DNA of 64,000 nucleotides from an uncultured virus (IMG/VR IMGVR_UViG_3300010158_000052). Its lineage: Duplodnaviria > Heunggongvirae > Uroviricota > Caudoviricetes. The position numbers were made by a program, and so were the translations under genes. The notes below the pieces were generated by a model. That model was not told the origin of the DNA. It was given only the letters and a program-made list of their open reading frames with translations, and did not search any database. The first letter of the stretch is position 1; each line of letters begins with the position of its first letter. The stretch lies in the IMG/VR virus record IMGVR_UViG_3300010158_000052; one strand, written 5' to 3'. This document shows, piece by piece, positions 1-64,000 of the stretch.

Positions 1-3000
1 GATGGCTCTGCGGATGTCGCTGTTCCTCTTACTCTTGCCTCAACTGGTGTTGGGGCGGGAACATATGGTAATGCGTCTCACTATGCATCAGTAACAGTTG
101 ATGCCAAAGGACGGGTAACTGCTGCCGCTAATATTGCCGCTGCTGTCACTGGTGTAACAACCTTTAATACTCGATCTGGTGCAGTAACTTTAACCTCTGC
201 TGATGTTACTACTGCTCTTGGCGCAACACCAATTTTTGCTACAACACAAGCAACGTTTTCAAATACAATTACTTTTGCAAATACAGTAATGATATCGAAT
301 ACTCTTACTGTTAATAGTGCATTTACACTAAATGGCGCTTCGTTAACTGTAAATGTTGGTAGTATTTCTGTTATTAGTGGAGATGTCAGTTCAAGGGACG
401 TAACTTCCAGTAGAACAATTTTGGCTGCTGCTATTACTGCAAATGGAAGTGTATCAGTTGGTAATGCTACTGTCAATACTACAATAACTTCCAACTCTGT
501 CACTGGAACTATTACTATTAATGGTACTGGTGGTTCTTCAACTATCAATGCTACTTCATTCAGCGGAACTTCTGCTAATGCTACACTATTAAATGGACAG
601 AATGGTGCTTACTATACCAACGCCGACAATATCAGCAGCGGTACATTAGTAACTGCAAGACTTCCTGCTACTATCAATGTCGCAACTGGATTTAATATCA
701 GTACTATCAACGCCACTTCTAATGGTGTGACATCAAACTCATCCACAATTACTATTGGTAATGCTAGTATCTTTACAACACTCACTCCAACAGCATTTAG
801 TGGTCTTGCGGCTAGTGCAACAACTTCTGCTCAGTTAGGCGGAAACCTTCCTTCATACTATACCAACGCTACAAATATTGTTGCTGGAACCTTGGGAACT
901 GTATATCTTCCAGCATCAATCAATATTGCTACTTCTTTCGCTGTGGGAAACGCAACAGTCAATACTGCAATAACTGCCAACACTGTTACTCCAACAATTA
1001 CCATTACTGGTACTGGCGCTACTGGCACTATCAACTCTACAGCATTCTCTGGAACATCAAATAACTCAACCAATTTTGGCGGATTATCTCTAGCTGTTGT
1101 TCAAGGAAATGCTGCTTCTAATGCCGCAACCGCATATACTAATGCTGTTTCGGTTGCTGCTTCTGATGCAACTTCCAAAGCTGCCACAGCATATAGTAAT
1201 GCGACAGCCTTTGTTACGGCTGGCGGATATACAATAGCTGCTAATGTTGTATTAGTTGGTAACACCACAGCAGTTCTATCGGTTGGTAATACTACAACGT
1301 CAAACGTAATTGCCAACTCAACAACTATATCATTTGTTAATGCTACTGCAACTGCAACAGTTAACTCTACTGTTTATTCTGGTACTTCTAGTAATGCTAC
1401 AAATCTTAATGGACAGGCTGCGGCTTATTATACCAATGCAACAAACATTGCAACTGGTACTTTACCAGCAGCCCGATTGCCAGCATTAGCCTTCGCAAAC
1501 TCTACTAACGGATTAGGTATTAGTGGTCTTGCGGCCACTGCAACTGATGCTGCTCAGTTGGGCGGAAACCTCCCAGCATACTATACTAATGCAACAAACA
1601 TTACGGCTGGTACTTTACCAGCAGCCCAGCTACCTTCTACTACAGTAAACACCTCTGGTACATTTACATTAACTGGCGTTCATACATATGCTGCTAATGT
1701 TGTATTAGTTGGTAACACCACAGCAGTTCTATCGGTTGGTAATACTACAACGTCAAACGTAATTGCCAACTCAACAACTATATCGTTTGTTAATACTACA
1801 GCAACAGCAACAGTCAATAGTACTGTTTATTCTGGTACTTCTAGTAATGCTGCAAATCTTAACGGACAAGCTGCGTCTTATTATACCAACGCTACAAACA
1901 TTGCAACTGGTACTTTACCAGCAGCCCAGTTACCAGCATTATCATTTGCAAACTCAACTAATGGATTAGGAATCAACGGTACAGCTACAAATGCTACTAA
2001 CGCTGCAAATGCCGCATTATTAAACAGCCAAAACGGCGCATACTATACAAATGCAACAAACATTGCAACTGGAACATTACCAGCAGCCCAGTTACCAGCA
2101 TTAGGATTTGCTAATGCTACCAATGGTCTTGCTATTAGTGGTCTTGCTGCTACTGCAACTAATGCTGCTCAGTTGGGCGGAAACCTTCCAGCATTCTATA
2201 CCAATGCAACAAACATTGCAACTGGAACATTACCAGAAACACAATTACCAGCATTAGGATTTGCTAATTCTACTAACGGATTAGGAATTAGTGGTCTTGC
2301 AGCCACTGCAACAAATGCTGCTAATGCCGCTCTATTAAACAGCCAAAACGGTGCATATTATACCAATGCAACAAACATTGCAACTGGTACTTTACCAGCA
2401 GCACAGTTACCAGCATTAGGATTTGCTAATTCTACTAACGGATTAGGAATTAATGGTACAGCTACAAATGCTACCAACGCTGCTAATGCCGCTCTATTGA
2501 ACAGTCAAAACGGTGCATATTATACCAACGCTACCAATATTGCAACTGGAACATTACCAGCAGCGCAATTACCCTCTACTACGGTAAATACTTCTGGAGC
2601 ATTTACTCTTACAGGCGTGTTGACATATAGTGCTAATATTGTCATGTCAAATAACGTTGTTGAAAGTCCTAAACTTAAAGCATACAAAGAATTTGTTAAT
2701 ACTTTAAGTATATCTACAACTACTCAAACTTTAGATTTGTCTACAACAAACATATACAATCTAACATTGGCAAATGCATCCATTACGTTAACATTTAGTA
2801 ATCCTCCAGCAACAGGAAATGCTTATACGCTTACAATTCTTGCTAAACAGGATGCTACTGGCTCTAGAGTTATAACTTTCCCTGCATCCGTAAAATGGCC
2901 AAATTCAGTTACACCAACTCTATCTACTACTGCAAATAAAACTGATATATTATCATTCTTTACGGTCGATGGCGGTACAAATTATTTTGCTGGCGTTGCT

Positions 3001-3018
3001 TTATCGAATACTGGTTAA
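1..3018 (+). CDS. Long tail fibre-like virion protein (5'-truncated by the window)
   Basis: Frame is open from base 1 (DGSADVAVP...VTVDAKGRVT, a common fibre motif). Ala/Thr/Asn-rich, with 9 YYTNATNIATGTLP-type repeats and a C-terminal QDATGSR..WP..TPTLS..DIL fibre-tip motif. Confidence 0.8.
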   Translation, partial: DGSADVAVPLTLASTGVGAGTYGNASHYASVTVDAKGRVTAAANIAAAVTGVTTFNTRSGAVTLTSADVTTALGATPIFATTQATFSNTITFANTVMISNTLTVNSAFTLNGASLTVNVGSISVISGDVSSRDVTSSRTILAAAITANGSVSVGNATVNTTITSNSVTGTITINGTGGSSTINATSFSGTSANATLLNGQNGAYYTNADNISSGTLVTARLPATINVATGFNISTINATSNGVTSNSSTITIGNASIFTTLTPTAFSGLAASATTSAQLGGNLPSYYTNATNIVAGTLGTVYLPASINIATSFAVGNATVNTAITANTVTPTITITGTGATGTINSTAFSGTSNNSTNFGGLSLAVVQGNAASNAATAYTNAVSVAASDATSKAATAYSNATAFVTAGGYTIAANVVLVGNTTAVLSVGNTTTSNVIANSTTISFVNATATATVNSTVYSGTSSNATNLNGQAAAYYTNATNIATGTLPAARLPALAFANSTNGLGISGLAATATDAAQLGGNLPAYYTNATNITAGTLPAAQLPSTTVNTSGTFTLTGVHTYAANVVLVGNTTAVLSVGNTTTSNVIANSTTISFVNTTATATVNSTVYSGTSSNAANLNGQAASYYTNATNIATGTLPAAQLPALSFANSTNGLGINGTATNATNAANAALLNSQNGAYYTNATNIATGTLPAAQLPALGFANATNGLAISGLAATATNAAQLGGNLPAFYTNATNIATGTLPETQLPALGFANSTNGLGISGLAATATNAANAALLNSQNGAYYTNATNIATGTLPAAQLPALGFANSTNGLGINGTATNATNAANAALLNSQNGAYYTNATNIATGTLPAAQLPSTTVNTSGAFTLTGVLTYSANIVMSNNVVESPKLKAYKEFVNTLSISTTTQTLDLSTTNIYNLTLANASITLTFSNPPATGNAYTLTILAKQDATGSRVITFPASVKWPNSVTPTLSTTANKTDILSFFTVDGGTNYFAGVALSNTG
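607..2580 (+). repeat. Intragenic repeats of the tail fibre (9 YYTNAxNI units, plus an exact ~95 bp duplication at 1237-1331 and 1690-1784)
   Basis: Visible directly in DNA and protein. Confidence 0.85.
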
Positions 3019-3036
3019 TAAAAGAAAGGAGACAAA

Positions 3037-3378
3037 ATGGCTATTATTAAAATTGACGACATTTACTTGTATACAGATATACAAGAAGAAAAAAACGAAC
3101 AGACTGAAAGTGTAGATGCTAAAGCGTTTATGAACAGTCTTGACATAAAATATACAAATTTAAATTATCCTATACCAGAAGAACATCATTTAAACTTTGT
3201 TCCGTTGGGAACATGGGTGTTTGCTGATGGACAACATGTATTTGAAAAATTTCCATTTGTCATTTATACTGAAATACATGACGACCTTTCTCCTGCTTAT
3301 TATCCAAGAGTTCTTTTGTATGGATTAAATGAAATTAAAGATTCCAATCTACTAGAACTTTATGCGTTAGGAAGATAA
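3037..3378 (+). CDS. Hypothetical protein, possibly a degenerate glutaredoxin-like fold
   Basis: Strong SD AAGGAG; FEKFPFV resembles the Grx cis-Pro loop; no CxxC. Confidence 0.55.
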   Translation: MAIIKIDDIYLYTDIQEEKNEQTESVDAKAFMNSLDIKYTNLNYPIPEEHHLNFVPLGTWVFADGQHVFEKFPFVIYTEIHDDLSPAYYPRVLLYGLNEIKDSNLLELYALGR

Positions 3379-3379
3379 T

Positions 3380-4843
3380 ATGCCTCTTGGCCACTTTATA
3401 TCTAAACCCGCTCCAGGATCAACAGTAATAAATGCTTCAGGAAATTTTACAGTTCCTGCTGGCATTTATAGATTATCTGTAACTGGTAGAGGCGGTCAAG
3501 GAAATGCAGGAACTGCTGGTAATCCAGGAACTGCTGGAAATATTGGTGGATCGGGAAATCCTGGAACTGCTGGAAATATTGGTGGTTCTGGCAATCCTGG
3601 AAATAGAAGTACTGGTAACGCTGGTAATCCAGGAACTGTCGGTAATGCTGGAACTGCTGGTAATAATGGCGTTAGAGGCAATGCTGGTACTGGTGGTGCT
3701 GGAGGCAATGGTGGCGGAGCTGGTCCTGGATATACTAGTGCCGCCGTTCCAGGTGGCACGGCTGGTAATCCAGGAGGATCAGCAGGTCAAGGAAACGCTG
3801 GAGGAGGAACAGGTGGAGCAGGAGGAAGTCCAGGAGGAGGCGCAGGAGGTGCTGGCGGTGTTTTTAGCTTTAAAGGACCAACCTCTTATGGTGGCGGCGG
3901 TGGTGGCGGCGGATCGGGTACAGCAGGAAATGCTGGAGGCGCTGCCACACCAGGTACTGATGGTACTCCAGGAACTGGCGCTGCTTCTGGAACTGCTGGA
4001 AATGCTGGAACAGGCGCTGCTGATGGAACTGTTGGAAATCCAGGAACAGGTGCTGCTAATGGAAACGTAGGAAATGCAGGTACAGGTGCTGCCGTTGGAA
4101 CTGCTGGTCCTGCTGGTAATGCTGGTAATGCTTCTGTATTTGGAGCATCCAATTTTTCTGGAGGAACAGGGGGAACTGGAGGCAACGCAGGAACTATTGG
4201 CAATAATGGCGGCGGTGGCGCTGCTGGTACTGCAACAAATGGTAATGGCGGTACTGCTGGAACCACTGGTACAAATGGTACTGGAGGCGCTGCTGGTACT
4301 GCAACAAACGCTACAGGCGGATCAGCAGGTAATGTAGGATTGACTGCTGGAAATGCTGGCGGACAAGGCGGCGGTGGCGGAGGCGGTGGCGGAGGTTTCA
4401 ACAATACAGTTGACGGAATCAATGGAACCGCTGGCACTACATATAGTGGAAATGGAGGAAATGCTGGAGTAAAAGGATTTTATAATTCTACTAACGGTAC
4501 AACTACAGCAGCGACTGCGGGTGGTGCTGGTAACACGGGTGCAGCGGGTAATATTGGCGCAAATGGTACAGGAGCAACTGCCGCTAATCCTTCAGTAGCT
4601 AATCCTGGCGGCGCAGGAAACGCTGGTACAGCGGGAGGTCCTGGTGGCGCAGGAAACCCATCAGTAGCTAATGCTGGCGGAGCAGGTAATCCTGGCGCAG
4701 CGGGTGGTCCTGGAGGAGCAGGAGGCACTGGTGGCACTGCTCCAACAAATAACGTTTCAGTAGATGTTCGTCCGTATCAAATAATTGCAGTTACTATAGG
4801 CTCTGGAGGATCAGCAGGACAAATTACGGCTGCTTGGTCTTAA
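3380..4843 (+). CDS. Gly-rich (GxxGxx) virion protein, possible receptor-binding adhesin
   Basis: N-terminal FTVPAGIYRLSVTGRGG and C-terminal VTIGSGG flank long GNAGTAGNPG triplet repeats and polyglycine runs. Confidence 0.7.
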   Translation: MPLGHFISKPAPGSTVINASGNFTVPAGIYRLSVTGRGGQGNAGTAGNPGTAGNIGGSGNPGTAGNIGGSGNPGNRSTGNAGNPGTVGNAGTAGNNGVRGNAGTGGAGGNGGGAGPGYTSAAVPGGTAGNPGGSAGQGNAGGGTGGAGGSPGGGAGGAGGVFSFKGPTSYGGGGGGGGSGTAGNAGGAATPGTDGTPGTGAASGTAGNAGTGAADGTVGNPGTGAANGNVGNAGTGAAVGTAGPAGNAGNASVFGASNFSGGTGGTGGNAGTIGNNGGGGAAGTATNGNGGTAGTTGTNGTGGAAGTATNATGGSAGNVGLTAGNAGGQGGGGGGGGGGFNNTVDGINGTAGTTYSGNGGNAGVKGFYNSTNGTTTAATAGGAGNTGAAGNIGANGTGATAANPSVANPGGAGNAGTAGGPGGAGNPSVANAGGAGNPGAAGGPGGAGGTGGTAPTNNVSVDVRPYQIIAVTIGSGGSAGQITAAWS

Positions 4844-5040
4844 TGGATTATGTCAGACTGCGATGTGTTATGGCATGTTTCGACAAATTACCACAGTACC
4901 AGAGAGATTGGATAAATAATAATACCCAATTGAATTTGCACGATGATCATATACTTCGAGGAAAAAAAGAAGTAGATCGTTGCATACAAGAGGTAAATGA
5001 AGGCAATATATATTATAAGGCTGGCAATAACCAAAATTAG
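4843..5040 (+). CDS. Small hypothetical protein
   Basis: ATG overlaps the upstream stop (TAATG). Confidence 0.55.
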   Translation: MDYVRLRCVMACFDKLPQYQRDWINNNTQLNLHDDHILRGKKEVDRCIQEVNEGNIYYKAGNNQN

Positions 5041-5054
5041 TGAGAAAATATAAT

Positions 5055-5777
5055 ATGTTTAAAAGTGTGTTTAAAAATGATGAAATTGAATTTTTATGTT
5101 CTAAAGAAGATTTTGGAGTAATACCTGCTCCATATCCTTCAGGAAAACATATCCCAGATTGGTTTAAGGCATTGCCTCCAAAAACTGGTAATAAAGGTTT
5201 CCAAACAGGCACTATCAAAAGATGTATGCCATTCTTAGATTCTATGCTGCTGGGATATATAATTCCGTTGGCAGCAGACGTTCAATTTGTAGTAAATGAG
5301 GAGTGTTCTGGTTTAACATATGAATCTAAATTCTATAAGCCAATGGTAGAAAATCATAACAAAGAACAAATTTCATCTGAAAAATCTCCAAATCCTTTGG
5401 ACCCTAAGCCTCCAATGAAATTTTTAAATTATTGGATGATTAAAACTCCACCAGAATATTCATTAATTTTCTTGCCTCCTTTGAATAGGTATGATCCTAG
5501 ATTTACATGTATGTCAGGAACAGTAGATTATCCATACTATGGTGAAGAGTATGTAAACTTTCCCTTCACATTCAATCAACCAAATTTTTCTGGATTGATT
5601 GAAGCTGGTACTCCATTAGTTCAAGTCATTCCTATTAAAAAAGATAATTTGTTGACATCTCATAGAAGCAGAGAATTTAACGACAAAGAAATTTCTGCTA
5701 CAGGAAAAGTAAGAACAATTAGAAATAGTGTACATGAATCTCTTTATAGAGATAATTTACACAAGAAGATAAAGTAA
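5055..5777 (+). CDS. Conserved phage hypothetical protein (DUF6065-like, tentative)
   Basis: IPDWFK, IKRCMPFLD and GTPLVQVIP motifs, typical of a family found beside phage 2OG oxygenases. Confidence 0.6.
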   Translation: MFKSVFKNDEIEFLCSKEDFGVIPAPYPSGKHIPDWFKALPPKTGNKGFQTGTIKRCMPFLDSMLLGYIIPLAADVQFVVNEECSGLTYESKFYKPMVENHNKEQISSEKSPNPLDPKPPMKFLNYWMIKTPPEYSLIFLPPLNRYDPRFTCMSGTVDYPYYGEEYVNFPFTFNQPNFSGLIEAGTPLVQVIPIKKDNLLTSHRSREFNDKEISATGKVRTIRNSVHESLYRDNLHKKIK

Positions 5778-6382
5778 TGTCTGTATATAATTTTACGCCA
5801 ATGCCTCCTACGATAGATGATCACCATTCTTACGTTACGTGGGAAAATGGGTTTACTGAAAAAGAACTTGATACTATAGAAGCATACTGTGAAGAAAACC
5901 TTAAACAAAATAAAGCTACTGTTGGAAATCCTAATAATGATGAAGATATTTCTAAAATAAGAAAGTCGAAAACAGCGTGGATTGTTAATAATGAAGAAAC
6001 TGGCTGGTTTTATGATAGAATGGCTTGGATAACTAGAAAACTCAATAGTCAGTTTTATAAATTTGATTTATATGGTTTTGTTGAAGATTTTCAATATACT
6101 GTATATGATGGAGAAGAAAATGGTCACTATGATTATCATATAGATTGTGGACCAACTGATATTTCTCCAAGAAAATTTAGTATTGTTTTACAATTATCAG
6201 ATTCTACACAATATACTGGCGGTGAATTACAAATACTAGCTGGAACTTCTCCAGATTCTATTCCTAAAATTAGAGGATTAGTTTGCGGATTTCCATCTTT
6301 TAGATTACATAGAGTAACGCCAGTAACTTCTGGAATAAGAAAAACAATAGTTATATGGGTTTCTGGACCAGCATTTAAATAA
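5777..6382 (+). CDS. 2OG-Fe(II) oxygenase (prolyl-4-hydroxylase/PKHD-like)
   Basis: YDYHID (HxD), RKFSIVLQLS, YTGGEL, FPSFRLHRVTPVTSGIRK. Confidence 0.9.
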   Translation: MSVYNFTPMPPTIDDHHSYVTWENGFTEKELDTIEAYCEENLKQNKATVGNPNNDEDISKIRKSKTAWIVNNEETGWFYDRMAWITRKLNSQFYKFDLYGFVEDFQYTVYDGEENGHYDYHIDCGPTDISPRKFSIVLQLSDSTQYTGGELQILAGTSPDSIPKIRGLVCGFPSFRLHRVTPVTSGIRKTIVIWVSGPAFK

Positions 6383-6416
6383 CTAAATATAGAAACAAAT
6401 ACCAATAGAGGAAATC

Positions 6417-6752
6417 ATGGAAAATTACATCTATAAGATACTAAGTGTAGACCCTATAAATCATCAAATGGTTGTAGAATATTCTCCAACTACAGAAGGA
6501 TTATATAGGATTTCATTAAATATAACTGCTCCAGAAGATTTTGATAATATATCTGAATATGTAGATCGATTTGCCCCACAAGATAAATGGGAAAAACAAA
6601 AAAATCCTAGTGATCTATCTTCATTGGTAGGACAAACAGGAGAGGTTGTGTCTGGAGATGTTTCAATTAATACTGTTAATATTTATTACGAAATGATGAA
6701 AGCATCTGAAAATGCATTTAATGTAGAACAAGAAAATACAGGAATATTATAA
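6417..6752 (+). CDS. Hypothetical protein, paralog of 8743-9012
   Basis: Late promoter CTAAATA at 6383; shares MVVEYSP and FAPQDxWEK with 8743-9012. Confidence 0.7.
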   Translation: MENYIYKILSVDPINHQMVVEYSPTTEGLYRISLNITAPEDFDNISEYVDRFAPQDKWEKQKNPSDLSSLVGQTGEVVSGDVSINTVNIYYEMMKASENAFNVEQENTGIL

Positions 6753-7297
6753 TGGCAGACCCAATACTTTATGCTAATTTTCAAAATACGGAATTTCCAG
6801 CATTCAACGTAATCTACGGAACTATCATTAAAGATACTACTTGGTTTGATGGTCCTGTGCCTGAGTGGGTTCCAAAATATACAGATTCTCCTAATGAATT
6901 TTTATACTTTCAGCCTGGTATATTCTTGGTAACTCAAGGAAGTGTAAAAGTTCAAACTAGCAAACTAGATGATTATATCTTCACTAAAGGTCAAGGCTTG
7001 TCTTCTTCTAGAATGTCAGGTAGATATAGAATGTCTTCTTTGGAAGACAACACCTCTATAGTTTGTATGATGCCTAAAAATAAAATAATCTACAATAGGT
7101 CTCTTATCAATTTAAATGCCAATGAAGAGTATACACTAGAAGCACAAAATACCAATGTGTATTATTTTGTTGCTAGTGGTAAGATATTAATAAATGGTGT
7201 TGAAAAATCTCAAACAAATATGATAAATGTTGAAGCCAATATTCCTGTAACTATACAAGCTATGGAAGATAGTTACGTATTAAAAATTTGGAAATAA
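6752..7297 (+). CDS. Hypothetical protein, cupin-like
   Basis: Two FLVTQGSVKV / FVASGKILING beta-strand patterns suggest tandem cupin barrels. Confidence 0.5.
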   Translation: MADPILYANFQNTEFPAFNVIYGTIIKDTTWFDGPVPEWVPKYTDSPNEFLYFQPGIFLVTQGSVKVQTSKLDDYIFTKGQGLSSSRMSGRYRMSSLEDNTSIVCMMPKNKIIYNRSLINLNANEEYTLEAQNTNVYYFVASGKILINGVEKSQTNMINVEANIPVTIQAMEDSYVLKIWK

Positions 7298-7301
7298 TAT
7301 T

Positions 7302-8105
7302 ATGAATTTTATTAAAGGATATTATGGTCTACTATTAGCTTGGTGGGATGGTTTGATAGGATTATACTATTCTGTTGTATACCCTAAAACATCTACGGCA
7401 AGACATGCTTTGATGTTATATACTGGAACCTTGTGGCCAACTGGTATGATATTTAAAAAAGAAATGCTTAACGATTTTACAGGAAGACGATTGCTTTTTG
7501 AAAATTCTTGTATATTAGAAAAAAAGTTAGCTAACGTAGAATATATAAAGTCCTTGCCTGATAACACGTTAGGAAAAACTTATTACAATTTTTTAAAAAA
7601 TGAAGTTGGATATAAGTGGGACGACCCTACCTATGTAAATATGCACATATTAAAAAAGACATTTTATCGAACACCAAGAGAAAAAAAGAAAAGAATATTA
7701 ATTAAAAATCTTTACCAATATCATACCAGACAACAAGTTCGGGATGATGGAAAAACATCTATGAGATTTACTGAACAATTTGGATTACAACATGATCTTA
7801 TGCACTCTATAATGGGGTATAAAACTGATGCTAAAGGAGAACTTGGTATACATGTTTTCCACTTCAATCATTTAAAAATACCTGCGGTAAGATTGGTATC
7901 TTTTTTTGGTATAATAGCAGAAACTATTAGAAGTTTAAATCTAAAAGGATTTTTTATAGCTAAAGAAGCATATCTTATAGGAAAGCAAGTCAATACAAAT
8001 CTCTTTATGGTTGATTGGGTTCAACATTTAGAAGATGATGTTGATGAAATTAAAAAAAGATATAACATCAAAGATAATGTATATTATAAGAAAGTTTGTT
8101 GTTAA
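7302..8105 (+). CDS. Coq4-family protein
   Basis: Exact HDxxH-x11-E motif (HDLMHSIMGYKTDAKGE) and LPDNTLGKTYYNF, both characteristic of Coq4. Confidence 0.75.
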   Translation: MNFIKGYYGLLLAWWDGLIGLYYSVVYPKTSTARHALMLYTGTLWPTGMIFKKEMLNDFTGRRLLFENSCILEKKLANVEYIKSLPDNTLGKTYYNFLKNEVGYKWDDPTYVNMHILKKTFYRTPREKKKRILIKNLYQYHTRQQVRDDGKTSMRFTEQFGLQHDLMHSIMGYKTDAKGELGIHVFHFNHLKIPAVRLVSFFGIIAETIRSLNLKGFFIAKEAYLIGKQVNTNLFMVDWVQHLEDDVDEIKKRYNIKDNVYYKKVCC

Positions 8106-8123
8106 TAGCTGAAGAGAAACATT

Positions 8124-8672
8124 ATGATCGAACATGAAAAATATTTTTTAGAAAACAACAAACAAATAGACGTACTTGATGGAGTATTTCCTTTGTCTTT
8201 TAGGATTGCTGCATATGATTTTTGTAGAAATTCTTTATTTAAAATAGGATGGAGCGACTCTATTGTACCAGAAAGAAAGGCTAATGATTTCTTTTTACAT
8301 TCAACATATTCTAGTGATGATTTAAATAATCTTGGAATATTACCTTTTCTAGAAAACAGTGCTGTAAAAGAATTAACAGAAGGTCTCACGTTAGAAAAGA
8401 GTATTTTAAATCTATCTGTTTCCTCTGACGTAAACTACGTACATACTCATCCAGAAAAGAAAGTAGTTTTATACTATGCCAATTTAGATTGGAGAGAAGG
8501 TTGGCACGGAGAAACTCAATTTTATTCTGAAAATTTAAAGAACATTCAATTCTCTACACCATATACACCAGGAAGAGTTATTGTATTTGACGCTGATATA
8601 CCACACACAATAAGACCACAATCGAGTATTGCTACCCAACATCGATTTACATTAGCACTTTGCTATAATTAA
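8124..8672 (+). CDS. 2OG-Fe(II) oxygenase
   Basis: HTH in place of the usual HxD, LYYANLDW..WHGETQFY, PGRVIVFDADIPHTIRP..RFTL. Confidence 0.8.
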   Translation: MIEHEKYFLENNKQIDVLDGVFPLSFRIAAYDFCRNSLFKIGWSDSIVPERKANDFFLHSTYSSDDLNNLGILPFLENSAVKELTEGLTLEKSILNLSVSSDVNYVHTHPEKKVVLYYANLDWREGWHGETQFYSENLKNIQFSTPYTPGRVIVFDADIPHTIRPQSSIATQHRFTLALCYN

Positions 8673-8742
8673 ACATCAGTTTGTCTTCTGATAAATACCT
8701 CGAATGATAAATAACTAAAGACATTTACGCAAAGAGGATACT

Positions 8743-9012
8743 ATGGAAAGATACAACTATACAATAAAAAGTGTTGATACTCAAACTCTAAAAATGGTTG
8801 TTGAGTATTCCCCTGAAGATTCTTCTTTAAATACTGCTACTGTTACTATTCCTGTTCCTGATAGAACAGTTGAAATTGAAGTACACATTAATCTTTTTGC
8901 CCCACAAGATCAATGGGAAAAAGAAAAGTCTGTCCATTCAGATTTGCAGTCTTATATTGGAGTTCAAGGAAATATTGATCCGTTGGCTATAGCCGCATCC
9001 ATTTCTAATTAA
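8743..9012 (+). CDS. Hypothetical protein, paralog of 6417-6752
   Basis: Late promoter ATAAATA at 8707, SD GAGGA. Confidence 0.7.
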   Translation: MERYNYTIKSVDTQTLKMVVEYSPEDSSLNTATVTIPVPDRTVEIEVHINLFAPQDQWEKEKSVHSDLQSYIGVQGNIDPLAIAASISN

Positions 9013-9023
9013 GGAACAATAAC

Positions 9024-9611
9024 ATGGCAACAATTTCAGTAAAAGACGGTAGTGGTAATTTTGTTACAGTTCCTGTTCTTCCATTAGGACAAACATCAGC
9101 CGCTGGGTCAGTTTCTGTTGTTCCTGCTTCTGATGTTGGCGGTATTTCATCTGTAACAGTATCTCCCGCAATAACTTCTATAATTCCTTATGTAACTGGA
9201 AACCAAGTTGGTGGTCTAATGACCTTTTCTAGTGCTGTAAATTCAATCACATATTCTGGTGTTATAGATTCTATTGTTATCAAAAGCAAGTCTATACAAA
9301 CATCTGGATTTAATCTATATCTGTTTAAAACAAATCCAACAAGTTCTACTTGGACAGACAAAATAACACCCGCAATTAATGCCTCTGATATTCCTTATCT
9401 TATTGGCGTATACTCCTTTGATGCAACAGATGATAGCGGATTAGGAACAATAACACTATACCAATCGAGTTCTACACTTGGAAATGGAAATTCTCCAAAG
9501 GCAATTGTATTAACTTCTAGTAATTTATATGGTGTATTAGTAGCAACTGGAACTCCAACTTTTAATTCCACTTCTGATATATCCGTAACCGTTAACATCT
9601 TAAAAAGCTAA
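9024..9611 (+). CDS. Putative virion structural protein
   Basis: S/T/G-rich beta-type sequence in the late cluster; SD AAGGA. Confidence 0.55.
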   Translation: MATISVKDGSGNFVTVPVLPLGQTSAAGSVSVVPASDVGGISSVTVSPAITSIIPYVTGNQVGGLMTFSSAVNSITYSGVIDSIVIKSKSIQTSGFNLYLFKTNPTSSTWTDKITPAINASDIPYLIGVYSFDATDDSGLGTITLYQSSSTLGNGNSPKAIVLTSSNLYGVLVATGTPTFNSTSDISVTVNILKS

Positions 9612-9685
9612 TGATACTCGTATTTGCAAAGTATTTTTCGATCTAAATACGAGTAGATTTTGATATAACCACAAGGACCACACAT

Positions 9686-11593
9686 ATGCCATTTAAATCG
9701 CCATCAAATACCGCAGTAATTCAGCCAGTTGCCCTTGCTACTGGTCCCAATTTTGGTTCTATGGACAATCTTGGTAGAATTCGCACATCAAGACACCAAA
9801 ATATATATGAAGCTGACTTCGAATATGGCACACAGCCTATGCGATGGGAAAACTTTATTGTTGGCACTGGAGCATCTATTACACACCAACCTGGTCAGGG
9901 TGGTTGTCGTATGAGAGTTTCGACTGCTAACAATGATTTGTGTGTTCGTCAAACTCGTCCATATCATCGGTATCAACCAGGTAAAACAATGGTTATGTCA
10001 ACTGCTGTTAATCTAGGAGCAGCCCAAACTAATCAGCGTCAACGTGTTGGTTTCTTTGATGACGGTAACGGTGTTTTCTTTGAACAAGGCGATCCAATTG
10101 CAACAGCAACAACAAATACACAAACAGGATCAGTAACCAGTGGAAATAATATTCTAACTGGACTAACAAGTACTTTCGGCTTCCATTATGGAATGCAAGT
10201 AACTGGAAATAATATTTCAACTTCTACTCCAACATTTGTAACTCATGTTGCTAATAGTACTGCCGTTGTTTTAAGTCAAGCAGCAACAGGAACTTCTGTA
10301 GCAAATACAGTATCATTCAATATTCCTGCCAATCCATATGGTATGTTTGTTGTTGTTCGTTCTGACACTCAATCTGCTCTTGGAACCAGTATTGGTGTAA
10401 ATGGCGGTCTTCCAACAGATACTCGTTATCCAGTTTCAACATGGAACGGAGATGCCGCATCAATAGCAAAAATTGACTGGTCGCGTATTCAAATGCTTTG
10501 GATAGAGTATGCTTGGTATGGTGCTGGTCTAACTCGTTGGGGCGTTGTTATCAATGGTGAATGGGTAGTAATGCATTCGATTGGTTCTGGTAATAGAGCA
10601 GTCGGAACACTAACACAACAAGGTCCTTGGTCTCGTACTGGAAATCTTCCTGTTCGTTATGAACAAAGAAATCTAGGAACAACTGCTGCTATTAATGACA
10701 TGTTCCATTATGGAGTTTCAGTTGTTGTTGAAGGTGGATCAGACGAACAAAGAGGATTTACTTATTCTTATGGAAGTAATACTTCATCTCCGCAAAAAAC
10801 AGTAAATGGTGCAAATACTCGTTACCCCGTTCTTTCTGTTCGTCCTAGACCAATGGCAACAGTTGAAGCAAGTGGTAATGCCACGTTCAATCCTTCAAAT
10901 TCTCAGAGTAACACAACTGCTCTTATTATTAATACAGCAAATACAAGTTGGACTACAAATCAATTTGTTGGACGACACATCTATTTGCCTGGACTAACAT
11001 CTGCTGGAGTTACTGGCGGAATTACTGGACGAATTACTGCAAGTAATACTACTGCTTTCCAATTTGTTGACGTTATTACTGGACTTGCTATTGCAAATAC
11101 TCCAGGCGCAAATCAAGCATATCAAGTTGGTCTATTAAATCGTGGTCAGCTTCTACCAAAATCCTTGTTTATTTCTGCCAATGCCGCTGCTGTTGTGGAA
11201 CTTATTAGTAGTAGCCCAACATCTCCAGTTATTTTGACCAGTCCTACTTGGGCGTCCCTTGCAAATACTGCATATTCATTAAATACAGCAAACGGTTCAG
11301 CCGCAAACGTACAACAGGCATTGATTAGTGGATCAAATAATTCTGGACTTGGTTCTAACTATTCATTCGCAGAACGGGACGTTAGTGCTACTGGTATGAG
11401 TGGCGGAGAAGTTGTGTTTGCGTTCGTGTCTCCTTCTGGCGGCTCTGGACTACAACAAATCGATCTGTCATACTTCTTCCCACTATACAATACAGTAGCT
11501 GGAGGAACTCCTGATGTTCTTACCGTAGCAGTAACAACTCCTGGTACAACTAATATTGGGGTTCACATTGTTGCACAGGAAGCTATGTCGTAA
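9686..11593 (+). CDS. Putative virion structural protein
   Basis: RQTRPYHRYQPGK, RVGFFDDGNG and WYGAG motifs seen in T4-like phage structural proteins; late promoter at 9643. Confidence 0.65.
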   Translation: MPFKSPSNTAVIQPVALATGPNFGSMDNLGRIRTSRHQNIYEADFEYGTQPMRWENFIVGTGASITHQPGQGGCRMRVSTANNDLCVRQTRPYHRYQPGKTMVMSTAVNLGAAQTNQRQRVGFFDDGNGVFFEQGDPIATATTNTQTGSVTSGNNILTGLTSTFGFHYGMQVTGNNISTSTPTFVTHVANSTAVVLSQAATGTSVANTVSFNIPANPYGMFVVVRSDTQSALGTSIGVNGGLPTDTRYPVSTWNGDAASIAKIDWSRIQMLWIEYAWYGAGLTRWGVVINGEWVVMHSIGSGNRAVGTLTQQGPWSRTGNLPVRYEQRNLGTTAAINDMFHYGVSVVVEGGSDEQRGFTYSYGSNTSSPQKTVNGANTRYPVLSVRPRPMATVEASGNATFNPSNSQSNTTALIINTANTSWTTNQFVGRHIYLPGLTSAGVTGGITGRITASNTTAFQFVDVITGLAIANTPGANQAYQVGLLNRGQLLPKSLFISANAAAVVELISSSPTSPVILTSPTWASLANTAYSLNTANGSAANVQQALISGSNNSGLGSNYSFAERDVSATGMSGGEVVFAFVSPSGGSGLQQIDLSYFFPLYNTVAGGTPDVLTVAVTTPGTTNIGVHIVAQEAMS

Positions 11594-11619
11594 GACATAG
11601 CCTTTCTAAGGAGTACTAA

Positions 11620-11985
11620 ATGTCCGCAAAAGCTAATATTGTTGTCGATCAAGGATCAACGTTTTCAACAAACATAAATCTAACAGATAGTTTAGGCAAC
11701 AATATTAACTTGGCTAATACCACTGCTATAGGTCAAATAAGACAATGGTATACTTCAACTGCGTTTGTTAATTTTACTATAGCTATCGCAAATACAGCTT
11801 CTGGAAGTTTATATGTTTCGTTGAATGCAAATACAACTGCATCTATGTCTCCTGGTAGATATGTGTATGATATAGACACCGTTAATAATAATACGCAAAT
11901 TATTACACGAGTAGTAGAGGGCATATTGACAGTAACGCCTACAGTAACACAAATGTCAGGAATAACATATGGCTCAGGATATTAA
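11620..11985 (+). CDS. Small virion protein (baseplate/fibre adaptor-like)
   Basis: NIVVDQGSTF...GRYVYDI...RVVEGILTVTP, a family conserved in T4-like phages. Confidence 0.7.
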   Translation: MSAKANIVVDQGSTFSTNINLTDSLGNNINLANTTAIGQIRQWYTSTAFVNFTIAIANTASGSLYVSLNANTTASMSPGRYVYDIDTVNNNTQIITRVVEGILTVTPTVTQMSGITYGSGY

Positions 11986-14539
11986 TGTCACTCTATCCAA
12001 TACAAATCCAATTTATTTAAAAAATCAGTCGGTAGACGCAACCGCTATTGCAAATGCGGCTGCTACTGCATATGCTAATGCTGTTGCTAATGCAGTTGCA
12101 CTATATCAGACTACTGCTGGTTTATCTGCTAATGTTTTAACATTAACGTCTAATAATTCCACTAACTTTGGTGGAGTATCATTAGGAACAGTACAAAGCC
12201 AAATTACTAGCAATGCTGCTATTGCTTATTCAAATGCTGTAACTATATCCGCTACTGATGCTAGCAACAAATCTGCCGCTGCTTATTCTAATGCTATAGC
12301 TAAATCTGATACTGCTTATTCTAATGCTATAGCTGTAGCTGCTAGTCTTTATGCGCCATTAACAGGATCAGTCTTTACTGGTCCTGTTTCAGGCATTACT
12401 ACATTAATTGTTGGAAATACAAATATTACTGGATTTGTTACAGTTGATACAACTCTACAAGTTTTTACAAATACTGCTACCTTTGGCACTGCTGCATATT
12501 TTGTTGCTAATGGTAATATTGGGCTAGGCACATCAACTCCTAATTCTAAATTACAAGTTACAGGCACAGCCAATATATCTGGCGCTGTTGCTCTGGGTAG
12601 CACATTAAGTATTGCTGGTGCTCTTTCAGGTATTACTACATTAGCTGCTGGTAATACTACAATTACTGGATTTGCTAATGTAAGTACATCTCTCCAAGTC
12701 GGCACAAATACTGCTACTTTCGGTACTGCTGTGTATCATGTTGCTAATGGTAACATGGGTATTGCCACTGCTTCACCAACACAACCATTACATGTTGTAG
12801 GAAATACGCTTATTGCTTCTGGTTCGCTAGGTATTGGTACTGGTATTAGTGCAGGGCAAACAATTACACTTACTAAAACTTTAACTGGTTCTACAATTTC
12901 GTATGGTATCAATCAAAACGGCGCAGTTCAAAGTGACGTGACTAATCAAGCAAGATCATTTAATAGTACATTTAATGTTGCTAATAATACTACCTTTACA
13001 ACTAATTTTTATAATTATGGTACTGTGCATACTAGACCTACAGCTCTAAACACTACAATATCTACTTTAGGTGGATATTTTGCAGATGCTAGTCTAGTTT
13101 CTGGTGTAGCCAATTATGGTTTCATAGGCAGTATACCTGCATCCTCCACTTTTACAATTACTAACGTATCTCTTACCAGTAATATTGTTACTGTTACTAC
13201 CTCTGCTGCACATGTATTTTGGCCAGGACAAACGATAGTTGTTGCAGCGACCACTACTACTTCCATTAATGGTTCGTTTACAATTCTTACCTGCCCTTCG
13301 ACAACAACTTTCACATATGCATTAGTATTAGCAGATATTACTTCTACTGCTGACACTGGCTCCGCTACAGTAAGTACTGGTCGTTGGAATGCATATATGA
13401 ATGGTACTGCTCCTAACTATTTTGCTGGACAGGTTACTATTGGTACTGCAAACATAACGAATGGATATTTGGCAGTTGCTGGTACACAATCTGTAACAAC
13501 TTCTCAGTTATATGTTGGTGGTACTAATCAGTTTACAGGTACAACTCCTATAGCAATATACTGCAATGCTACATTGACTGGCACATCAGCAATGACAAAT
13601 GTTTACGGTATTAGTCTTGTTCCATCAGCAACTTTAGCTGCTGGCGCTACTGTGACAAACTTTGCCAGTATCAACAACCAACCAACTTTGAACAGCAGTA
13701 CAACACCAACTAACTATTATGGCACGTTGACTCAATTGCAATTTAGTGCTCTTGCTACTGGCGGAACTGTTACCAATATGATTTCATATTTTGCTGCTGG
13801 TCCAGCTTTAAATGCATCAACTACAACAAATATAACAACCTTAGTAGGATTTAAAGCGGGCAATTCCGCTAATGGTACTAATCAAACAATTACTAATATA
13901 TATGGATTTCAGGGAGTACAAAATACTCAAGCTTCTTCTAATGCTTATAATTTGTTTATGGATGGTACTGCTAAAAATTATCTTGCTGGTAATACTGGTA
14001 TCGGCAATACTCTTCCAAACGCCACTCTTGCTGTTACAGGTACTGCTAACGTATCTGGTGCTGTTACTTTAGGAAGTACATTAACAACAGCAGGTCAGCT
14101 TACCGTTACGACTGCTACTAGTAAAGTTATAATCGGAACTGATTCTGGTGGTTCTTTATCATTAGGAAGAATTGATGGTACATCTTCAGCTCCATATATT
14201 GATTTTAATAGTGGCGCAACAGCTGTTGACTATGATGCTCGAATTTCAGTAGGAGCAGGTAACGGCACAGTAGGTGCTGCTACATTAACAATCGCTGCTG
14301 GATCATTAGCGACAGGTAATACTACTATTACTGGAGCCTTAACTACATCAAGTTATTCTAAAACTACTGCGACAGTAGTTGGATCATTAGTTGCCGCAGC
14401 TACTGCGGGTGCTGGGGCAAGATCATTTGTTACTGATTCTACTGTTGCAGCATCTGGAAACTTTGGAGCTATAGTTGCAGGAACTGGTGCTAACTCAGTT
14501 CCCGTATATTCTGATGGTACAAACTGGCGTATAGGTTAA
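11969..14539 (+). CDS. Tail fibre-like protein
   Basis: GNIGLGTSTP / GNMGIATASP repeats, YIDFNSG..DYDARI fibre motif, VYSDGTNW end. Confidence 0.75.
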   Translation: MAQDINVTLSNTNPIYLKNQSVDATAIANAAATAYANAVANAVALYQTTAGLSANVLTLTSNNSTNFGGVSLGTVQSQITSNAAIAYSNAVTISATDASNKSAAAYSNAIAKSDTAYSNAIAVAASLYAPLTGSVFTGPVSGITTLIVGNTNITGFVTVDTTLQVFTNTATFGTAAYFVANGNIGLGTSTPNSKLQVTGTANISGAVALGSTLSIAGALSGITTLAAGNTTITGFANVSTSLQVGTNTATFGTAVYHVANGNMGIATASPTQPLHVVGNTLIASGSLGIGTGISAGQTITLTKTLTGSTISYGINQNGAVQSDVTNQARSFNSTFNVANNTTFTTNFYNYGTVHTRPTALNTTISTLGGYFADASLVSGVANYGFIGSIPASSTFTITNVSLTSNIVTVTTSAAHVFWPGQTIVVAATTTTSINGSFTILTCPSTTTFTYALVLADITSTADTGSATVSTGRWNAYMNGTAPNYFAGQVTIGTANITNGYLAVAGTQSVTTSQLYVGGTNQFTGTTPIAIYCNATLTGTSAMTNVYGISLVPSATLAAGATVTNFASINNQPTLNSSTTPTNYYGTLTQLQFSALATGGTVTNMISYFAAGPALNASTTTNITTLVGFKAGNSANGTNQTITNIYGFQGVQNTQASSNAYNLFMDGTAKNYLAGNTGIGNTLPNATLAVTGTANVSGAVTLGSTLTTAGQLTVTTATSKVIIGTDSGGSLSLGRIDGTSSAPYIDFNSGATAVDYDARISVGAGNGTVGAATLTIAAGSLATGNTTITGALTTSSYSKTTATVVGSLVAAATAGAGARSFVTDSTVAASGNFGAIVAGTGANSVPVYSDGTNWRIG

Positions 14540-14581
14540 TAATTATAAATAATATAGATGTTAAAACTTTAGGAGATTACA

Positions 14582-15325
14582 TTGGCTATTCCTGCTTCAA
14601 GAGACGAACTAAAAGGTTATATTCTTCGTCGTTTAGGTGCGCCTGTAATCGAAATCAACGTCGATTCTGATCAGGTCGATGATAGAATCAATGATGCCTT
14701 ACAGTATTATGCTGATTATCATTTTGATGCTACATCTAAACAGTATTATAAGTATGGTCCGCTAACACAAACTGATTTTGATAATAGATATATTACTCTT
14801 CCTGCAAACATTATAGGTGCAGTTAAGATTTTTCCTGTTGGTCAATCTCTTTCAACAAACAATCTTTTCAATATTAGATATCAAATTTCATTGAATGATT
14901 TGTACGATCTAACATCTACAACAATGGTTCCATACTATATGGCTATGCAGCATATTCAAATGCTAGAGCAGTTGTTAGTTGGCGATCAACCAATTCGTTT
15001 TGTAAGACATATGAATCGTCTTAATATTGATATGGACTGGACAAAAGTAACAATTGGTTCATATCTCGTAATCGAAGCATATCAAGTAGTTGATCCAGAT
15101 ACCTACACGGGTGTATGGGGAGATAGATGGTTACAAAGATACGCCACCGCCTTAGTTAAAAGGCAGTGGGGTTCTAATCTTACAAAATATATCGGAGTAG
15201 CCTTACCAGGCGGAACACAATTTAATGGACAAAAGATTTATGATGATGCTGTTAAGGAAATTGACGACTTAGAAACAGAAATGATCAACTCTTACCAAAT
15301 GCCCCCACAAATATTTATCGGCTAA
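14582..15325 (+). CDS. gp13: Neck protein gp13
   Basis: LRRLGAPVIEINV, KRQWGSNLTKY, LPGG; TTG start after AGGAG; late promoter TATAAATA at 14544. Confidence 0.92.
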   Translation: MAIPASRDELKGYILRRLGAPVIEINVDSDQVDDRINDALQYYADYHFDATSKQYYKYGPLTQTDFDNRYITLPANIIGAVKIFPVGQSLSTNNLFNIRYQISLNDLYDLTSTTMVPYYMAMQHIQMLEQLLVGDQPIRFVRHMNRLNIDMDWTKVTIGSYLVIEAYQVVDPDTYTGVWGDRWLQRYATALVKRQWGSNLTKYIGVALPGGTQFNGQKIYDDAVKEIDDLETEMINSYQMPPQIFIG

Positions 15326-15933
15326 AACGGATAAATCTTAGAGCCATCATTAACCAGATTTCTGTGTCTTATGTTCTGAGCAATCATGTGCATAACAGAC
15401 TGATGACAATCTTCTACAATACCATAATTGTCTTCTTGAACATGGACACAAACATCTGCCTTTTTTGAATATCCTCCACCAAATCCACAGAAGGAAATAA
15501 CTTTGTTTTCTTTTTCCTGTGCAAGAACAATAGCATTCTTGATGTTTGGAGAGTTTCCACTTGAAGATATAGTCAACAAAATATCATTAGGACGAATGAA
15601 GTTTTTTAGTTGATGTGAAAATATATCTTCGTATCCAATATCATTAGCAATAGCTGTGATGATAGGAACATTAGAAGCCAAAGAAACAATCCTTGGCATC
15701 AAGTTGGTATTAGTTGAAATACCCTTCTGACAGTCACATACCAAGTGATTTGCAATAGCAGCAGAACCGCCATTACCACAAACATAAATGATACCATCAC
15801 TCTTGATAGTTGCTTCAATTAAGTTTGCAGCATCTTCTATGCTCTTGTGTAAACGATTGTCGAATAATGCACTGTGAATTCTATCTGCATATTCTCTAGG
15901 ACTGATGTACAATGTGTGATCCTTTATCAACAA
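15322..15933 (-). CDS. gmhA: Phosphoheptose (sedoheptulose-7-P) isomerase, SIS domain
   Basis: CGNGGSAA, TAIANDIGYEDIFS, ISSSGNSPNI, GIVEDCH. True start may be TTG at 15912. Confidence 0.88.
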   Translation of the reverse strand: MLIKDHTLYISPREYADRIHSALFDNRLHKSIEDAANLIEATIKSDGIIYVCGNGGSAAIANHLVCDCQKGISTNTNLMPRIVSLASNVPIITAIANDIGYEDIFSHQLKNFIRPNDILLTISSSGNSPNIKNAIVLAQEKENKVISFCGFGGGYSKKADVCVHVQEDNYGIVEDCHQSVMHMIAQNIRHRNLVNDGSKIYPF

Positions 15934-16879
15934 ATTTAAAGGGAAACTCTTTTAGTCCCTTCTTCTCAAGTTCTTTCTTTAGCTTCTTTTGATCTTGTTT
16001 TGGACAATAGAAAAGAAAATATCCACCACCACCTGCACCCAAAATCTTACCACCAATAGCACCATTCATCAATGCAAATGTATAAAGACCATCTAACTCT
16101 GGATCACTGATACCATATGATAGTTCTTTCTTTTTGAGCCATGCTTCATTTAACAACATACCAAACTCATCAAGTTGATTTTTGTATAGTAAATCTCTAC
16201 CCGCATAAACTTGATCTATCATACTATTCATATTCTTCAAATACATATCGGTATAGTTCTTACTATCATTTTGTATTTTTAATATGTCTGATGCTTTGCG
16301 TGTACGGTTAGTATAAAACATTACTAAATTATCATTCAAGGCATCGATAGTATTTTGTGAAACATTTAATGGCTTAACATTAACCAAGTGTTTATTGAAC
16401 TCGATAACATTCAATCCACCGAAACAAGCTGCGTATTGATCTTGTTTTCCAATAGGACTTTTACATTTATCAATCTCTATAGAACAAGCCAACTCTGCAA
16501 TATCATATCGGTTCATTGGAATATTTTTATATGCAGACAAAGCTGTTATTAAACCTACTGCATACGTAGATGACGATCCAAGTCCAGTACCGACTGTAGG
16601 GACATCAGCAAAAGAACCAATCTCAATATTTGATTTGATACCAAAATGATTTAATATTTCACGAGCAATTTCATGATCTAGGTCTTTAGCATTCTCAACA
16701 ACTTCTACTTTAGAATATGTAAGCTTAAGATGCTGGTTTGGTGTTGGGTTTACGACAATATGCATATACTTATCAATGGCAGTAGACAGAACTGCTCCAC
16801 CAATTTGTTCATATATTGCAGGGACATCGCTTCCCCCTCCAAAGAAACTAATTCGGAGGGGGGTTTTAACAACAATCAT
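15896..16879 (-). CDS. hddA: D-glycero-D-manno-heptose-7-phosphate kinase (GHMP kinase)
   Basis: TPLRISFFGGGSD, GTGLGSSS, GKQDQYAACFGG, GGKILGAGGGG. Confidence 0.88.
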   Translation of the reverse strand: MIVVKTPLRISFFGGGSDVPAIYEQIGGAVLSTAIDKYMHIVVNPTPNQHLKLTYSKVEVVENAKDLDHEIAREILNHFGIKSNIEIGSFADVPTVGTGLGSSSTYAVGLITALSAYKNIPMNRYDIAELACSIEIDKCKSPIGKQDQYAACFGGLNVIEFNKHLVNVKPLNVSQNTIDALNDNLVMFYTNRTRKASDILKIQNDSKNYTDMYLKNMNSMIDQVYAGRDLLYKNQLDEFGMLLNEAWLKKKELSYGISDPELDGLYTFALMNGAIGGKILGAGGGGYFLFYCPKQDQKKLKKELEKKGLKEFPFKFVDKGSHIVHQS

Positions 16880-16881
16880 AA

Positions 16882-17898
16882 TTACCTCGTAGTATTAAAA
16901 GTAATAATTTCTTTTCCAGCATCAGGTAAACTTAAATCTTTACCTTCGTATTGTGCTGCAAGTCCAGTCAATAAGTTTGTCCATTGTTGAACAATCCGTC
17001 CCCAATTATACCTTTGGTCTGCATACATCTTAACAAACCTCAAATATCCTTGAAGATTTTCATCGGAGACTGTACCGATAGCCTCATCTAACAAGCTATA
17101 GAATACACTAGCATGTACATTAGGATTTCTATCCCATTGATACATAGCAGTCAATCCACCAGCAGTATCAGCAAGACCTGCATAATTTGGGTGTACGGCT
17201 AGACAGCCAGCAGACATAGCTTCAATCAACGAACGGGAATTACATTCCATCCAAATGGAAGGATATGCAAAGATATGAGCCTTTTCAACTGTTTCACGAA
17301 CAACTTCATTTGGAGCATATCCATGATAGTTAATCTTTGGGTGTTGGCGACACATTTCATATAGTGGTTCATATTGCCTGTCAGCATCTTCCCACCCATA
17401 AATCTTAAATGATGAAAACACGTCAAGAGTAATATTATCATGCTTCTTACAAAGTTCAATAAAAACAGGAACCAAAAGTTCAAGTCCACGTTGAGGAGTA
17501 GAAGTATAAACTAGACGAATTTCACCATCTGTTGGCTTTGTGATTTCGGGAAACGGAGTAATGGCAGTTTCAATAACAGTTGAATGATTGTCCAACGGAA
17601 TATCATGAACCATCTGAAACGCATTTTGTTGCCAGTTGCCACAATATACAATCTTATGAAAACGATCACGGCTCTTTTTATCTTTAAGATGTTTCGTCTC
17701 AGGGTCTCCTGGAAGATCATGTAGCCAATAGATACGAATCTTGTCTTCCTTTAGTTCTCTAACTCGGCTAGTAATAATTTGAAACTTATTTGCTAGTTCA
17801 GGATCAAGACGAGCCATAAGACCCTCTGCCATTTGTTCCGATCCACCCATAGAGTTTTTATTCAATTCATTGCGTTGCCACGCTGTATTAATAGTCAT
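16882..17898 (-). CDS. Glycosyltransferase (GT-B, GT4-like)
   Basis: GGSEQ, WLHDLP, YTSTPQRGL, AYPSIWMECNSRSLIEAMSAG (Ex7E). Confidence 0.85.
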   Translation of the reverse strand: MTINTAWQRNELNKNSMGGSEQMAEGLMARLDPELANKFQIITSRVRELKEDKIRIYWLHDLPGDPETKHLKDKKSRDRFHKIVYCGNWQQNAFQMVHDIPLDNHSTVIETAITPFPEITKPTDGEIRLVYTSTPQRGLELLVPVFIELCKKHDNITLDVFSSFKIYGWEDADRQYEPLYEMCRQHPKINYHGYAPNEVVRETVEKAHIFAYPSIWMECNSRSLIEAMSAGCLAVHPNYAGLADTAGGLTAMYQWDRNPNVHASVFYSLLDEAIGTVSDENLQGYLRFVKMYADQRYNWGRIVQQWTNLLTGLAAQYEGKDLSLPDAGKEIITFNTTR

Positions 17899-18821
17899 CG
17901 TAAACCTTTCTGATAATGATTCCAAGCACTTTGGATCATGCTGTTTAGTGTTTCTTTTGGTTCCCAGTTACTGGATCGACAATATGCAAAGTTATCGCCA
18001 ACTAGGATAGATGGGTCTCCAGGTCGATAATCACCAAATTCAACATCAATAGTTGTATCGGTAATTTTCTTAAATGTATTGAAAAGCTGGAGATTTGAAG
18101 TTGGAGTTCCAGTACAAAGATTAAATCTTGTTGCACCATCTCTATCGATATTTAGTTCTTCAATAATAGCAGAGCAAACATCATTTACGTGGATATAGTC
18201 ACGAAGACATGTACCATCTTCTGTCAAAAATGTATCGCCATTGATAACAAAGTTTTTGTTTTCAGCATCTGCTCGACACATAGAAGTAATGATGTGTGGC
18301 TGATCACTAGCTTGACCCATACCAGTTTCCTCATCCGCACCACAAACATTGAAGAACCTAAACGAAGTGGACTTGAAATTATATGCATTAAAGCAATCTT
18401 CCAAAATCATTTCCATCATCCTCTTGGTGTTTCCATAAGGATTAATGGGCATCTTTGGGATATATTCTGGAATAGGAGAAACTTCAGTATTTCCATAAAC
18501 AGCAGCAGAAGAGGCAAAAATAAATTTACCTCCCCATTTTAGATCAACAAGAGACTGTAGCATCTTGATATTCTTAGTGACATTATTATCATAATAGCTT
18601 AATGGGTTCTTGACAGATGGACCCAATAAACTATCTGCACCAAGATGAACGATAGCTTCAATAGGAGAATCAACTGACTTAATCAATCGACGAATACCAT
18701 CATAATCATTAGATGGGCTGTCTTTCAAATCAATACCGTCAACAGTATGTCCAAGATTTCGTAGCTTTGCGGTTAGGACAGAACCGATATAACCTAAATG
18801 CCCAGTAACAACAATATTCAT
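17895..18821 (-). CDS. galE: UDP-glucose 4-epimerase-like NAD-dependent epimerase
   Basis: TGHLGYIGS, SSAAVYG, PYGNTK (YxxxK), DGTCLRDYIHV. Confidence 0.85.
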   Translation of the reverse strand: MNIVVTGHLGYIGSVLTAKLRNLGHTVDGIDLKDSPSNDYDGIRRLIKSVDSPIEAIVHLGADSLLGPSVKNPLSYYDNNVTKNIKMLQSLVDLKWGGKFIFASSAAVYGNTEVSPIPEYIPKMPINPYGNTKRMMEMILEDCFNAYNFKSTSFRFFNVCGADEETGMGQASDQPHIITSMCRADAENKNFVINGDTFLTEDGTCLRDYIHVNDVCSAIIEELNIDRDGATRFNLCTGTPTSNLQLFNTFKKITDTTIDVEFGDYRPGDPSILVGDNFAYCRSSNWEPKETLNSMIQSAWNHYQKGLR

Positions 18822-18992
18822 TTAGTCCTCATAATCTAGTTCAATATCGGGAAAATCTGCTTGATAGCCTCGTGCAATTTCAAGTGACAAAGACAAAACA
18901 GCTACAGCATGAATACGAGCAGCAATATTAATAACGATCCATCGTGCAATAATTGCCCTGAACTTTTCGAAACCTTTTAATTCTTGCTTCAT
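18822..18992 (-). CDS. Small hypothetical protein (56 aa)
   Basis: Own translation; fills the operon gap with coupled start and stop. Confidence 0.5.
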   Translation of the reverse strand: MKQELKGFEKFRAIIARWIVINIAARIHAVAVLSLSLEIARGYQADFPDIELDYED

Positions 18993-19279
18993 GGGTTCAG
19001 TTCCTTGGGCATACTAAATGCCTGAATCTTGTCAACTCGCATTGAACGCCAACCCTTGTTTTCAGTATCAAATACTGCTAGAACATCGGGATTTGGTTCT
19101 CGTACTGTTTCTGTCTTTTTTTCAGGAGCCGTATAATGCTCACTAATATAATTAGCATCGAGCGTACACTGCATCTTACGCAGAGTACCATCTACCTTCT
19201 CAAAGGTAATTTCAAGAATATTAGTACGCAGAAAAGTCTTAATCATATCTAGCATTTGTGCATCATTCATCATTATCAT
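18989..19279 (-). CDS. SH3/Sm-like beta-barrel protein (WYL_2/DUF2693-like)
   Basis: ITFEKVDGTLRKMQCTL...VFDTENKGWRSMR. Confidence 0.75.
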   Translation of the reverse strand: MIMMNDAQMLDMIKTFLRTNILEITFEKVDGTLRKMQCTLDANYISEHYTAPEKKTETVREPNPDVLAVFDTENKGWRSMRVDKIQAFSMPKELNP

Positions 19280-19514
19280 CCTTCAATAGCATGTTCAATT
19301 GAGCAAATCCACCAATATATGTTTCAATCATATTATTAACATATACAATCTGTGGAAAGGTTTTTGCGTTAGGAAACTTTTCTAGAAGTTCTTCTTTAGA
19401 AAAATGCTCACCTAACTTGAACAGTGTATAGTCTTGTTCCTGACTTGTCAAGAGGGAAACTGCGCGATCACAATATGTGCAGTTTTCCTTACCATATACA
19501 AAATAATAACTCAT
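19263..19514 (-). CDS. Glutaredoxin
   Basis: CTYC, TFPQI, YIGGF. Confidence 0.9.
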   Translation of the reverse strand: MSYYFVYGKENCTYCDRAVSLLTSQEQDYTLFKLGEHFSKEELLEKFPNAKTFPQIVYVNNMIETYIGGFAQLNMLLKDDNDE

Positions 19515-19960
19515 TATGCGGTTTCCTCAAAAATAAAATTAGAACCATCAACAGTCACAGAGACTGTCTTACAACCATTGGTCTTAGCATAGTCACGACC
19601 ACCATCGATCATAGCACCCTTCTTCTCAACATAATCGTGACGATAACGAGACACTATAACCTCACCATCATCACATACAGAACCAGTCATAGGCTCAGAG
19701 AAAGCTGACTTTGCATCAGTGACATAGACATGACGACCATGTTCTTCGTGTCCAGAAGTTTGAATGTACACACCAATATAATGTGAATGTCCAAGATCAC
19801 GATTAGGATTTGCATCATAGAATACATCTATTGGTTGTTCGTTCCAGCTACCATCCTTACGTTTAGTACACCAATAACCCATATACTGAGCTTTGTACTT
19901 TTCGCCAATAGTCTTTAGACTAGCAGCATTAAAGTGGTAGCCGTCCTTTGGAATATTCAT
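19514..19960 (-). CDS. Conserved phage hypothetical protein
   Basis: SRYRHDY..IDGGRDY motif; start placed at ATG 19960 to avoid overlap with the upstream gene. Confidence 0.65.
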   Translation of the reverse strand: MNIPKDGYHFNAASLKTIGEKYKAQYMGYWCTKRKDGSWNEQPIDVFYDANPNRDLGHSHYIGVYIQTSGHEEHGRHVYVTDAKSAFSEPMTGSVCDDGEVIVSRYRHDYVEKKGAMIDGGRDYAKTNGCKTVSVTVDGSNFIFEETA

Positions 19961-19967
19961 AAATAAG

Positions 19968-20336
19968 TTAGCAGTTTCCATAGTATCCACACTGATATGC
20001 TCTTTGTTCACGTTCAATTCTTTCTCTTTCAAGTCTTGCTCTAAGACCACGCTGATATGCTTCTTGTTCATAGTCATCGTAATAAGGTTGTCTTTGGATA
20101 TTTGTGTTATTCTGTCTATGATTATAGGCGTCAGCAATAACTGCTCCTAAAATTAAAGCTCCGACACCGATAGCAATTTTTTCAGAATTGTTGTTCTTTT
20201 TTCCAAAATCTTTTCGAGTGTCTACATGAGAATGTTCACGATAGTTTCGTTCCCATTCTCCACCATATTCTCTTGCCGATACAGATGTTGCAAATATGGA
20301 CAACAAAGCGATAACAGCGATCATATTAATTTTCAT
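19968..20336 (-). CDS. Exported protein with signal peptide and glycine-zipper helix
   Basis: MKINMIAVIALLSIFATSVSA signal; IAIGVGALILGAVIA; SD AAGGAG. Confidence 0.75.
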   Translation of the reverse strand: MKINMIAVIALLSIFATSVSAREYGGEWERNYREHSHVDTRKDFGKKNNNSEKIAIGVGALILGAVIADAYNHRQNNTNIQRQPYYDDYEQEAYQRGLRARLERERIEREQRAYQCGYYGNC

Positions 20337-20360
20337 GTTTTATCTCCTTACCATAAAACC

Positions 20361-20388
20361 ATTATAACAGATAAATCTAAATAGTCAA
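20361..20388 (-). promoter_or_regulatory. Sigma70-type promoter for the inverted sugar operon, overlapping a + strand late promoter (CTAAATA, 20377) for gene 14
   Basis: TTGACT-N16-TATAAT with extended TG on the minus strand. Confidence 0.7.
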
Positions 20389-20410
20389 GCCATAAAAGTA
20401 GGATTCTTGA

Positions 20411-21064
20411 ATGACCACGACTTCTTTCTTCTTTAATAACTTTTCGTCTGCCTCTGAGCAAAGATTGCTAAACGATCTTAGCGTGGAGATGATCCGTATT
20501 CATGGCATCGAAGCATATTATATGAATCGTACTCATGTCAATATAGATTATTTATTCATGAGCGATCCGCTTTCAAAGTTTGAACATGCTATCCCACTAG
20601 AAATGTATATCAAAAACTTTTCTGGTTATCAGGGAGAAGGTGATATGCTTTCAAAGTTTGGTATCACTATGGCAGACCAAATTACTCTTTCTGTATCATG
20701 CACTAGATTTACAGAAGATATCGGTTCTATTTATGATCTTATTCGCCCAAATGAAGGCGACCTTATTTATATTCCTATGACCAAATCTTTGTTTGAAGTT
20801 AAATTTGTCGAACATGAATCTAATTTTTATCAGACAGGATCGCTTCAGTATTATGATTTGAAGTGCGAACGCTTTAATTATAACAGCGAACGTCTGGATA
20901 CAGGGGTTTCTGAGATTGATGCCATTGAAACAAAGTATTCAGCCGTACAGGCAAACGGAACATACTCTGCTGATCCTCTTGCACAAAATGATTATTTTGA
21001 AAATACAGCTTTGACCTTTGTGGATTTTAGCGTAACAAATCCGTTTTCTGAAAACGTAGTCTAA
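20411..21064 (+). CDS. gp14: Neck/head completion protein gp14
   Basis: GDMLSKFGI, RPNEGDLIYIP, FEVKFVEHE, NPFSE. Confidence 0.92.
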   Translation: MTTTSFFFNNFSSASEQRLLNDLSVEMIRIHGIEAYYMNRTHVNIDYLFMSDPLSKFEHAIPLEMYIKNFSGYQGEGDMLSKFGITMADQITLSVSCTRFTEDIGSIYDLIRPNEGDLIYIPMTKSLFEVKFVEHESNFYQTGSLQYYDLKCERFNYNSERLDTGVSEIDAIETKYSAVQANGTYSADPLAQNDYFENTALTFVDFSVTNPFSENVV

Positions 21065-21074
21065 GGAACACGAT

Positions 21075-21887
21075 ATGTTAGGAAGTAAATTTTATCATAG
21101 TTCTATTAGAAAGTACGTAATTCTATTTGGTACTTTGTTTAACGATATTTCTATAGATAGAATAGATGCATCAAACAATGTAGTACAGACCATAAGCGTT
21201 CCAATATCATATGGACCTAAAGAGCGGTATCTTGCTCGTGCTGTTCAAAATCCAGATTTGCTTCGTTCAGTTTCAATGGTTTTTCCAAGAATATCATTTG
21301 AAATTAATACAATTAGATACGCATCAGAGAGAAAATTAAATTCTATAAACAGAAATGTTTATAGTAATGCTAATACTGCAACATTGAGTAGCCAATTTAA
21401 TCCAGTACCATATGATTTTGATATTACTCTTTCTGTTATTGCTAGAAATGCAGACGATGCCACTCGTATTGTTGAACAAATACTACCTTACTTTACTCCT
21501 GAATGGACAATAGCAGTAAAATTAATACCTGACATGAACATAGAAATGGATATTCCTATTGTTCTTAAAAGTGTGTCTTTAGAAGATTCATACGTAAATA
21601 ATTTTGAAGCAAAAGAATTTATCATCTGGACATTAAATTTTACATTAAAAGGTTATCTATACGGACCTATTACTAAGCCAAAGATAATCAAACAAGTGAA
21701 TGCTAATTTATACACACCAGTAGATGTTAATATAAATAGTACATCAAATGCAGAGTACATTTCTGTTAAACCTGGATTGGATGTTAACGGCAATTCAACT
21801 ACAATAGCAGCAAATTCTATACCTCTATCCCAAATATCAGCCAATTCAGATTATGGATTTATAACTGAGTTTTTTAGTAATTATTAA
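21075..21887 (+). CDS. gp15: Tail terminator/sheath stabiliser gp15
   Basis: FGTLFNDI, VPISYGPKE, EQILPYFTP, KGYLYGP. Confidence 0.92.
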   Translation: MLGSKFYHSSIRKYVILFGTLFNDISIDRIDASNNVVQTISVPISYGPKERYLARAVQNPDLLRSVSMVFPRISFEINTIRYASERKLNSINRNVYSNANTATLSSQFNPVPYDFDITLSVIARNADDATRIVEQILPYFTPEWTIAVKLIPDMNIEMDIPIVLKSVSLEDSYVNNFEAKEFIIWTLNFTLKGYLYGPITKPKIIKQVNANLYTPVDVNINSTSNAEYISVKPGLDVNGNSTTIAANSIPLSQISANSDYGFITEFFSNY

Positions 21888-21889
21888 GT

Positions 21890-22294
21890 ATGACAAATGA
21901 TCCACTAGCTAATGCACTAAACATCGCTCCGATGGTTCCTAGTGATTCTTCATCAAAAAGCAATGAAATAATCGCAAAACAACCAAACGAAATAGAATCT
22001 CTCGCATCTCTTGATTTTACACATGTCAGAGAAAATTATTATAACATAATCTTAAAGGGATCAGAAGCATTGGAAGATGCTCTTGAGGTTGCTCGTCAGT
22101 CTCAATCTCCTAGGTCATATGAAGTTCTAGCAACTTTAATGGGAACTTTAAAAGACGTAAACAAAGAACTTTTGGCTATGCACAAAACTGCCAAAGAATT
22201 ACAAAGAGAAGATGTTGGCGATAACATTACAAACAATACCCTTGTTCTTACCACATCTGAACTTCTAACATTAATGAAAAAAAATCAAGAATAA
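21890..22294 (+). CDS. gp16: Terminase small subunit gp16
   Basis: SPRSYEV, NNTLVLTTSELL; lies directly before gene 17. Confidence 0.9.
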   Translation: MTNDPLANALNIAPMVPSDSSSKSNEIIAKQPNEIESLASLDFTHVRENYYNIILKGSEALEDALEVARQSQSPRSYEVLATLMGTLKDVNKELLAMHKTAKELQREDVGDNITNNTLVLTTSELLTLMKKNQE

Positions 22295-22297
22295 ATC

Positions 22298-23944
22298 ATG
22301 GCTATCAAAGAAGTTTATCTAGGCAATCAAAATCTAAAAGCGGCTGGCGTAGCCATCCCTTGGACAGCAGAAACATTTAGTGAATTTACTAAGTGCTCTC
22401 AAGACCCAATTTACTTTTGTGAAAATTATGTAAAGATTGTAAGTGTTGATAAAGGACTTATCAACTTTGAAATGTGGACATTCCAAAAAGAAATGATGTT
22501 GAACATGGTTCACAATCGTTTCTCTATTGCCAAAATGCCTCGTCAGGTTGGTAAGACCACAGTTACAGCAGCAACCATTCTTTGGCATATCTTATTTAGT
22601 CCTAGCTATCGTGTTGCAATTCTAGCCAACAAAGAATCACAGTCTATTGAAATTCTTAACAGAATTAAAGATGCCTACGAGTTTCTTCCTCAGTGGATGC
22701 AACAGGGCGTTCTAGAATGGAACAAGAAAAGTATTGTTCTTGAAAATGGCTCTAAAGTTATGTGTGCGGCTACGTCTTCGTCCGCTATTCGTGGTCAATC
22801 GATGAACATGATTTATCTCGATGAGTTTGCTTTCGTACCAACAAACGTACAAGAAAACTTTTTCGCATCGGTTTATCCTACAATTTCATCTGGTCAATCT
22901 ACAAAAGTTATTATCACATCAACGCCAAATGGTTTCAACCTATTTTATAAGATTTGGCACGATAGTGAAGAAGGTAGAAATAACTATGTAAGATCGAACG
23001 TTCACTGGTCTAGTGTTCCTGGTAGAGATGAAAAGTGGAGAGTTGAAACTGTTCAGAACACGTCTGAGAAGCAGTTTAGAGTTGAGTTTGAATGCGAGTT
23101 CCTTGGTTCGTCAAATACTCTTATTGATGCTGGAAAGTTACAAAAGATGGTTTATAAAACTCCAATTCGTAATATGGATGATACTAACATTTATTTTGCT
23201 CCAGAACATAAACATAATTATATTATTACAGTAGATGTGGCTAGAGGAGTGGAAGGAGACTACTCAGCCTTTGTCATATATGATGTCACCAGCTATCCAT
23301 ATGGGGTAGTTGCTTGTTACAAATCAAATGAAATATCTCCATTGCTATATCCAAATAAAATATATACAGCAGCTAGAGCATATAACGATGCGGTTGTACT
23401 TGTAGAAGTTAATGACATCGGACAACAAGTTGCTGACATTCTTTATAATGATTTAGAATATGAAGGCGTTCTTGTTACTCAGAATAAGGGTAGGGGCGGT
23501 CAACGGATTGGCGGTGGCTTCGGTGGCGGTCGTCCTCAGATGGGTGTAAAAACTACCAAACAAGTAAAGAGAATTGGCTGTAGCAACTTAAAAACACTTA
23601 TTGAAAATGATAAGCTTATTGTTAATGACTATGATATTTTTTATGAACTAACCCGTTTTATTGAAATTAAAGATTCATACGAAGCAGAATCTGGCTCACA
23701 TGACGATCTTGTTATGTGCTGCGTTCTTTTTGCTTGGTTAGTCAATCAAAGCTACTTTAAAGAATTGTTTACAACAGATGTTCGTGGGCAATTACTTGAC
23801 GATAACAGATCGATTATTGATGATGCTGGACTAACCTTTGGTTTTATAAATAACCATTATGAAGAAGATACTTACATACAAACAGATAGTGAATTTAATA
23901 ATTTAGACTTCCATCCGCGACCATATAATGATGACTTCTTGTAA
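22298..23944 (+). CDS. gp17: Terminase large subunit gp17
   Basis: PRQVGKTT Walker A, YLDEFAF, STPNG, HDDLVM. Confidence 0.97.
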   Translation: MAIKEVYLGNQNLKAAGVAIPWTAETFSEFTKCSQDPIYFCENYVKIVSVDKGLINFEMWTFQKEMMLNMVHNRFSIAKMPRQVGKTTVTAATILWHILFSPSYRVAILANKESQSIEILNRIKDAYEFLPQWMQQGVLEWNKKSIVLENGSKVMCAATSSSAIRGQSMNMIYLDEFAFVPTNVQENFFASVYPTISSGQSTKVIITSTPNGFNLFYKIWHDSEEGRNNYVRSNVHWSSVPGRDEKWRVETVQNTSEKQFRVEFECEFLGSSNTLIDAGKLQKMVYKTPIRNMDDTNIYFAPEHKHNYIITVDVARGVEGDYSAFVIYDVTSYPYGVVACYKSNEISPLLYPNKIYTAARAYNDAVVLVEVNDIGQQVADILYNDLEYEGVLVTQNKGRGGQRIGGGFGGGRPQMGVKTTKQVKRIGCSNLKTLIENDKLIVNDYDIFYELTRFIEIKDSYEAESGSHDDLVMCCVLFAWLVNQSYFKELFTTDVRGQLLDDNRSIIDDAGLTFGFINNHYEEDTYIQTDSEFNNLDFHPRPYNDDFL

Positions 23945-24008
23945 TCTTAAAAATTATAAATACAATGAAGTTTTATAAGAATACTAAACCCTTCAAGGAG
24001 AGAAAAAT

Positions 24009-26156
24009 ATGGCTCAAATAAGTCCAGGTATTAATACTAGTGAAATTGATCTAACCACAGTAGTCCCAGCAGTATCTACATCTGTTGGCGCTATCGCTGG
24101 TTTGTTTCGCTGGGGACCAGTTAATCAACGTGTACTGGTTGATTCTGAAGCTACGCTAGCTCGTGTTTTTGGTAAACCAACAGCACACAACGCAGAAACA
24201 TTCTTTACAGCAGCAAACTTCCTTGCTTATGGAAATGCGCTTCAAGTAGTTCGTGTTGTCGAAAAGCTAACAACAAATGCATACAATTCATTTGCTAACG
24301 CTACTACTGGTGCTACTGTCAGTGCTTTACCACAAGTTGATAATATTGATAGCTATAATGCAACAGCCTCATATGACGCAAACGTAGATTATATTGCAAA
24401 GTATGAAGGTCTTTTAGGAAATTCACTAAAGATTTCAGTTTGCGATAGTGCTGCTGCTTTTACTTCAACTTCAAATGCTGGTGTAACAACAAGCTATGGC
24501 GTAGTAAGTAACGCTACTGCAACTGTTGCAATCGGAAATAACTTTGTTGTAACTTCTGGTTCAAACGTTCTTCAAGTTTCTCTTTTTGGTAACACTACTT
24601 CCGTTTTAACCAACACTCAGCTTACTACCGCTCTTGCTGGTTTTAAGGTTGGTGATTATGTCTTAATCGGTAACAATACTATTGGAACTCAATATTTAAA
24701 GATTTCTTCTATTGGTACAGCAACAACCGTATCCAATACAACTGCTATTCTTTCTGGAACAAATTATTCTGCTACTGCTAACATTAACTTAACTACTACA
24801 AACAATCTTGGGACAAACTTTGCCGCCAACACTGTAGCTCGTTATTGGGAATTCTATAACCAAGTAGCTAAGGCTCCTGGTACATCAAACTATCTAACAA
24901 CCAATGGTTATACAGCACAAGATGAAATTCATGTTGTTGTTGCTGATGCTGGTGGTCTATTCAGCGGAACTCCTGGTACTGTACTAGAAGTATTTGCCAA
25001 TATGTCACGCGCAACAGACGCAAAAACAGATCAAGGCGCAAGCAACTATTACAAGAACATTCTAAATTCTGGATCAAACTATGTTTGGTGGGTTAGAGAT
25101 CGTTCTGGTGCTGCTTCTGCTCTTGCTTCTGCCGTAGCTACTTCAAGCACAACACTTCCTTATACTGCTAACTTTGTTGGCGGAACAGATGGTGCTGATG
25201 AAGCTGGTTGTAGTTTAGCCACACTAGTAGGCGGTTATTCACTATTCTCGTCTTCTCAAGATGTTGACATTTCTCTTATCCTTCAAGGTAAGGCAAGAGG
25301 CGCTTCTGCGGATTCAACTACTCAACCATCAACTACTACATTTACATATGCTGGTTTGGCTAACTATATCATTACCAATATCTGTGAAAAGCGTAAGGAT
25401 TGCGTACTATTCGTATCTCCTGCAAGATCAGATGTTGTACAAACTGCATATGGTACAATTAGCGATCCAACAACAAACGTAATTGCTTTCCGTAATAATA
25501 TTAATTTCAATAGCTCTTATGCTGTTATGGATTCTGGTTACAAGTATCAATATGACAAGTACAACGATGTTTATCGTTATATCCCCTTGAATGGTGATAT
25601 TGCTGGTACTTGCGTAACAACCGATAGCGTTCGTGATCCTTGGTATTCTCCTGCTGGTTTCATTCGTGGTAATATTAAGAATGTCACAAAGCTAGCATTC
25701 AATCCAGGACAAGCACAGCGCGATTCTCTATATGCTAAGGATGTAAATCCAGTCGTTTCCTTTCCTGGTCAAGGCGTTGTTCTATACGGTGACAAGACAC
25801 TATTGGGTCGTCCAAGCGCATTTGATCGCATCAACGTTCGTCGTCTATTCATCGTACTAGAAAAAGCAATCTCTAAAGCTGCTCAATCAAGTCTCTTTGA
25901 ATTCAATGACAACTTTACTCGTACACAATTTAAGAACTTAATTGATCCTTATTTGAGACAGATTCAAGGTCGCCGTGGTATTACTGATTATCGTATCGTT
26001 TGTGATACTACAAACAATACTGGTCAAGTTATTGACTCTAATCAGTTTATTGGTGACATCTACATCAAGCCAGCCCGTTCGATTAACTTCATTCAGTTGA
26101 ACTTCGTAGCTGTCCGCACTGGGGTTGATTTCTCTACCATTGTTGGTCAGTTTTAA
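24009..26156 (+). CDS. gp18: Tail sheath protein gp18
   Basis: SPGINTSEID, PWYSPAG, DRINVRRLF, IKPARSINFI; late promoter TATAAATA at 23955. Confidence 0.97.
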   Translation: MAQISPGINTSEIDLTTVVPAVSTSVGAIAGLFRWGPVNQRVLVDSEATLARVFGKPTAHNAETFFTAANFLAYGNALQVVRVVEKLTTNAYNSFANATTGATVSALPQVDNIDSYNATASYDANVDYIAKYEGLLGNSLKISVCDSAAAFTSTSNAGVTTSYGVVSNATATVAIGNNFVVTSGSNVLQVSLFGNTTSVLTNTQLTTALAGFKVGDYVLIGNNTIGTQYLKISSIGTATTVSNTTAILSGTNYSATANINLTTTNNLGTNFAANTVARYWEFYNQVAKAPGTSNYLTTNGYTAQDEIHVVVADAGGLFSGTPGTVLEVFANMSRATDAKTDQGASNYYKNILNSGSNYVWWVRDRSGAASALASAVATSSTTLPYTANFVGGTDGADEAGCSLATLVGGYSLFSSSQDVDISLILQGKARGASADSTTQPSTTTFTYAGLANYIITNICEKRKDCVLFVSPARSDVVQTAYGTISDPTTNVIAFRNNINFNSSYAVMDSGYKYQYDKYNDVYRYIPLNGDIAGTCVTTDSVRDPWYSPAGFIRGNIKNVTKLAFNPGQAQRDSLYAKDVNPVVSFPGQGVVLYGDKTLLGRPSAFDRINVRRLFIVLEKAISKAAQSSLFEFNDNFTRTQFKNLIDPYLRQIQGRRGITDYRIVCDTTNNTGQVIDSNQFIGDIYIKPARSINFIQLNFVAVRTGVDFSTIVGQF

Positions 26157-26179
26157 TTAAAAGATAGGAGTTAAACAAA

Positions 26180-26749
26180 ATGGCATTTAATATTAACGAT
26201 ATTAAGGGAGCGTTCAACCTAGCTGGCGCACGTAATACCCTTTTCTCACTACAGGTAACTTCGCCTCCTTATTTGGGTGCAAGCGATGCGGACAATAAAT
26301 TAGTTTTTACTGGTCGTGCCGCTCGTATTCCTGAAACAAAGGTCAACACAATTCAAGTTCCTTACTTTGGTCGTAAGATTAAGTATGCTGGGGATCGTAC
26401 ATTCGATCCTTGGACCATCACTGTAATCAACGATGAAGACTTTAAGGTTCGTGATAACATGGAAGCATGGTTGTCTTCTATCAACAGTCACACTGGTAAT
26501 ATTCTTTATTCTGGTGCTATTGGCGCTCAGTATAAGTCAAATGCTACTGTAACTCAGTATGCCAAGTCTGGTGAAATCATTCGCGTTTATCAATTCAATG
26601 GTATTTTCCCATCTGATGTAAATGCAATTGATCTAGATTGGGATGCTACTGATAGACTTGAAGAGTTCCAAGTTACATTTGAATATGATTATTGGACTGT
26701 TTCTGGCGGAAGCACAGGCGATGCTGGAACAGCGTCAGCTTATATCTAA
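26180..26749 (+). CDS. gp19: Tail tube protein gp19
   Basis: GRKIKYAGDRTFDPWTITVINDEDF, EEFQVTFEYDYW. Confidence 0.95.
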   Translation: MAFNINDIKGAFNLAGARNTLFSLQVTSPPYLGASDADNKLVFTGRAARIPETKVNTIQVPYFGRKIKYAGDRTFDPWTITVINDEDFKVRDNMEAWLSSINSHTGNILYSGAIGAQYKSNATVTQYAKSGEIIRVYQFNGIFPSDVNAIDLDWDATDRLEEFQVTFEYDYWTVSGGSTGDAGTASAYI

Positions 26750-26801
26750 GAGTTTTTGACCGAACCTATATAATATAATGACGTAACGCGAGGTACAAAC
26801 T

Positions 26802-28550
26802 GTGGAACTATTTGGTTTTGAAATTAAAAGACGGCAGGGAGAAGAAGCAAAGGACGTTACATCCTTTGCTCCTGTTGATAAAGATGATGGTGCAGTTAAT
26901 GTTTCTGCTGGCGGCACTTGGGGAACTTACCTCGACCTAGAAGGTGCCGCCAAAACAGAAGCTGAACTTGTTGCCAAATATAGAGAAATGGCTCTTCAAC
27001 CAGAATGTGAAATGGCAATTGATGAAGTTGTCAACGAAGCTATTTCACGAGAAGATGACAGATCAATCGTCGATATTAATACTGACGAATTGGATAGTAT
27101 TGTCACCCCAAAAATCAAAAAGATTTTGCACGATGAATGGACTAAAATCCAAGAAATGCTTAACTTCAATAATTTTGGATATGAAATCTTTCGTCGGTTT
27201 TATATTGACGGACGACTATATTATCATGCTATGGTTGATGCTAATAATCCTCGTGAAGGCATTCAACAATTTCGATACATCGATCCTCGTAAAATTAGAA
27301 AAGTTCGTTCTTCTCACAGAGAAAAGAGAGGAACTGCAACGGTAACTATTACCGATGATGAATTCTATATGTACAACGAAAAGGGTTTCCGTAATACATC
27401 AGGAAACACCAATGATAATCAAGGTCTAAAGATCACTGCCGATTCTATTATCCACATTACTTCTGGTCTTATGGATAAAGATGGCAAACTAGTTCTATCC
27501 TATCTACACAAGGCAGTCAAGCCACTAAATCAACTTCGTATCCTAGAAGATGCAACAGTAATTTATCGTATCTCTCGTGCTCCAGAACGTAGAATTTTCT
27601 ACATCGACGTAGGCAATCTTCCTAAGACTAAGGCTGAAGAATACGTTCGAGATATGATGACAAAACATAAAAACCGCTTAGTCTATGACGCGACAACTGG
27701 CGAAACCAGAGATGACCGCAAGTTCATGACTATGCTAGAAGACTACTGGTTGCCTCGTCGTGAAGGCGGTAAGGGAACAGAAATCGCAACACTTCCTGCT
27801 GGTCAAAATCTTGGTCAAATGGACGATGTTCTATATTTTCAAAAGAAACTTTATAAGTCATTAAATGTTCCATCTTCACGTATTGAAGGTAGTGAGCAAG
27901 GTGGTTTTAATATGGGACGTTCTTCTGAAATCTCAAGAGATGAACTTAAGTTCCAAAAATTTATTAATCGTCTACGAGTTCGGTTTTCACAATTTATGCT
28001 TGATGCATTGAAGAAGCAAATCATTCTTAAAGGTATTATGAATACCGAAGAGTGGGACTCAATCAGCAGCAAGATTTTCTTTGAGTTTGCAAAGGACAAT
28101 TACTTTGCTGAATTGAAAGATGCTGAAATTCTTCGTGAGCGTCTATCTACTCTACAAATGATTGATTCATATGTCGGTAAGTATTATTCAGTTCTTTGGG
28201 TAAGAAAAAATATCCTTATGCAAACTGATGAAGACATTGAAGAAATGGACGATGATAATGCTCAAGATGAAGATTTGCAATTAAAGTTAGAACAAGAAAG
28301 AGAAATGAGCCAACAAGAAGTAGATGCTGGTCAACAACAAATTGATGCAGCTACTGATGGAACACAGGCTCCTCCTACAAATACAGTCGATAAAAAGAAG
28401 TCTGATGAAAAGAAAACACCAACTTCAGAAAAACCAAAAACAAAACAAGGAAATTCAAGGGCAGCTAACAAATTACAGCCATATACTCGTCAAACAGTAC
28501 AAGGCAGTAGCACACCCTATTATAGAAATGTCCCTAAAACAAAAAAATAA
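26802..28550 (+). CDS. gp20: Portal protein gp20
   Basis: YRISRAPERRIFYIDVGNLPK, EDYWLPRREGG; has a basic, disordered-looking C-terminal extension. Confidence 0.97.
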   Translation: MELFGFEIKRRQGEEAKDVTSFAPVDKDDGAVNVSAGGTWGTYLDLEGAAKTEAELVAKYREMALQPECEMAIDEVVNEAISREDDRSIVDINTDELDSIVTPKIKKILHDEWTKIQEMLNFNNFGYEIFRRFYIDGRLYYHAMVDANNPREGIQQFRYIDPRKIRKVRSSHREKRGTATVTITDDEFYMYNEKGFRNTSGNTNDNQGLKITADSIIHITSGLMDKDGKLVLSYLHKAVKPLNQLRILEDATVIYRISRAPERRIFYIDVGNLPKTKAEEYVRDMMTKHKNRLVYDATTGETRDDRKFMTMLEDYWLPRREGGKGTEIATLPAGQNLGQMDDVLYFQKKLYKSLNVPSSRIEGSEQGGFNMGRSSEISRDELKFQKFINRLRVRFSQFMLDALKKQIILKGIMNTEEWDSISSKIFFEFAKDNYFAELKDAEILRERLSTLQMIDSYVGKYYSVLWVRKNILMQTDEDIEEMDDDNAQDEDLQLKLEQEREMSQQEVDAGQQQIDAATDGTQAPPTNTVDKKKSDEKKTPTSEKPKTKQGNSRAANKLQPYTRQTVQGSSTPYYRNVPKTKK

Positions 28551-28575
28551 AATAGCTAAATAAAAGGAAAATTAC

Positions 28576-28761
28576 ATGCCTTATAATGTTGATGATATCG
28601 TGCAATTCGCGGCAACAAGAGATACCTCTAGACTACAAGATGCACTAGGTGATGTTTTGGCTCAAAAGGCTGCTGACGCAATTCAATACCGTAAAGAATT
28701 AGTAGGAAAATCTTTCACTGATAGTCCTGAAGAAGATAACGAGGAAGAAGATGACGAATAA
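28576..28761 (+). CDS. gp67: Prohead core protein gp67-like
   Basis: Small acidic-tailed protein after the portal; late promoter CTAAATA at 28556. Confidence 0.6.
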   Translation: MPYNVDDIVQFAATRDTSRLQDALGDVLAQKAADAIQYRKELVGKSFTDSPEEDNEEEDDE

Positions 28762-31072
28762 AAATCTTACTGAAAAATCAAATCCAGACGCAAAGTATGG
28801 CTATGGTGATCTGACTCCAGATGAAATCGCGCTATTGAAGTCCGATGGAATTGATAAGATCGACAAGACAGGCAGCAATGTATTTGCCGTCTCAAAGAGT
28901 GTTCTAAAGGACATTACTCGTCGTGCCGATCAACAAAATAACGGTAAGACAGTTAAGCCTCGTGAGAAGAAGATGGAGACCGCTGAGTCTATGATTAATC
29001 GTCTTCGCTCACAAGCATCTTCTATTATGGAAGTATCTACAAATCCTGGAGACGTTCCTGCTCCTGCGGCATCTGACAATCCTCAAGCTGGCGCTAACGA
29101 AGTTCAGAACGATCCAAAACCAGGTAAAAGCGATTCTACATCTAATATAAAGCTTAAGCTAAAGAATATTGCAATCGCTGCTGCTGATGTTCATGATGGC
29201 GTCTCAGAAGATAGTGAAATTGAACCTTGGATGGAACAATGCATCACTAGAACTGAAAGCGAAATGAAAAAGATTGTTGATCATTTCAGAAGCAAAACAG
29301 ACGATGATAAGAATGTGACTAATGAATCACTAGAAGAAGCAAAGTATAAGATGCCTCTTCCTGGTCACATCTATCACGAAAAGTCAATTCCAGAATTGCA
29401 ATTTATTCGTAAAGATGCAAGTGCTGCCGCTAAGGCTATGCGTGGCCACAATCCTCAAGCAGAAGCAAAGTATCTCGACCAAGTAAATGATGCAAGCACA
29501 ATTCTACATCATCGTGCAGCCTTTGGTTTACAACAACAGCCAAGCCCTACAAAGGAATCTGTTGACGAAGCCAAGAATTATTATCAAGGCGCAAATCCAT
29601 TTACAATTAAAACTGGCGCTGATGGTAAGTTGGTTACAGTTAGAAAGCCTAAGCCTCAAACGGGAAATGCTGCCATTAGAGCAGCTATGGCTGCTTATGA
29701 TGAGAAAATGAAAAAGAACGAAGAAACTATCTATGAAGATAATGAATATGAAATGGCTCGTAATCAATTAGCAACTGCTAAGAGAGCAATCGATACATTA
29801 ACTGGAATGCTACACGGTGAAAGCGATCTTCCTGCTTGGGTACAGTCAAAGATTACTCAAGGTTCTGCTATGTTAGACGCAGTTGCCGATTATATGGCAT
29901 CAGATAATATGAAAGAAGACACAGACCTAGAAGAAGCAAAAACATCAAAGCCAGTAACATTTAAAAATAATAATAAAGTTGCTGTTGCTCACGATGGCGG
30001 AAATTGGCTTCCAGCTTCTGTTAGCTATTCCGATGGTACAGAATCAAGTTTACATAAAGATCACGATGCAGCAAAAGCTGCTGCCGAAAAATGGGTAAAC
30101 GAAGAAGTCGAACTAGAAGAAAAGTTGGCTGCGGACGCAACTGCTGCTGATTATATTCATGACTTTGTTCATTCTAAGAACCCTCGCTTTGAAGGTATGA
30201 CTAAAGCTCAACGTACTAAGATGGCTTTAGGTGCTTTTTATTCAAAGAACGAAGAAGTTGAACTTTATGAAACAAAATCATCATATCCAATTTATCATTC
30301 AACATATTCTGATGCTGTTAACCATGCATTAGATCATCATGAAAATAACAAATTATCTGTATCTCCAGAAGATAGAGATACACATGTTGGTCTTGGTCCA
30401 AAAAAGCCATCTGAAGGACATACAGTTTCTTTACATATTCCAGCAAATCATAAAGAAACTGGAAAAAAACATATGATCCATCTTCAAGTTTATAATAGAG
30501 GCGGATCAAAGCCATATGAATTAAATACATATTCCAGCACATCTAGAAATTTACAAAAAGAAGAATTTGATTCTTTTGAAGAAGAAGTCTTTCATGTTGT
30601 AAAAAGCAAAACAGATTCTTATGGTCCAGCAGGACATGTTAGTACACACGCAACTTCCAAGAGAGCAAGATCAGCCGCAGATCGTCGTTCAGAAAAGAAT
30701 GGCGGAGCAGCATTTCATGTTGTTAGAGTTGAAGAAGAAACATCATCTTTAGCTAGAAAAATTCTAGAGGCTAGAGTTAAAAAATCTTTAGAGCCTAAAG
30801 CAAAGCCATTGTATTCTGATCACGAAGGTAATGCTACATTTGTTTATCCTGTAAAGAAGACAACAAGCGAAGATACTACTATGCCTACAAATGATGGTCA
30901 ACATCCTGATGCGGACCCAGCACCAACAACTATTCCTAATGTAACAAAGAAAAAGAAGCCAACTGGTTCTTCACCAGCGGCATCTGCGATGGAAGAATAT
31001 TTCCAATATATTGGTATTCATGAATCTCGTCGTAATGGTTCTGTCCTTTCAACCGATGAAAATAAGGAGTAA
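28751..31072 (+). CDS. Large modular prohead core/internal head polyprotein (at the gene 68 position)
   Basis: Lies between 67 and 21; short modules separated by acidic (L/I/V)xE linkers. Confidence 0.65.
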   Translation: MTNKNLTEKSNPDAKYGYGDLTPDEIALLKSDGIDKIDKTGSNVFAVSKSVLKDITRRADQQNNGKTVKPREKKMETAESMINRLRSQASSIMEVSTNPGDVPAPAASDNPQAGANEVQNDPKPGKSDSTSNIKLKLKNIAIAAADVHDGVSEDSEIEPWMEQCITRTESEMKKIVDHFRSKTDDDKNVTNESLEEAKYKMPLPGHIYHEKSIPELQFIRKDASAAAKAMRGHNPQAEAKYLDQVNDASTILHHRAAFGLQQQPSPTKESVDEAKNYYQGANPFTIKTGADGKLVTVRKPKPQTGNAAIRAAMAAYDEKMKKNEETIYEDNEYEMARNQLATAKRAIDTLTGMLHGESDLPAWVQSKITQGSAMLDAVADYMASDNMKEDTDLEEAKTSKPVTFKNNNKVAVAHDGGNWLPASVSYSDGTESSLHKDHDAAKAAAEKWVNEEVELEEKLAADATAADYIHDFVHSKNPRFEGMTKAQRTKMALGAFYSKNEEVELYETKSSYPIYHSTYSDAVNHALDHHENNKLSVSPEDRDTHVGLGPKKPSEGHTVSLHIPANHKETGKKHMIHLQVYNRGGSKPYELNTYSSTSRNLQKEEFDSFEEEVFHVVKSKTDSYGPAGHVSTHATSKRARSAADRRSEKNGGAAFHVVRVEEETSSLARKILEARVKKSLEPKAKPLYSDHEGNATFVYPVKKTTSEDTTMPTNDGQHPDADPAPTTIPNVTKKKKPTGSSPAASAMEEYFQYIGIHESRRNGSVLSTDENKE

Positions 31073-31077
31073 TCATT

Positions 31078-31743
31078 ATGAAACTAATTACTGAACAAGT
31101 AGAAGAAGTACAATACATTACTGAAAAGCGTGAAGACGGTAAGAAGAATTACTACATCACAGGTATTTTTCTTGAGTCTGCTGTAAAGAACCGTAATGGT
31201 CGTTTGTATCCAGAAGAAATTATGGATAGCGAAGTTGCTCGTTATACAGCAGAAGCAATCAATGCTAATCGTGCGTATGGCGAACTAGGACATCCTCCTG
31301 GTCCAGGCATCAATCTTCATTTGGTCTCACACATGATCAAAGAACTTAAAAAAGACGGAACACAGTATATTGGTAAGGCACTTGTTACTGAAACTCCTAT
31401 GGGTAAGATTGTTCAAAATCTAATCGATGCGGGTGCTGGTCTTGGAGTTTCTTCTCGTGGTCTTGGAACTTTAACAGAGCGTAATGGTATCATGGAAGTC
31501 CAAAAGGATTTCCGTCTTGCTACTGCTGCTGATATTGTTGCCGATCCTTCCGCTCCTAATGCATTTGTTAAAGGCATAATGGAAGAAGTTGATTGGTGGT
31601 ACGATATTTCTAAAGATAATTGGAAGGCAGTTCAAGTAGTTGATCAGTCACAAACACAATTGAGATCGGCTTCTCTTTCTCAAATCACTGAGCAAAAGTT
31701 ACAAATGTTTCAAAGATTTGTAAATACCTTAGCTGAAAATTAA
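31078..31743 (+). CDS. gp21: Prohead protease gp21
   Basis: MKLITE, NRNGRLYP, GELGHP, GVSSRGLG, DIVADPSAP. Confidence 0.97.
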   Translation: MKLITEQVEEVQYITEKREDGKKNYYITGIFLESAVKNRNGRLYPEEIMDSEVARYTAEAINANRAYGELGHPPGPGINLHLVSHMIKELKKDGTQYIGKALVTETPMGKIVQNLIDAGAGLGVSSRGLGTLTERNGIMEVQKDFRLATAADIVADPSAPNAFVKGIMEEVDWWYDISKDNWKAVQVVDQSQTQLRSASLSQITEQKLQMFQRFVNTLAEN

Positions 31744-31787
31744 CAAAACCATAAATAGTAAGAAATTTTACCGATAGGAGTTAACAC

Positions 31788-32972
31788 ATGACTAAAAAGA
31801 GTTTGAAGGAAAACGAACAAATCAATGAATTTGATTCGTCAAGTGGTGTCTCGCATACTGCTGATCCTGTCGCAACTGGTTCACATAATCGTCCTGCCGA
31901 TAAGTTCGAGGGAGAAGCTGGCGGCGAAACCTATGAAATGACAACTAAGTCTGAAGTTCTAAATGCACTTATGCAAATGGGCGCTCAACTTGGTAAGGAA
32001 GAGCTAAAGGATATTTTCAATCAAGTTGCATCTGCTCTTGGTGGTTCCGCTTCTCGTCCTGCCGATAAAACAACAGGCGAAACTGGTATGGTTTCATTGT
32101 CACCCAGTGATGCAAAGCCTAGCACTGCCGATATGAAGTCCTCTCCTAATGGTGCAAATATGGCTGGTCCATATAAGGCACATGTTGCTGGCGTTCCTAC
32201 TGGTAGAGGCGAAATTGGACAATTACGTCTTTCTCCAACCTCTGCTATGTTCATGGCAAAAGAAGATGTCGCTGACATTTTTGGTGGCGATGATCTATCA
32301 GAAGAAATTAAAGAAAAGGCAGCTATCGTTTTTGAAGCCGCTATTAACACCCGTTTAGTTACTGAAGTAGCTCGTTTAGAAGAAGCCTTCGAAGAAAAGC
32401 TACTTGAAGAAGTCGAAGAAATCCGCACTGAACTTGTTGAAAACGTTGACAGATATTTGAACTACGCCGTTGTAGAATGGATTAATGAAAATTCTGTCGC
32501 TATTGATTCGACTCTAAAGAATGAGATTGCTGAAGATTTTATCAATGGTTTAAAGGCTCTATTCGAAGATAATTATATTGATCTTCCTGAATCTAAAACT
32601 GATGTTGTAAATGATATGATGGAACACATTGAAGAACTAGAAGCTAAGTTAAACGCAACAATTGACGAAAATATTGATCTAAAACTAGCTTTAGATGAGC
32701 AATCAGTTGTAGAGGCATTTGCCGATATCTCTGAAGGTTTAACAGTCAACCAAGCTGAAAAGCTTCGTGTTCTTTCTGAGAACATTACTTATACATCATC
32801 CGAAGATTTCTACAAGAAAGTTTCTATTCTTAAGGAATCTTATTTCAATAAAAAGCCTGTTAATACTCTTACCGAAGAAGAAGATTTCCTAGCAGAAGAT
32901 GTTAACACATCTGCTCCTACTGGAACTATGAATCATTATGTAAAAGCAATCTCAAATCAAGTCAAGAAATAA
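31788..32972 (+). CDS. gp22: Prohead scaffold gp22
   Basis: Acidic coiled coil, IVFEAA, YLNYAVVEWINEN, LKESYF. Confidence 0.9.
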   Translation: MTKKSLKENEQINEFDSSSGVSHTADPVATGSHNRPADKFEGEAGGETYEMTTKSEVLNALMQMGAQLGKEELKDIFNQVASALGGSASRPADKTTGETGMVSLSPSDAKPSTADMKSSPNGANMAGPYKAHVAGVPTGRGEIGQLRLSPTSAMFMAKEDVADIFGGDDLSEEIKEKAAIVFEAAINTRLVTEVARLEEAFEEKLLEEVEEIRTELVENVDRYLNYAVVEWINENSVAIDSTLKNEIAEDFINGLKALFEDNYIDLPESKTDVVNDMMEHIEELEAKLNATIDENIDLKLALDEQSVVEAFADISEGLTVNQAEKLRVLSENITYTSSEDFYKKVSILKESYFNKKPVNTLTEEEDFLAEDVNTSAPTGTMNHYVKAISNQVKK

Positions 32973-33009
32973 CTTATTATAAATAAGATATCAACAAGGA
33001 GAACATAAA

Positions 33010-34344
33010 ATGTTTCTAAACGAAGAAATTCAAAACAAGTGGAGTCCAGTATTGGACCACCCTGAGCTTAACAAGATTGGCGACATTCATCGCCGTAGCG
33101 TTACTGCACAACTATTGGAAAACACTGAACGTGCTATGCAAGAAAACGGTGGATATGCTCCACAGTCACTTCTTGAAACTTCAGGCGCTCTTCCTACCTC
33201 ACTAACAGGCGGTTCATCTAACTACGATCCAGTTCTAATTTCACTAGTTCGTCGTGCTATGCCTAACCTAATTGCTTATGATATCTGCGGCGTTCAGCCT
33301 ATGACTGGTCCTACTGGTCTAATCTTTGCTCTACATCCTAAGTATGACGGTCAAGCTTCTGGCAACACTGAAGCCTTCTACAGCGAAGCTAACACTGGTC
33401 AGTCTTCATACGGTCAGGGTAACACCATGACAACCATTGGTGATTCAAACGTAGGTAACTACGCTTCGAACGCATCTATCGTTGTTTCTGGCAACTCACA
33501 GCTTTATAACTTCGCTGGTGGCACAGGTACTGCACAAGCCGAAGCTCTTGGATCAACCAGCAACGCCGACTTCCGTCAAATGTCATTCGCCATTGACAAG
33601 GTTCAAGTTACTGCTCGTTCACGCGCTCTAAAGGCTGAGTACACCATCGAACTAGCACAAGACCTAAAGGCTATTCACGGTCTAGACGCTGAAACAGAAT
33701 TGTCAACAATTCTATCAGCCGAAATTCTTGCTGAAATTAACCGTGAAGTCATCCGTACCATTCAAGTAACTGCCGTTACTGGTGCTGCTGATACAACAAC
33801 TGCTGGTACTTTCGATCTTGACATCGACTCAAACGGTCGTTGGTCAGTTGAGAAGTTCAAGGGTCTTATGTTCCAAGTTGAGCGTGAAGCCAACCAAATC
33901 GCCAAGCAAACAAGACGTGGTAAGGGTAACATCATCATCTGTTCGTCAGATGTTGCTTCTGCTCTTCAAATGGCTGGCGTTCTTGATTACGCTCCTGCTC
34001 TAAACTCAAACAACCTACAAGTTGATGACACTGGCAATACCTTCGCTGGTATTCTAAATGGTCGTATTCGCGTTTATATCGATCCTTATTCTTCAGGTCA
34101 TTATATGGTTGTTGGCTACAAGGGTTCTTCATCCTTTGACGCAGGTCTATTCTACTGTCCTTACGTTCCTCTACAAATGGTTCGCGCTGTTGGTCAAGAC
34201 ACCTTCCAGCCTAAGATCGGCTTCAAGACACGTTATGGTATCGTTGCTAACCCCTTCAATAAGGGCGCTACAATGTCAGACGGTACACTAGTTCAAAATA
34301 CAAACCAGTATTATCGTCGGGTACTTATTAATAATATTCTTTAA
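33010..34344 (+). CDS. gp23: Major capsid protein gp23
   Basis: DPVLISLVRRAMPNLIAYDICGVQPMTGPTGLIF, ELAQDLKAIHGLDAE, FQPKIGFKTRYG; late promoter TATAAATA at 32978. Confidence 0.99.
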   Translation: MFLNEEIQNKWSPVLDHPELNKIGDIHRRSVTAQLLENTERAMQENGGYAPQSLLETSGALPTSLTGGSSNYDPVLISLVRRAMPNLIAYDICGVQPMTGPTGLIFALHPKYDGQASGNTEAFYSEANTGQSSYGQGNTMTTIGDSNVGNYASNASIVVSGNSQLYNFAGGTGTAQAEALGSTSNADFRQMSFAIDKVQVTARSRALKAEYTIELAQDLKAIHGLDAETELSTILSAEILAEINREVIRTIQVTAVTGAADTTTAGTFDLDIDSNGRWSVEKFKGLMFQVEREANQIAKQTRRGKGNIIICSSDVASALQMAGVLDYAPALNSNNLQVDDTGNTFAGILNGRIRVYIDPYSSGHYMVVGYKGSSSFDAGLFYCPYVPLQMVRAVGQDTFQPKIGFKTRYGIVANPFNKGATMSDGTLVQNTNQYYRRVLINNIL

Positions 34345-34370
34345 TTTGAACTTTTTCTAATCTAAGACTA

Positions 34371-34406
34371 CTAAATACTCCTGTAGAAATGCAGGAGTAT
34401 TTTTTT
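34371..34406 (+). promoter_or_regulatory. Hairpin (terminator and SD-occluding) with an embedded late promoter
   Basis: AAATACTCCTGTA-GAAA-TGCAGGAGTATTT then a T-run; CTAAATA at the left arm, AGGAG in the right arm. Confidence 0.75.
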
Positions 34407-34457
34407 ATGTCTAAAAACACAGCAACATCTGGTTTTGTTTATATTTGGTATGCTTGA
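34407..34457 (+). pseudogene. Remnant N-terminus of a Seg-type GIY-YIG homing endonuclease
   Basis: MSKNTATSGFVYIWYA*; GFVYIW resembles the GIY motif. Confidence 0.55.
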
Positions 34458-34532
34458 TTTTTTTGTCTTCTAAATAGAAGGTCTAGAAAGTATTACTAGA
34501 CCAATAATAATAAAAAAATATATACCAACTTT

Positions 34533-34575
34533 ATGGGGGCTGAGAAAGCTAGACAAAACTCAGCCCCCATTTTTT
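34533..34575 (+). terminator. Intrinsic terminator
   Basis: ATGGGGGCTGAG...CTCAGCCCCCAT followed by TTTTT. Confidence 0.8.
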
Positions 34576-34586
34576 AGGAGAAAACA

Positions 34587-35108
34587 ATGGCTGCGTTGAG
34601 TAATAATCCTACAAACAAAAACTTTCTGTCCCCAACAGCGTTTAAGTTTGAGATCGCACGTATGCCAACTTTTACCTACTTTGTTCAATCCGTACAGTTT
34701 CCAGAACTAAACTTAGGATACACAGATTTAAATACTCCCTTCAATAGACTATCAGTTGAAGGCGATCATACTAAGTTTGGTAATCTTAATATTACATTTA
34801 AACTAGATGAAGATATGTATTCGTATCTTGAAATTTTTGACTGGATGACAGGCGTAGGTAAGCCTCGTAGTTTTGATCAATATGCAAATTTAAAATATCA
34901 AGATGCTGGAACTGGAAAAGGTCTTTACTCAGAAGGACAATTGACATTCCTAACTAACTCTAAAAATCCTAATATAAATATAACATTCGCTGATATGTAT
35001 CCTATCAATCTAGGTAATTTTAGAATGGATTCTACAGTTGATGATGTGAACTATGTAACCGCTGATGTCACGTTTAACTTCTTTGATTACGTGTACTCTA
35101 GAATATAA
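34587..35108 (+). CDS. gp3: Tail tube terminator/completion protein gp3
   Basis: NFLSPTAFKF, FKLDEDM..YLEIFDWM; synteny with gene 23 and uvsY. Confidence 0.82.
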   Translation: MAALSNNPTNKNFLSPTAFKFEIARMPTFTYFVQSVQFPELNLGYTDLNTPFNRLSVEGDHTKFGNLNITFKLDEDMYSYLEIFDWMTGVGKPRSFDQYANLKYQDAGTGKGLYSEGQLTFLTNSKNPNINITFADMYPINLGNFRMDSTVDDVNYVTADVTFNFFDYVYSRI

Positions 35109-35119
35109 CATAAGGATTT

Positions 35120-35557
35120 GTGATGAAAATTGAAGAAATATTTTCTATTTGGAATGATGACAGTAAAATAAATAGCCTAGAAGTAGGACAAGAAGCACTA
35201 AATATCTCAAAAATACACAACAAATATATTCAGGTGTTCACAGAAGAACGCCTTCTTTTGATGCGCCTAGAAAGTGAATATAAAAAATTATACAAAAATA
35301 TTCATGAATACTATTCTGGAACGTTAGACGATGAAACACGAATTGAACTTGGTCTTGAGCCAAATCAAAAGCTAATCTTAAAAGCTGATGTATCGATGCA
35401 TATCGAAGCAGATGATTTAATCATATCCAAGTGCTTAAAAATTGGTATGCAAAAAGAAAAGCTACAACTTTTAGATTCAATAATCAAGACAATATCAAAC
35501 AGAGGATTTCAGATCAAGTCCTATATTGATTATCAGAAGTTCTTGAACGGGGAATAA
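35120..35557 (+). CDS. uvsY: Recombination mediator UvsY
   Basis: WNDDSKI, HNKY, EYYSG, NRGFQIK..IDYQKF. Confidence 0.88.
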   Translation: MMKIEEIFSIWNDDSKINSLEVGQEALNISKIHNKYIQVFTEERLLLMRLESEYKKLYKNIHEYYSGTLDDETRIELGLEPNQKLILKADVSMHIEADDLIISKCLKIGMQKEKLQLLDSIIKTISNRGFQIKSYIDYQKFLNGE

Positions 35558-35558
35558 C

Positions 35559-37001
35559 GTGGCAGATATTATCATCCATAAAATATCAGAGGTATATGTT
35601 AAAGTAATCTGCGATGGCGGTATTGCTTATCAAATGTCTGAACATTTTACATTTATGATACCAAACGCTAAGTTTCACCCAAAAGTAAAAGCTAAGGTAT
35701 GGGATGGTAAGATTAGACTATTCAATCTCGGTAACAGAACAATTTATACTGGTCTTGTGCCTAAGATCGAAGAATGGGCAAAGAACAACGAATATACAAT
35801 AGAATACTCTGGAGACTTTGGTAACAAAGAATTTTCAGTAAAAGAAGCTAGCGATTATATCAAAAAGCTAAACCCAACTATGACACCACACGAACATCAG
35901 ATTAAAGCATTCATTCATTGTGTTCGTAATCAAAAAGCTGTACTGATTTCTCCTACTGCTTCTGGCAAATCATTCATCATTTATATGCTAACTAGGTATT
36001 TTGATAGGAAGACACTTATCATTGTTCCTACTACTGCTCTAGTAAAACAAATGTCAACAGACTTTTTGGAATATGGCTATGACGAACCTATTCACCAAAT
36101 TATGTCTGGAAAAGAAAAACAAACTGATGAACTTGTAACCGTATCAACATGGCAGTCAATCTATAAGATGCCAAAAGAATGGTTCGATCAATATGAGATG
36201 GTTGTGGTCGATGAAACTCACCATGCTAAATCTAAATCGTTTGTTGATATTTTATCTAAAATGACAAAGTGCAAATACAGGTTTGGTCTTACTGGAACTT
36301 TGGATGGAATTGAAGTTAACGAACTTGTTCTAGAGGGACTTCTTGGACCTGTCAAGAGGGTTATAAAAACATCAGAGTTGATGGAAAAGAACTTAGTGTC
36401 TAAGCTAAACATCAAGTCTCTTATACTCAGGTATCCAGATGAAATATGCAAGCTAAATAAGAATATGCTATACAAAGATGAAATTCATTTTCTAGTTACA
36501 AACGCAAAAAGAAATATATTCATCAGAAATCTAGCACTGTCTCTTACAAGTAACACTCTTGTATTATATCAGTTTGTTGAAAAACACGGTAAGCCACTAT
36601 ACGAAGATATTGCTAAGGCTGCTCCAAATAGAAAAGTATTTTTCATATCTGGTGATATTGATGCTGATGTTAGAGAAGAAGTTAGACGAATCACTGAGAC
36701 CCAAACTGATGCTATCATTGTAGCTAGTTATGGTACATTTTCAACAGGTACTAATATTAAGAACCTAAATAATATTATATTCGCTTCTCCTAGTAAATCT
36801 AAAATTAGAACATTACAATCTATTGGTCGTGGTCTAAGATTATTCGAAGGTAAAGCTACTGCTACTCTTTATGATATAGCCGATGATATGTCTTGGAAAA
36901 CTCACAAGAACCATACGCTAAATCATTTACAAGAACGTCTTAAGATATATGCTGCTGAAAACTTTGATTATAAAATTTATAGGATAAATATAGACCAATG
37001 A
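35559..37001 (+). CDS. uvsW: DNA helicase UvsW
   Basis: WDGKIRLF, SPTASGKS, DETH, GLTGT, LQSIGRGLR. Confidence 0.95.
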   Translation: MADIIIHKISEVYVKVICDGGIAYQMSEHFTFMIPNAKFHPKVKAKVWDGKIRLFNLGNRTIYTGLVPKIEEWAKNNEYTIEYSGDFGNKEFSVKEASDYIKKLNPTMTPHEHQIKAFIHCVRNQKAVLISPTASGKSFIIYMLTRYFDRKTLIIVPTTALVKQMSTDFLEYGYDEPIHQIMSGKEKQTDELVTVSTWQSIYKMPKEWFDQYEMVVVDETHHAKSKSFVDILSKMTKCKYRFGLTGTLDGIEVNELVLEGLLGPVKRVIKTSELMEKNLVSKLNIKSLILRYPDEICKLNKNMLYKDEIHFLVTNAKRNIFIRNLALSLTSNTLVLYQFVEKHGKPLYEDIAKAAPNRKVFFISGDIDADVREEVRRITETQTDAIIVASYGTFSTGTNIKNLNNIIFASPSKSKIRTLQSIGRGLRLFEGKATATLYDIADDMSWKTHKNHTLNHLQERLKIYAAENFDYKIYRINIDQ

Positions 37002-37381
37002 CAAATTCTGAATATCTTGTAATTAAAATTAATGAATCAACTCTTATCGGTGAAAAGATAACATCTACATATTCTGATTCTGAAGTAAACATTAAGAATG
37101 TATATGAAATCTTAGCAGATGAACGAGATGATAAAGTTTACTACTACATGGTTCCTTGGTTTGTTCTGTTTGAGGATCAAACTGTCTTGTTCAATAAGAA
37201 ACATGTTATCTGCGAATCATTACCTACTGATCAACTTATTAAGATGTATCTAGAAACAATCAATAAGTATAAGTTGAAGTACAAGGACAAGGATCAGTTT
37301 CATGCAGATGAACTTGATCTAGACGAACTAGATATAATGGATGACAGCTATGATAAGATTGATAAGTCACGATTGAATTAA
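36998..37381 (+). CDS. Hypothetical protein (conserved position after uvsW)
   Basis: ATGA overlap with the uvsW stop. Confidence 0.65.
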   Translation: MTNSEYLVIKINESTLIGEKITSTYSDSEVNIKNVYEILADERDDKVYYYMVPWFVLFEDQTVLFNKKHVICESLPTDQLIKMYLETINKYKLKYKDKDQFHADELDLDELDIMDDSYDKIDKSRLN

Positions 37382-37418
37382 TAGTTATTTAATTAGTGAT
37401 TCTCAACGACAACATCCT

Positions 37419-37447
37419 ATTATAACACCCTTAAAATCATATGTCAA
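37419..37447 (-). promoter_or_regulatory. Perfect sigma70 consensus promoter pointing antisense into the uvsW operon
   Basis: TTGACA-N17-TATAAT with extended TG on the minus strand. Confidence 0.65.
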
Positions 37448-37493
37448 GCGAAATCGTACAACATTACAAATTATTAATGTTTGAAAATAGTGC

Positions 37494-37522
37494 TTGACAA
37501 ACACCAAAGATAGTGATATGAT
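37494..37522 (+). promoter_or_regulatory. Sigma70-type early promoter for gene 55
   Basis: TTGACA-N17-TATGAT. Confidence 0.7.
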
Positions 37523-37551
37523 CTGTGTGATCATAGATGGAGTAATTGATT

Positions 37552-38151
37552 ATGACTGAGAAAAGAAAACCAATATACTATGTGGAGAATAAGCGATTTC
37601 TTCAGGCTATGATTGTGTATTTGAATGCATGTAAAGCTGCTGAAGCAGAGGGAGTTCAGCTTCCAAAAATTCCAGACTACATCGGAGAATGCATCTTTAA
37701 GATTGCACAGGGACTATCCCACAAAGGTAACTTCATCAATTACTCATATCGAGAAGAGATGATCGGTGATGGTATCGAAAGTTGTGTAAAGTACATTCGT
37801 AGTTTCAATCCAGAGAAATCTTCCAATCCGTTTGCTTACTTCACTCAGATTTTATATAACGCTTACATTCACCGAATTCAAAAGGAAAAGAAGCAACAAT
37901 ATATAAAGTACAAGAGCATGGAGCGTCATATCATTCACGACATGCAAGGCGATGATTATGAGTTCTACACTCAGCAAACGGACAACACAGATGCTATCAA
38001 TAATGTTATTATTTCTTTTGAGGCGTCTTTGGAAAAAAAGAAAAACAATATTAAAAAAGGATTAGAACTATTTGTTTCTGAGGAGGAAATTGAAGATGTA
38101 CGAGACATTACCACCGATCATCCAGCAATGGATACACAACTTGATGAATGA
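37552..38151 (+). CDS. gp55: Late sigma factor gp55
   Basis: IPDYIGECIFKIA, NFINYSYREEMIGDGIE, NPFAYFTQI. Confidence 0.95.
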   Translation: MTEKRKPIYYVENKRFLQAMIVYLNACKAAEAEGVQLPKIPDYIGECIFKIAQGLSHKGNFINYSYREEMIGDGIESCVKYIRSFNPEKSSNPFAYFTQILYNAYIHRIQKEKKQQYIKYKSMERHIIHDMQGDDYEFYTQQTDNTDAINNVIISFEASLEKKKNNIKKGLELFVSEEEIEDVRDITTDHPAMDTQLDE

Positions 38152-38260
38152 AAAAAATAATAATATCAGATATAATCATTATCGCCAGCTTATCAATGTC
38201 AAGGAAGAAATTGATAAGGCAATCAAAGAACATGAAAAGAACCTATTGAACGTAAGATGA
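38096..38260 (+). CDS. Small hypothetical protein
   Basis: GAGG-type SD upstream; ends in an ATGA overlap with the next start. Confidence 0.45.
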   Translation: MYETLPPIIQQWIHNLMNEKNNNIRYNHYRQLINVKEEIDKAIKEHEKNLLNVR

Positions 38261-38525
38261 AAATAGCTATTTTAGAATATTGTGTATACCATACAAAATA
38301 TATTGGTGACAAAATGCCAAACAATTATGTTGGCTCCTCATCTGTACATAAAGTTGAATGCGGGTATAAAGGATCAGTAAAATCAAAAAAATGGAAAAAA
38401 ATATGGGAACTGGTATATCAAAACATCTCTATAAAAAGTATTATATAAAAGGAATTAACCCTAATGAACGCATTGGTAAAAATGGACCAGCGCCTAATGA
38501 AAAGAAAGGAGGTTATCGCTTATGA
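38257..38525 (+). pseudogene. Internally deleted GIY-YIG homing endonuclease fused to the former gene 47 start
   Basis: MKIAIL followed by EYCVY...YVGSSS...GYKGS; an out-of-frame C-terminal piece (GTGISKHLYKKYY...GGYRL*) ends overlapping the gene 47 ATG. Confidence 0.7.
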
Positions 38526-39581
38526 AAATTTGTATTCTCGGTGATACTCACTTTTGGTGTTCGTAATGACAACATGCAGTTTCATTCTTTCTATAGGAGA
38601 TTTTATACCAATATATTTTTTCCATACTTAAAAGAGCATGGTATCAAACAAATCATTCAGCTAGGAGATTTGTTTGATCGTCGAAAGTATATCAACTTTA
38701 ATAGTTTATACCAAAGCAGAGATTACTTCTTTGATGTTATTGAAAATGAAAATTACAGATTAGATGTATTTCCAGGAAATCATGATATTTTTCATAAGAA
38801 TACGCTAGAGGTAAATTCTCTTAATCTTCTGCTTGGAGAATATTCAAATATCAATATCGTTGATCGTTCAAAAGAAATATCTTATGGCGGCAAAAGTATT
38901 GCATTGGTTCCTTGGATTTGTGATGATAACGAAGACGAAACTCTAAACTTTCTAGATAAGACTAAAGCAAAAATCTGCATGGGTCATTTTGAAATTCAAG
39001 GGTTTGAAATGCATAAGGGTCACATCTGTGAAACGGGATTTGATCGCTCTGCCTTCCATAAATTTGATCTAACGCTATCGGGTCACTATCACACTCGTTC
39101 TCAAAAGGAAGGTATTACATATGTTGGTACGCCTTATGAAATGACATGGAGTGACTATAATGACGATAAAGGATTTCATATTCTAGATACTGAAACTTTA
39201 GACTTGACATTTGTACAAAACCCATATAAGATGTTCCATAAGGTTAGTTACAACGACTCTAAGTGGACCAACCAAGATCATATAAATGGTTTTGATTTTT
39301 CTGATCTAGAGGGTGCGTATGTTAAGGTTATTGTTTCTGAAAAAACTAATCCTTATTGGTTTGATCTTTTCATAGATAAGATTGAAAAAGTAAGCCCTAC
39401 TCATATACAAATAGTTGATGAAACTTTGAGGTTAGATGTTGAAGATGATGGAATTGTCGATGAGTCCGAAGATACCGTTTCCATTCTTGGAAAATACGTT
39501 GATGCTCTTGATGCTGATATTGATAAAGTTATGCTAATGGATGTTGTTCGTAATTTGTATGCAGATGCCTTGAATAGTTAG
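38522..39581 (+). CDS. gp47: Recombination nuclease gp47 (Mre11/SbcD-like); needs a +1 frameshift at 38552-38555
   Basis: SD AAGGAGGT, then ATG 38522 MKICILGDTHF, then frame change to GVRNDN..LGDLFD..PGNHD..GHF..SGHYH. Confidence 0.9.
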
Positions 39582-39590
39582 GAGTAAGTT

Positions 39591-41306
39591 TTGATTATCT
39601 TTAAAAAAGTAAGGTATAAGAACTTACTCTCTACTGGCAATGCATTTCTTGAAATTCAAATGGATACAGCGCAATCTACTTTGTGTCATGGTTCAAATGG
39701 TTCAGGAAAAAGCACATTTATCGAAGCAGTATCATTTGCTCTTTATGGCAAACCATTTCGAAAAACAAACAAGCCTCAGCTTGTAAACTCTATCAACAAA
39801 AAAGAACTATTAGTAGAGATTGAGTTTTCAGCGAATAACAAAGAATATCTTGTTCGTCGTGGGATGAAACCAACTGTCTTTGAAATATATGAAAACGAAA
39901 AGCTACTGAACCAAGACGCAGCAATACGAGACTATCAAGAAATTCTTGAAAAGTCAGTTCTAAAAATGAACCACAAATCTTTCTCTCAGATTGTTGTTCT
40001 TGGTTCAGCTACTTACGTTCCTTTTATGCAACTATCTGCTGTTGCTAGACGAGACATTATCGAAGACCTTCTTGATATTCAAGTATTTTCTACCATGAAT
40101 GTTTTGCTCAAGGAAAAGGTAAGTTCGGCTAAGTCTAGAATATCGGAAAACAAATACAATATAGAAATCACCAAAGAAAAGATAGAACTTCAAAAAGAGT
40201 ATCTTCGCAAACTCAAGCAAAATGACCAACAAGTCATACTAGATAAGCAGAAGATTATTGAAGATCAAGAATCTTTGATTGAACAATATAATGAATCTAT
40301 TTCTGATGTGCAGAATAAAATTGATGCCTTACTTGAAACTATATCTGATAGTGAAAAAGTTTCAAAGAAGCGGGATAAGTATCAAACACTTGAGAGTGAC
40401 ATAAAGTTAAAATTATCAAAAGTAAAAAAAGACTTTAAGTTCTATGATGAAAATCAAAACTGTCCTCAGTGTAAACAAGGTATAGACCACGACTTTCATT
40501 CTCAGGTTCAATCAGAGAATAGTAAGACAATAGATGAATTTGAAAAGGTTCTTTTGAAAATATCTAAAGAGATGGTCACGATCAATTCTCGTATTTCTGA
40601 AATTCATTTGATAAACAAGCTTATTTCTAAACATCAAACTGCTATTTCTGCAATAAACGAAAATACTTCTGCCGTATTCTTCTATATAAAAAAGCTGCAA
40701 AAGGAAATTAGTTCGTTACAGAATGTCAGATCAATTGATGGGAATGATTTGAAGGAACTAGAAAACAACCAAACTTCTCTTGCTAAATATGAGACAGAAA
40801 AAGAACAGCTTCTGAAAGAAAAAGCTACTCTTGATATTGCTTCTGTCATTCTAAAGGATGGCGGCATTAAAAGTAAAATCATTAAGCAGTACATTCCAAT
40901 CATCAATAAACTAATCAATAAGTATCTCTCACAGATGGAATTTGTGGTTGACTTCAATCTAGACGAAAACTTCAATGAAACCATTAAGTCAAGATTTAGG
41001 GATGAGTTCAGCTATGAATCATTCTCTGAAGGAGAAAAGACTAGAATTGATATTGCACTATTGTTTACTTGGAGAGCAATTTCTAAGATACGAAACAGTA
41101 ACAATACAAACATTTTGATACTTGATGAGATTGGAGACAGTTCTTTGGATTCATCGGGCAACGAAGAGTTTATTCGTATTCTTCAAGAACTAGCTGGTGA
41201 TACCAATATCTTTATGATTAGTCATAGAGCAGAAGGCATCCAAGACAAGTTCCAACGGGTTATTGAATTTTCTAAAGAAAAAAACTTTACAAGGATTTCG
41301 CAATGA
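39591..41306 (+). CDS. gp46: Recombination ATPase gp46 (Rad50/SbcC-like)
   Basis: GSNGSGKST, CPQC zinc hook, FSEGEK, LILDE. Confidence 0.95.
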   Translation: MIIFKKVRYKNLLSTGNAFLEIQMDTAQSTLCHGSNGSGKSTFIEAVSFALYGKPFRKTNKPQLVNSINKKELLVEIEFSANNKEYLVRRGMKPTVFEIYENEKLLNQDAAIRDYQEILEKSVLKMNHKSFSQIVVLGSATYVPFMQLSAVARRDIIEDLLDIQVFSTMNVLLKEKVSSAKSRISENKYNIEITKEKIELQKEYLRKLKQNDQQVILDKQKIIEDQESLIEQYNESISDVQNKIDALLETISDSEKVSKKRDKYQTLESDIKLKLSKVKKDFKFYDENQNCPQCKQGIDHDFHSQVQSENSKTIDEFEKVLLKISKEMVTINSRISEIHLINKLISKHQTAISAINENTSAVFFYIKKLQKEISSLQNVRSIDGNDLKELENNQTSLAKYETEKEQLLKEKATLDIASVILKDGGIKSKIIKQYIPIINKLINKYLSQMEFVVDFNLDENFNETIKSRFRDEFSYESFSEGEKTRIDIALLFTWRAISKIRNSNNTNILILDEIGDSSLDSSGNEEFIRILQELAGDTNIFMISHRAEGIQDKFQRVIEFSKEKNFTRISQ

Positions 41307-41800
41307 TTTTAACAACAGTGCCACACACTGATCCTATTCTACATACTCCGTGCGAGAAGTATAACTTCCTTTCTCCTCAGATTAATATTGTAGAATTCTC
41401 TGAAAATCTAGTAGAAACGATGAGGGCTAGAAATGGTCTTGGTTTGTCTGCTAACCAAGTAGGGGTCGGTCTTCAAATTTTTACAATGGAAACTGATCCA
41501 ACATTAGTGGTTGTAAATCCTAAGATAGTTGAACTTTCGGAAGAAACTATCATACTGGAAGAAGGATGTATTTCTTTTCCTAAATTGATTGTTAAAGTTA
41601 AGAGACCTCTATGGGTTAAGGCTAGATTTAATTTTCCAAACGGACAAGCAAAGACACATAGATTTGAAGGAATGACTGCCAGATGTTTTCTACATGAATA
41701 TTCTCATCTTCAAGGTAAGACTATGATTGATGATACAAATAAATTTTATAGAGAACGTGCTGTAAAGCAACTTGATAAAATAATGAAAGGGGTCAGATAA
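41303..41800 (+). CDS. def: Peptide deformylase
   Basis: GLGLSANQVG, EGCIS, HEYSHLQG. Confidence 0.92.
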   Translation: MILTTVPHTDPILHTPCEKYNFLSPQINIVEFSENLVETMRARNGLGLSANQVGVGLQIFTMETDPTLVVVNPKIVELSEETIILEEGCISFPKLIVKVKRPLWVKARFNFPNGQAKTHRFEGMTARCFLHEYSHLQGKTMIDDTNKFYRERAVKQLDKIMKGVR

Positions 41801-41803
41801 ATT

Positions 41804-42169
41804 ATGATTAATATATCAAACATAACAATTCAAGAAAATAAAACTACAGATACAGAAGAAACTCAATATATTTCCCAAGCTTCGGTAATTGAGTATAAAT
41901 ACAACGAAGGAAAAGCTCTTCAAGAAATAACTGATTATGTCAATAAGACATACGGTGAGCATTATTCCCAAAATAAATTTCAAGCTACAGAATTTATTAT
42001 TGACTCTGGTCATGGAGAAGGATTTTGTTTAGGCAATATGCTAAAGTACACTCAGCGTTACGGTAAGAAGGATACTCCTACAGAATGGCGCAAGGACCTA
42101 ATGAAGGTTATTCACTATTCGATCATGATGTTACATGTGCATGATCTACAACATAAAACTTCTAAATAG
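41804..42169 (+). CDS. Conserved T4-like phage protein (DUF3310-related)
   Basis: TYGEHYS, GFCLGNMLKYTQRYGKK..DLMKVIHY. Confidence 0.7.
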   Translation: MINISNITIQENKTTDTEETQYISQASVIEYKYNEGKALQEITDYVNKTYGEHYSQNKFQATEFIIDSGHGEGFCLGNMLKYTQRYGKKDTPTEWRKDLMKVIHYSIMMLHVHDLQHKTSK

Positions 42170-42194
42170 AAAGAATGTCATTTAGGGGTTATCA

Positions 42195-43364
42195 ATGAAA
42201 ACATTTCTCGATTTTTATGAAGATAAGGTTAAGGAACCAACTGGCAATCTAAAGACTGCTTGTTGGAAAGGTTATACTGCTGTAGGAACAAAAAAGAAAA
42301 ACGGTAGAACTGTTCCAAATTGTGTTCCTGTTTCGGAGGCTGAAGATTATATTTTTGGTAATTCTCAGAAGCCAACTGCCTATAGTGATGTAAACCCATC
42401 TGTAGGTAGTGCAACTTCTAAGAAATTATACAACACAGATCAAGCAAATCCAAATTCGCGTCCAAAGAATAAGAAGCCTCTAAATAAAGTTGTGCAACCA
42501 CCTAAAATAACAAACTCTCCTAATCAACAAGAAATGCCACGAACTCATAATGACTTGGATCGCAAGCATCCTATGGTTCCAAAGAAACCAGTCGTCGAAG
42601 AAGTTCTAAATCTTGAAGAAACAAACTTTTCTAATCGTGCAGTTAGCATTTATCCTCACGGTCAAGGTTCTGATGTAGGCAGTCGTGTCCCAACTAGCAA
42701 ACCCACACAGATATCAACCTCTTCAGCCGTAGGAAATGAACAACATAAAAATAGATCGTTCTTTAATAGTCCTGAAAAAAAGGATTATATCGAAGGAATG
42801 GTTAATAATATAAAATCTGGAAAAACTCTTCCTCCAGTAATGTCAACTCCACATCCTGCTAATCCTTCAAAGAATATTGTAGTTGATGGAAATCATAGAG
42901 CATTTGCTCATAAAGAAGCTGGAGCATCTCATATTCCTGCTGTTCATGTAAGCCACGATAATATCCATATAGCTTCTCATGATTACGAGCATCCAGATCA
43001 ATCATTTCATCCACTATCTTCTTTTAAATCAAAAGATGGTACATATGATATGCATAAGCGTAGACCACAACTAGGCGGAAAACCTCTTAAACACTATTTT
43101 ACTGAAGAAGTTCTAACTGAACGTGGAGCAGATTCAAAAGGATATAAGCGTCCCACTGAACAAGGTGCTGGATTGACTGCTAAGGGAGCTAAACACTTTG
43201 GTGTTCAAACTGCCGTTACTGGTAAAGTTAAAGCAGGGTCTAAAGCAGCTAAAAGACGCAAATCATTTTGTGCCAGAATGTCTGGTATGAAAGGTCCTAT
43301 GAAGGACGAGAAGGGTAGACCAACCCGCAAGGCAATGTCACTACGCAGATGGAGATGCAGATAA
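42195..43364 (+). CDS. Putative capsid-targeted internal polyprotein with a ParB-like domain
   Basis: Late promoter at 42162; MKTFLDFYE leader; CWKGY..PNCVP module; IVVDGNHR; C-terminal RRKSFCARMSG module. Confidence 0.7.
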   Translation: MKTFLDFYEDKVKEPTGNLKTACWKGYTAVGTKKKNGRTVPNCVPVSEAEDYIFGNSQKPTAYSDVNPSVGSATSKKLYNTDQANPNSRPKNKKPLNKVVQPPKITNSPNQQEMPRTHNDLDRKHPMVPKKPVVEEVLNLEETNFSNRAVSIYPHGQGSDVGSRVPTSKPTQISTSSAVGNEQHKNRSFFNSPEKKDYIEGMVNNIKSGKTLPPVMSTPHPANPSKNIVVDGNHRAFAHKEAGASHIPAVHVSHDNIHIASHDYEHPDQSFHPLSSFKSKDGTYDMHKRRPQLGGKPLKHYFTEEVLTERGADSKGYKRPTEQGAGLTAKGAKHFGVQTAVTGKVKAGSKAAKRRKSFCARMSGMKGPMKDEKGRPTRKAMSLRRWRCR

Positions 43365-43861
43365 TGTTAACCTTTAAAGAATTTATTGTTGAAGGTAATC
43401 CTTTAGCCCGATTAAATGCTACTAAGGGAGAAGGTCGTGCCTTTTCTGTTATATCTGCTGAACGCGAAGGATTGCCAAAAGCAGAAAACGAAAGAAGAAC
43501 CGCAGAATTAAAAAAGAAGTTAACTGCTCAAGGTTACGGACATAGACGCGCAATAGGACACTGGGAAGGTGGAAAAGAAAACTCCTTACTAGTACAAGCA
43601 AAAAATACTGGTACAAAATCTGCTGGTAAACTAAGATATGATATGAACCGTCATGGTAAAACATATGGACAAGATTCGGTATTGCATCACGATGCTAGTG
43701 GAGCAAGAGTAGAAGGAACTAACAAAACAGGTGATCCTGGTTTTAGAAAAACTCAAAAATTAGGCAGAGTAGCTTATAATAGACCAGATGCCCCATTCCA
43801 AACAGAACTACGCCCAAGTAAAAGAAAAGCTAACGCTAGATTTACTACAACGAAAGACTAA
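43364..43861 (+). CDS. Putative capsid-targeted internal protein
   Basis: MLTFKEFIVE leader like the T4 internal-protein targeting sequence; basic body with ISAER and YGQDSVL. Confidence 0.7.
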   Translation: MLTFKEFIVEGNPLARLNATKGEGRAFSVISAEREGLPKAENERRTAELKKKLTAQGYGHRRAIGHWEGGKENSLLVQAKNTGTKSAGKLRYDMNRHGKTYGQDSVLHHDASGARVEGTNKTGDPGFRKTQKLGRVAYNRPDAPFQTELRPSKRKANARFTTTKD

Positions 43862-43902
43862 ACTAACCTCAATCATTATGATAAATTATAAAAGGAACTG
43901 AA

Positions 43903-44754
43903 ATGGAAGTTAAGATTGAACTAGACGAACTACGTAAGCGTAAGCTTTTTGTTGCAGCACCAATGTACGGCGGTCAATGTGCTGGTATGTTCTGCCGTAG
44001 CACAAACGATCTTTCCGCTGCTGCTGTTCATTACGGAATTGACTTGAGGTTTTACTACCTCTTTAACGAATCACTAATCACTCGTGCTCGTAACTATTGC
44101 GTAGATGAGTTCTTGCGTTCTGACTGCACTCACATGCTATTCATCGATAGTGATATTGGTTTCAATGCACAAGATGTATTTACTATGTTGGCTCTAATGA
44201 GTCCAGAAAGTGAATATGATGTAATGTGCGGTCCTTATCCAAAGAAGTGTATTTCTTGGGAAAAGATTAAGCAAGCCATCGATGTTGGTGTTGCAGATGA
44301 AGACCCAAATATTCTAGAAAATTATGTTGGCGATTACGTCTTTAATCCAGTTGGCAATCAAACACAAATCCTTCTTTCAGAGCCTGTAGAAATTATGGAA
44401 TCTGGTACTGGCTTTATGATGATCAGGCGTGAAACACTAGAAAAGTATCAAGAAGCATATCCTCAGTATATGTATCGCCCAGATCATGTTCGTACAGCAG
44501 CTTTTGACGGCTCACGCGAAATCATGATGTTCTTCCAAGCTGACATTGATCCTATTAATGGAACAAAGCGTTATCTATCGGAAGACTATTGGTTCTGTCA
44601 GTTGACCCGACATATTGGTCTTAAGGTTTGGTTGTGTCCTTGGATCAAGCTACAGCATGTTGGCTCTTATATCTTTGGTGGCTCTCTTGCTGATATTGCT
44701 GCGATTGGTGCTTCTGCTACAGTCGATCCATCAAAGTTAGGAAAAAAGAAGTAA
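43903..44754 (+). CDS. GT-A fold glycosyltransferase-like protein
   Basis: NESLITRARN, FIDSDIGF (DxD), GTGFMMI, YLSEDYWFC. Confidence 0.7.
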   Translation: MEVKIELDELRKRKLFVAAPMYGGQCAGMFCRSTNDLSAAAVHYGIDLRFYYLFNESLITRARNYCVDEFLRSDCTHMLFIDSDIGFNAQDVFTMLALMSPESEYDVMCGPYPKKCISWEKIKQAIDVGVADEDPNILENYVGDYVFNPVGNQTQILLSEPVEIMESGTGFMMIRRETLEKYQEAYPQYMYRPDHVRTAAFDGSREIMMFFQADIDPINGTKRYLSEDYWFCQLTRHIGLKVWLCPWIKLQHVGSYIFGGSLADIAAIGASATVDPSKLGKKK

Positions 44755-44761
44755 ATAAGAC

Positions 44762-44789
44762 TTGACAAATAAAATAGATGTGATATAGT
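44762..44789 (+). promoter_or_regulatory. Sigma70-type early promoter for gene 45
   Basis: TTGACA-N16-TATAGT with extended TG. Confidence 0.65.
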
Positions 44790-44882
44790 CACATCATGAG
44801 GAGACTGGAGATGTCAGTCACGTTTAGATGAGGTGGTCGGGCTTCTAAACATTTTTAATTTTTGTCATGTAGGAATTTTATA

Positions 44883-45557
44883 ATGCAACTATCTGAACGT
44901 ACTAGCCAACTACTAAAGAACTTTAGTAGTATTAACCAATCGGTTATTATTCGTAGAGGCAATACGCTTTCTACAATGTCTGCTCAAAAGACAATCCTAG
45001 CAAAGGCAACTATTCCAGATACCTTTGAAAAGGATATGTGCATCTATGATCTATCGCAGTTTCTTTCTGTGCTTTCTATCTTTACTAGTCCTCAATTGGA
45101 ACTAGAAGAAAAGAGTGTCATGATCCACGATGACACTAAGTCTAGCCGATATTTCTTTGCCGACGAATCTCTAATTGTTCAGCCTCCTACTAAGGAACTG
45201 AATATGCAAAATGCAGAGATTGAGTTTAATCTTCCATATCAGGCATTGTCGGGTATTCTAAAGGCAACCAACATTCTTGCTGTTCCTGAGATTGCTTTTG
45301 TTGGTGAAGAAGGTAAGCTATATCTTCGTGCAATTGATAGTAAGAACCCAACATCGCATACACTAAGTCATGCTCTTGGGGAAGTTGATTCTGAGTTCTG
45401 TGCTATCTTTAAGCCAGAATTTCTTTCAAAGTTGATCGACACTGATTATAATGTTTTGATCTCATCTAAGAAGATTGCTCGTTTCTCTTCAATCGATAAG
45501 AACAGCAGTGCAGAATTGACATACTGGATCACAGTAGAAGCAAGTAGCACATTCTAA
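44883..45557 (+). CDS. gp45: Sliding clamp gp45
   Basis: MQLSERT..LLKNFSSINQS, IYDLSQFL, YWITVE. Confidence 0.92.
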   Translation: MQLSERTSQLLKNFSSINQSVIIRRGNTLSTMSAQKTILAKATIPDTFEKDMCIYDLSQFLSVLSIFTSPQLELEEKSVMIHDDTKSSRYFFADESLIVQPPTKELNMQNAEIEFNLPYQALSGILKATNILAVPEIAFVGEEGKLYLRAIDSKNPTSHTLSHALGEVDSEFCAIFKPEFLSKLIDTDYNVLISSKKIARFSSIDKNSSAELTYWITVEASSTF

Positions 45558-45579
45558 ATATAATTAAATGATAATTGTT

Positions 45580-45653
45580 GCGGGATTGGTATAGGGACTG
45601 TGCCTTAGCCTTCCAAGCTAAAGAGACGAGTTTGAATCTCGTATCCCGCTCCA
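45580..45653 (+). tRNA. tRNA-Gly(TCC)
   Basis: GCGGGAT/ATCCCGC acceptor stem, TTAGC-CTTCCAA-GCTAA anticodon arm, encoded CCA; T-loop TTTGAAT is atypical. Confidence 0.88.
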
Positions 45654-45655
45654 AT

Positions 45656-45731
45656 GCTCCTATAGCTCAGTCGGTAGAGCGCCAGTTTTGTAAACTGGAT
45701 GTCGTGGGTTCGATTCCTGCTGGGAGCACCA
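45656..45731 (+). tRNA. tRNA-Thr(TGT)
   Basis: Canonical cloverleaf; CCAGT-TTTGTAA-ACTGG; TTCGATT; ACCA. Confidence 0.95.
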
Positions 45732-45734
45732 TTT

Positions 45735-47384
45735 TTATGAGATGATATAATGAGGCGGTGTTGAAAATTCAGCCACAAACTTAGTTCTTTTTAATTGAAT
45801 TGTTTCCTGAATAATATTCTTCATTCCCATATAATCATCCACTGCATATAGCTTATGTGCTTTCTTAGTGATAGCACCAAATATAGTCATGAACATTCTT
45901 TGTTTAAAAAACAAATCTGCTCCCCGACCACCCATATACATAAAAAATGACAATTGAGCATGGGCATAATGGTCTGCGATATTAGATTCGTTTGTATTAT
46001 TTGGACCAGAATAAGGTTTTACTTTATTTCTTATTTCATTTATGACAGAAAGCATATACTCACTGTATAGAGAAATTGTTCCTTTAAATTCTGTTTCGGT
46101 TAATTTAGCATACTTGTCAAAGAATTTTTTTGTCGTTTCATTTTTCTTTTTTAAATATAATATTTCTTGTGTTGCTAAATCTCGTCTAGCTGCGGTATAT
46201 TCTGTAGCTACTTTTTTAAATTCTTCAGGATTTTCTTTCTTAAATTTAGCACACATCTTATCAAAAACTGCAAGCCTATAGTTTACTACTTTTGAAATTA
46301 CTGCCTTGTACTGTGGATATTTCATTGCAAAAGTTTCAAATGTAGTAATACCAATTCCTCCGACCCATTGTGTGTCTTGGTATTGTTTTGAAGATGCATC
46401 AAACTGACCATTCCACCCAGCACTGTGTCCTTGAGCAAACAGGTTAAAATTTAAATTATATGTTGACATAGGTTTTTGTGTTTCTGGATCAATTAAATTC
46501 TTATAATTTAATGATACTGGAAATACCCAGTTAAGAACATCACCATTAGAAAATTTATCAAAATTTATATGTACAACTTTATTAATATATTCTCTTGTTT
46601 TAGATGGGTCATGTAATATGATAGCAAGAAATTTTGTGTAGGGATCAATATCATCAGATGCATCTTTTCCGCTTGCAAACATAACTTTTTTTATGCTTAT
46701 ATTTGATTTTACTCCTGTTGGTAACTTTAAAGATATAGGAAAAATTTCCCCGCTATCCATGTACCTTCCGATAACATTTTTATAATTGTTACCGCCAGAT
46801 GCTGCATTTTTTATAATTGTTATTGGGTCTGTGAAATATTTTATAAAGTTGGTTTCGATTTTGGTCATTGATGATTTTTTAACAAATATAACATCAATAG
46901 CAGATAAAACATCGCTTTTATATGAGATATTCATTGCGCTTCTTATATTATCTAGAGATTTGTTTTTCAATAGAATGAAAAATGGGTCTTTCTGATTTAA
47001 AAACTTATATGATGATGTTGCGCCATTTAATCTATTTGAACTAATAAAAGTTTTAGCAACGTTATATACTTTCTTAGCAAGAGAGCTATATGTTTCTTTT
47101 TTAGTTTTTTCAGTTTCTCCTACTGTGAACCCTTTTCTAATAACTTGTCCATTCATAGGAAACCTTTTAGATAAGCAATCGGTTGCTTTTATTCTATTAA
47201 TAACCTCACCTGGTTTCGTCGTTGCTGCTGTAGCTTCGTTAGAAAACATAGTAAAGAAATTAATATCGTGTTTTGGTCCAATATTAGGAAAAGCGGCAAA
47301 GTAAGCAAAAGCCAAGCATTGAGCCAGTTCTTTTAGTTCTGCGGCTTTCGCGTCTTCTGGTTCGCCATAATCTAGTTCTGCCAT
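45735..47384 (-). CDS. Hypothetical protein, possible PD-(D/E)xK-like nuclease
   Basis: AT-rich, inverted; KELAQC, SAIDVIFV...FPISLK pattern. Confidence 0.6.
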   Translation of the reverse strand: MAELDYGEPEDAKAAELKELAQCLAFAYFAAFPNIGPKHDINFFTMFSNEATAATTKPGEVINRIKATDCLSKRFPMNGQVIRKGFTVGETEKTKKETYSSLAKKVYNVAKTFISSNRLNGATSSYKFLNQKDPFFILLKNKSLDNIRSAMNISYKSDVLSAIDVIFVKKSSMTKIETNFIKYFTDPITIIKNAASGGNNYKNVIGRYMDSGEIFPISLKLPTGVKSNISIKKVMFASGKDASDDIDPYTKFLAIILHDPSKTREYINKVVHINFDKFSNGDVLNWVFPVSLNYKNLIDPETQKPMSTYNLNFNLFAQGHSAGWNGQFDASSKQYQDTQWVGGIGITTFETFAMKYPQYKAVISKVVNYRLAVFDKMCAKFKKENPEEFKKVATEYTAARRDLATQEILYLKKKNETTKKFFDKYAKLTETEFKGTISLYSEYMLSVINEIRNKVKPYSGPNNTNESNIADHYAHAQLSFFMYMGGRGADLFFKQRMFMTIFGAITKKAHKLYAVDDYMGMKNIIQETIQLKRTKFVAEFSTPPHYIIS

Positions 47385-47393
47385 TTTGTTTCC

Positions 47394-47427
47394 CTTAAAT
47401 GATTATTTAGCTTAAATGATTATTTAG
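47394..47427. repeat. 17 bp tandem duplication CTTAAATGATTATTTAG containing a minus-strand late promoter CTAAATA
   Basis: Exact direct repeat. Confidence 0.85.
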
Positions 47428-47428
47428 C

Positions 47429-47457
47429 TTGACATTGAAATTATAGTATGCTATATA
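47429..47457 (+). promoter_or_regulatory. Sigma70-type early promoter
   Basis: TTGACA-N17-TATATA with extended TG. Confidence 0.65.
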
Positions 47458-47490
47458 TAGAACAACCATGAATGTATAAAGGTATAAATT

Positions 47491-48660
47491 ATGGAACCTA
47501 TCGTTGATCCCGCCTTACACCAATTTGCTACTGAGCTTCAGTTAAAATATATTGAACTCATTAATGAATTTGGTGGTTACAGTTCAGCAGCAAGAAAGTT
47601 AGGAATCAATCCTGATGCTGTTCGTAATGCAATGAGGCGACTAAAAACTAAGGCTGCTATGCGCGGCTATTCTCCTGAACATGATATGACAAAGATTGCC
47701 CCTGCTCCTTATTTGATTAAGGGTACGTCTACTAATTATGATTCGGAAGGTAACATTACTTCTCAGTGGGTAAAGACTAAGGCAGACGAATCATATCGTA
47801 TGCAAATGATTCTTGATGCTATTGAAGATGCAACAAATCCAATCGAACGCTTACCTCCTATCAAAGCACCGAAGACTTCTGCTTCTCATCTTTGTAACAT
47901 GTATACATTTACCGATTATCATATGGGTATGTTAGCTTGGCACAAAGAAGGTGGAGCAGACTGGGATAGAGATATCGCAGAAAGAACACTGATTGGTGCA
48001 TTTGAACAAATGATTACAATGTCTCCTGAAGCAGATACTTGTATTATTAATCAACTTGGTGACTTCCTTCACTATGATGGTCTAGCTCAAGTTACACCAA
48101 CAAGTCATCATATGGTTGAAGCTGATGGTAATTATTCTCAGATGGTAAATTCTACTATCCGTGCTCTTCGTCGTGTTATTGATATTGCTCTTATGAAGCA
48201 CCAGAAGGTTCATCTCATCATGGCTGAAGGTAATCACGATCTAGCTTCTTCAGTTTGGCTTCGTCATTTGTTCACCGCTCTTTATGAGAACGAACCTAGA
48301 CTAACAGTTAATAATTCTGAAATTCCATATTATGTTTATCAGCATGGCAAGGTAATGCTTGGTTTCCATCACGGACATAAGAAGAAGAAGGAAGGATTGC
48401 CACTTCTATTTGCAGCTAAGTTCCACAAGATTTGGGGCGAAACTACAAAGCGTTATATTCATACTGGACATTATCATCATGAAGATGTCAAGGAGTTTCC
48501 TGGTGTGAAGGTAATTCAGCATCCAACATTAGCTGCTGCTGATTCTTATGCTGCTCGTGGTGGCTGGATGAGCGAACAACAAACTTCTTGCGTGACTTAT
48601 CATAATGAGTTTGGTAAAGTTGGTGAAGTTGTAGTTAATCCTGAAATGCTAAATATCTAA
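47491..48660 (+). CDS. HTH plus calcineurin-like metallophosphoesterase
   Basis: SAARKLGINPDAVR helix-turn-helix; TDYHMG, LGDFLHYD, EGNHD, HHGH, TGHYHH. Confidence 0.82.
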   Translation: MEPIVDPALHQFATELQLKYIELINEFGGYSSAARKLGINPDAVRNAMRRLKTKAAMRGYSPEHDMTKIAPAPYLIKGTSTNYDSEGNITSQWVKTKADESYRMQMILDAIEDATNPIERLPPIKAPKTSASHLCNMYTFTDYHMGMLAWHKEGGADWDRDIAERTLIGAFEQMITMSPEADTCIINQLGDFLHYDGLAQVTPTSHHMVEADGNYSQMVNSTIRALRRVIDIALMKHQKVHLIMAEGNHDLASSVWLRHLFTALYENEPRLTVNNSEIPYYVYQHGKVMLGFHHGHKKKKEGLPLLFAAKFHKIWGETTKRYIHTGHYHHEDVKEFPGVKVIQHPTLAAADSYAARGGWMSEQQTSCVTYHNEFGKVGEVVVNPEMLNI

Positions 48661-48701
48661 AAAAATTAATAATCATTAGTCCACAAGATTGTAACTTTAT
48701 T

Positions 48702-49013
48702 ATGGAGATTAATATGGTATATGGTACAGAAGTAAATAAACTTGTGCGTAAAACTGATCCACAAACAAGCAAAGATTCTGCGAATAAAGTAAATTCAACA
48801 TTTCTTGAAGAGATGGTACATAAAGCAATCAAAGAATATGGCGAAATTGGTTGTGTTGCCGACGATCTTCTTGATAAGTTTTCTGATTTCCCATACTCTA
48901 GTATCACTGCACGTTTTGCAGCATTAGAAAGAAAGGGATATATTCAATGCGGACCAGAAAAGAGAGCAGGTCGTAGTAATCGTGGTCAGAGAGTTATGCG
49001 TAACTTAATATAA
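48702..49013 (+). CDS. Small winged-helix DNA-binding protein
   Basis: RKTDPQTS..SITARFAALERKGYI motif. Confidence 0.65.
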   Translation: MEINMVYGTEVNKLVRKTDPQTSKDSANKVNSTFLEEMVHKAIKEYGEIGCVADDLLDKFSDFPYSSITARFAALERKGYIQCGPEKRAGRSNRGQRVMRNLI

Positions 49014-49026
49014 ATAAAAAGCACAA

Positions 49027-49116
49027 GGAGGAATGTCCGAGCGGTTTAAGGAACTAGTCTTGAAAACTAGCGTGGGTGAGAGTCCACCGTGGGTTCGAAT
49101 CCCACTCCCTCCTCCA
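49027..49116 (+). tRNA. tRNA-Ser(TGA)
   Basis: CTAGT-CTTGAAA-ACTAG, long variable arm, TTCGAAT, CCA; late promoter TATAAATA at 49009. Confidence 0.92.
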
Positions 49117-49124
49117 CTAATTAT

Positions 49125-49248
49125 CGGCGGAACGCTGCATGGGCAGGGCGAGGAAGGTCCAACTTCCTTAATAGGTGAAGGCGGATGGGAGCGATCCCTG
49201 AGAAGCATAAACCAAGTCTGGTCGGGTTCGAATCCTGTGCCGCCGTCA
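49125..49248 (+). ncRNA. Expanded tRNA-like RNA of unknown function
   Basis: CGGCGG/CCGCCG acceptor-like stem, D-like hairpin, perfect GGGTTCGAATCC T-arm, ~50 nt structured insert. Confidence 0.6.
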
Positions 49249-49254
49249 ACTTTT

Positions 49255-49293
49255 AATCCCTCATAAATAACTTAACTGTTTTTATGAGGGATT
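49255..49293 (+). promoter_or_regulatory. SD-occluding hairpin/terminator with embedded late promoter
   Basis: AATCCCTCATAAA...TTTATGAGGGATT; ATAAATA at 49263. Confidence 0.75.
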
Positions 49294-49297
49294 TTTA

Positions 49298-49789
49298 ATG
49301 TTAAGTTTTATAGAATTTTTAGAAGAACGTAAAGTTGATCCTGCTAAATTGGCTAACCGTGTTGCTCGTAGATACGGCAGTAAGAGAACAAATTACGGAC
49401 CTTGGATGAATGCTAAACAAGGCGATGTTAAAAAAGGTGGGCATATTCCTCTTAGTACATATGATCGTAAGAAGGTCAGGTCTATGGAGGACAGTTATTA
49501 TAAGAGAGTGTCCTCACACCCAAAAGGCGAGATAGGATATGCTCGTGAAAGAGGTTCAAAACCTTTGGTAAAGATGTCTATTAAAAGCCTTCGCGCTACA
49601 CAACCTTTTAATAGAACAAATGACCCAGAAAAACTAAAAGATAAAATAGCCGATACTAGTCCTCAGAATATTCATGTTGTTACTCATAACGGTGAGCATT
49701 ATGTGGCTGATGGACATCATGCTGTAATGGCAGCTCATCTTCGTGGTGACACTCATGTTAATGTCAAGCATACAAACCTTGACGAATAG
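49298..49789 (+). CDS. Putative capsid-targeted internal protein with a ParB/Srx-like domain
   Basis: MLSFIEFLEE leader; LRATQP, HYVADGHHAVMA. Confidence 0.7.
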   Translation: MLSFIEFLEERKVDPAKLANRVARRYGSKRTNYGPWMNAKQGDVKKGGHIPLSTYDRKKVRSMEDSYYKRVSSHPKGEIGYARERGSKPLVKMSIKSLRATQPFNRTNDPEKLKDKIADTSPQNIHVVTHNGEHYVADGHHAVMAAHLRGDTHVNVKHTNLDE

Positions 49790-49791
49790 GG

Positions 49792-49820
49792 TTGACATTT
49801 GAAATAACGTATGCTATATT
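49792..49820 (+). promoter_or_regulatory. Sigma70-type early promoter
   Basis: TTGACA-N17-TATATT with extended TG. Confidence 0.65.
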
Positions 49821-49837
49821 ATGATCTCAATAACTAA

Positions 49838-50056
49838 ATGGAGAGTGAAATGAAATATACTATCGACCTTCCATATGAAACTATGGATGAAATTATTATC
49901 AATATGCTTACTCAAAATATTGCCGACTGGGAAGATGATCTTGCAAAAGAATGTCCTTTGATCTTTGAACGTGATCCAGAGTTGGACAAGAAGATGATCC
50001 GTAAGCACATTAAGTCTGCTCGTCGTATCATTGCTTATTATAGTGTTGGTGGATAA
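49838..50056 (+). CDS. Hypothetical protein
   Basis: ORF right after an early promoter; true start is probably the second Met, after GGAG. Confidence 0.6.
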   Translation: MESEMKYTIDLPYETMDEIIINMLTQNIADWEDDLAKECPLIFERDPELDKKMIRKHIKSARRIIAYYSVGG

Positions 50057-50057
50057 T

Positions 50058-50429
50058 ATGGAAAAGTATATTGTTGAAACAATTAGCATGTTCCGCATTC
50101 GATATGTTGTCGAAGCAAAGTCTAAGGAACATGCTATGGACGAATTGACTTGTAAGCTTGGAGTTGACGATAACTTCAAGGAGTTTTCTCAGCATCATAT
50201 TGATGAAGTTATCAGTTCTGTTCGTGAAGTTACTGACGAAGAATACTTAGAAATATTCGACGAAGATAATGTCTATCTTTCTGGTTGGGAAGATGAAAAG
50301 AAACTAGAATTTATTAATTTTATTGATTATGGTACTGAAGAATTCCACGCTGATCCTGCTCTAAGAGAGTGGGAATATGATGGTACTGGTGTTAGAGTTT
50401 ACAAAGGAACAATGAAGTTATATCCATAA
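50058..50429 (+). CDS. Hypothetical protein
   Basis: Acidic ORF (VETISMFRIRYVVEA) in the operon. Confidence 0.65.
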   Translation: MEKYIVETISMFRIRYVVEAKSKEHAMDELTCKLGVDDNFKEFSQHHIDEVISSVREVTDEEYLEIFDEDNVYLSGWEDEKKLEFINFIDYGTEEFHADPALREWEYDGTGVRVYKGTMKLYP

Positions 50430-50501
50430 CTGTTTCTTTGTATAAGAAGTATGTTACCCAGTAATCTCCACTGAGGAGATTATGTTTTTAAGGATTATAT
50501 T

Positions 50502-51437
50502 ATGAGCGAAGAATTTCTCTGGTGTGAAAAGTATCGTCCTCGAACTATCGCAGATACTGTTTTGCCTGACAATCTAAAGGCTACGTTCCAACAGTTTGTA
50601 GAACAGGGCAATGTTCCAAATCTACTTCTAACTGGTAGTGCTGGCGTAGGTAAGACCACCGTTGCTAGGGCAATGCTTGAGCAAATCGGATGCGATTATA
50701 TTGTTATCAATGCTTCTATGAATGGAAACATCGATACCTTGCGTACTGATATTAAGAACTTTGCCTCCACTGTATCTTTTGTTGGTGGACGCAAGTATGT
50801 TATTCTAGACGAGGCAGATCACCTTACACCTACAGTTCAAGCTGCTCTTCGTAACTTTATGGAAGAGTATTCTAAGAATTGCGGTTTTATCATGACCTGT
50901 AACTTCAAGACCCGTATCATTGAACCTCTACACTCTCGTTGTTCGGTGGTTGAATTCAAGCTAGGCAAGAAGGAAATTACAAAGCTTGCTCCTCGTTTCC
51001 TTACACGAGTTGGTACTATCCTAGATACAGAAAATGTAGAATATGATAAGTCTGCTGTAGCAGAATTTATTATGAAGTATTATCCTGACTGGCGTCGAGT
51101 TATCAATGAACTTCAGCGATATTCGGTGACTGGTAAGATTGATACTGGCATTCTTATAAACATGTCTGATGAAATCTTTGGTTCTTTAATCAAAAGCATG
51201 AAGGCTAAGGACTTCGTTACTGTTCGTAAATGGGTAGCAGAAAACTCTGATATCGACAGTTCTACTCTATTCCGCAAGTTGTATGATGCATCGTCTTCTT
51301 TGTTGACACCTCGTTCAATTCCTCATCTTGTCCTTCATATTGCAAACTATCAATATAAGGCGGCATTTGTTGCTGATCAGGAAATCAATACAGCGGCTGC
51401 TCTTCTTGAAATCATGCATGATGCGGAGTTCCAATAA
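50502..51437 (+). CDS. gp44: Clamp loader large subunit gp44
   Basis: LWCEKYRP, GVGKTT, ILDEAD, LHSRC. Confidence 0.95.
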   Translation: MSEEFLWCEKYRPRTIADTVLPDNLKATFQQFVEQGNVPNLLLTGSAGVGKTTVARAMLEQIGCDYIVINASMNGNIDTLRTDIKNFASTVSFVGGRKYVILDEADHLTPTVQAALRNFMEEYSKNCGFIMTCNFKTRIIEPLHSRCSVVEFKLGKKEITKLAPRFLTRVGTILDTENVEYDKSAVAEFIMKYYPDWRRVINELQRYSVTGKIDTGILINMSDEIFGSLIKSMKAKDFVTVRKWVAENSDIDSSTLFRKLYDASSSLLTPRSIPHLVLHIANYQYKAAFVADQEINTAAALLEIMHDAEFQ

Positions 51438-51829
51438 TGACACCCTTTGATTATATCAATGCGATCAATGCCAATAAGGATATTATTGGAAGTTCAGATA
51501 ATCCAGAAGAGGTCGAGAAGGAGTATACTCCTTTTATGGTCAATCGTGGATTGTCATATTTTGTTGATACTATCTTGTATGCAAATGAAATGAACAGCGC
51601 ATCTGATATTTCAAACAAGTTACAGTTCGATTATCTTCGTAATTCTATTAAGCCCAAGAAGCGTTTCTCGAAGTGGGCAAAGCGATTGTCCTCTGAAAAT
51701 ATCAGTGTAATCAAAGAGATTTATAAATATAGTGACAGAAGGGCTATAGAAGTCCTGTCTCTATTATCTGATTCTCAGATTGCATTGTTAAAAGAAAAGC
51801 TCAAAAAGGGTGGCGTAAAAAATGAATGA
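51437..51829 (+). CDS. gp62: Clamp loader small subunit gp62
   Basis: YTPFMVNRGLS, KKRFSKW. Confidence 0.9.
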   Translation: MTPFDYINAINANKDIIGSSDNPEEVEKEYTPFMVNRGLSYFVDTILYANEMNSASDISNKLQFDYLRNSIKPKKRFSKWAKRLSSENISVIKEIYKYSDRRAIEVLSLLSDSQIALLKEKLKKGGVKNE

Positions 51830-52229
51830 TATTTTTACTGGATGTGGAGTTGAGATCACCCTCAATGATAATGATTCCTTTTTAAAAGTTAAGGAAACAT
51901 TAACTCGTATTGGTGTAGCTTCAAAGAAGAATAAAACACTTTATCAGTCTTGCCATATATTGCACAAGCAAGGTAGATATGTTATTCTTCACTTCAAAGA
52001 ACTGTTTATACTAGATGGCAAGCCAGCAGATTTTTCTGAGAATGATATGGCACGTAGAAATACAATTGCTCAATTATTGTCTCAGTGGGGGCTAGTCAAC
52101 ATTGTTGATCAGTTCACAGAAGAAGATCAGGTTGCTCCAATATCTCAAATTAAAATTCTCCCGTTCAAGGAAAAAGATGAATGGAACTTGATCGCAAAAT
52201 ACTCTATAGGCAACACTGTAAGAAAATAA
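51822..52229 (+). CDS. regA: Translational repressor RegA
   Basis: FLKVKETLTRIGVAS, QSCHILHKQGRY, HFKELF. Confidence 0.95.
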   Translation: MNDIFTGCGVEITLNDNDSFLKVKETLTRIGVASKKNKTLYQSCHILHKQGRYVILHFKELFILDGKPADFSENDMARRNTIAQLLSQWGLVNIVDQFTEEDQVAPISQIKILPFKEKDEWNLIAKYSIGNTVRK

Positions 52230-52258
52230 ATTGCCCTTTAATTATGAAAGATAATGTT

Positions 52259-52633
52259 ATGACAAATAGCGAAAAAGTAGCAGATTTTATGACATCGTTT
52301 GGACAAGAGGTGGTAACTAAACCTGTATTTCCAGATAAGAATGTTATGAAGATGCGAGTGGCTCTAATCGATGAAGAGCTACAAGAACTAAAGGATGCCA
52401 TCAAAGATCGAGATATTGTAGAAGTTGCTGATGCACTTACAGATATTTTGTATGTTGTATATGGTGCTGGTCACACTTTTGGTGTTGATCTAGATGCATG
52501 TTTCTCTGAAGTGCATCGTTCTAATATGACTAAGTTGGGCGAAGACGGAAAGCCAATCTATCGTGAAGACGGTAAGATCAAGAAGGGTCCTAATTACGAA
52601 CGCCCTGAACTAAAGAAGATTCTTTTTCCATGA
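52259..52633 (+). CDS. MazG-like NTP pyrophosphohydrolase
   Basis: LIDEELQEL, EVADALTDILYV, VHRSNMTK. Confidence 0.85.
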   Translation: MTNSEKVADFMTSFGQEVVTKPVFPDKNVMKMRVALIDEELQELKDAIKDRDIVEVADALTDILYVVYGAGHTFGVDLDACFSEVHRSNMTKLGEDGKPIYREDGKIKKGPNYERPELKKILFP

Positions 52634-53079
52634 TCGTAGGATTTACTGCTGGCACGTTTGATCTGTGCCACGCAGGACATCTTATGCTTTTAAAGGAAGC
52701 TAAAGAAAAGTGTGACTATCTTGTTGTTGGCTTACATACTGATCCATCAAAAGAAAGAGATTGGAAATCTTCTCCTACAGAAACAGTACTTGAGCGATAT
52801 ATCAGACTAAAGTCTTGTTTGTTTGTCGATGAAATTGTTCCATATGACACAGAAAATGATCTTGTTGCTTTGTTAATGTTTATCAATCCAGATATTAGAT
52901 TTGTTGGCGATGATTATAACGCAGAAGAAGTTGAAAGAATAACTGGATATGATAAATGTACTAACGTTGCTTATGTGGATCGCTCACATAATTTTAGCTC
53001 GACAAAACTAAAAACGCGAATAAAACACGAAAAACAGAGTATTACATCATGGGAAAAAGAAGCAATTTTCAAAGGGTAG
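52630..53079 (+). CDS. Cytidylyl/adenylyltransferase (TagD or HldE C-terminal-like)
   Basis: GTFDLCHAGH (HxGH), GDDY, FSSTKLK. Confidence 0.85.
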   Translation: MIVGFTAGTFDLCHAGHLMLLKEAKEKCDYLVVGLHTDPSKERDWKSSPTETVLERYIRLKSCLFVDEIVPYDTENDLVALLMFINPDIRFVGDDYNAEEVERITGYDKCTNVAYVDRSHNFSSTKLKTRIKHEKQSITSWEKEAIFKG

Positions 53080-53570
53080 AAAGAGATTTCTATCCAACGC
53101 CAATGGCAGCAGTTATTCCATTGTTATCTCATCTATCGAAAAATACAAACTTTGTTGAGCCTTGTGCTGGTAATGGCGCATTAATTGATCACTTGACATT
53201 ATGTGGTCATGTGTGTACAGATGCATGGGACATAGAACCTCTTCGACAAGATATTAAACAAGCAGATGCTTTGACTATAGGTCTTGGTGATTCGGATTGT
53301 TTTATTACCAATCCTCCTTGGAATAGAAAAATTCTTCATCCTATGATTGAGCACCTATCAACTATAGCACCAACTTGGCTTCTTTTTGATGCCGATTGGA
53401 TACACACAAAACAAAGCATTAAGTTTATGCCAAGGCTAAGGAAGATCATTAGTATTGGTCGAGTTAAGTGGATACCTGATAGTAAAACGACAGGTAAAGA
53501 TAATTGTTGCTGGTATTTGTTTGATCATCCAAGAGATGGTAGAAATCCAGTGTTTGTTCCAAGACAATAA
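53049..53570 (+). CDS. Putative DNA amino-methyltransferase (short)
   Basis: DFYPTP, EPCAGNG (SAM binding), ITNPPW. Confidence 0.7.
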   Translation: MGKRSNFQRVERDFYPTPMAAVIPLLSHLSKNTNFVEPCAGNGALIDHLTLCGHVCTDAWDIEPLRQDIKQADALTIGLGDSDCFITNPPWNRKILHPMIEHLSTIAPTWLLFDADWIHTKQSIKFMPRLRKIISIGRVKWIPDSKTTGKDNCCWYLFDHPRDGRNPVFVPRQ

Positions 53571-53579
53571 AGGTTTATA

Positions 53580-54563
53580 ATGACTGTTACAATTTTAGAA
53601 GGCGATTGCCGAGAATCACTTCGGACATTGCCATATAAGTCTGTTCATTGTTGTGTTACTTCTCCTCCATATTTCGGACTACGAGATTATGGGGTAGAAG
53701 GACAACTTGGTCTTGAACAAACTCCAGATCAATATGTTGCTGAATTGGTATCTGTCTTTCGTGAAGTTCATAATGTTCTAAGAGATGATGGTACAGTTTG
53801 GCTAAACATTGGTGACAGTTACGCATCGTTTCGTGATGGAAAAGCAACTCCAGACACAACTCGTGGGGATTCTCTTGGTACATTAGTTGATACAGGTAAA
53901 GCTAAGAACCGAATGGCTTCTACTTTTGTTAACACTCCGATCAAGCATAAAGACTTAATTGGAATTCCTTGGAAAGTAGCGTTTGCTCTTCAGGCAGATG
54001 GTTGGTATCTTCGTCAAGATATTATTTGGAACAAACCAAATCCTATGCCAGAAAGCGTTAAGGATCGTTGTACCAAGTCGCATGAATATATCTTCTTGCT
54101 ATCTAAGAGTGAGAAATATTATTTTGATTACGAGGCAATCAAGGAACCTGCTACAACTTCTCCTGCCAGTAGAAATAAAGCCGCCGAAGGTTATCAAGCT
54201 GATTATCCTCATGGCGATAGATTTTCAGAAGGCGAAAGAGTTTGGGGCGCAGATGGCAAAAGAAATAAAAGAAGCGTTTGGAATGTTCCTTTACGTCCAT
54301 ATAAAGGCGCTCACTTTGCCACCTTCCCTATGGACTTAATTGAGCCGTGTATTCTAGCAGGATGTCCTGTTGGTGGTACTGTGCTTGATCCATTTGGTGG
54401 AGCAGGAACAACAGCCATTGTTTCCAATAACAATGATCGCAATTCTATTTTGTGTGAACTCAATCCAGAATATGTTGAGCTAGCCAAAAATAGAATAGCC
54501 TTAGAAGAAAAAATCCAACGAATAAAAACACCAACCACAACTTTAGAGCAATTTTTCTCTTGA
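53580..54563 (+). CDS. DNA N4-cytosine/N6-adenine methyltransferase (beta class)
   Basis: TSPPY, HFATFP, VLDPFGGAGTT. Confidence 0.9.
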   Translation: MTVTILEGDCRESLRTLPYKSVHCCVTSPPYFGLRDYGVEGQLGLEQTPDQYVAELVSVFREVHNVLRDDGTVWLNIGDSYASFRDGKATPDTTRGDSLGTLVDTGKAKNRMASTFVNTPIKHKDLIGIPWKVAFALQADGWYLRQDIIWNKPNPMPESVKDRCTKSHEYIFLLSKSEKYYFDYEAIKEPATTSPASRNKAAEGYQADYPHGDRFSEGERVWGADGKRNKRSVWNVPLRPYKGAHFATFPMDLIEPCILAGCPVGGTVLDPFGGAGTTAIVSNNNDRNSILCELNPEYVELAKNRIALEEKIQRIKTPTTTLEQFFS

Positions 54564-54600
54564 CTTTTCTTGCCCTCATGTTATAGTGGGGGCAAGTTTT
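54560..54600 (+). promoter_or_regulatory. Promoter TTGACT-N16-TATAGT overlapped by a 10 bp hairpin just upstream of the gene 43 SD
   Basis: CTTGCCCTCA-TGTTATAG-TGGGGGCAAG then TTTTT. Confidence 0.65.
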
Positions 54601-54614
54601 TATTGTGAGGTACT

Positions 54615-57134
54615 ATGAAATTTTATACAGAGGCTTCGCAACGAGGCAACAATATCTTTATTCGTGGATATAACAATGGGCAGCGAGTTCAAAAAAAGAT
54701 TCAGTATGAGCCATATTTGTTTATTTCCAGCAAGAAAGAAGATGCTCCATATAAAACTCTAGATGGTCGCCCTGCTGATCGTATTGATTTTGATAGTATT
54801 AAGGAAGCTAAAGAATTTATTGCTCGTTACAAAGGCGTAGAAGGGGTAAGCATTTATGGTCTAAATTCTTTCCTCTATACGTATCTTAACGATGAATATC
54901 CTGGTCAAGTTGAGTTTGATTTGAATGAGATCAGAACTGTTAGTCTGGATATCGAGTGTGCGCCTGAAGGAGAAGAAACTGGATTTCCTAATATCCAAAC
55001 TGCAAATCAACCTATTACAGCTATCACTTGTAAGTTTAGGGATAAGCACTATTCTTTTGGTTGCGGACAATTTGTATCAAAGGCAAGCAATGTAATATAT
55101 AAGAAGTGCAGCGATGAGCGTGAGCTTCTGTTGGAGTTCATCGGGTGGTGGGAAGCTACTGATCCTGATGTGGTCACTGGTTGGAACATCGAGTTCTTTG
55201 ACGTTCCTTACATTGTAAATCGTATTAAGCGTGTATTGAATGAAGATCAGGCAAAGCGTCTTTCGCCTTGGAAGATTCTTGATGAGCGTGAGATTGAAAT
55301 TCAAGGTCGAGAGCAACAAACCTTCCGTCCAATGGGAGTTTGTGTTCTAGACTATCTAAAGGTTTATAAGCAATTCACTTATGTTCAGCAGGAAAGCTAT
55401 AAGCTAGACCATATTGCCTTCGTCGAACTCGGTGAACGTAAGCTAGACTATACAGGATATGACGGACTAACCGATCTCTATCGTCGTAACTTTCAGCAAT
55501 ATCTTGAATACAACATTCATGACGTTGAACTAGTAGCTAGGCTAGAGGAGAAGCTAGGTCTTCTTGCTCTGGGTATGACACTATCTTATGATGCCAAGAT
55601 TACATACAGCGATATGTTTACGAGCATTCGTCTGTGGGATATTATTATTCATAATTATCTTCTTGATCGTAATATTGTCATTCCTTTGGCTAAGGACTAT
55701 AAAAAGGGTGAAAAGTTTGCTGGTGCATATGTTCGTGAACCAAAGATTGGAATGCACAAGTGGGTTGCTACCTTCGACGTTAACAGTCTGTATCCAAGTT
55801 TGATTGTTCAGAATAATATGAGTCCAGAAACTTATGTTAATAAGATTCCAAAGATACCAGACATTGATGCTTTGCTTGATGGTAAGTTGAGTGACAAACT
55901 TCGTGATAAGCTAGTCGAAAGCAATTATGCTTTATCGGCAAATGGTGCTCTTTGGGATAAGTCCAAACGAGGTATCTTTCCAGAACTCGTCATTAAGATG
56001 TATGATGAGCGTAAGGCATATCAGAAGAAGCTAAAGGCAGCTAAGGTTGAGAACGAGGCAAACCCAAGTCAAGAAAACTCAAATTTGATTTCTCGTTATC
56101 ACAACCTTCAGCTAGTCAAGAAGATTGTTTTGAACAGTCTTTATGGCGCAACTGGAAATGCATCGTTTCGTTTTTATCAAAATGACTATGCAGAGGGTAT
56201 TACTCTTCACGGTCAGTTGGCTATTCGGTGGGTCGCCAATGATATTAACAATTACATCAACAAGACACTGAAGACAGACAATAAAGAATATGTAGTATAT
56301 TGTGATACTGATTCGGTCTTTGTTTCTTTGGATGGTATCGTCAAGAGTGTATTTGGAAACTCTAAGGATGTTCACAAGATTACAGACTTTGTTAATAAGG
56401 TTTGTTCTGAAACACTTGAGAAGATCATTGAAGATTCATTTGAGCGGCTAAAGAATTATACCAATTCTTATGTAAATCAAATGAAGATGAAGCGAGAGAA
56501 CATCTGTGATACTGCTATCTTCCTTGCGAAGAAGAAGTACATCATGAATGTTTATGATAGTGAAGGTTTCCGATATGACGAGCCTAAGCTATACATCAAG
56601 GGAGTTGAAGCCGTGCGATCTTCAACTCCTGGCTCTTGCCGTGAAAAGATTAAAGACAGCCTAAACATTATCATGCAAGGCACAAACGAAGAACTAATTT
56701 TGTTTATTGATAAGTTTAGGAATGACTTTAAGAAGATGTCTTTTGAAGAGATTGCATTCCCTCGTGGGTGCAATAATATTGAAAAGTATTCTAATGGGGA
56801 CATGAAGTTATATAAAGATGGCGTACCAATGCATGTTCGAGCAGCTATTGTCTATAATGATCTTCTTAGGAAGAACAATTTAAACAAGCGATATGCTACA
56901 ATCAAAGAAGGAGAGAAGATCAAGTTTTGTTATATGAAACTTCCAAATACCTTCCAAGAGAACGTTCTTGCTTGTAATGGTGAGCTTCCGCCAGAACTAA
57001 ACCTCGATAGGTTTATTGATTATTCTGTTCAATTCGATAAAGCATTTCTAGAGCCAATTAAGAATATCACTAAGGCTATCAACTGGACTACAGAAGAAGT
57101 ATCAACACTAGAAGGACACTTTGAGGATGAATAA
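54615..57134 (+). CDS. gp43: Family B DNA polymerase gp43
   Basis: DIE exonuclease motif, GWNIEFFD, FDVNSLYPS, KIVLNSLYG, YCDTDS. Confidence 0.98.
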   Translation: MKFYTEASQRGNNIFIRGYNNGQRVQKKIQYEPYLFISSKKEDAPYKTLDGRPADRIDFDSIKEAKEFIARYKGVEGVSIYGLNSFLYTYLNDEYPGQVEFDLNEIRTVSLDIECAPEGEETGFPNIQTANQPITAITCKFRDKHYSFGCGQFVSKASNVIYKKCSDERELLLEFIGWWEATDPDVVTGWNIEFFDVPYIVNRIKRVLNEDQAKRLSPWKILDEREIEIQGREQQTFRPMGVCVLDYLKVYKQFTYVQQESYKLDHIAFVELGERKLDYTGYDGLTDLYRRNFQQYLEYNIHDVELVARLEEKLGLLALGMTLSYDAKITYSDMFTSIRLWDIIIHNYLLDRNIVIPLAKDYKKGEKFAGAYVREPKIGMHKWVATFDVNSLYPSLIVQNNMSPETYVNKIPKIPDIDALLDGKLSDKLRDKLVESNYALSANGALWDKSKRGIFPELVIKMYDERKAYQKKLKAAKVENEANPSQENSNLISRYHNLQLVKKIVLNSLYGATGNASFRFYQNDYAEGITLHGQLAIRWVANDINNYINKTLKTDNKEYVVYCDTDSVFVSLDGIVKSVFGNSKDVHKITDFVNKVCSETLEKIIEDSFERLKNYTNSYVNQMKMKRENICDTAIFLAKKKYIMNVYDSEGFRYDEPKLYIKGVEAVRSSTPGSCREKIKDSLNIIMQGTNEELILFIDKFRNDFKKMSFEEIAFPRGCNNIEKYSNGDMKLYKDGVPMHVRAAIVYNDLLRKNNLNKRYATIKEGEKIKFCYMKLPNTFQENVLACNGELPPELNLDRFIDYSVQFDKAFLEPIKNITKAINWTTEEVSTLEGHFEDE

Positions 57135-57378
57135 TGATGATTTTGACTTTGGGTTTACCACAGTCAGTGAACAAGAAATCAATAAGGTGGCAGAGACATT
57201 TAAAGTTTCTGCTGATACCTACCAACAAAAATATGCGGCAGTGCTTTCATTGTTCAAGCCACTATTGAACAATCTACTGAAGGATGCCGATACCCAGCCA
57301 TATATTTACTGGCCAAATCGAAGTGCCAAGATCGCAGAAGTTCTTAAGCGACTTGATACAATCGACAAGTCTAAATAA
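57127..57378 (+). CDS. Hypothetical protein
   Basis: DFDFGF...PYIYWPNR motif. Confidence 0.7.
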   Translation: MNNDDFDFGFTTVSEQEINKVAETFKVSADTYQQKYAAVLSLFKPLLNNLLKDADTQPYIYWPNRSAKIAEVLKRLDTIDKSK

Positions 57379-57430
57379 AACTGAGAGGTAGTTCCTCTCG
57401 TTAAAACAATCAACAAACAAAGGAAATACA

Positions 57431-58483
57431 ATGAATACTAAACTAATGAGCAAGCTGTTGGCTGCTGGTTCTATTAAGCTAGCCTCTACTCTTTCTGAGT
57501 CTGCTTTCTTCAATAAGAAAGATATCATTCAGACAAAACTTCCAATCCTAAACTTAGCTTTTTCTGGATCGCTTGATGGTGGTCTAGTTCCTGGTCTGAC
57601 AATCTTTGCTGGCGCATCGAAGTCATTCAAGACCTTGTTGGGTCTATATTGTATGAAGGCTTACTTCGATAAGTATCCAGATGCAATCGCCATCGTATAT
57701 GATTCGGAGTTTGGTATTACTCCAGAATATCTTTCTAGTAATGGTATTGATACTTCACGAGTTATTCACATTCCTATTGAACACATTGAGCAACTCAAGT
57801 TTGATATTGTTAAGCGTCTAGAACAAATTAATCGTGGTGATCGTGTATTCTTGCTTCTTGATTCTCTTGGTGCGTTGTCATCCAAGAAGGAAGTAGAAGA
57901 TGCAATGGACGAAAAGTCTGTCACTGATATGACCCGTGCTAAGGCTATTCGTTCTCTTCTTCGTATCATTACACCTCACTTGACGATGAAGGACATTCCT
58001 ATGATTGTCGTCAATCACATCTATCAAACTATGGAACTCTTTTCCAGGTCTGTTGTAGGCGGCGGTACTGCTGTTACATATTCTGCCAATCAAATTTTTA
58101 TTATTTCTAAGGCACAAGAAAAAGATGGTTCTGATCTTGTTGGTTGGAACTTTACAATAAATATCGAGAAGTCTCGTTTTGTTAAAGAGAAGGCTAAGTT
58201 CCCATTCACAGTAACATACGAAGGCGGAATTAATAAGTGGTCTGGTCTTCTTGATATTGCAATGGAAGCCAGTCTTGTTGTCAAGCCTTCTAATGGTTGG
58301 TATTCTCGTGTTAATCTAGAAACTGGAGAAGTAGAAGACAAGAAGTTTAGGTTTAAAGATACCAATACTTCTGAATTCTGGAAGGCTATGCTTTCTAATC
58401 CTCTCTTCAATGATAAGATTAAGAAAATGTATCAAATAGCAATGGCTCCTCCTTCTGAAAATATTGCAGAGGATGACGATTAA
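57431..58483 (+). CDS. uvsX: RecA-like recombinase UvsX
   Basis: AGASKSFKT, YDSEFG, DMTRAK, VNHIY, GGGT. Confidence 0.95.
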   Translation: MNTKLMSKLLAAGSIKLASTLSESAFFNKKDIIQTKLPILNLAFSGSLDGGLVPGLTIFAGASKSFKTLLGLYCMKAYFDKYPDAIAIVYDSEFGITPEYLSSNGIDTSRVIHIPIEHIEQLKFDIVKRLEQINRGDRVFLLLDSLGALSSKKEVEDAMDEKSVTDMTRAKAIRSLLRIITPHLTMKDIPMIVVNHIYQTMELFSRSVVGGGTAVTYSANQIFIISKAQEKDGSDLVGWNFTINIEKSRFVKEKAKFPFTVTYEGGINKWSGLLDIAMEASLVVKPSNGWYSRVNLETGEVEDKKFRFKDTNTSEFWKAMLSNPLFNDKIKKMYQIAMAPPSENIAEDDD

Positions 58484-58486
58484 AGG

Positions 58487-58515
58487 TTGACATTTTTATA
58501 ATCCTACTATATACT
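58487..58515 (+). promoter_or_regulatory. Sigma70-type early promoter for gene 41
   Basis: TTGACA-N17-TATACT. Confidence 0.7.
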
Positions 58516-58538
58516 CGTTCTATAACTAGGAGAAATTA

Positions 58539-59972
58539 ATGTCGATTGAGCAAACTATTCTATCAAACCTTATTCACAATAAGGAATATGCGAGAAAGGT
58601 TCTTCCTTTCGTAAAGCCAGAATATTTTGCTGATCAATCGTATCGTACCTTGTTTTCTTTGATTGATGAATACACACACAAATATAATGAGCCTCCCTCA
58701 AAGGAGGCTCTACATATTGACCTTGATAACAAAACAGGACTTAATGAAGAGTTGTTCAAAGATACACAAGAACTTGTGTCTTCTCTTCAGTATGATGATC
58801 AGACAAATTCTGACTGGCTTCTAGATGAAACAGAACGTTACTGTCAAGAACAAGCAGTCTATAACGCCTTGATGGAAAGTATCGCTATCCATTCTGGTAA
58901 TGATAAGGATAAGGATAAGGGGTCTATTCCTGAAATCCTTTCCGAAGCCTTGGCTGTATCTTTTGATACAAATGTTGGTCACGACTTTATTGATAATGCA
59001 GAAGAGCGATATGACTTCTATCATACGAAGGAAGATCGTATTCCGTTTGATCTTGATATTTTCAATAAGGTAACACAGGGAGGTGTCGCAAGAAAGACTT
59101 TGAGTATTGCTCTTGCCTCTACTGGTGTTGGTAAGACGATGTTTATGGCTCACTGTGCTGCTGCTAATCTTTTGCATGGTGTGAATGTTCTCTACATTAC
59201 AATGGAAATGTCAGAAGAACGTATTGCTGAACGCATTGATGCGAACTTGATGAACATATCTACTGAAGAACTACGTGAACTTCCTCGTGATTCTTTCCAG
59301 AAGAAGATGGCTCGTGTCAAGACAAAGGTTAAGGGTAAACTTATTATTAAGGAATATCCAACCAGTGGCGCTGGCGTATCTCACTTCAAGCATCTTATTC
59401 AGGAACTAAAGCTAAAGAAGGGCTTCGTTCCTGATGTTATCTATATTGACTATCTGAATATCTGTGCGTCATCTAGGATGAAGATGGGGAATAGCGTCAA
59501 TAGCTATACTTACATCAAGTCTATTGCAGAAGAAATTCGTGGTCTAGCTGTAGAAACAAAGACTGCTATCTTTACCGCTACACAAACAAATCGTGATGGT
59601 TATGCATCTAGTGATGTTGACCTCGCAAACACATCAGAAAGCTTTGGCGTTCCTGCTACTGCCGACTTAATGTTTGCTCTTATTGCTACCGAAGAACTTG
59701 AAGAAATGCATCAGCTAATGGTGAAAATCCTCAAGAACCGATATGCAGAGAACGGCAAGAAGTTTGTTATTGGTATGGATAGAGCCAAGATGCAGTTGTT
59801 CGACGCAGAACAATCTGCACAGGACGATCTCGACAATTCAACTCCTAAGAAGAGGAAGAAGAATAAAGATGTTCCTGTGATGGATGAAACTCAGTATGGC
59901 GAACGTTACGAAGAAGACATGAAGGCAACATGGAAAAGCAAAAAGAAGAATTTTGATGATTTCATGGCTTGA
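58539..59972 (+). CDS. gp41: Replicative helicase gp41
   Basis: TGVGKT, TMEMSEERI, IDYLNIC, ATQTNR, SESFG. Confidence 0.96.
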   Translation: MSIEQTILSNLIHNKEYARKVLPFVKPEYFADQSYRTLFSLIDEYTHKYNEPPSKEALHIDLDNKTGLNEELFKDTQELVSSLQYDDQTNSDWLLDETERYCQEQAVYNALMESIAIHSGNDKDKDKGSIPEILSEALAVSFDTNVGHDFIDNAEERYDFYHTKEDRIPFDLDIFNKVTQGGVARKTLSIALASTGVGKTMFMAHCAAANLLHGVNVLYITMEMSEERIAERIDANLMNISTEELRELPRDSFQKKMARVKTKVKGKLIIKEYPTSGAGVSHFKHLIQELKLKKGFVPDVIYIDYLNICASSRMKMGNSVNSYTYIKSIAEEIRGLAVETKTAIFTATQTNRDGYASSDVDLANTSESFGVPATADLMFALIATEELEEMHQLMVKILKNRYAENGKKFVIGMDRAKMQLFDAEQSAQDDLDNSTPKKRKKNKDVPVMDETQYGERYEEDMKATWKSKKKNFDDFMA

Positions 59973-60002
59973 CAAATAAAATAAGAAATACTATATATGC
60001 TT

Positions 60003-60057
60003 GGCGTTGCCAATGTGGGACGCTTTAATATATCTTGCTTAAATGGAGAAACACATG
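60003..60057 (+). promoter_or_regulatory. Putative ROSE-like RNA thermometer leader of hsp20
   Basis: Bulged hairpin, then TCTTGCT able to pair with the GGAGA SD; promoter TTGACA at 59969. Confidence 0.5.
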
Positions 60058-60486
60058 ATGCTTAAGACTTTTTTTAATCAGTATGAAGAATTGATGAAGC
60101 TAACTGCAAACCTTAATTCTGATTTGACACATATTCCTTATTATAATATTATTCGTAAGTCTTCTCTTGCGGACAATGGACATATTATCGAGATTGCTCT
60201 TCCTGGATTTACAGAAGAAGACATCGATGTGTCTAAGAAGGACAACCGTGTGTCTATTCATGCGAAGCGTTCCGATGCTGGCGAACGTCCGTATGTATAT
60301 CGTGGTATCAATAAAAACCATTATGCAGTTTCTTTTGTCGTTCCAGATAATAGTATCGTAGACGATGTTACTTTGGAAGATGGTATCTTGAAGATTCTTA
60401 TTTCCTATGCCACAGATAAGGCAAAGGAAGAATCTATTCCGATCAATTCCAAAAAAGATAAGAAGAAAACCTTTATCCAAGATTAA
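60055..60486 (+). CDS. Small heat-shock protein (Hsp20/IbpA-like)
   Basis: PYYNI, IEIALPGF, YVYRGI, LEDGILKI. Confidence 0.88.
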   Translation: MMLKTFFNQYEELMKLTANLNSDLTHIPYYNIIRKSSLADNGHIIEIALPGFTEEDIDVSKKDNRVSIHAKRSDAGERPYVYRGINKNHYAVSFVVPDNSIVDDVTLEDGILKILISYATDKAKEESIPINSKKDKKKTFIQD

Positions 60487-60529
60487 TATATCGATTGACA
60501 TTTGGTCAAATTGATATATTATAAGTAGA

Positions 60530-60597
60530 TAGACTGTCGTTTAATAAAGACCTCGCGGCTTTGAACCCGATGATGAAGGACACTCCTTCCAGTCTAT
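60530..60597 (+). tRNA. Degenerate tRNA-Gln(TTG)-like RNA
   Basis: TAGACTG/CAGTCTA acceptor stem, CT-TTG-AA loop, GAAGG/CCTTC T-stem; shrunken D and T loops, no CCA. Confidence 0.55.
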
Positions 60598-60622
60598 CTT
60601 TAATTTTTATGAAAGAATTGAA

Positions 60623-60790
60623 ATGACCGAGACGCCATCTGTACTTCGTGAAAAGATCACTCATCAAATCTATGAAACTATGCAGAAGACAAAGCCATAT
60701 CCAAGCAATCAACTTGTTTCTATGCATCAATGTCGTATGGCAGCTATTGCCGTTGTCGATATTATTTTAGAGACAGCGGGTTCAAAGTGA
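60623..60790 (+). CDS. Small hypothetical protein
   Basis: Own translation, 55 aa. Confidence 0.4.
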   Translation: MTETPSVLREKITHQIYETMQKTKPYPSNQLVSMHQCRMAAIAVVDIILETAGSK

Positions 60791-60834
60791 GTTATACTAT
60801 TCAGGAAATGGAAATGTCTTTAACAGGAAACAAA

Positions 60835-61017
60835 ATGAAAACGACTTTTTTTGTTGATTACTATCTTGAAGAAGGTGGGCGAAAGTCTCGTCAACAAATG
60901 CAAGGCAGTTCTACTCTGAACTTAGCTGGATCGACTAGTGATTTTGCTGTTCAAAATTATTTACAAGAACGCCATCAAGGCAAGACTGTGAGTATCATGA
61001 ACATCAAGTGGTTGTGA
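60835..61017 (+). CDS. Small hypothetical protein
   Basis: SD AGGA before MKTTFFVDYY. Confidence 0.55.
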   Translation: MKTTFFVDYYLEEGGRKSRQQMQGSSTLNLAGSTSDFAVQNYLQERHQGKTVSIMNIKWL

Positions 61018-61304
61018 TGGAAGAAGAATTTTTAGTAACTTGTAATGAGTGTGGAACTGAGTTTGAAGGATTTTTTCATAATCAAGCAAACGACTGCGCT
61101 TCTACTTTTTATACTATGACAGGTCCTTATGACAGTACATTATACTTAGTAGCTGGTGGGTTTGGTTCTAAGCTCATTGATTTTGAATCTTGGAAGTTTA
61201 ATAATGATCCTGGTTTAAACGTGGGCGATACCTTATGTGATTCTTGTATCAAGACATTTCAAGAATCTGGCGAATTAACCCTTTATAGAAACGAGTTGAT
61301 ATAA
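61017..61304 (+). CDS. Hypothetical protein, possibly Zn-binding
   Basis: CNEC...CDSC; TGATG coupling to the upstream gene. Confidence 0.6.
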   Translation: MEEEFLVTCNECGTEFEGFFHNQANDCASTFYTMTGPYDSTLYLVAGGFGSKLIDFESWKFNNDPGLNVGDTLCDSCIKTFQESGELTLYRNELI

Positions 61305-61465
61305 TGAGTAGAGAAGTAGAAATCGCTGCTATATTCAGATTGATTGAAAAGCTCAACGAGATGAAAGAAATGGGCGCAGCTCCAAAAGATATTGAAAATT
61401 TAGAAGATGATATTGGTAATTTACAAATGAATTCAATTATAGGAGATTTATTCGATGAAGATTAA
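61304..61465 (+). CDS. Small hypothetical protein
   Basis: TAATG coupling; 53 aa. Confidence 0.4.
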   Translation: MSREVEIAAIFRLIEKLNEMKEMGAAPKDIENLEDDIGNLQMNSIIGDLFDED

Positions 61466-62039
61466 TATTGGCAATGATTATTACGCATTAGAGACTTATG
61501 GACTTATTAATAAATATTTTATGAAGAAGTACAATAAGCCATATTTTTCTATGGAAGATAAAGAATTAAGTTTTATCGATAATGTAGTTGTTGCGATTGG
61601 CGATACTATTGATAATATTCTAAACGCTACTATCAATAAGATTATCTTCAAGATTCCCAAGAGGGTTAAGGTAAAGATCGAAAAGCACGATGTTTGGGCA
61701 TTAGATTATACTCTGGCTCTTATTATTGTTCCTGCCCTTAAGAAGCTAAAGGATGCTAAACAAGGTTCTCCATTTGTTGATGATGTTGATGTTCCTGATC
61801 ATCTGAAGGTCGATCCTTTAGAAGTAAAAGAACACCAATGGGATATCGATAGCCGCTATCATGCTCGTTGGGATTATGTTATCGACGAAATGGTCTGGAC
61901 ATTCGAACAACATGCTATTCAAAATACCTATCTAGAAGATGAGTTCAACACCGACAAAGCAGCATATGATGCTCATTCTGTCAGAATTAAGAATGGAAAT
62001 CGTCTCTTTGGTAAATATTATAATATGCTTTGGAGTTAA
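61455..62039 (+). CDS. Conserved phage hypothetical protein
   Basis: DVWALDYTLALII.P.L, WDYVIDEMVWTF, LFGKYY..LW. Confidence 0.75.
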   Translation: MKINIGNDYYALETYGLINKYFMKKYNKPYFSMEDKELSFIDNVVVAIGDTIDNILNATINKIIFKIPKRVKVKIEKHDVWALDYTLALIIVPALKKLKDAKQGSPFVDDVDVPDHLKVDPLEVKEHQWDIDSRYHARWDYVIDEMVWTFEQHAIQNTYLEDEFNTDKAAYDAHSVRIKNGNRLFGKYYNMLWS

Positions 62040-62042
62040 TTT

Positions 62043-63143
62043 ATGAATTATTTGTTTACAAGCGAAAGCGTCAGCGAAGGTCATCCAGATAAAGTTGCTG
62101 ATCTTATTAGTGATTCTATTTTAGATTTAGTCATGAAACATGAAGACACAAGCATGAGATGTGCGTGTGAAACATTAGTTACTACAGATAAAGTAATTTT
62201 AGCTGGAGAGTACAAAGGTATTTTAAATCCAGAAGAAGTTGAAAATACAGTTCGTTCTACTATTAAAAATATTGGGTATGAACAATCTGGATTTAATTGG
62301 CGCACTGTAGATATTACTAATTTACTACACGGACAGTCAGAAGATATTGCTTTAGGTACTGATAATTTTGGTGCTGGTGATCAGGGTCTTATGTTTGGTT
62401 ATGCATGTAATGAGACTAAAAATTATATGCCAGCAGCTATTAATTATAGTCACCAGATAATGCAACATCTAACTTCTCTTCGTAAAAATGGACAAACTGA
62501 GCTAGGACCAGATTCTAAGGCACAAGTAACTTTAGAGTATGATGACCGTAATAATATTATCGGTATCCGTAAAATCGTATGCTCAACTCAACATAGAGAA
62601 GATGTAAAAATTGAACATGTTAGGGAAATAGTAGAAGGTGCTATCCGTAATTTAATTTCTGAAGTAAATTTAAAAAATACTGAATTTCTAATTAATCCTA
62701 CAGGTAGATTTGTTATCGGTGGTCCAGATGGAGATACTGGTCTGACAGGTAGAAAGATTATCGTAGATACTTACGGAGGCTCTTCTCCTCATGGTGGTGG
62801 TGCTTTTAGTGGTAAAGACCCAACAAAAGTAGACAGAAGTGCTGCATACATGGCTCGATACTTAGCTAAGAATATCGTATATAATTGGGCGTATTCTACA
62901 CCAATGTTTGCTACAGTTCAATTAGCATATGCTATTGGCGTTGCAGAACCAATTAGTGTGAGTGTTAAAGTTAATGGCCAAGAAGATCAACATTTATCTA
63001 ATTGGATTTCTAAGAATGTTGACTTGACGCCAAAGGGAATTATTGATAAGTTTAAATTGTTCCGTCCCATATATACACAAACTACAAACTATGGTCATTT
63101 CGGAAAAACTGAGTTACCTTGGGAATCGTTAGATTTATTTTAA
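62043..63143 (+). CDS. metK: S-adenosylmethionine synthetase
   Basis: TSESVSEGHPDK, GAGDQG, GRKIIVDTYGG, GGGAFSGKDPTKVDRS. Confidence 0.97.
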   Translation: MNYLFTSESVSEGHPDKVADLISDSILDLVMKHEDTSMRCACETLVTTDKVILAGEYKGILNPEEVENTVRSTIKNIGYEQSGFNWRTVDITNLLHGQSEDIALGTDNFGAGDQGLMFGYACNETKNYMPAAINYSHQIMQHLTSLRKNGQTELGPDSKAQVTLEYDDRNNIIGIRKIVCSTQHREDVKIEHVREIVEGAIRNLISEVNLKNTEFLINPTGRFVIGGPDGDTGLTGRKIIVDTYGGSSPHGGGAFSGKDPTKVDRSAAYMARYLAKNIVYNWAYSTPMFATVQLAYAIGVAEPISVSVKVNGQEDQHLSNWISKNVDLTPKGIIDKFKLFRPIYTQTTNYGHFGKTELPWESLDLF

Positions 63144-63158
63144 TAGTTGAGATATAAA

Positions 63159-63575
63159 ATGGGAACAAAACGAACTACTACTTCGAGTGGAAATTCTAGA
63201 AATACATTTAGCCGAAATACAAATGGCAAAACTGTTCAGTCTCATAGTTCAAAAAGTGGAAACATTAGAACTACTTCTAGTAGGCCCAGTAATGGTCCTA
63301 CTAAGATCACTAAGACTTATACAAATTCATCTGGCTATGTAACAAGGAAAACCATCTCTCCAAAGAAAGTTAGAACGAAGGTTGTAAAGACTAAGGTTAT
63401 TAAGCCAACTAAGTTCAAAGCTCCACCAAAGACAAAGTTGTATAAGCCAAGAGCAACACCTAGAACTAAAAATGTAAATCGTCGAAGAACCACTAAATCC
63501 AAACCGTTATCACTAACAGCAACGGTTTGGATATTTGGTTTTATTTTTTTAGCAATTATACTGTCTCATATCTGA
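63159..63575 (+). CDS. Basic protein with a C-terminal membrane anchor
   Basis: K/T/S-rich body; ATVWIFGFIFLAIIL tail. Confidence 0.6.
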   Translation: MGTKRTTTSSGNSRNTFSRNTNGKTVQSHSSKSGNIRTTSSRPSNGPTKITKTYTNSSGYVTRKTISPKKVRTKVVKTKVIKPTKFKAPPKTKLYKPRATPRTKNVNRRRTTKSKPLSLTATVWIFGFIFLAIILSHI

Positions 63576-63630
63576 TACTATAAATAATGGGTGACTTCTG
63601 TTTTTAATATGGATCAAACAGGAGAATAAA

Positions 63631-64000
63631 ATGGTAGAAAAAAATCCAACATTTGGGGAAAGATTAGCTGACCGTGCTGCTAAAACTTTAGGCTCTTGGA
63701 GATTTATTGTTTTACAAAGTTGTCTATTGCTTTCTTATATATTGTGGAATACTCTAGGTCCAATAAATTTAAGGTTTGATTCGTTTCCTTTTATATTTTT
63801 AAATCTAGCATTATCATTTCAAGCAGCATATTCTGCTCCAATTATTATGATTAGTAACAATAGGCAATCTCAAATTGATCGTGAGCGTTCAATTTCGATA
63901 TATAGATTAGAGACCTCTGAGCACGAACAATTGTATAAACTTACTGAGCATATTGATAAACACTTTGAAAAAATTCATGAAAAGATCGAAAAACATGGGT
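63631..64000 (+). CDS. DUF1003-family membrane protein (3'-truncated)
   Basis: TFGERLADRAA..GSWRFI..FDSFPFIFLNLALSFQAAYSAPIIMISNNRQ; late promoter TATAAATA at 63579. Confidence 0.8.
   Translation, partial: MVEKNPTFGERLADRAAKTLGSWRFIVLQSCLLLSYILWNTLGPINLRFDSFPFIFLNLALSFQAAYSAPIIMISNNRQSQIDRERSISIYRLETSEHEQLYKLTEHIDKHFEKIHEKIEKHG

What the first reader, a model, noticed from the sequence alone, without database searches (positions are those of the whole stretch)
49125..49248. Unexplained ~120 nt tRNA-like RNA directly after tRNA-Ser
Seen: acceptor-like stem, D-like hairpin CTGC-ATGG-GCAG, a 6 bp arm AGGAAG-GTCCAA-CTTCCT with a non-canonical 6 nt loop, a ~50 nt insert containing GGGA-GCGA-TCCC (GNRA loop), a perfect T-loop and a TCA end. 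It is GC-rich in an AT-rich genome, which suggests selection on structure. Inference: a tRNA mimic, such as a decoy for anticodon nucleases, a Y-RNA-like molecule or a new ncRNA class.
Basis: partly seen in the sequence, partly recalled or inferred. Interest (0 to 1): 0.7.

Follow-up and report, generated by a model that had tools for sequence, protein, structure and literature searches.

The report
Oversized tryptophan-tRNA look-alike in phage
The 125-base stretch after the phage's serine tRNA gene is a real, conserved gene for a misshapen tRNA-like RNA that descends from a tryptophan tRNA but has a too-short anticodon loop and a huge extra arm, so standard tRNA finders miss it and its job is still unknown.

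Summary
Observation confirmed. ARAGORN and Rfam do not call it.

It has relatives. Pattern scans and covariance models found a small phage-borne family of 13 distinct sequences. A model built only from the 11 short members hits the window element at 62.6 bits, E 3.8e-13.

- **Scaffold:** nearly invariant, allo-tRNA/tRNA-Sec-like, apparently "8/4".
- **Anticodon arm:** a 7-bp, strongly covarying stem. The loop keeps UCCA but is 6 nt (GUCCAA) in 9 of 13. One member has a canonical loop and ARAGORN calls it tRNA-Trp(CCA).
- **Long arm:** the window copy and one divergent relative (L043) also carry a ~50-nt variable arm.
- **Transfer:** an identical copy sits in an otherwise unrelated phage contig.
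- **Not T4 rnaC:** an rnaC model finds nothing.

Best reading: a processed tRNA-Trp mimic that does not decode normally and probably engages a host factor that recognises tRNA-Trp. That function is inferred, not shown.

The scan holds no look-alike by sequence. It has noted other phage tRNA look-alikes on other DNA.

New variant of a known kind; interest 0.6.

The parts
49027..49116 (+). tRNA-Ser(UGA), ordinary, with encoded CCA; upstream neighbour on the same strand
   Evidence: ARAGORN; Rfam tRNA 52.1 bits
49117..49124 (+). 8-nt spacer ending in UAU just before the element
   Evidence: UAU precedes the first C in 16 of 18 printed family flanks; the other 2 have UAA
49125..49249 (+). The tRNA-Trp-derived tRNA-like RNA gene, long-variable-arm form, including its 4-nt tail
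   Evidence: R2 model built without it: 62.6 bits, E 3.8e-13. Identical copies in L001/L002 and in L053, L054, L109
49125..49132 (+). Acceptor 5' strand CGGCGGAA. Positions 1-6 and 8 pair; position 7 is an invariant A.G mismatch
   Evidence: Pair table on 13 distinct sequences: pair 4 CG x11 / GU x2; pair 5 GC x11 / CG x1 / AU x1
49135..49146 (+). D-like hairpin, 4 bp with tetraloop AUGG
   Evidence: Sequence. Invariant in all 13 family sequences, but it was part of the search patterns
49150..49169 (+). Anticodon-like arm: 7-bp stem (GAGGAAG/CUUCCUU) with the 6-nt loop GUCCAA at 49157-49162
   Evidence: RNAfold of the arm. Family covariation: 12-13 of 13 paired at each of 7 positions, with 2-6 pair combinations per position (some include a UU or CU mismatch)
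49170..49221 (+). About 52-nt variable-region insert. It folds as a long irregular hairpin (GGU/ACC, GC/GC, GGGA/UCCC) capped by GCGA at 49191-49194
   Evidence: Constrained folds of the window and L043. L043 has a hairpin at the same place with CCGG-UUCG-CCGG. Only two distinct long forms are known
49223..49237 (+). T arm: 4-bp stem CGGG/CCUG with loop UUCGAAU
   Evidence: Sequence. T pair 2 is CG x10 / UA x2 / GU x1
49238..49245 (+). Acceptor 3' strand UGCCGCCG
49246..49249 (+). Tail UCAA. The same place reads CCA in 8 of 13 family sequences, UCA in 3, CUA in 1 and CCC in 1
49255..49298 (+). Terminator-like hairpin (49255-49293) followed by a U run; the next ORF starts at ATG 49298
   Evidence: RNA fold -18.7 kcal/mol, z -5.34, 0 of 200 shuffles as good. 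The simple terminator scan missed it

Best explanation
**Identity (well supported).** This is a gene for a stable, tRNA-shaped RNA of about 121-125 nt. It belongs to a small family carried by diverse phages that derives from a non-canonical tRNA-Trp(CCA) lineage.

The family scaffold has these parts:
- a long acceptor stem read as 8 positions
- a 4-bp T stem
- a 4-bp D stem with tetraloop AUGG
- a 7-bp anticodon stem

In most members the anticodon loop keeps U-C-C-A but is only 6 nt (GUCCAA). The window copy also carries a variable arm of about 50 nt capped by a GNRA loop.

**How it most likely works (inferred).**
1. It is transcribed with tRNA-Ser up to the hairpin at 49255-49298.
2. The host tRNA-processing enzymes (RNase P, 3' trimming, CCA addition or repair) release it.
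3. It folds into an L-shape through the D-loop GG and the T-loop.
4. A 6-nt loop cannot present a normal anticodon, so I read it as a non-decoding tRNA-Trp look-alike.
5. It would occupy or divert a host factor that recognises the tRNA-Trp anticodon loop and body. The leading candidate is a tRNA-targeting defence nuclease; TrpRS or a modification enzyme are alternatives.
6. The extra arm may serve as an added binding surface.

The 0.4 confidence is for the whole statement including the mechanism. Identity as a real family member I put near 0.9.
For: **Shown**
- The short-form model R2, built without the window, hits the window at 62.6 bits, E 3.8e-13.
- There are 13 distinct family sequences.
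- The anticodon stem covaries: 12-13 of 13 sequences are paired at each of 7 positions, with 2-6 pair combinations per position. The acceptor (pairs 4 and 5) and the T stem (pair 2) show compensatory changes.
- Loop GUCCAA is identical in 9 of 13 sequences despite different stems. Its closing pair switches between G-C and A-U.
- One member has the 7-nt loop UUCCAAA and ARAGORN calls it tRNA-Trp.
- Two contigs carry an ordinary tRNA-Trp(CCA) directly beside the 6-nt-loop member, so that member is not needed for normal Trp decoding.
- Members lie in phage contigs, one strong copy each in 12 of 12 IMG/VR records. In 9 of the 10 viral loci scanned they lie on the same strand as nearby tRNA genes; the tenth (L184) shows only the member itself.
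- The element is an island of similarity between otherwise dissimilar loci.
- A 100% identical copy lies in a contig that shares with the window only a 78%-identical tRNA-Thr.
- No differences fall inside 49125-49249 in contigs of 4 of 4 laid runs (4 studies). The downstream ORF shows about 2% differences in two of them.
- A strong hairpin follows the gene.

**Weak hint only.** A metatranscriptome contig covers 48709-49239 with 0 differences. Such a library can hold DNA, so this does not show transcription.

**Precedent.** Phage tRNAs with anticodon-loop changes have been proposed to escape host anticodon nucleases (PMC10264068, passages read).
Against: - No expression ends, charging state or binding partner were observed. 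The mechanism is inference only.
- U33-C34-C35-A36 is kept in 12 of 13 sequences, and a CCA tail is encoded in 8 of 13. Both fit a decoding, chargeable tRNA as well as a mimic.
- No nuclease that targets tRNA-Trp is known for the unknown host.
- The window copy has UCA, not CCA, at its end.
- Folding energy is not better than shuffles, and the MFE is a competing non-cloverleaf fold.
- The family was gathered with exact-pattern scans, so the apparent invariance of the D and T arms is partly built in.
- The long arm rests on only two distinct sequences.
- None of the nine more distant relatives of this phage that were searched around the same genes holds the element.
Confidence: 0.4

Rival explanations
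1. It is a working but non-canonical tRNA: a tRNA-Trp isoacceptor whose altered loop (G32, and changes or a deletion at positions 37/38) makes it insensitive to a host anticodon nuclease. Alternatively it decodes in an unusual way. It would be charged by TrpRS, or by SerRS through the long arm.
For: - UCCA is invariant in 12 of 13 loops.
- Variation clusters at the loop positions that flank the anticodon: UUCCAAA, GUCCAUA, GUCCAA, UUCCAC, and GUCCAGA in one contig of run X9.
- GCCA is encoded in 8 of 13 sequences.
- The family sits in tRNA operons.
- Published 8/4 and 9/3 tRNAs with long arms are charged and used in E. coli (PMC5389517, passages).
- The anticodon-loop-mutation hypothesis exists for phage tRNAs (PMC10264068).
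- ARAGORN at a relaxed threshold reports several short members as tRNAs with a two-base anticodon 'cc'.
Against: - A 6-nt loop whose closing pair covaries (G-C or A-U) leaves no room for a standard 7-nt anticodon loop.
- Loop length varies between 6, 7 and 9 nt across the family.
- An ordinary tRNA-Trp sits next to one 6-nt-loop member.
- No tRNA model reaches its threshold.
Confidence: 0.25
2. It is chiefly a mobile, selfish module. It would be a tRNA-shaped cassette spread between phages by recombination or homing endonucleases, with little benefit to the phage.
For: - A 100% identical 125-nt copy lies in a different phage background.
- The element is the only similar stretch between many loci.
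- HNH endonuclease ORFs lie next to members in L056/L049 and L046.
- Related loci L049 and L051 have flanks about 90% alike, yet one carries a 7-nt-loop form and the other a 6-nt-loop form.
Against: - Compensatory changes and an invariant loop motif show selection on the RNA itself.
- PHROG and Pfam scans of ten ORFs between 43903 and 52229 gave no endonuclease match.
- Mobility and function are not exclusive.
Confidence: 0.12
3. It is a decaying tRNA gene: a tRNA-Trp pseudogene disrupted by an insertion in the variable region and a one-base loop deletion.
For: - It is not called by ARAGORN or Rfam.
- It carries an insert and a shortened loop.
- It has UCA in place of CCA.
- It is absent from more distant relatives of this phage.
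Against: - The same 6-nt loop recurs on several different, compensated stems.
- The insert has a homologous, compensated counterpart in L043.
- There are zero differences across 4 laid runs.
- An identical copy lies in an unrelated contig.
Confidence: 0.06
4. It is a homologue of the phage T4 stable RNA species 1 (rnaC).
For: - The setting is the same: a T4-type phage, next to tRNA genes.
- Both are tRNA-like, with a T arm and an acceptor stem.
- Both have an arm with a 6-nt loop ending in CAA: CGUCAA in rnaC, GUCCAA here.
- Both are preceded by UAU/AAU and followed by a U(A)CAA-type tail.
- The single-sequence model R1 gave rnaC as its best stray hit (13.1 bits, E 0.22).
Against: - An rnaC covariance model finds itself at 160 bits but nothing at E <= 10 in the window or in 9 family loci.
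- The R1 hit is not significant.
- The large extra domain sits in a different place: the D side in rnaC, the variable region here.
Confidence: 0.04

Closest known systems
Non-canonical '8/4' tRNAs and allo-tRNAs (Mukai et al., Nucleic Acids Res 2017, PMC5389517; abstract and passages read, supplement text searched)
   Same: - The 12-position acceptor/T branch splits as a long acceptor plus a 4-bp T stem.
- The D arm has a tetraloop.
- The anticodon stem is longer than 5 bp.
- The window copy has a long variable arm.
- Both occur in phages and metagenomes, and some members are suspected to be non-translational.
- The canonical-loop family member scores best against Rfam tRNA-Sec (25.2 bits), as allo-tRNAs did in that study's pipeline.
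   Different: - The paper reports Ser and His 8/4 tRNAs in phages. 'Trp' does not occur in its main text.
- Its supplement does not contain this family's D-arm 14-mer.
- The D stem here is 4 bp, not long.
- The loop is 6 nt in most members.
- The variable arm (about 50 nt) looks much longer and more irregular than the long V-arms the paper describes; I did not retrieve their lengths.
Phage T4 small stable RNAs RNAC/rnaC (species 1) and RNAD/rnaD (species 2)
   Same: - They are tRNA-cluster-encoded, tRNA-like stable RNAs of a T4-type phage.
- Their function is still unknown (PMC3014915 and PMC9697503, passages).
- rnaC has an acceptor stem, a T arm and a conserved 6-nt-loop arm.
   Different: - There is no significant sequence or structure match in either direction.
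- rnaC was found in 748 phage records, mostly of enterobacterial hosts.
- rnaC has no CCA-type anticodon motif.
Phage tRNAs with anticodon-loop mutations proposed to evade host anticodon nucleases (van den Berg et al., eLife 2023, PMC10264068; passages read)
   Same: Both are phage-encoded. The changes concentrate in the anticodon loop next to an unchanged anticodon.
   Different: Those are otherwise canonical, callable tRNAs with 7-nt loops. Here the loop is shortened, the scaffold is non-canonical and there is a giant extra arm. No cognate nuclease is known.
Bacillus cereus tRNA-Other, a tRNA-like small RNA
   Same: It is a tRNA-shaped RNA that is not a normal decoder. It is mentioned as a tRNA-like small RNA charged non-canonically in PMC5389517 (passage). 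I recall, without a call, that it resembles tRNA-Trp and has a regulatory role.
   Different: It is chromosomal and bacterial, with no sequence relation tested here. The resemblance is a lead from memory only.

Membership tests
Canonical tRNA (Rfam RF00005; ARAGORN default) | Scores at or above the family's gathering score (29 bits), or is called by ARAGORN | tested here: not met
   - No tRNA hit on 49125-49249 at gathering or at E <= 10.
- ARAGORN makes no call, with or without intron mode.
- No member in the 6 family loci scanned has an RF00005 hit at E <= 1.
Canonical tRNA (Rfam RF00005; ARAGORN default) | 7-nt anticodon loop on a 5-bp stem | tested here: not met
   The loop is 6 nt and its closing pair covaries (G-C x11, A-U x2). 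The stem is 7 bp.
The phage family defined here (model R2) | Significant score against a covariance model built without the window sequence | tested here: met
   62.6 bits, E 3.8e-13. The other long form, L043, scores 68.8 bits.
The phage family defined here (model R2) | Shared scaffold (acceptor with an A.G mismatch, AUGG D hairpin, UCCA-containing loop, 4-bp T stem), supported by compensatory changes | tested here: met
   Pair table on 13 distinct sequences. The D arm and T arm were part of the search patterns, so their invariance is partly by design.
8/4 allo-tRNA-type tRNAs (PMC5389517) | 12-bp acceptor branch split 8/4 instead of 7/5 | tested here: inconclusive
   - The 8/4 reading gives an A8-U pair and a normal 2-nt linker.
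- The 7/5 reading gives a U.U mismatch and a 3-nt linker.
- The deciding positions are invariant, so covariation cannot decide.
- The Rfam tRNA-Sec model aligns a relative with a long acceptor and a 4-bp T stem.
8/4 allo-tRNA-type tRNAs (PMC5389517) | Long variable arm, long D stem with tetraloop, lengthened anticodon stem | tested here: inconclusive
   - Long arm: present in the window and L043 only, absent in 11 of 13 sequences.
- Tetraloop: present.
- D stem: only 4 bp.
- Anticodon stem: 7 bp.

8/4 allo-tRNA-type tRNAs (PMC5389517) | Aminoacylation (Ser identity) and use in translation | not testable with these tools
   Needs biochemistry.
tRNA-Sec (Rfam RF01852) | Reaches the gathering score (47 bits); UCA anticodon | tested here: not met
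   No hit on the window element. A canonical-loop relative reaches only 25.2 bits. The loop motif is CCA, not UCA.
T4 rnaC (species 1 RNA) | Match to a covariance model of five rnaC homologues | tested here: not met
   R3 finds T4 rnaC at 160.3 bits. It finds nothing at E <= 10 in the window or in 9 family loci.
tmRNA and other catalogued tRNA-like RNAs (including Y-RNA-like) | Called by ARAGORN tmRNA mode, or by any Rfam model | tested here: not met
   ARAGORN finds no tmRNA. No Rfam family covers the element at E <= 10 apart from a noise-level sX4 match (13 bits, E 2) that starts in the tRNA-Ser gene.

The most novel reading that the evidence does not exclude
The 6-nt GUCCAA loop is a selected decoding device, not a defect. 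On this reading these phage RNAs are charged and used on the ribosome in a non-standard way. Examples would be nuclease-proof Trp insertion, or two-base ('doublet') reading that shifts the frame. The window copy's 50-nt arm would be a natural protein-binding handle on a translating tRNA.
Probability: 0.1. Interest if true: 0.9.

Novelty: new variant of a known kind. Interest (0 to 1): 0.6.

Why it matters
- **Annotation gap.** Standard annotation (ARAGORN, Rfam) leaves this gene and its relatives blank. Phage tRNA repertoires are therefore undercounted for exactly the odd members that may matter in conflicts between phage and host.
- **A clean test case.** The same near-invariant scaffold carries a fast-changing but always paired anticodon stem. 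Its loop keeps UCCA and comes in 6-, 7- and 9-nt versions, sometimes right next to a normal tRNA-Trp. This asks directly what phage "tRNA look-alikes" do, a question open since T4 RNAC/RNAD in the 1970s. If the RNA proves to be a decoy or an insensitive substitute, it would point to host defences that attack tRNA-Trp.
- **Engineering.** The window copy shows that this scaffold tolerates a 50-nt structured arm. That is of interest for tRNA engineering; an aptamer-tagged allo-tRNA study exists (PMC7590224, seen only as a search listing and abstract start).

Tried and rejected
- **Similarity to known phages.** blastn of the element alone against 50,697 phage records gave no match at E <= 10. With flanks, 79 records matched only the tRNA-Ser part.
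- **Synteny.** The downstream ORF gave 3 loci. The only non-identical one (L003, 50% identity) has no tRNA and no element. The exonuclease gene gave 11 loci; none of the 9 non-identical ones holds the element.
- **Single-sequence model R1.** Over 21 related or reference records it gave only the self-hit plus noise. The noise hits were inspected and dismissed.
- **Nearest held virus record.** G001 gave no match for a 1.1-kb stretch (48700-49800) spanning the element. The window's own assembly is not held.
- **Short allele.** The 25-letter string from run X9 was not found in IMG/VR, so that allele could not be fetched or run through ARAGORN.
- **Metagenome 19-mer scan.** Of its 23 hits, 10 are not members. 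They have no T arm or acceptor and score at most 21 bits; several are one conserved coding sequence.
- **IMG/VR 14-mer scan.** Only 3 of its 80 fetched loci held members; the fourth hit in that search was L056, from the genome-contig scan.
- **Long-form pattern.** It returned only window-type copies.
- **RNAalifold on the two long forms.** It gave an implausible structure driven by the MAFFT alignment and was not used. The model-made alignment A6 misplaces the insert, so pair counts were made by script instead.
- **ARAGORN at relaxed thresholds.** It gives inconsistent sub-threshold calls inside the long arm (Leu-GAG in the window, Arg-CCG in L043). I treat these as noise.
- **R2 over Alphaproteobacteria.** Of 151 genomes in the class of the one genome that holds a member, only that genome matched. 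Few candidates per genome were scored, so this is "not found in those searched".
- **RNA run X6.** No contig of it covers 49240-49531. I make nothing of that gap.
- **Literature.** 'six-nucleotide anticodon loop' returned 0 papers. 'species 1 RNA' + 'bacteriophage T4' + 'tRNA' returned 0 papers.
- **Protein-coding reading.** ORFs 49033-49266 (+) and 49121-49249 (-) were rejected because they overlap the tRNA-Ser gene and the structured element.

Full report
**1. The observation**

- ARAGORN finds three tRNAs in the window (Gly, Thr, Ser) and nothing here.
- Rfam at gathering thresholds finds the same three tRNAs only.
- A permissive Rfam scan of 48950-49350 (E <= 10) gives no tRNA-type match on the element.
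- GC is 0.55-0.56 in the bins covering 49040-49219, which span both the tRNA-Ser gene and the element, against 0.25-0.48 in the rest of 44-53 kb.
- The T-loop 11-mer (1 mismatch allowed) occurs three times in 64 kb against 0.44 expected.
- Thermodynamics alone is not persuasive. MFE is -45.1 kcal/mol with z -0.95. The cloverleaf-like fold is 2.2 kcal/mol worse than a competing fold.

**2. Setting**

The neighbours are T4-type replication genes: sliding clamp, a gp46/47-type exonuclease, clamp loader subunits and RegA. The clamp loader is closest to Stenotrophomonas phage DLP_6 (63.7%), Methylophilales phage Melnitz (58.3%) and T4-like cyanophages (about 54-56%).

A 13+3-bp hairpin followed by a U run comes 6 nt after the element's tail (49255-49298; z -5.34). 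It abuts the next ORF's ATG at 49298. The tRNA-Ser gene and the element therefore look like the end of one transcription unit. This is inferred.

**3. First searches found nothing**

blastn against phages, synteny through both flanking genes, and a single-sequence covariance model (R1) over 21 related or reference records all returned only identical copies.

**4. The break: public reads**

I laid contigs of four public runs from four studies on 48600-49900. All four carry the element with no difference inside 49125-49249. The downstream ORF differs by about 2% in two of them.

One contig of run X9 replaces 49148-49219 (72 nt) with 25 other letters. That gives a normal-sized tRNA frame with a 7-nt loop GUCCAGA on the same acceptor, D and T sequences.

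A metatranscriptome contig covers 48709-49239 without a difference. Such a library can contain DNA, so this is a weak hint of transcription only.

**5. A family exists**

*How it was gathered*
- A 19-mer from the D-arm region, scanned over metagenome contigs, gave 23 loci. Thirteen hold strong R1 matches (39-168 bits) and ten are chance or coding matches.
- Two independent IMG/VR scans agree. A 3' 22-mer pattern gave 9 loci, and all 9 are members. A 5' 18-mer pattern gave 12 contigs: the same 9 plus the 3 window-type contigs.
- One hit came from 185,579 species genomes, in an alphaproteobacterial MAG contig.
- In all there are 13 distinct sequences.

*Membership of the window element*
- Model R2 was built from the 11 short members only.
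- It scores the window element at 62.6 bits (E 3.8e-13) and the other long form, L043, at 68.8 bits.
- Each of 12 IMG/VR records has one strong copy.

**6. Anatomy of the family** (script on the 13 sequences)

| Part | Finding |
|---|---|
| Acceptor | Positions 1-6 pair. Position 7 is an invariant A.G mismatch. Position 8 is an invariant A-U pair. |
| Acceptor changes | Pair 4 is CG x11 / GU x2. Pair 5 is GC x11 / CG x1 / AU x1. |
| D arm | 4 bp with loop AUGG, invariant (but part of the search patterns). |
| Anticodon-like stem | 7 bp, paired in 13, 13, 13, 12, 12, 12 and 12 of 13 sequences. Each position shows 2-6 different pair combinations (some include a UU or CU mismatch). This is strong compensatory variation. 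|
| Loop | GUCCAA in 9. UUCCAC, UUCCAAA, GUCCAUA and UUCCCAUAC in one each. |
| Loop closing pair | G-C in 11 and A-U in 2, so the 6-nt loop is real. |
| T stem | 4 bp. Pair 2 is CG x10 / UA x2 / GU x1. |
| After the last acceptor G | CCA in 8, UCA in 3 (including the window), CUA in 1, CCC in 1. |
| Upstream | UAU precedes the first C in 16 of 18 printed flanks. |

*8/4 or 7/5.* An "8/4" reading (8-position acceptor, 4-bp T stem, 2-nt linker) costs one mismatch fewer than a 7/5 reading. The deciding bases never vary, so covariation cannot settle it.

*What the tRNA finders say*
- ARAGORN by default calls only the UUCCAAA member, as tRNA-Trp(CCA).
- None of the members in six loci reaches the Rfam tRNA model.
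- The canonical-loop member scores best against tRNA-Sec. It reaches 25.2 bits, below the 47-bit threshold, and is aligned with a long acceptor and a 4-bp T stem.

**7. The long arm**

Only the window type and L043 have the ~50-nt insert between the anticodon stem and the T arm. L043 comes from a locus of 60% GC.

With the tRNA-like helices fixed, both inserts fold into a long irregular hairpin. The window's is capped by GCGA and L043's by UUCG. The capping helix (GGGA/UCCC against CCGG/CCGG) and the basal helix (GGU/ACC against GCU/AGC) differ by paired changes.

Two sequences are too few for statistics. A pattern scan for more long forms returned only window-type copies.

**8. Distribution and mobility**

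Members sit in phage contigs. These include records estimated complete at 45-56 kb and one provirus. Terminase and HNH endonuclease genes lie nearby in some.

In 9 of the 10 viral loci scanned, members lie on the same strand as nearby tRNA genes; the tenth (L184) shows only the member itself. Several GC-rich metagenome loci (L034, L037, L043, L051) have no other tRNA within about 1.5 kb.

Two contigs carry an ordinary tRNA-Trp(CCA) immediately next to the 6-nt-loop member.

Between most loci the element is the only stretch with detectable nucleotide similarity. Contig L053 shares with the window only a 78%-identical tRNA-Thr and a 134-nt block (49120-49253) that contains a 100% identical element. 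That argues for recent lateral transfer of the module.

Loci L049 and L051 have flanks about 90% alike. One holds the 7-nt-loop form and the other the 6-nt-loop form, so the two forms interconvert or are exchanged among close relatives.

**9. What it most likely does**

*Shown:* a conserved, structurally constrained, laterally spreading tRNA-shaped gene derived from a tRNA-Trp lineage.

*Inferred:*
- It is co-transcribed with tRNA-Ser.
- Host tRNA-processing enzymes release it.
- It folds into an L-shape through the D-loop GG and the T-loop.

A covariation-supported 6-nt loop cannot present a standard anticodon, and one lineage keeps a normal tRNA-Trp beside it. I therefore favour a non-decoding mimic of tRNA-Trp that engages a host factor reading the UCCA loop and the tRNA body. 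The leading candidate is a tRNA-targeting defence nuclease, following the proposal that phage tRNAs carry anticodon-loop changes to escape such enzymes (PMC10264068, passages).

The main rival is that it is still a working, nuclease-insensitive or unusually decoding tRNA. The kept U-CCA, the encoded GCCA ends and the known activity of 8/4 tRNAs in E. coli (PMC5389517, passages) all speak for that.

Pseudogene and purely selfish-module readings are less likely, for the reasons given under the rivals.

**10. Comparison with what is known**

*Closest in architecture: the 8/4 allo-tRNA-type tRNAs.*
- That paper reports Ser and His 8/4 tRNAs in phages and does not mention Trp in its main text.
- Its supplement text lacks this family's D-arm 14-mer.

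*Closest in setting: T4 RNAC and RNAD, whose function is still unknown*.
- rnaC shares a T arm, an acceptor stem, a conserved 6-nt-loop arm and similar flanks.
- An rnaC model finds nothing in the window or in 9 family loci.
- The reverse hit is not significant.

*In print.* My searches for a six-nucleotide anticodon loop found no paper. This covers only the held open-access library.

*Earlier in this scan.* A sequence look-up found no look-alike. A word search listed other phage tRNA look-alikes on other DNA, most of them compared with T4 rnaC. None was shown to be this family.

**11. Limits**
- Family members were found through exact patterns. More divergent relatives are invisible to that method, and conservation of the pattern regions is partly by design. 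The part outside each pattern is an unbiased sample and is still nearly invariant.
- No raw RNA reads were available, so ends, abundance and charging are unknown.
- The host is unknown.

Noticed in passing
window 45735-47384 (-): A 549-aa ORF between the tRNA-Gly/Thr pair and the exonuclease gene has no PHROG or Pfam match. It lies in markedly AT-rich DNA (GC 0.24-0.39, mostly 0.24-0.34). It could be a recently acquired accessory gene.
   Followed up: no
L006 2905-3049 (-), L018-L021: T4 rnaC homologues from five genera share four features: an acceptor stem with two central U.U mismatches and an A-U to G-C compensatory change, a strictly conserved 6-nt loop CGUCAA, a UACAA tail, and a preceding (U/A)AU. 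More distant homologues (Karamvirus, and one Moonvirus record, NM4.3) match T4 only in the 3' third.
   Followed up: partly
window 48659-49071, run X8: One contig of run X8 joins 48659 to 49071. It skips the 103-aa ORF and the 5' part of tRNA-Ser; what lies between is not known. This suggests a variant gene order upstream of the element in a related phage.
   Followed up: no
L056 667-1353 (-), L046 68-460 (-): HNH endonuclease ORFs lie close to family members. In L056/L049 the ORF is directly downstream of the member. In L046 it is about 850 nt away. They may drive the spread of the module.
   Followed up: no
L185 / L190 (IMG/VR contigs): In L185, 11 tRNA genes lie within 3 kb (7 within about 2 kb in L190). 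The 6-nt-loop member is wedged between tRNA-Pro and an ordinary tRNA-Trp. Rfam also shows an extra tRNA-model hit at L173 827-905 (35.8 bits) that ARAGORN does not call.
   Followed up: no
L195 / L192 / L187: In the phages that carry the L035-type member, the neighbouring tRNA-Met (78 nt, anticodon at position 36) has an unusual length and layout by ARAGORN. The tRNA-Ser (88 nt, anticodon at position 34) may also be worth a look. They might be further non-canonical (8/4-type) tRNAs of the kind reported for alphaproteobacterial phages.
   Followed up: no
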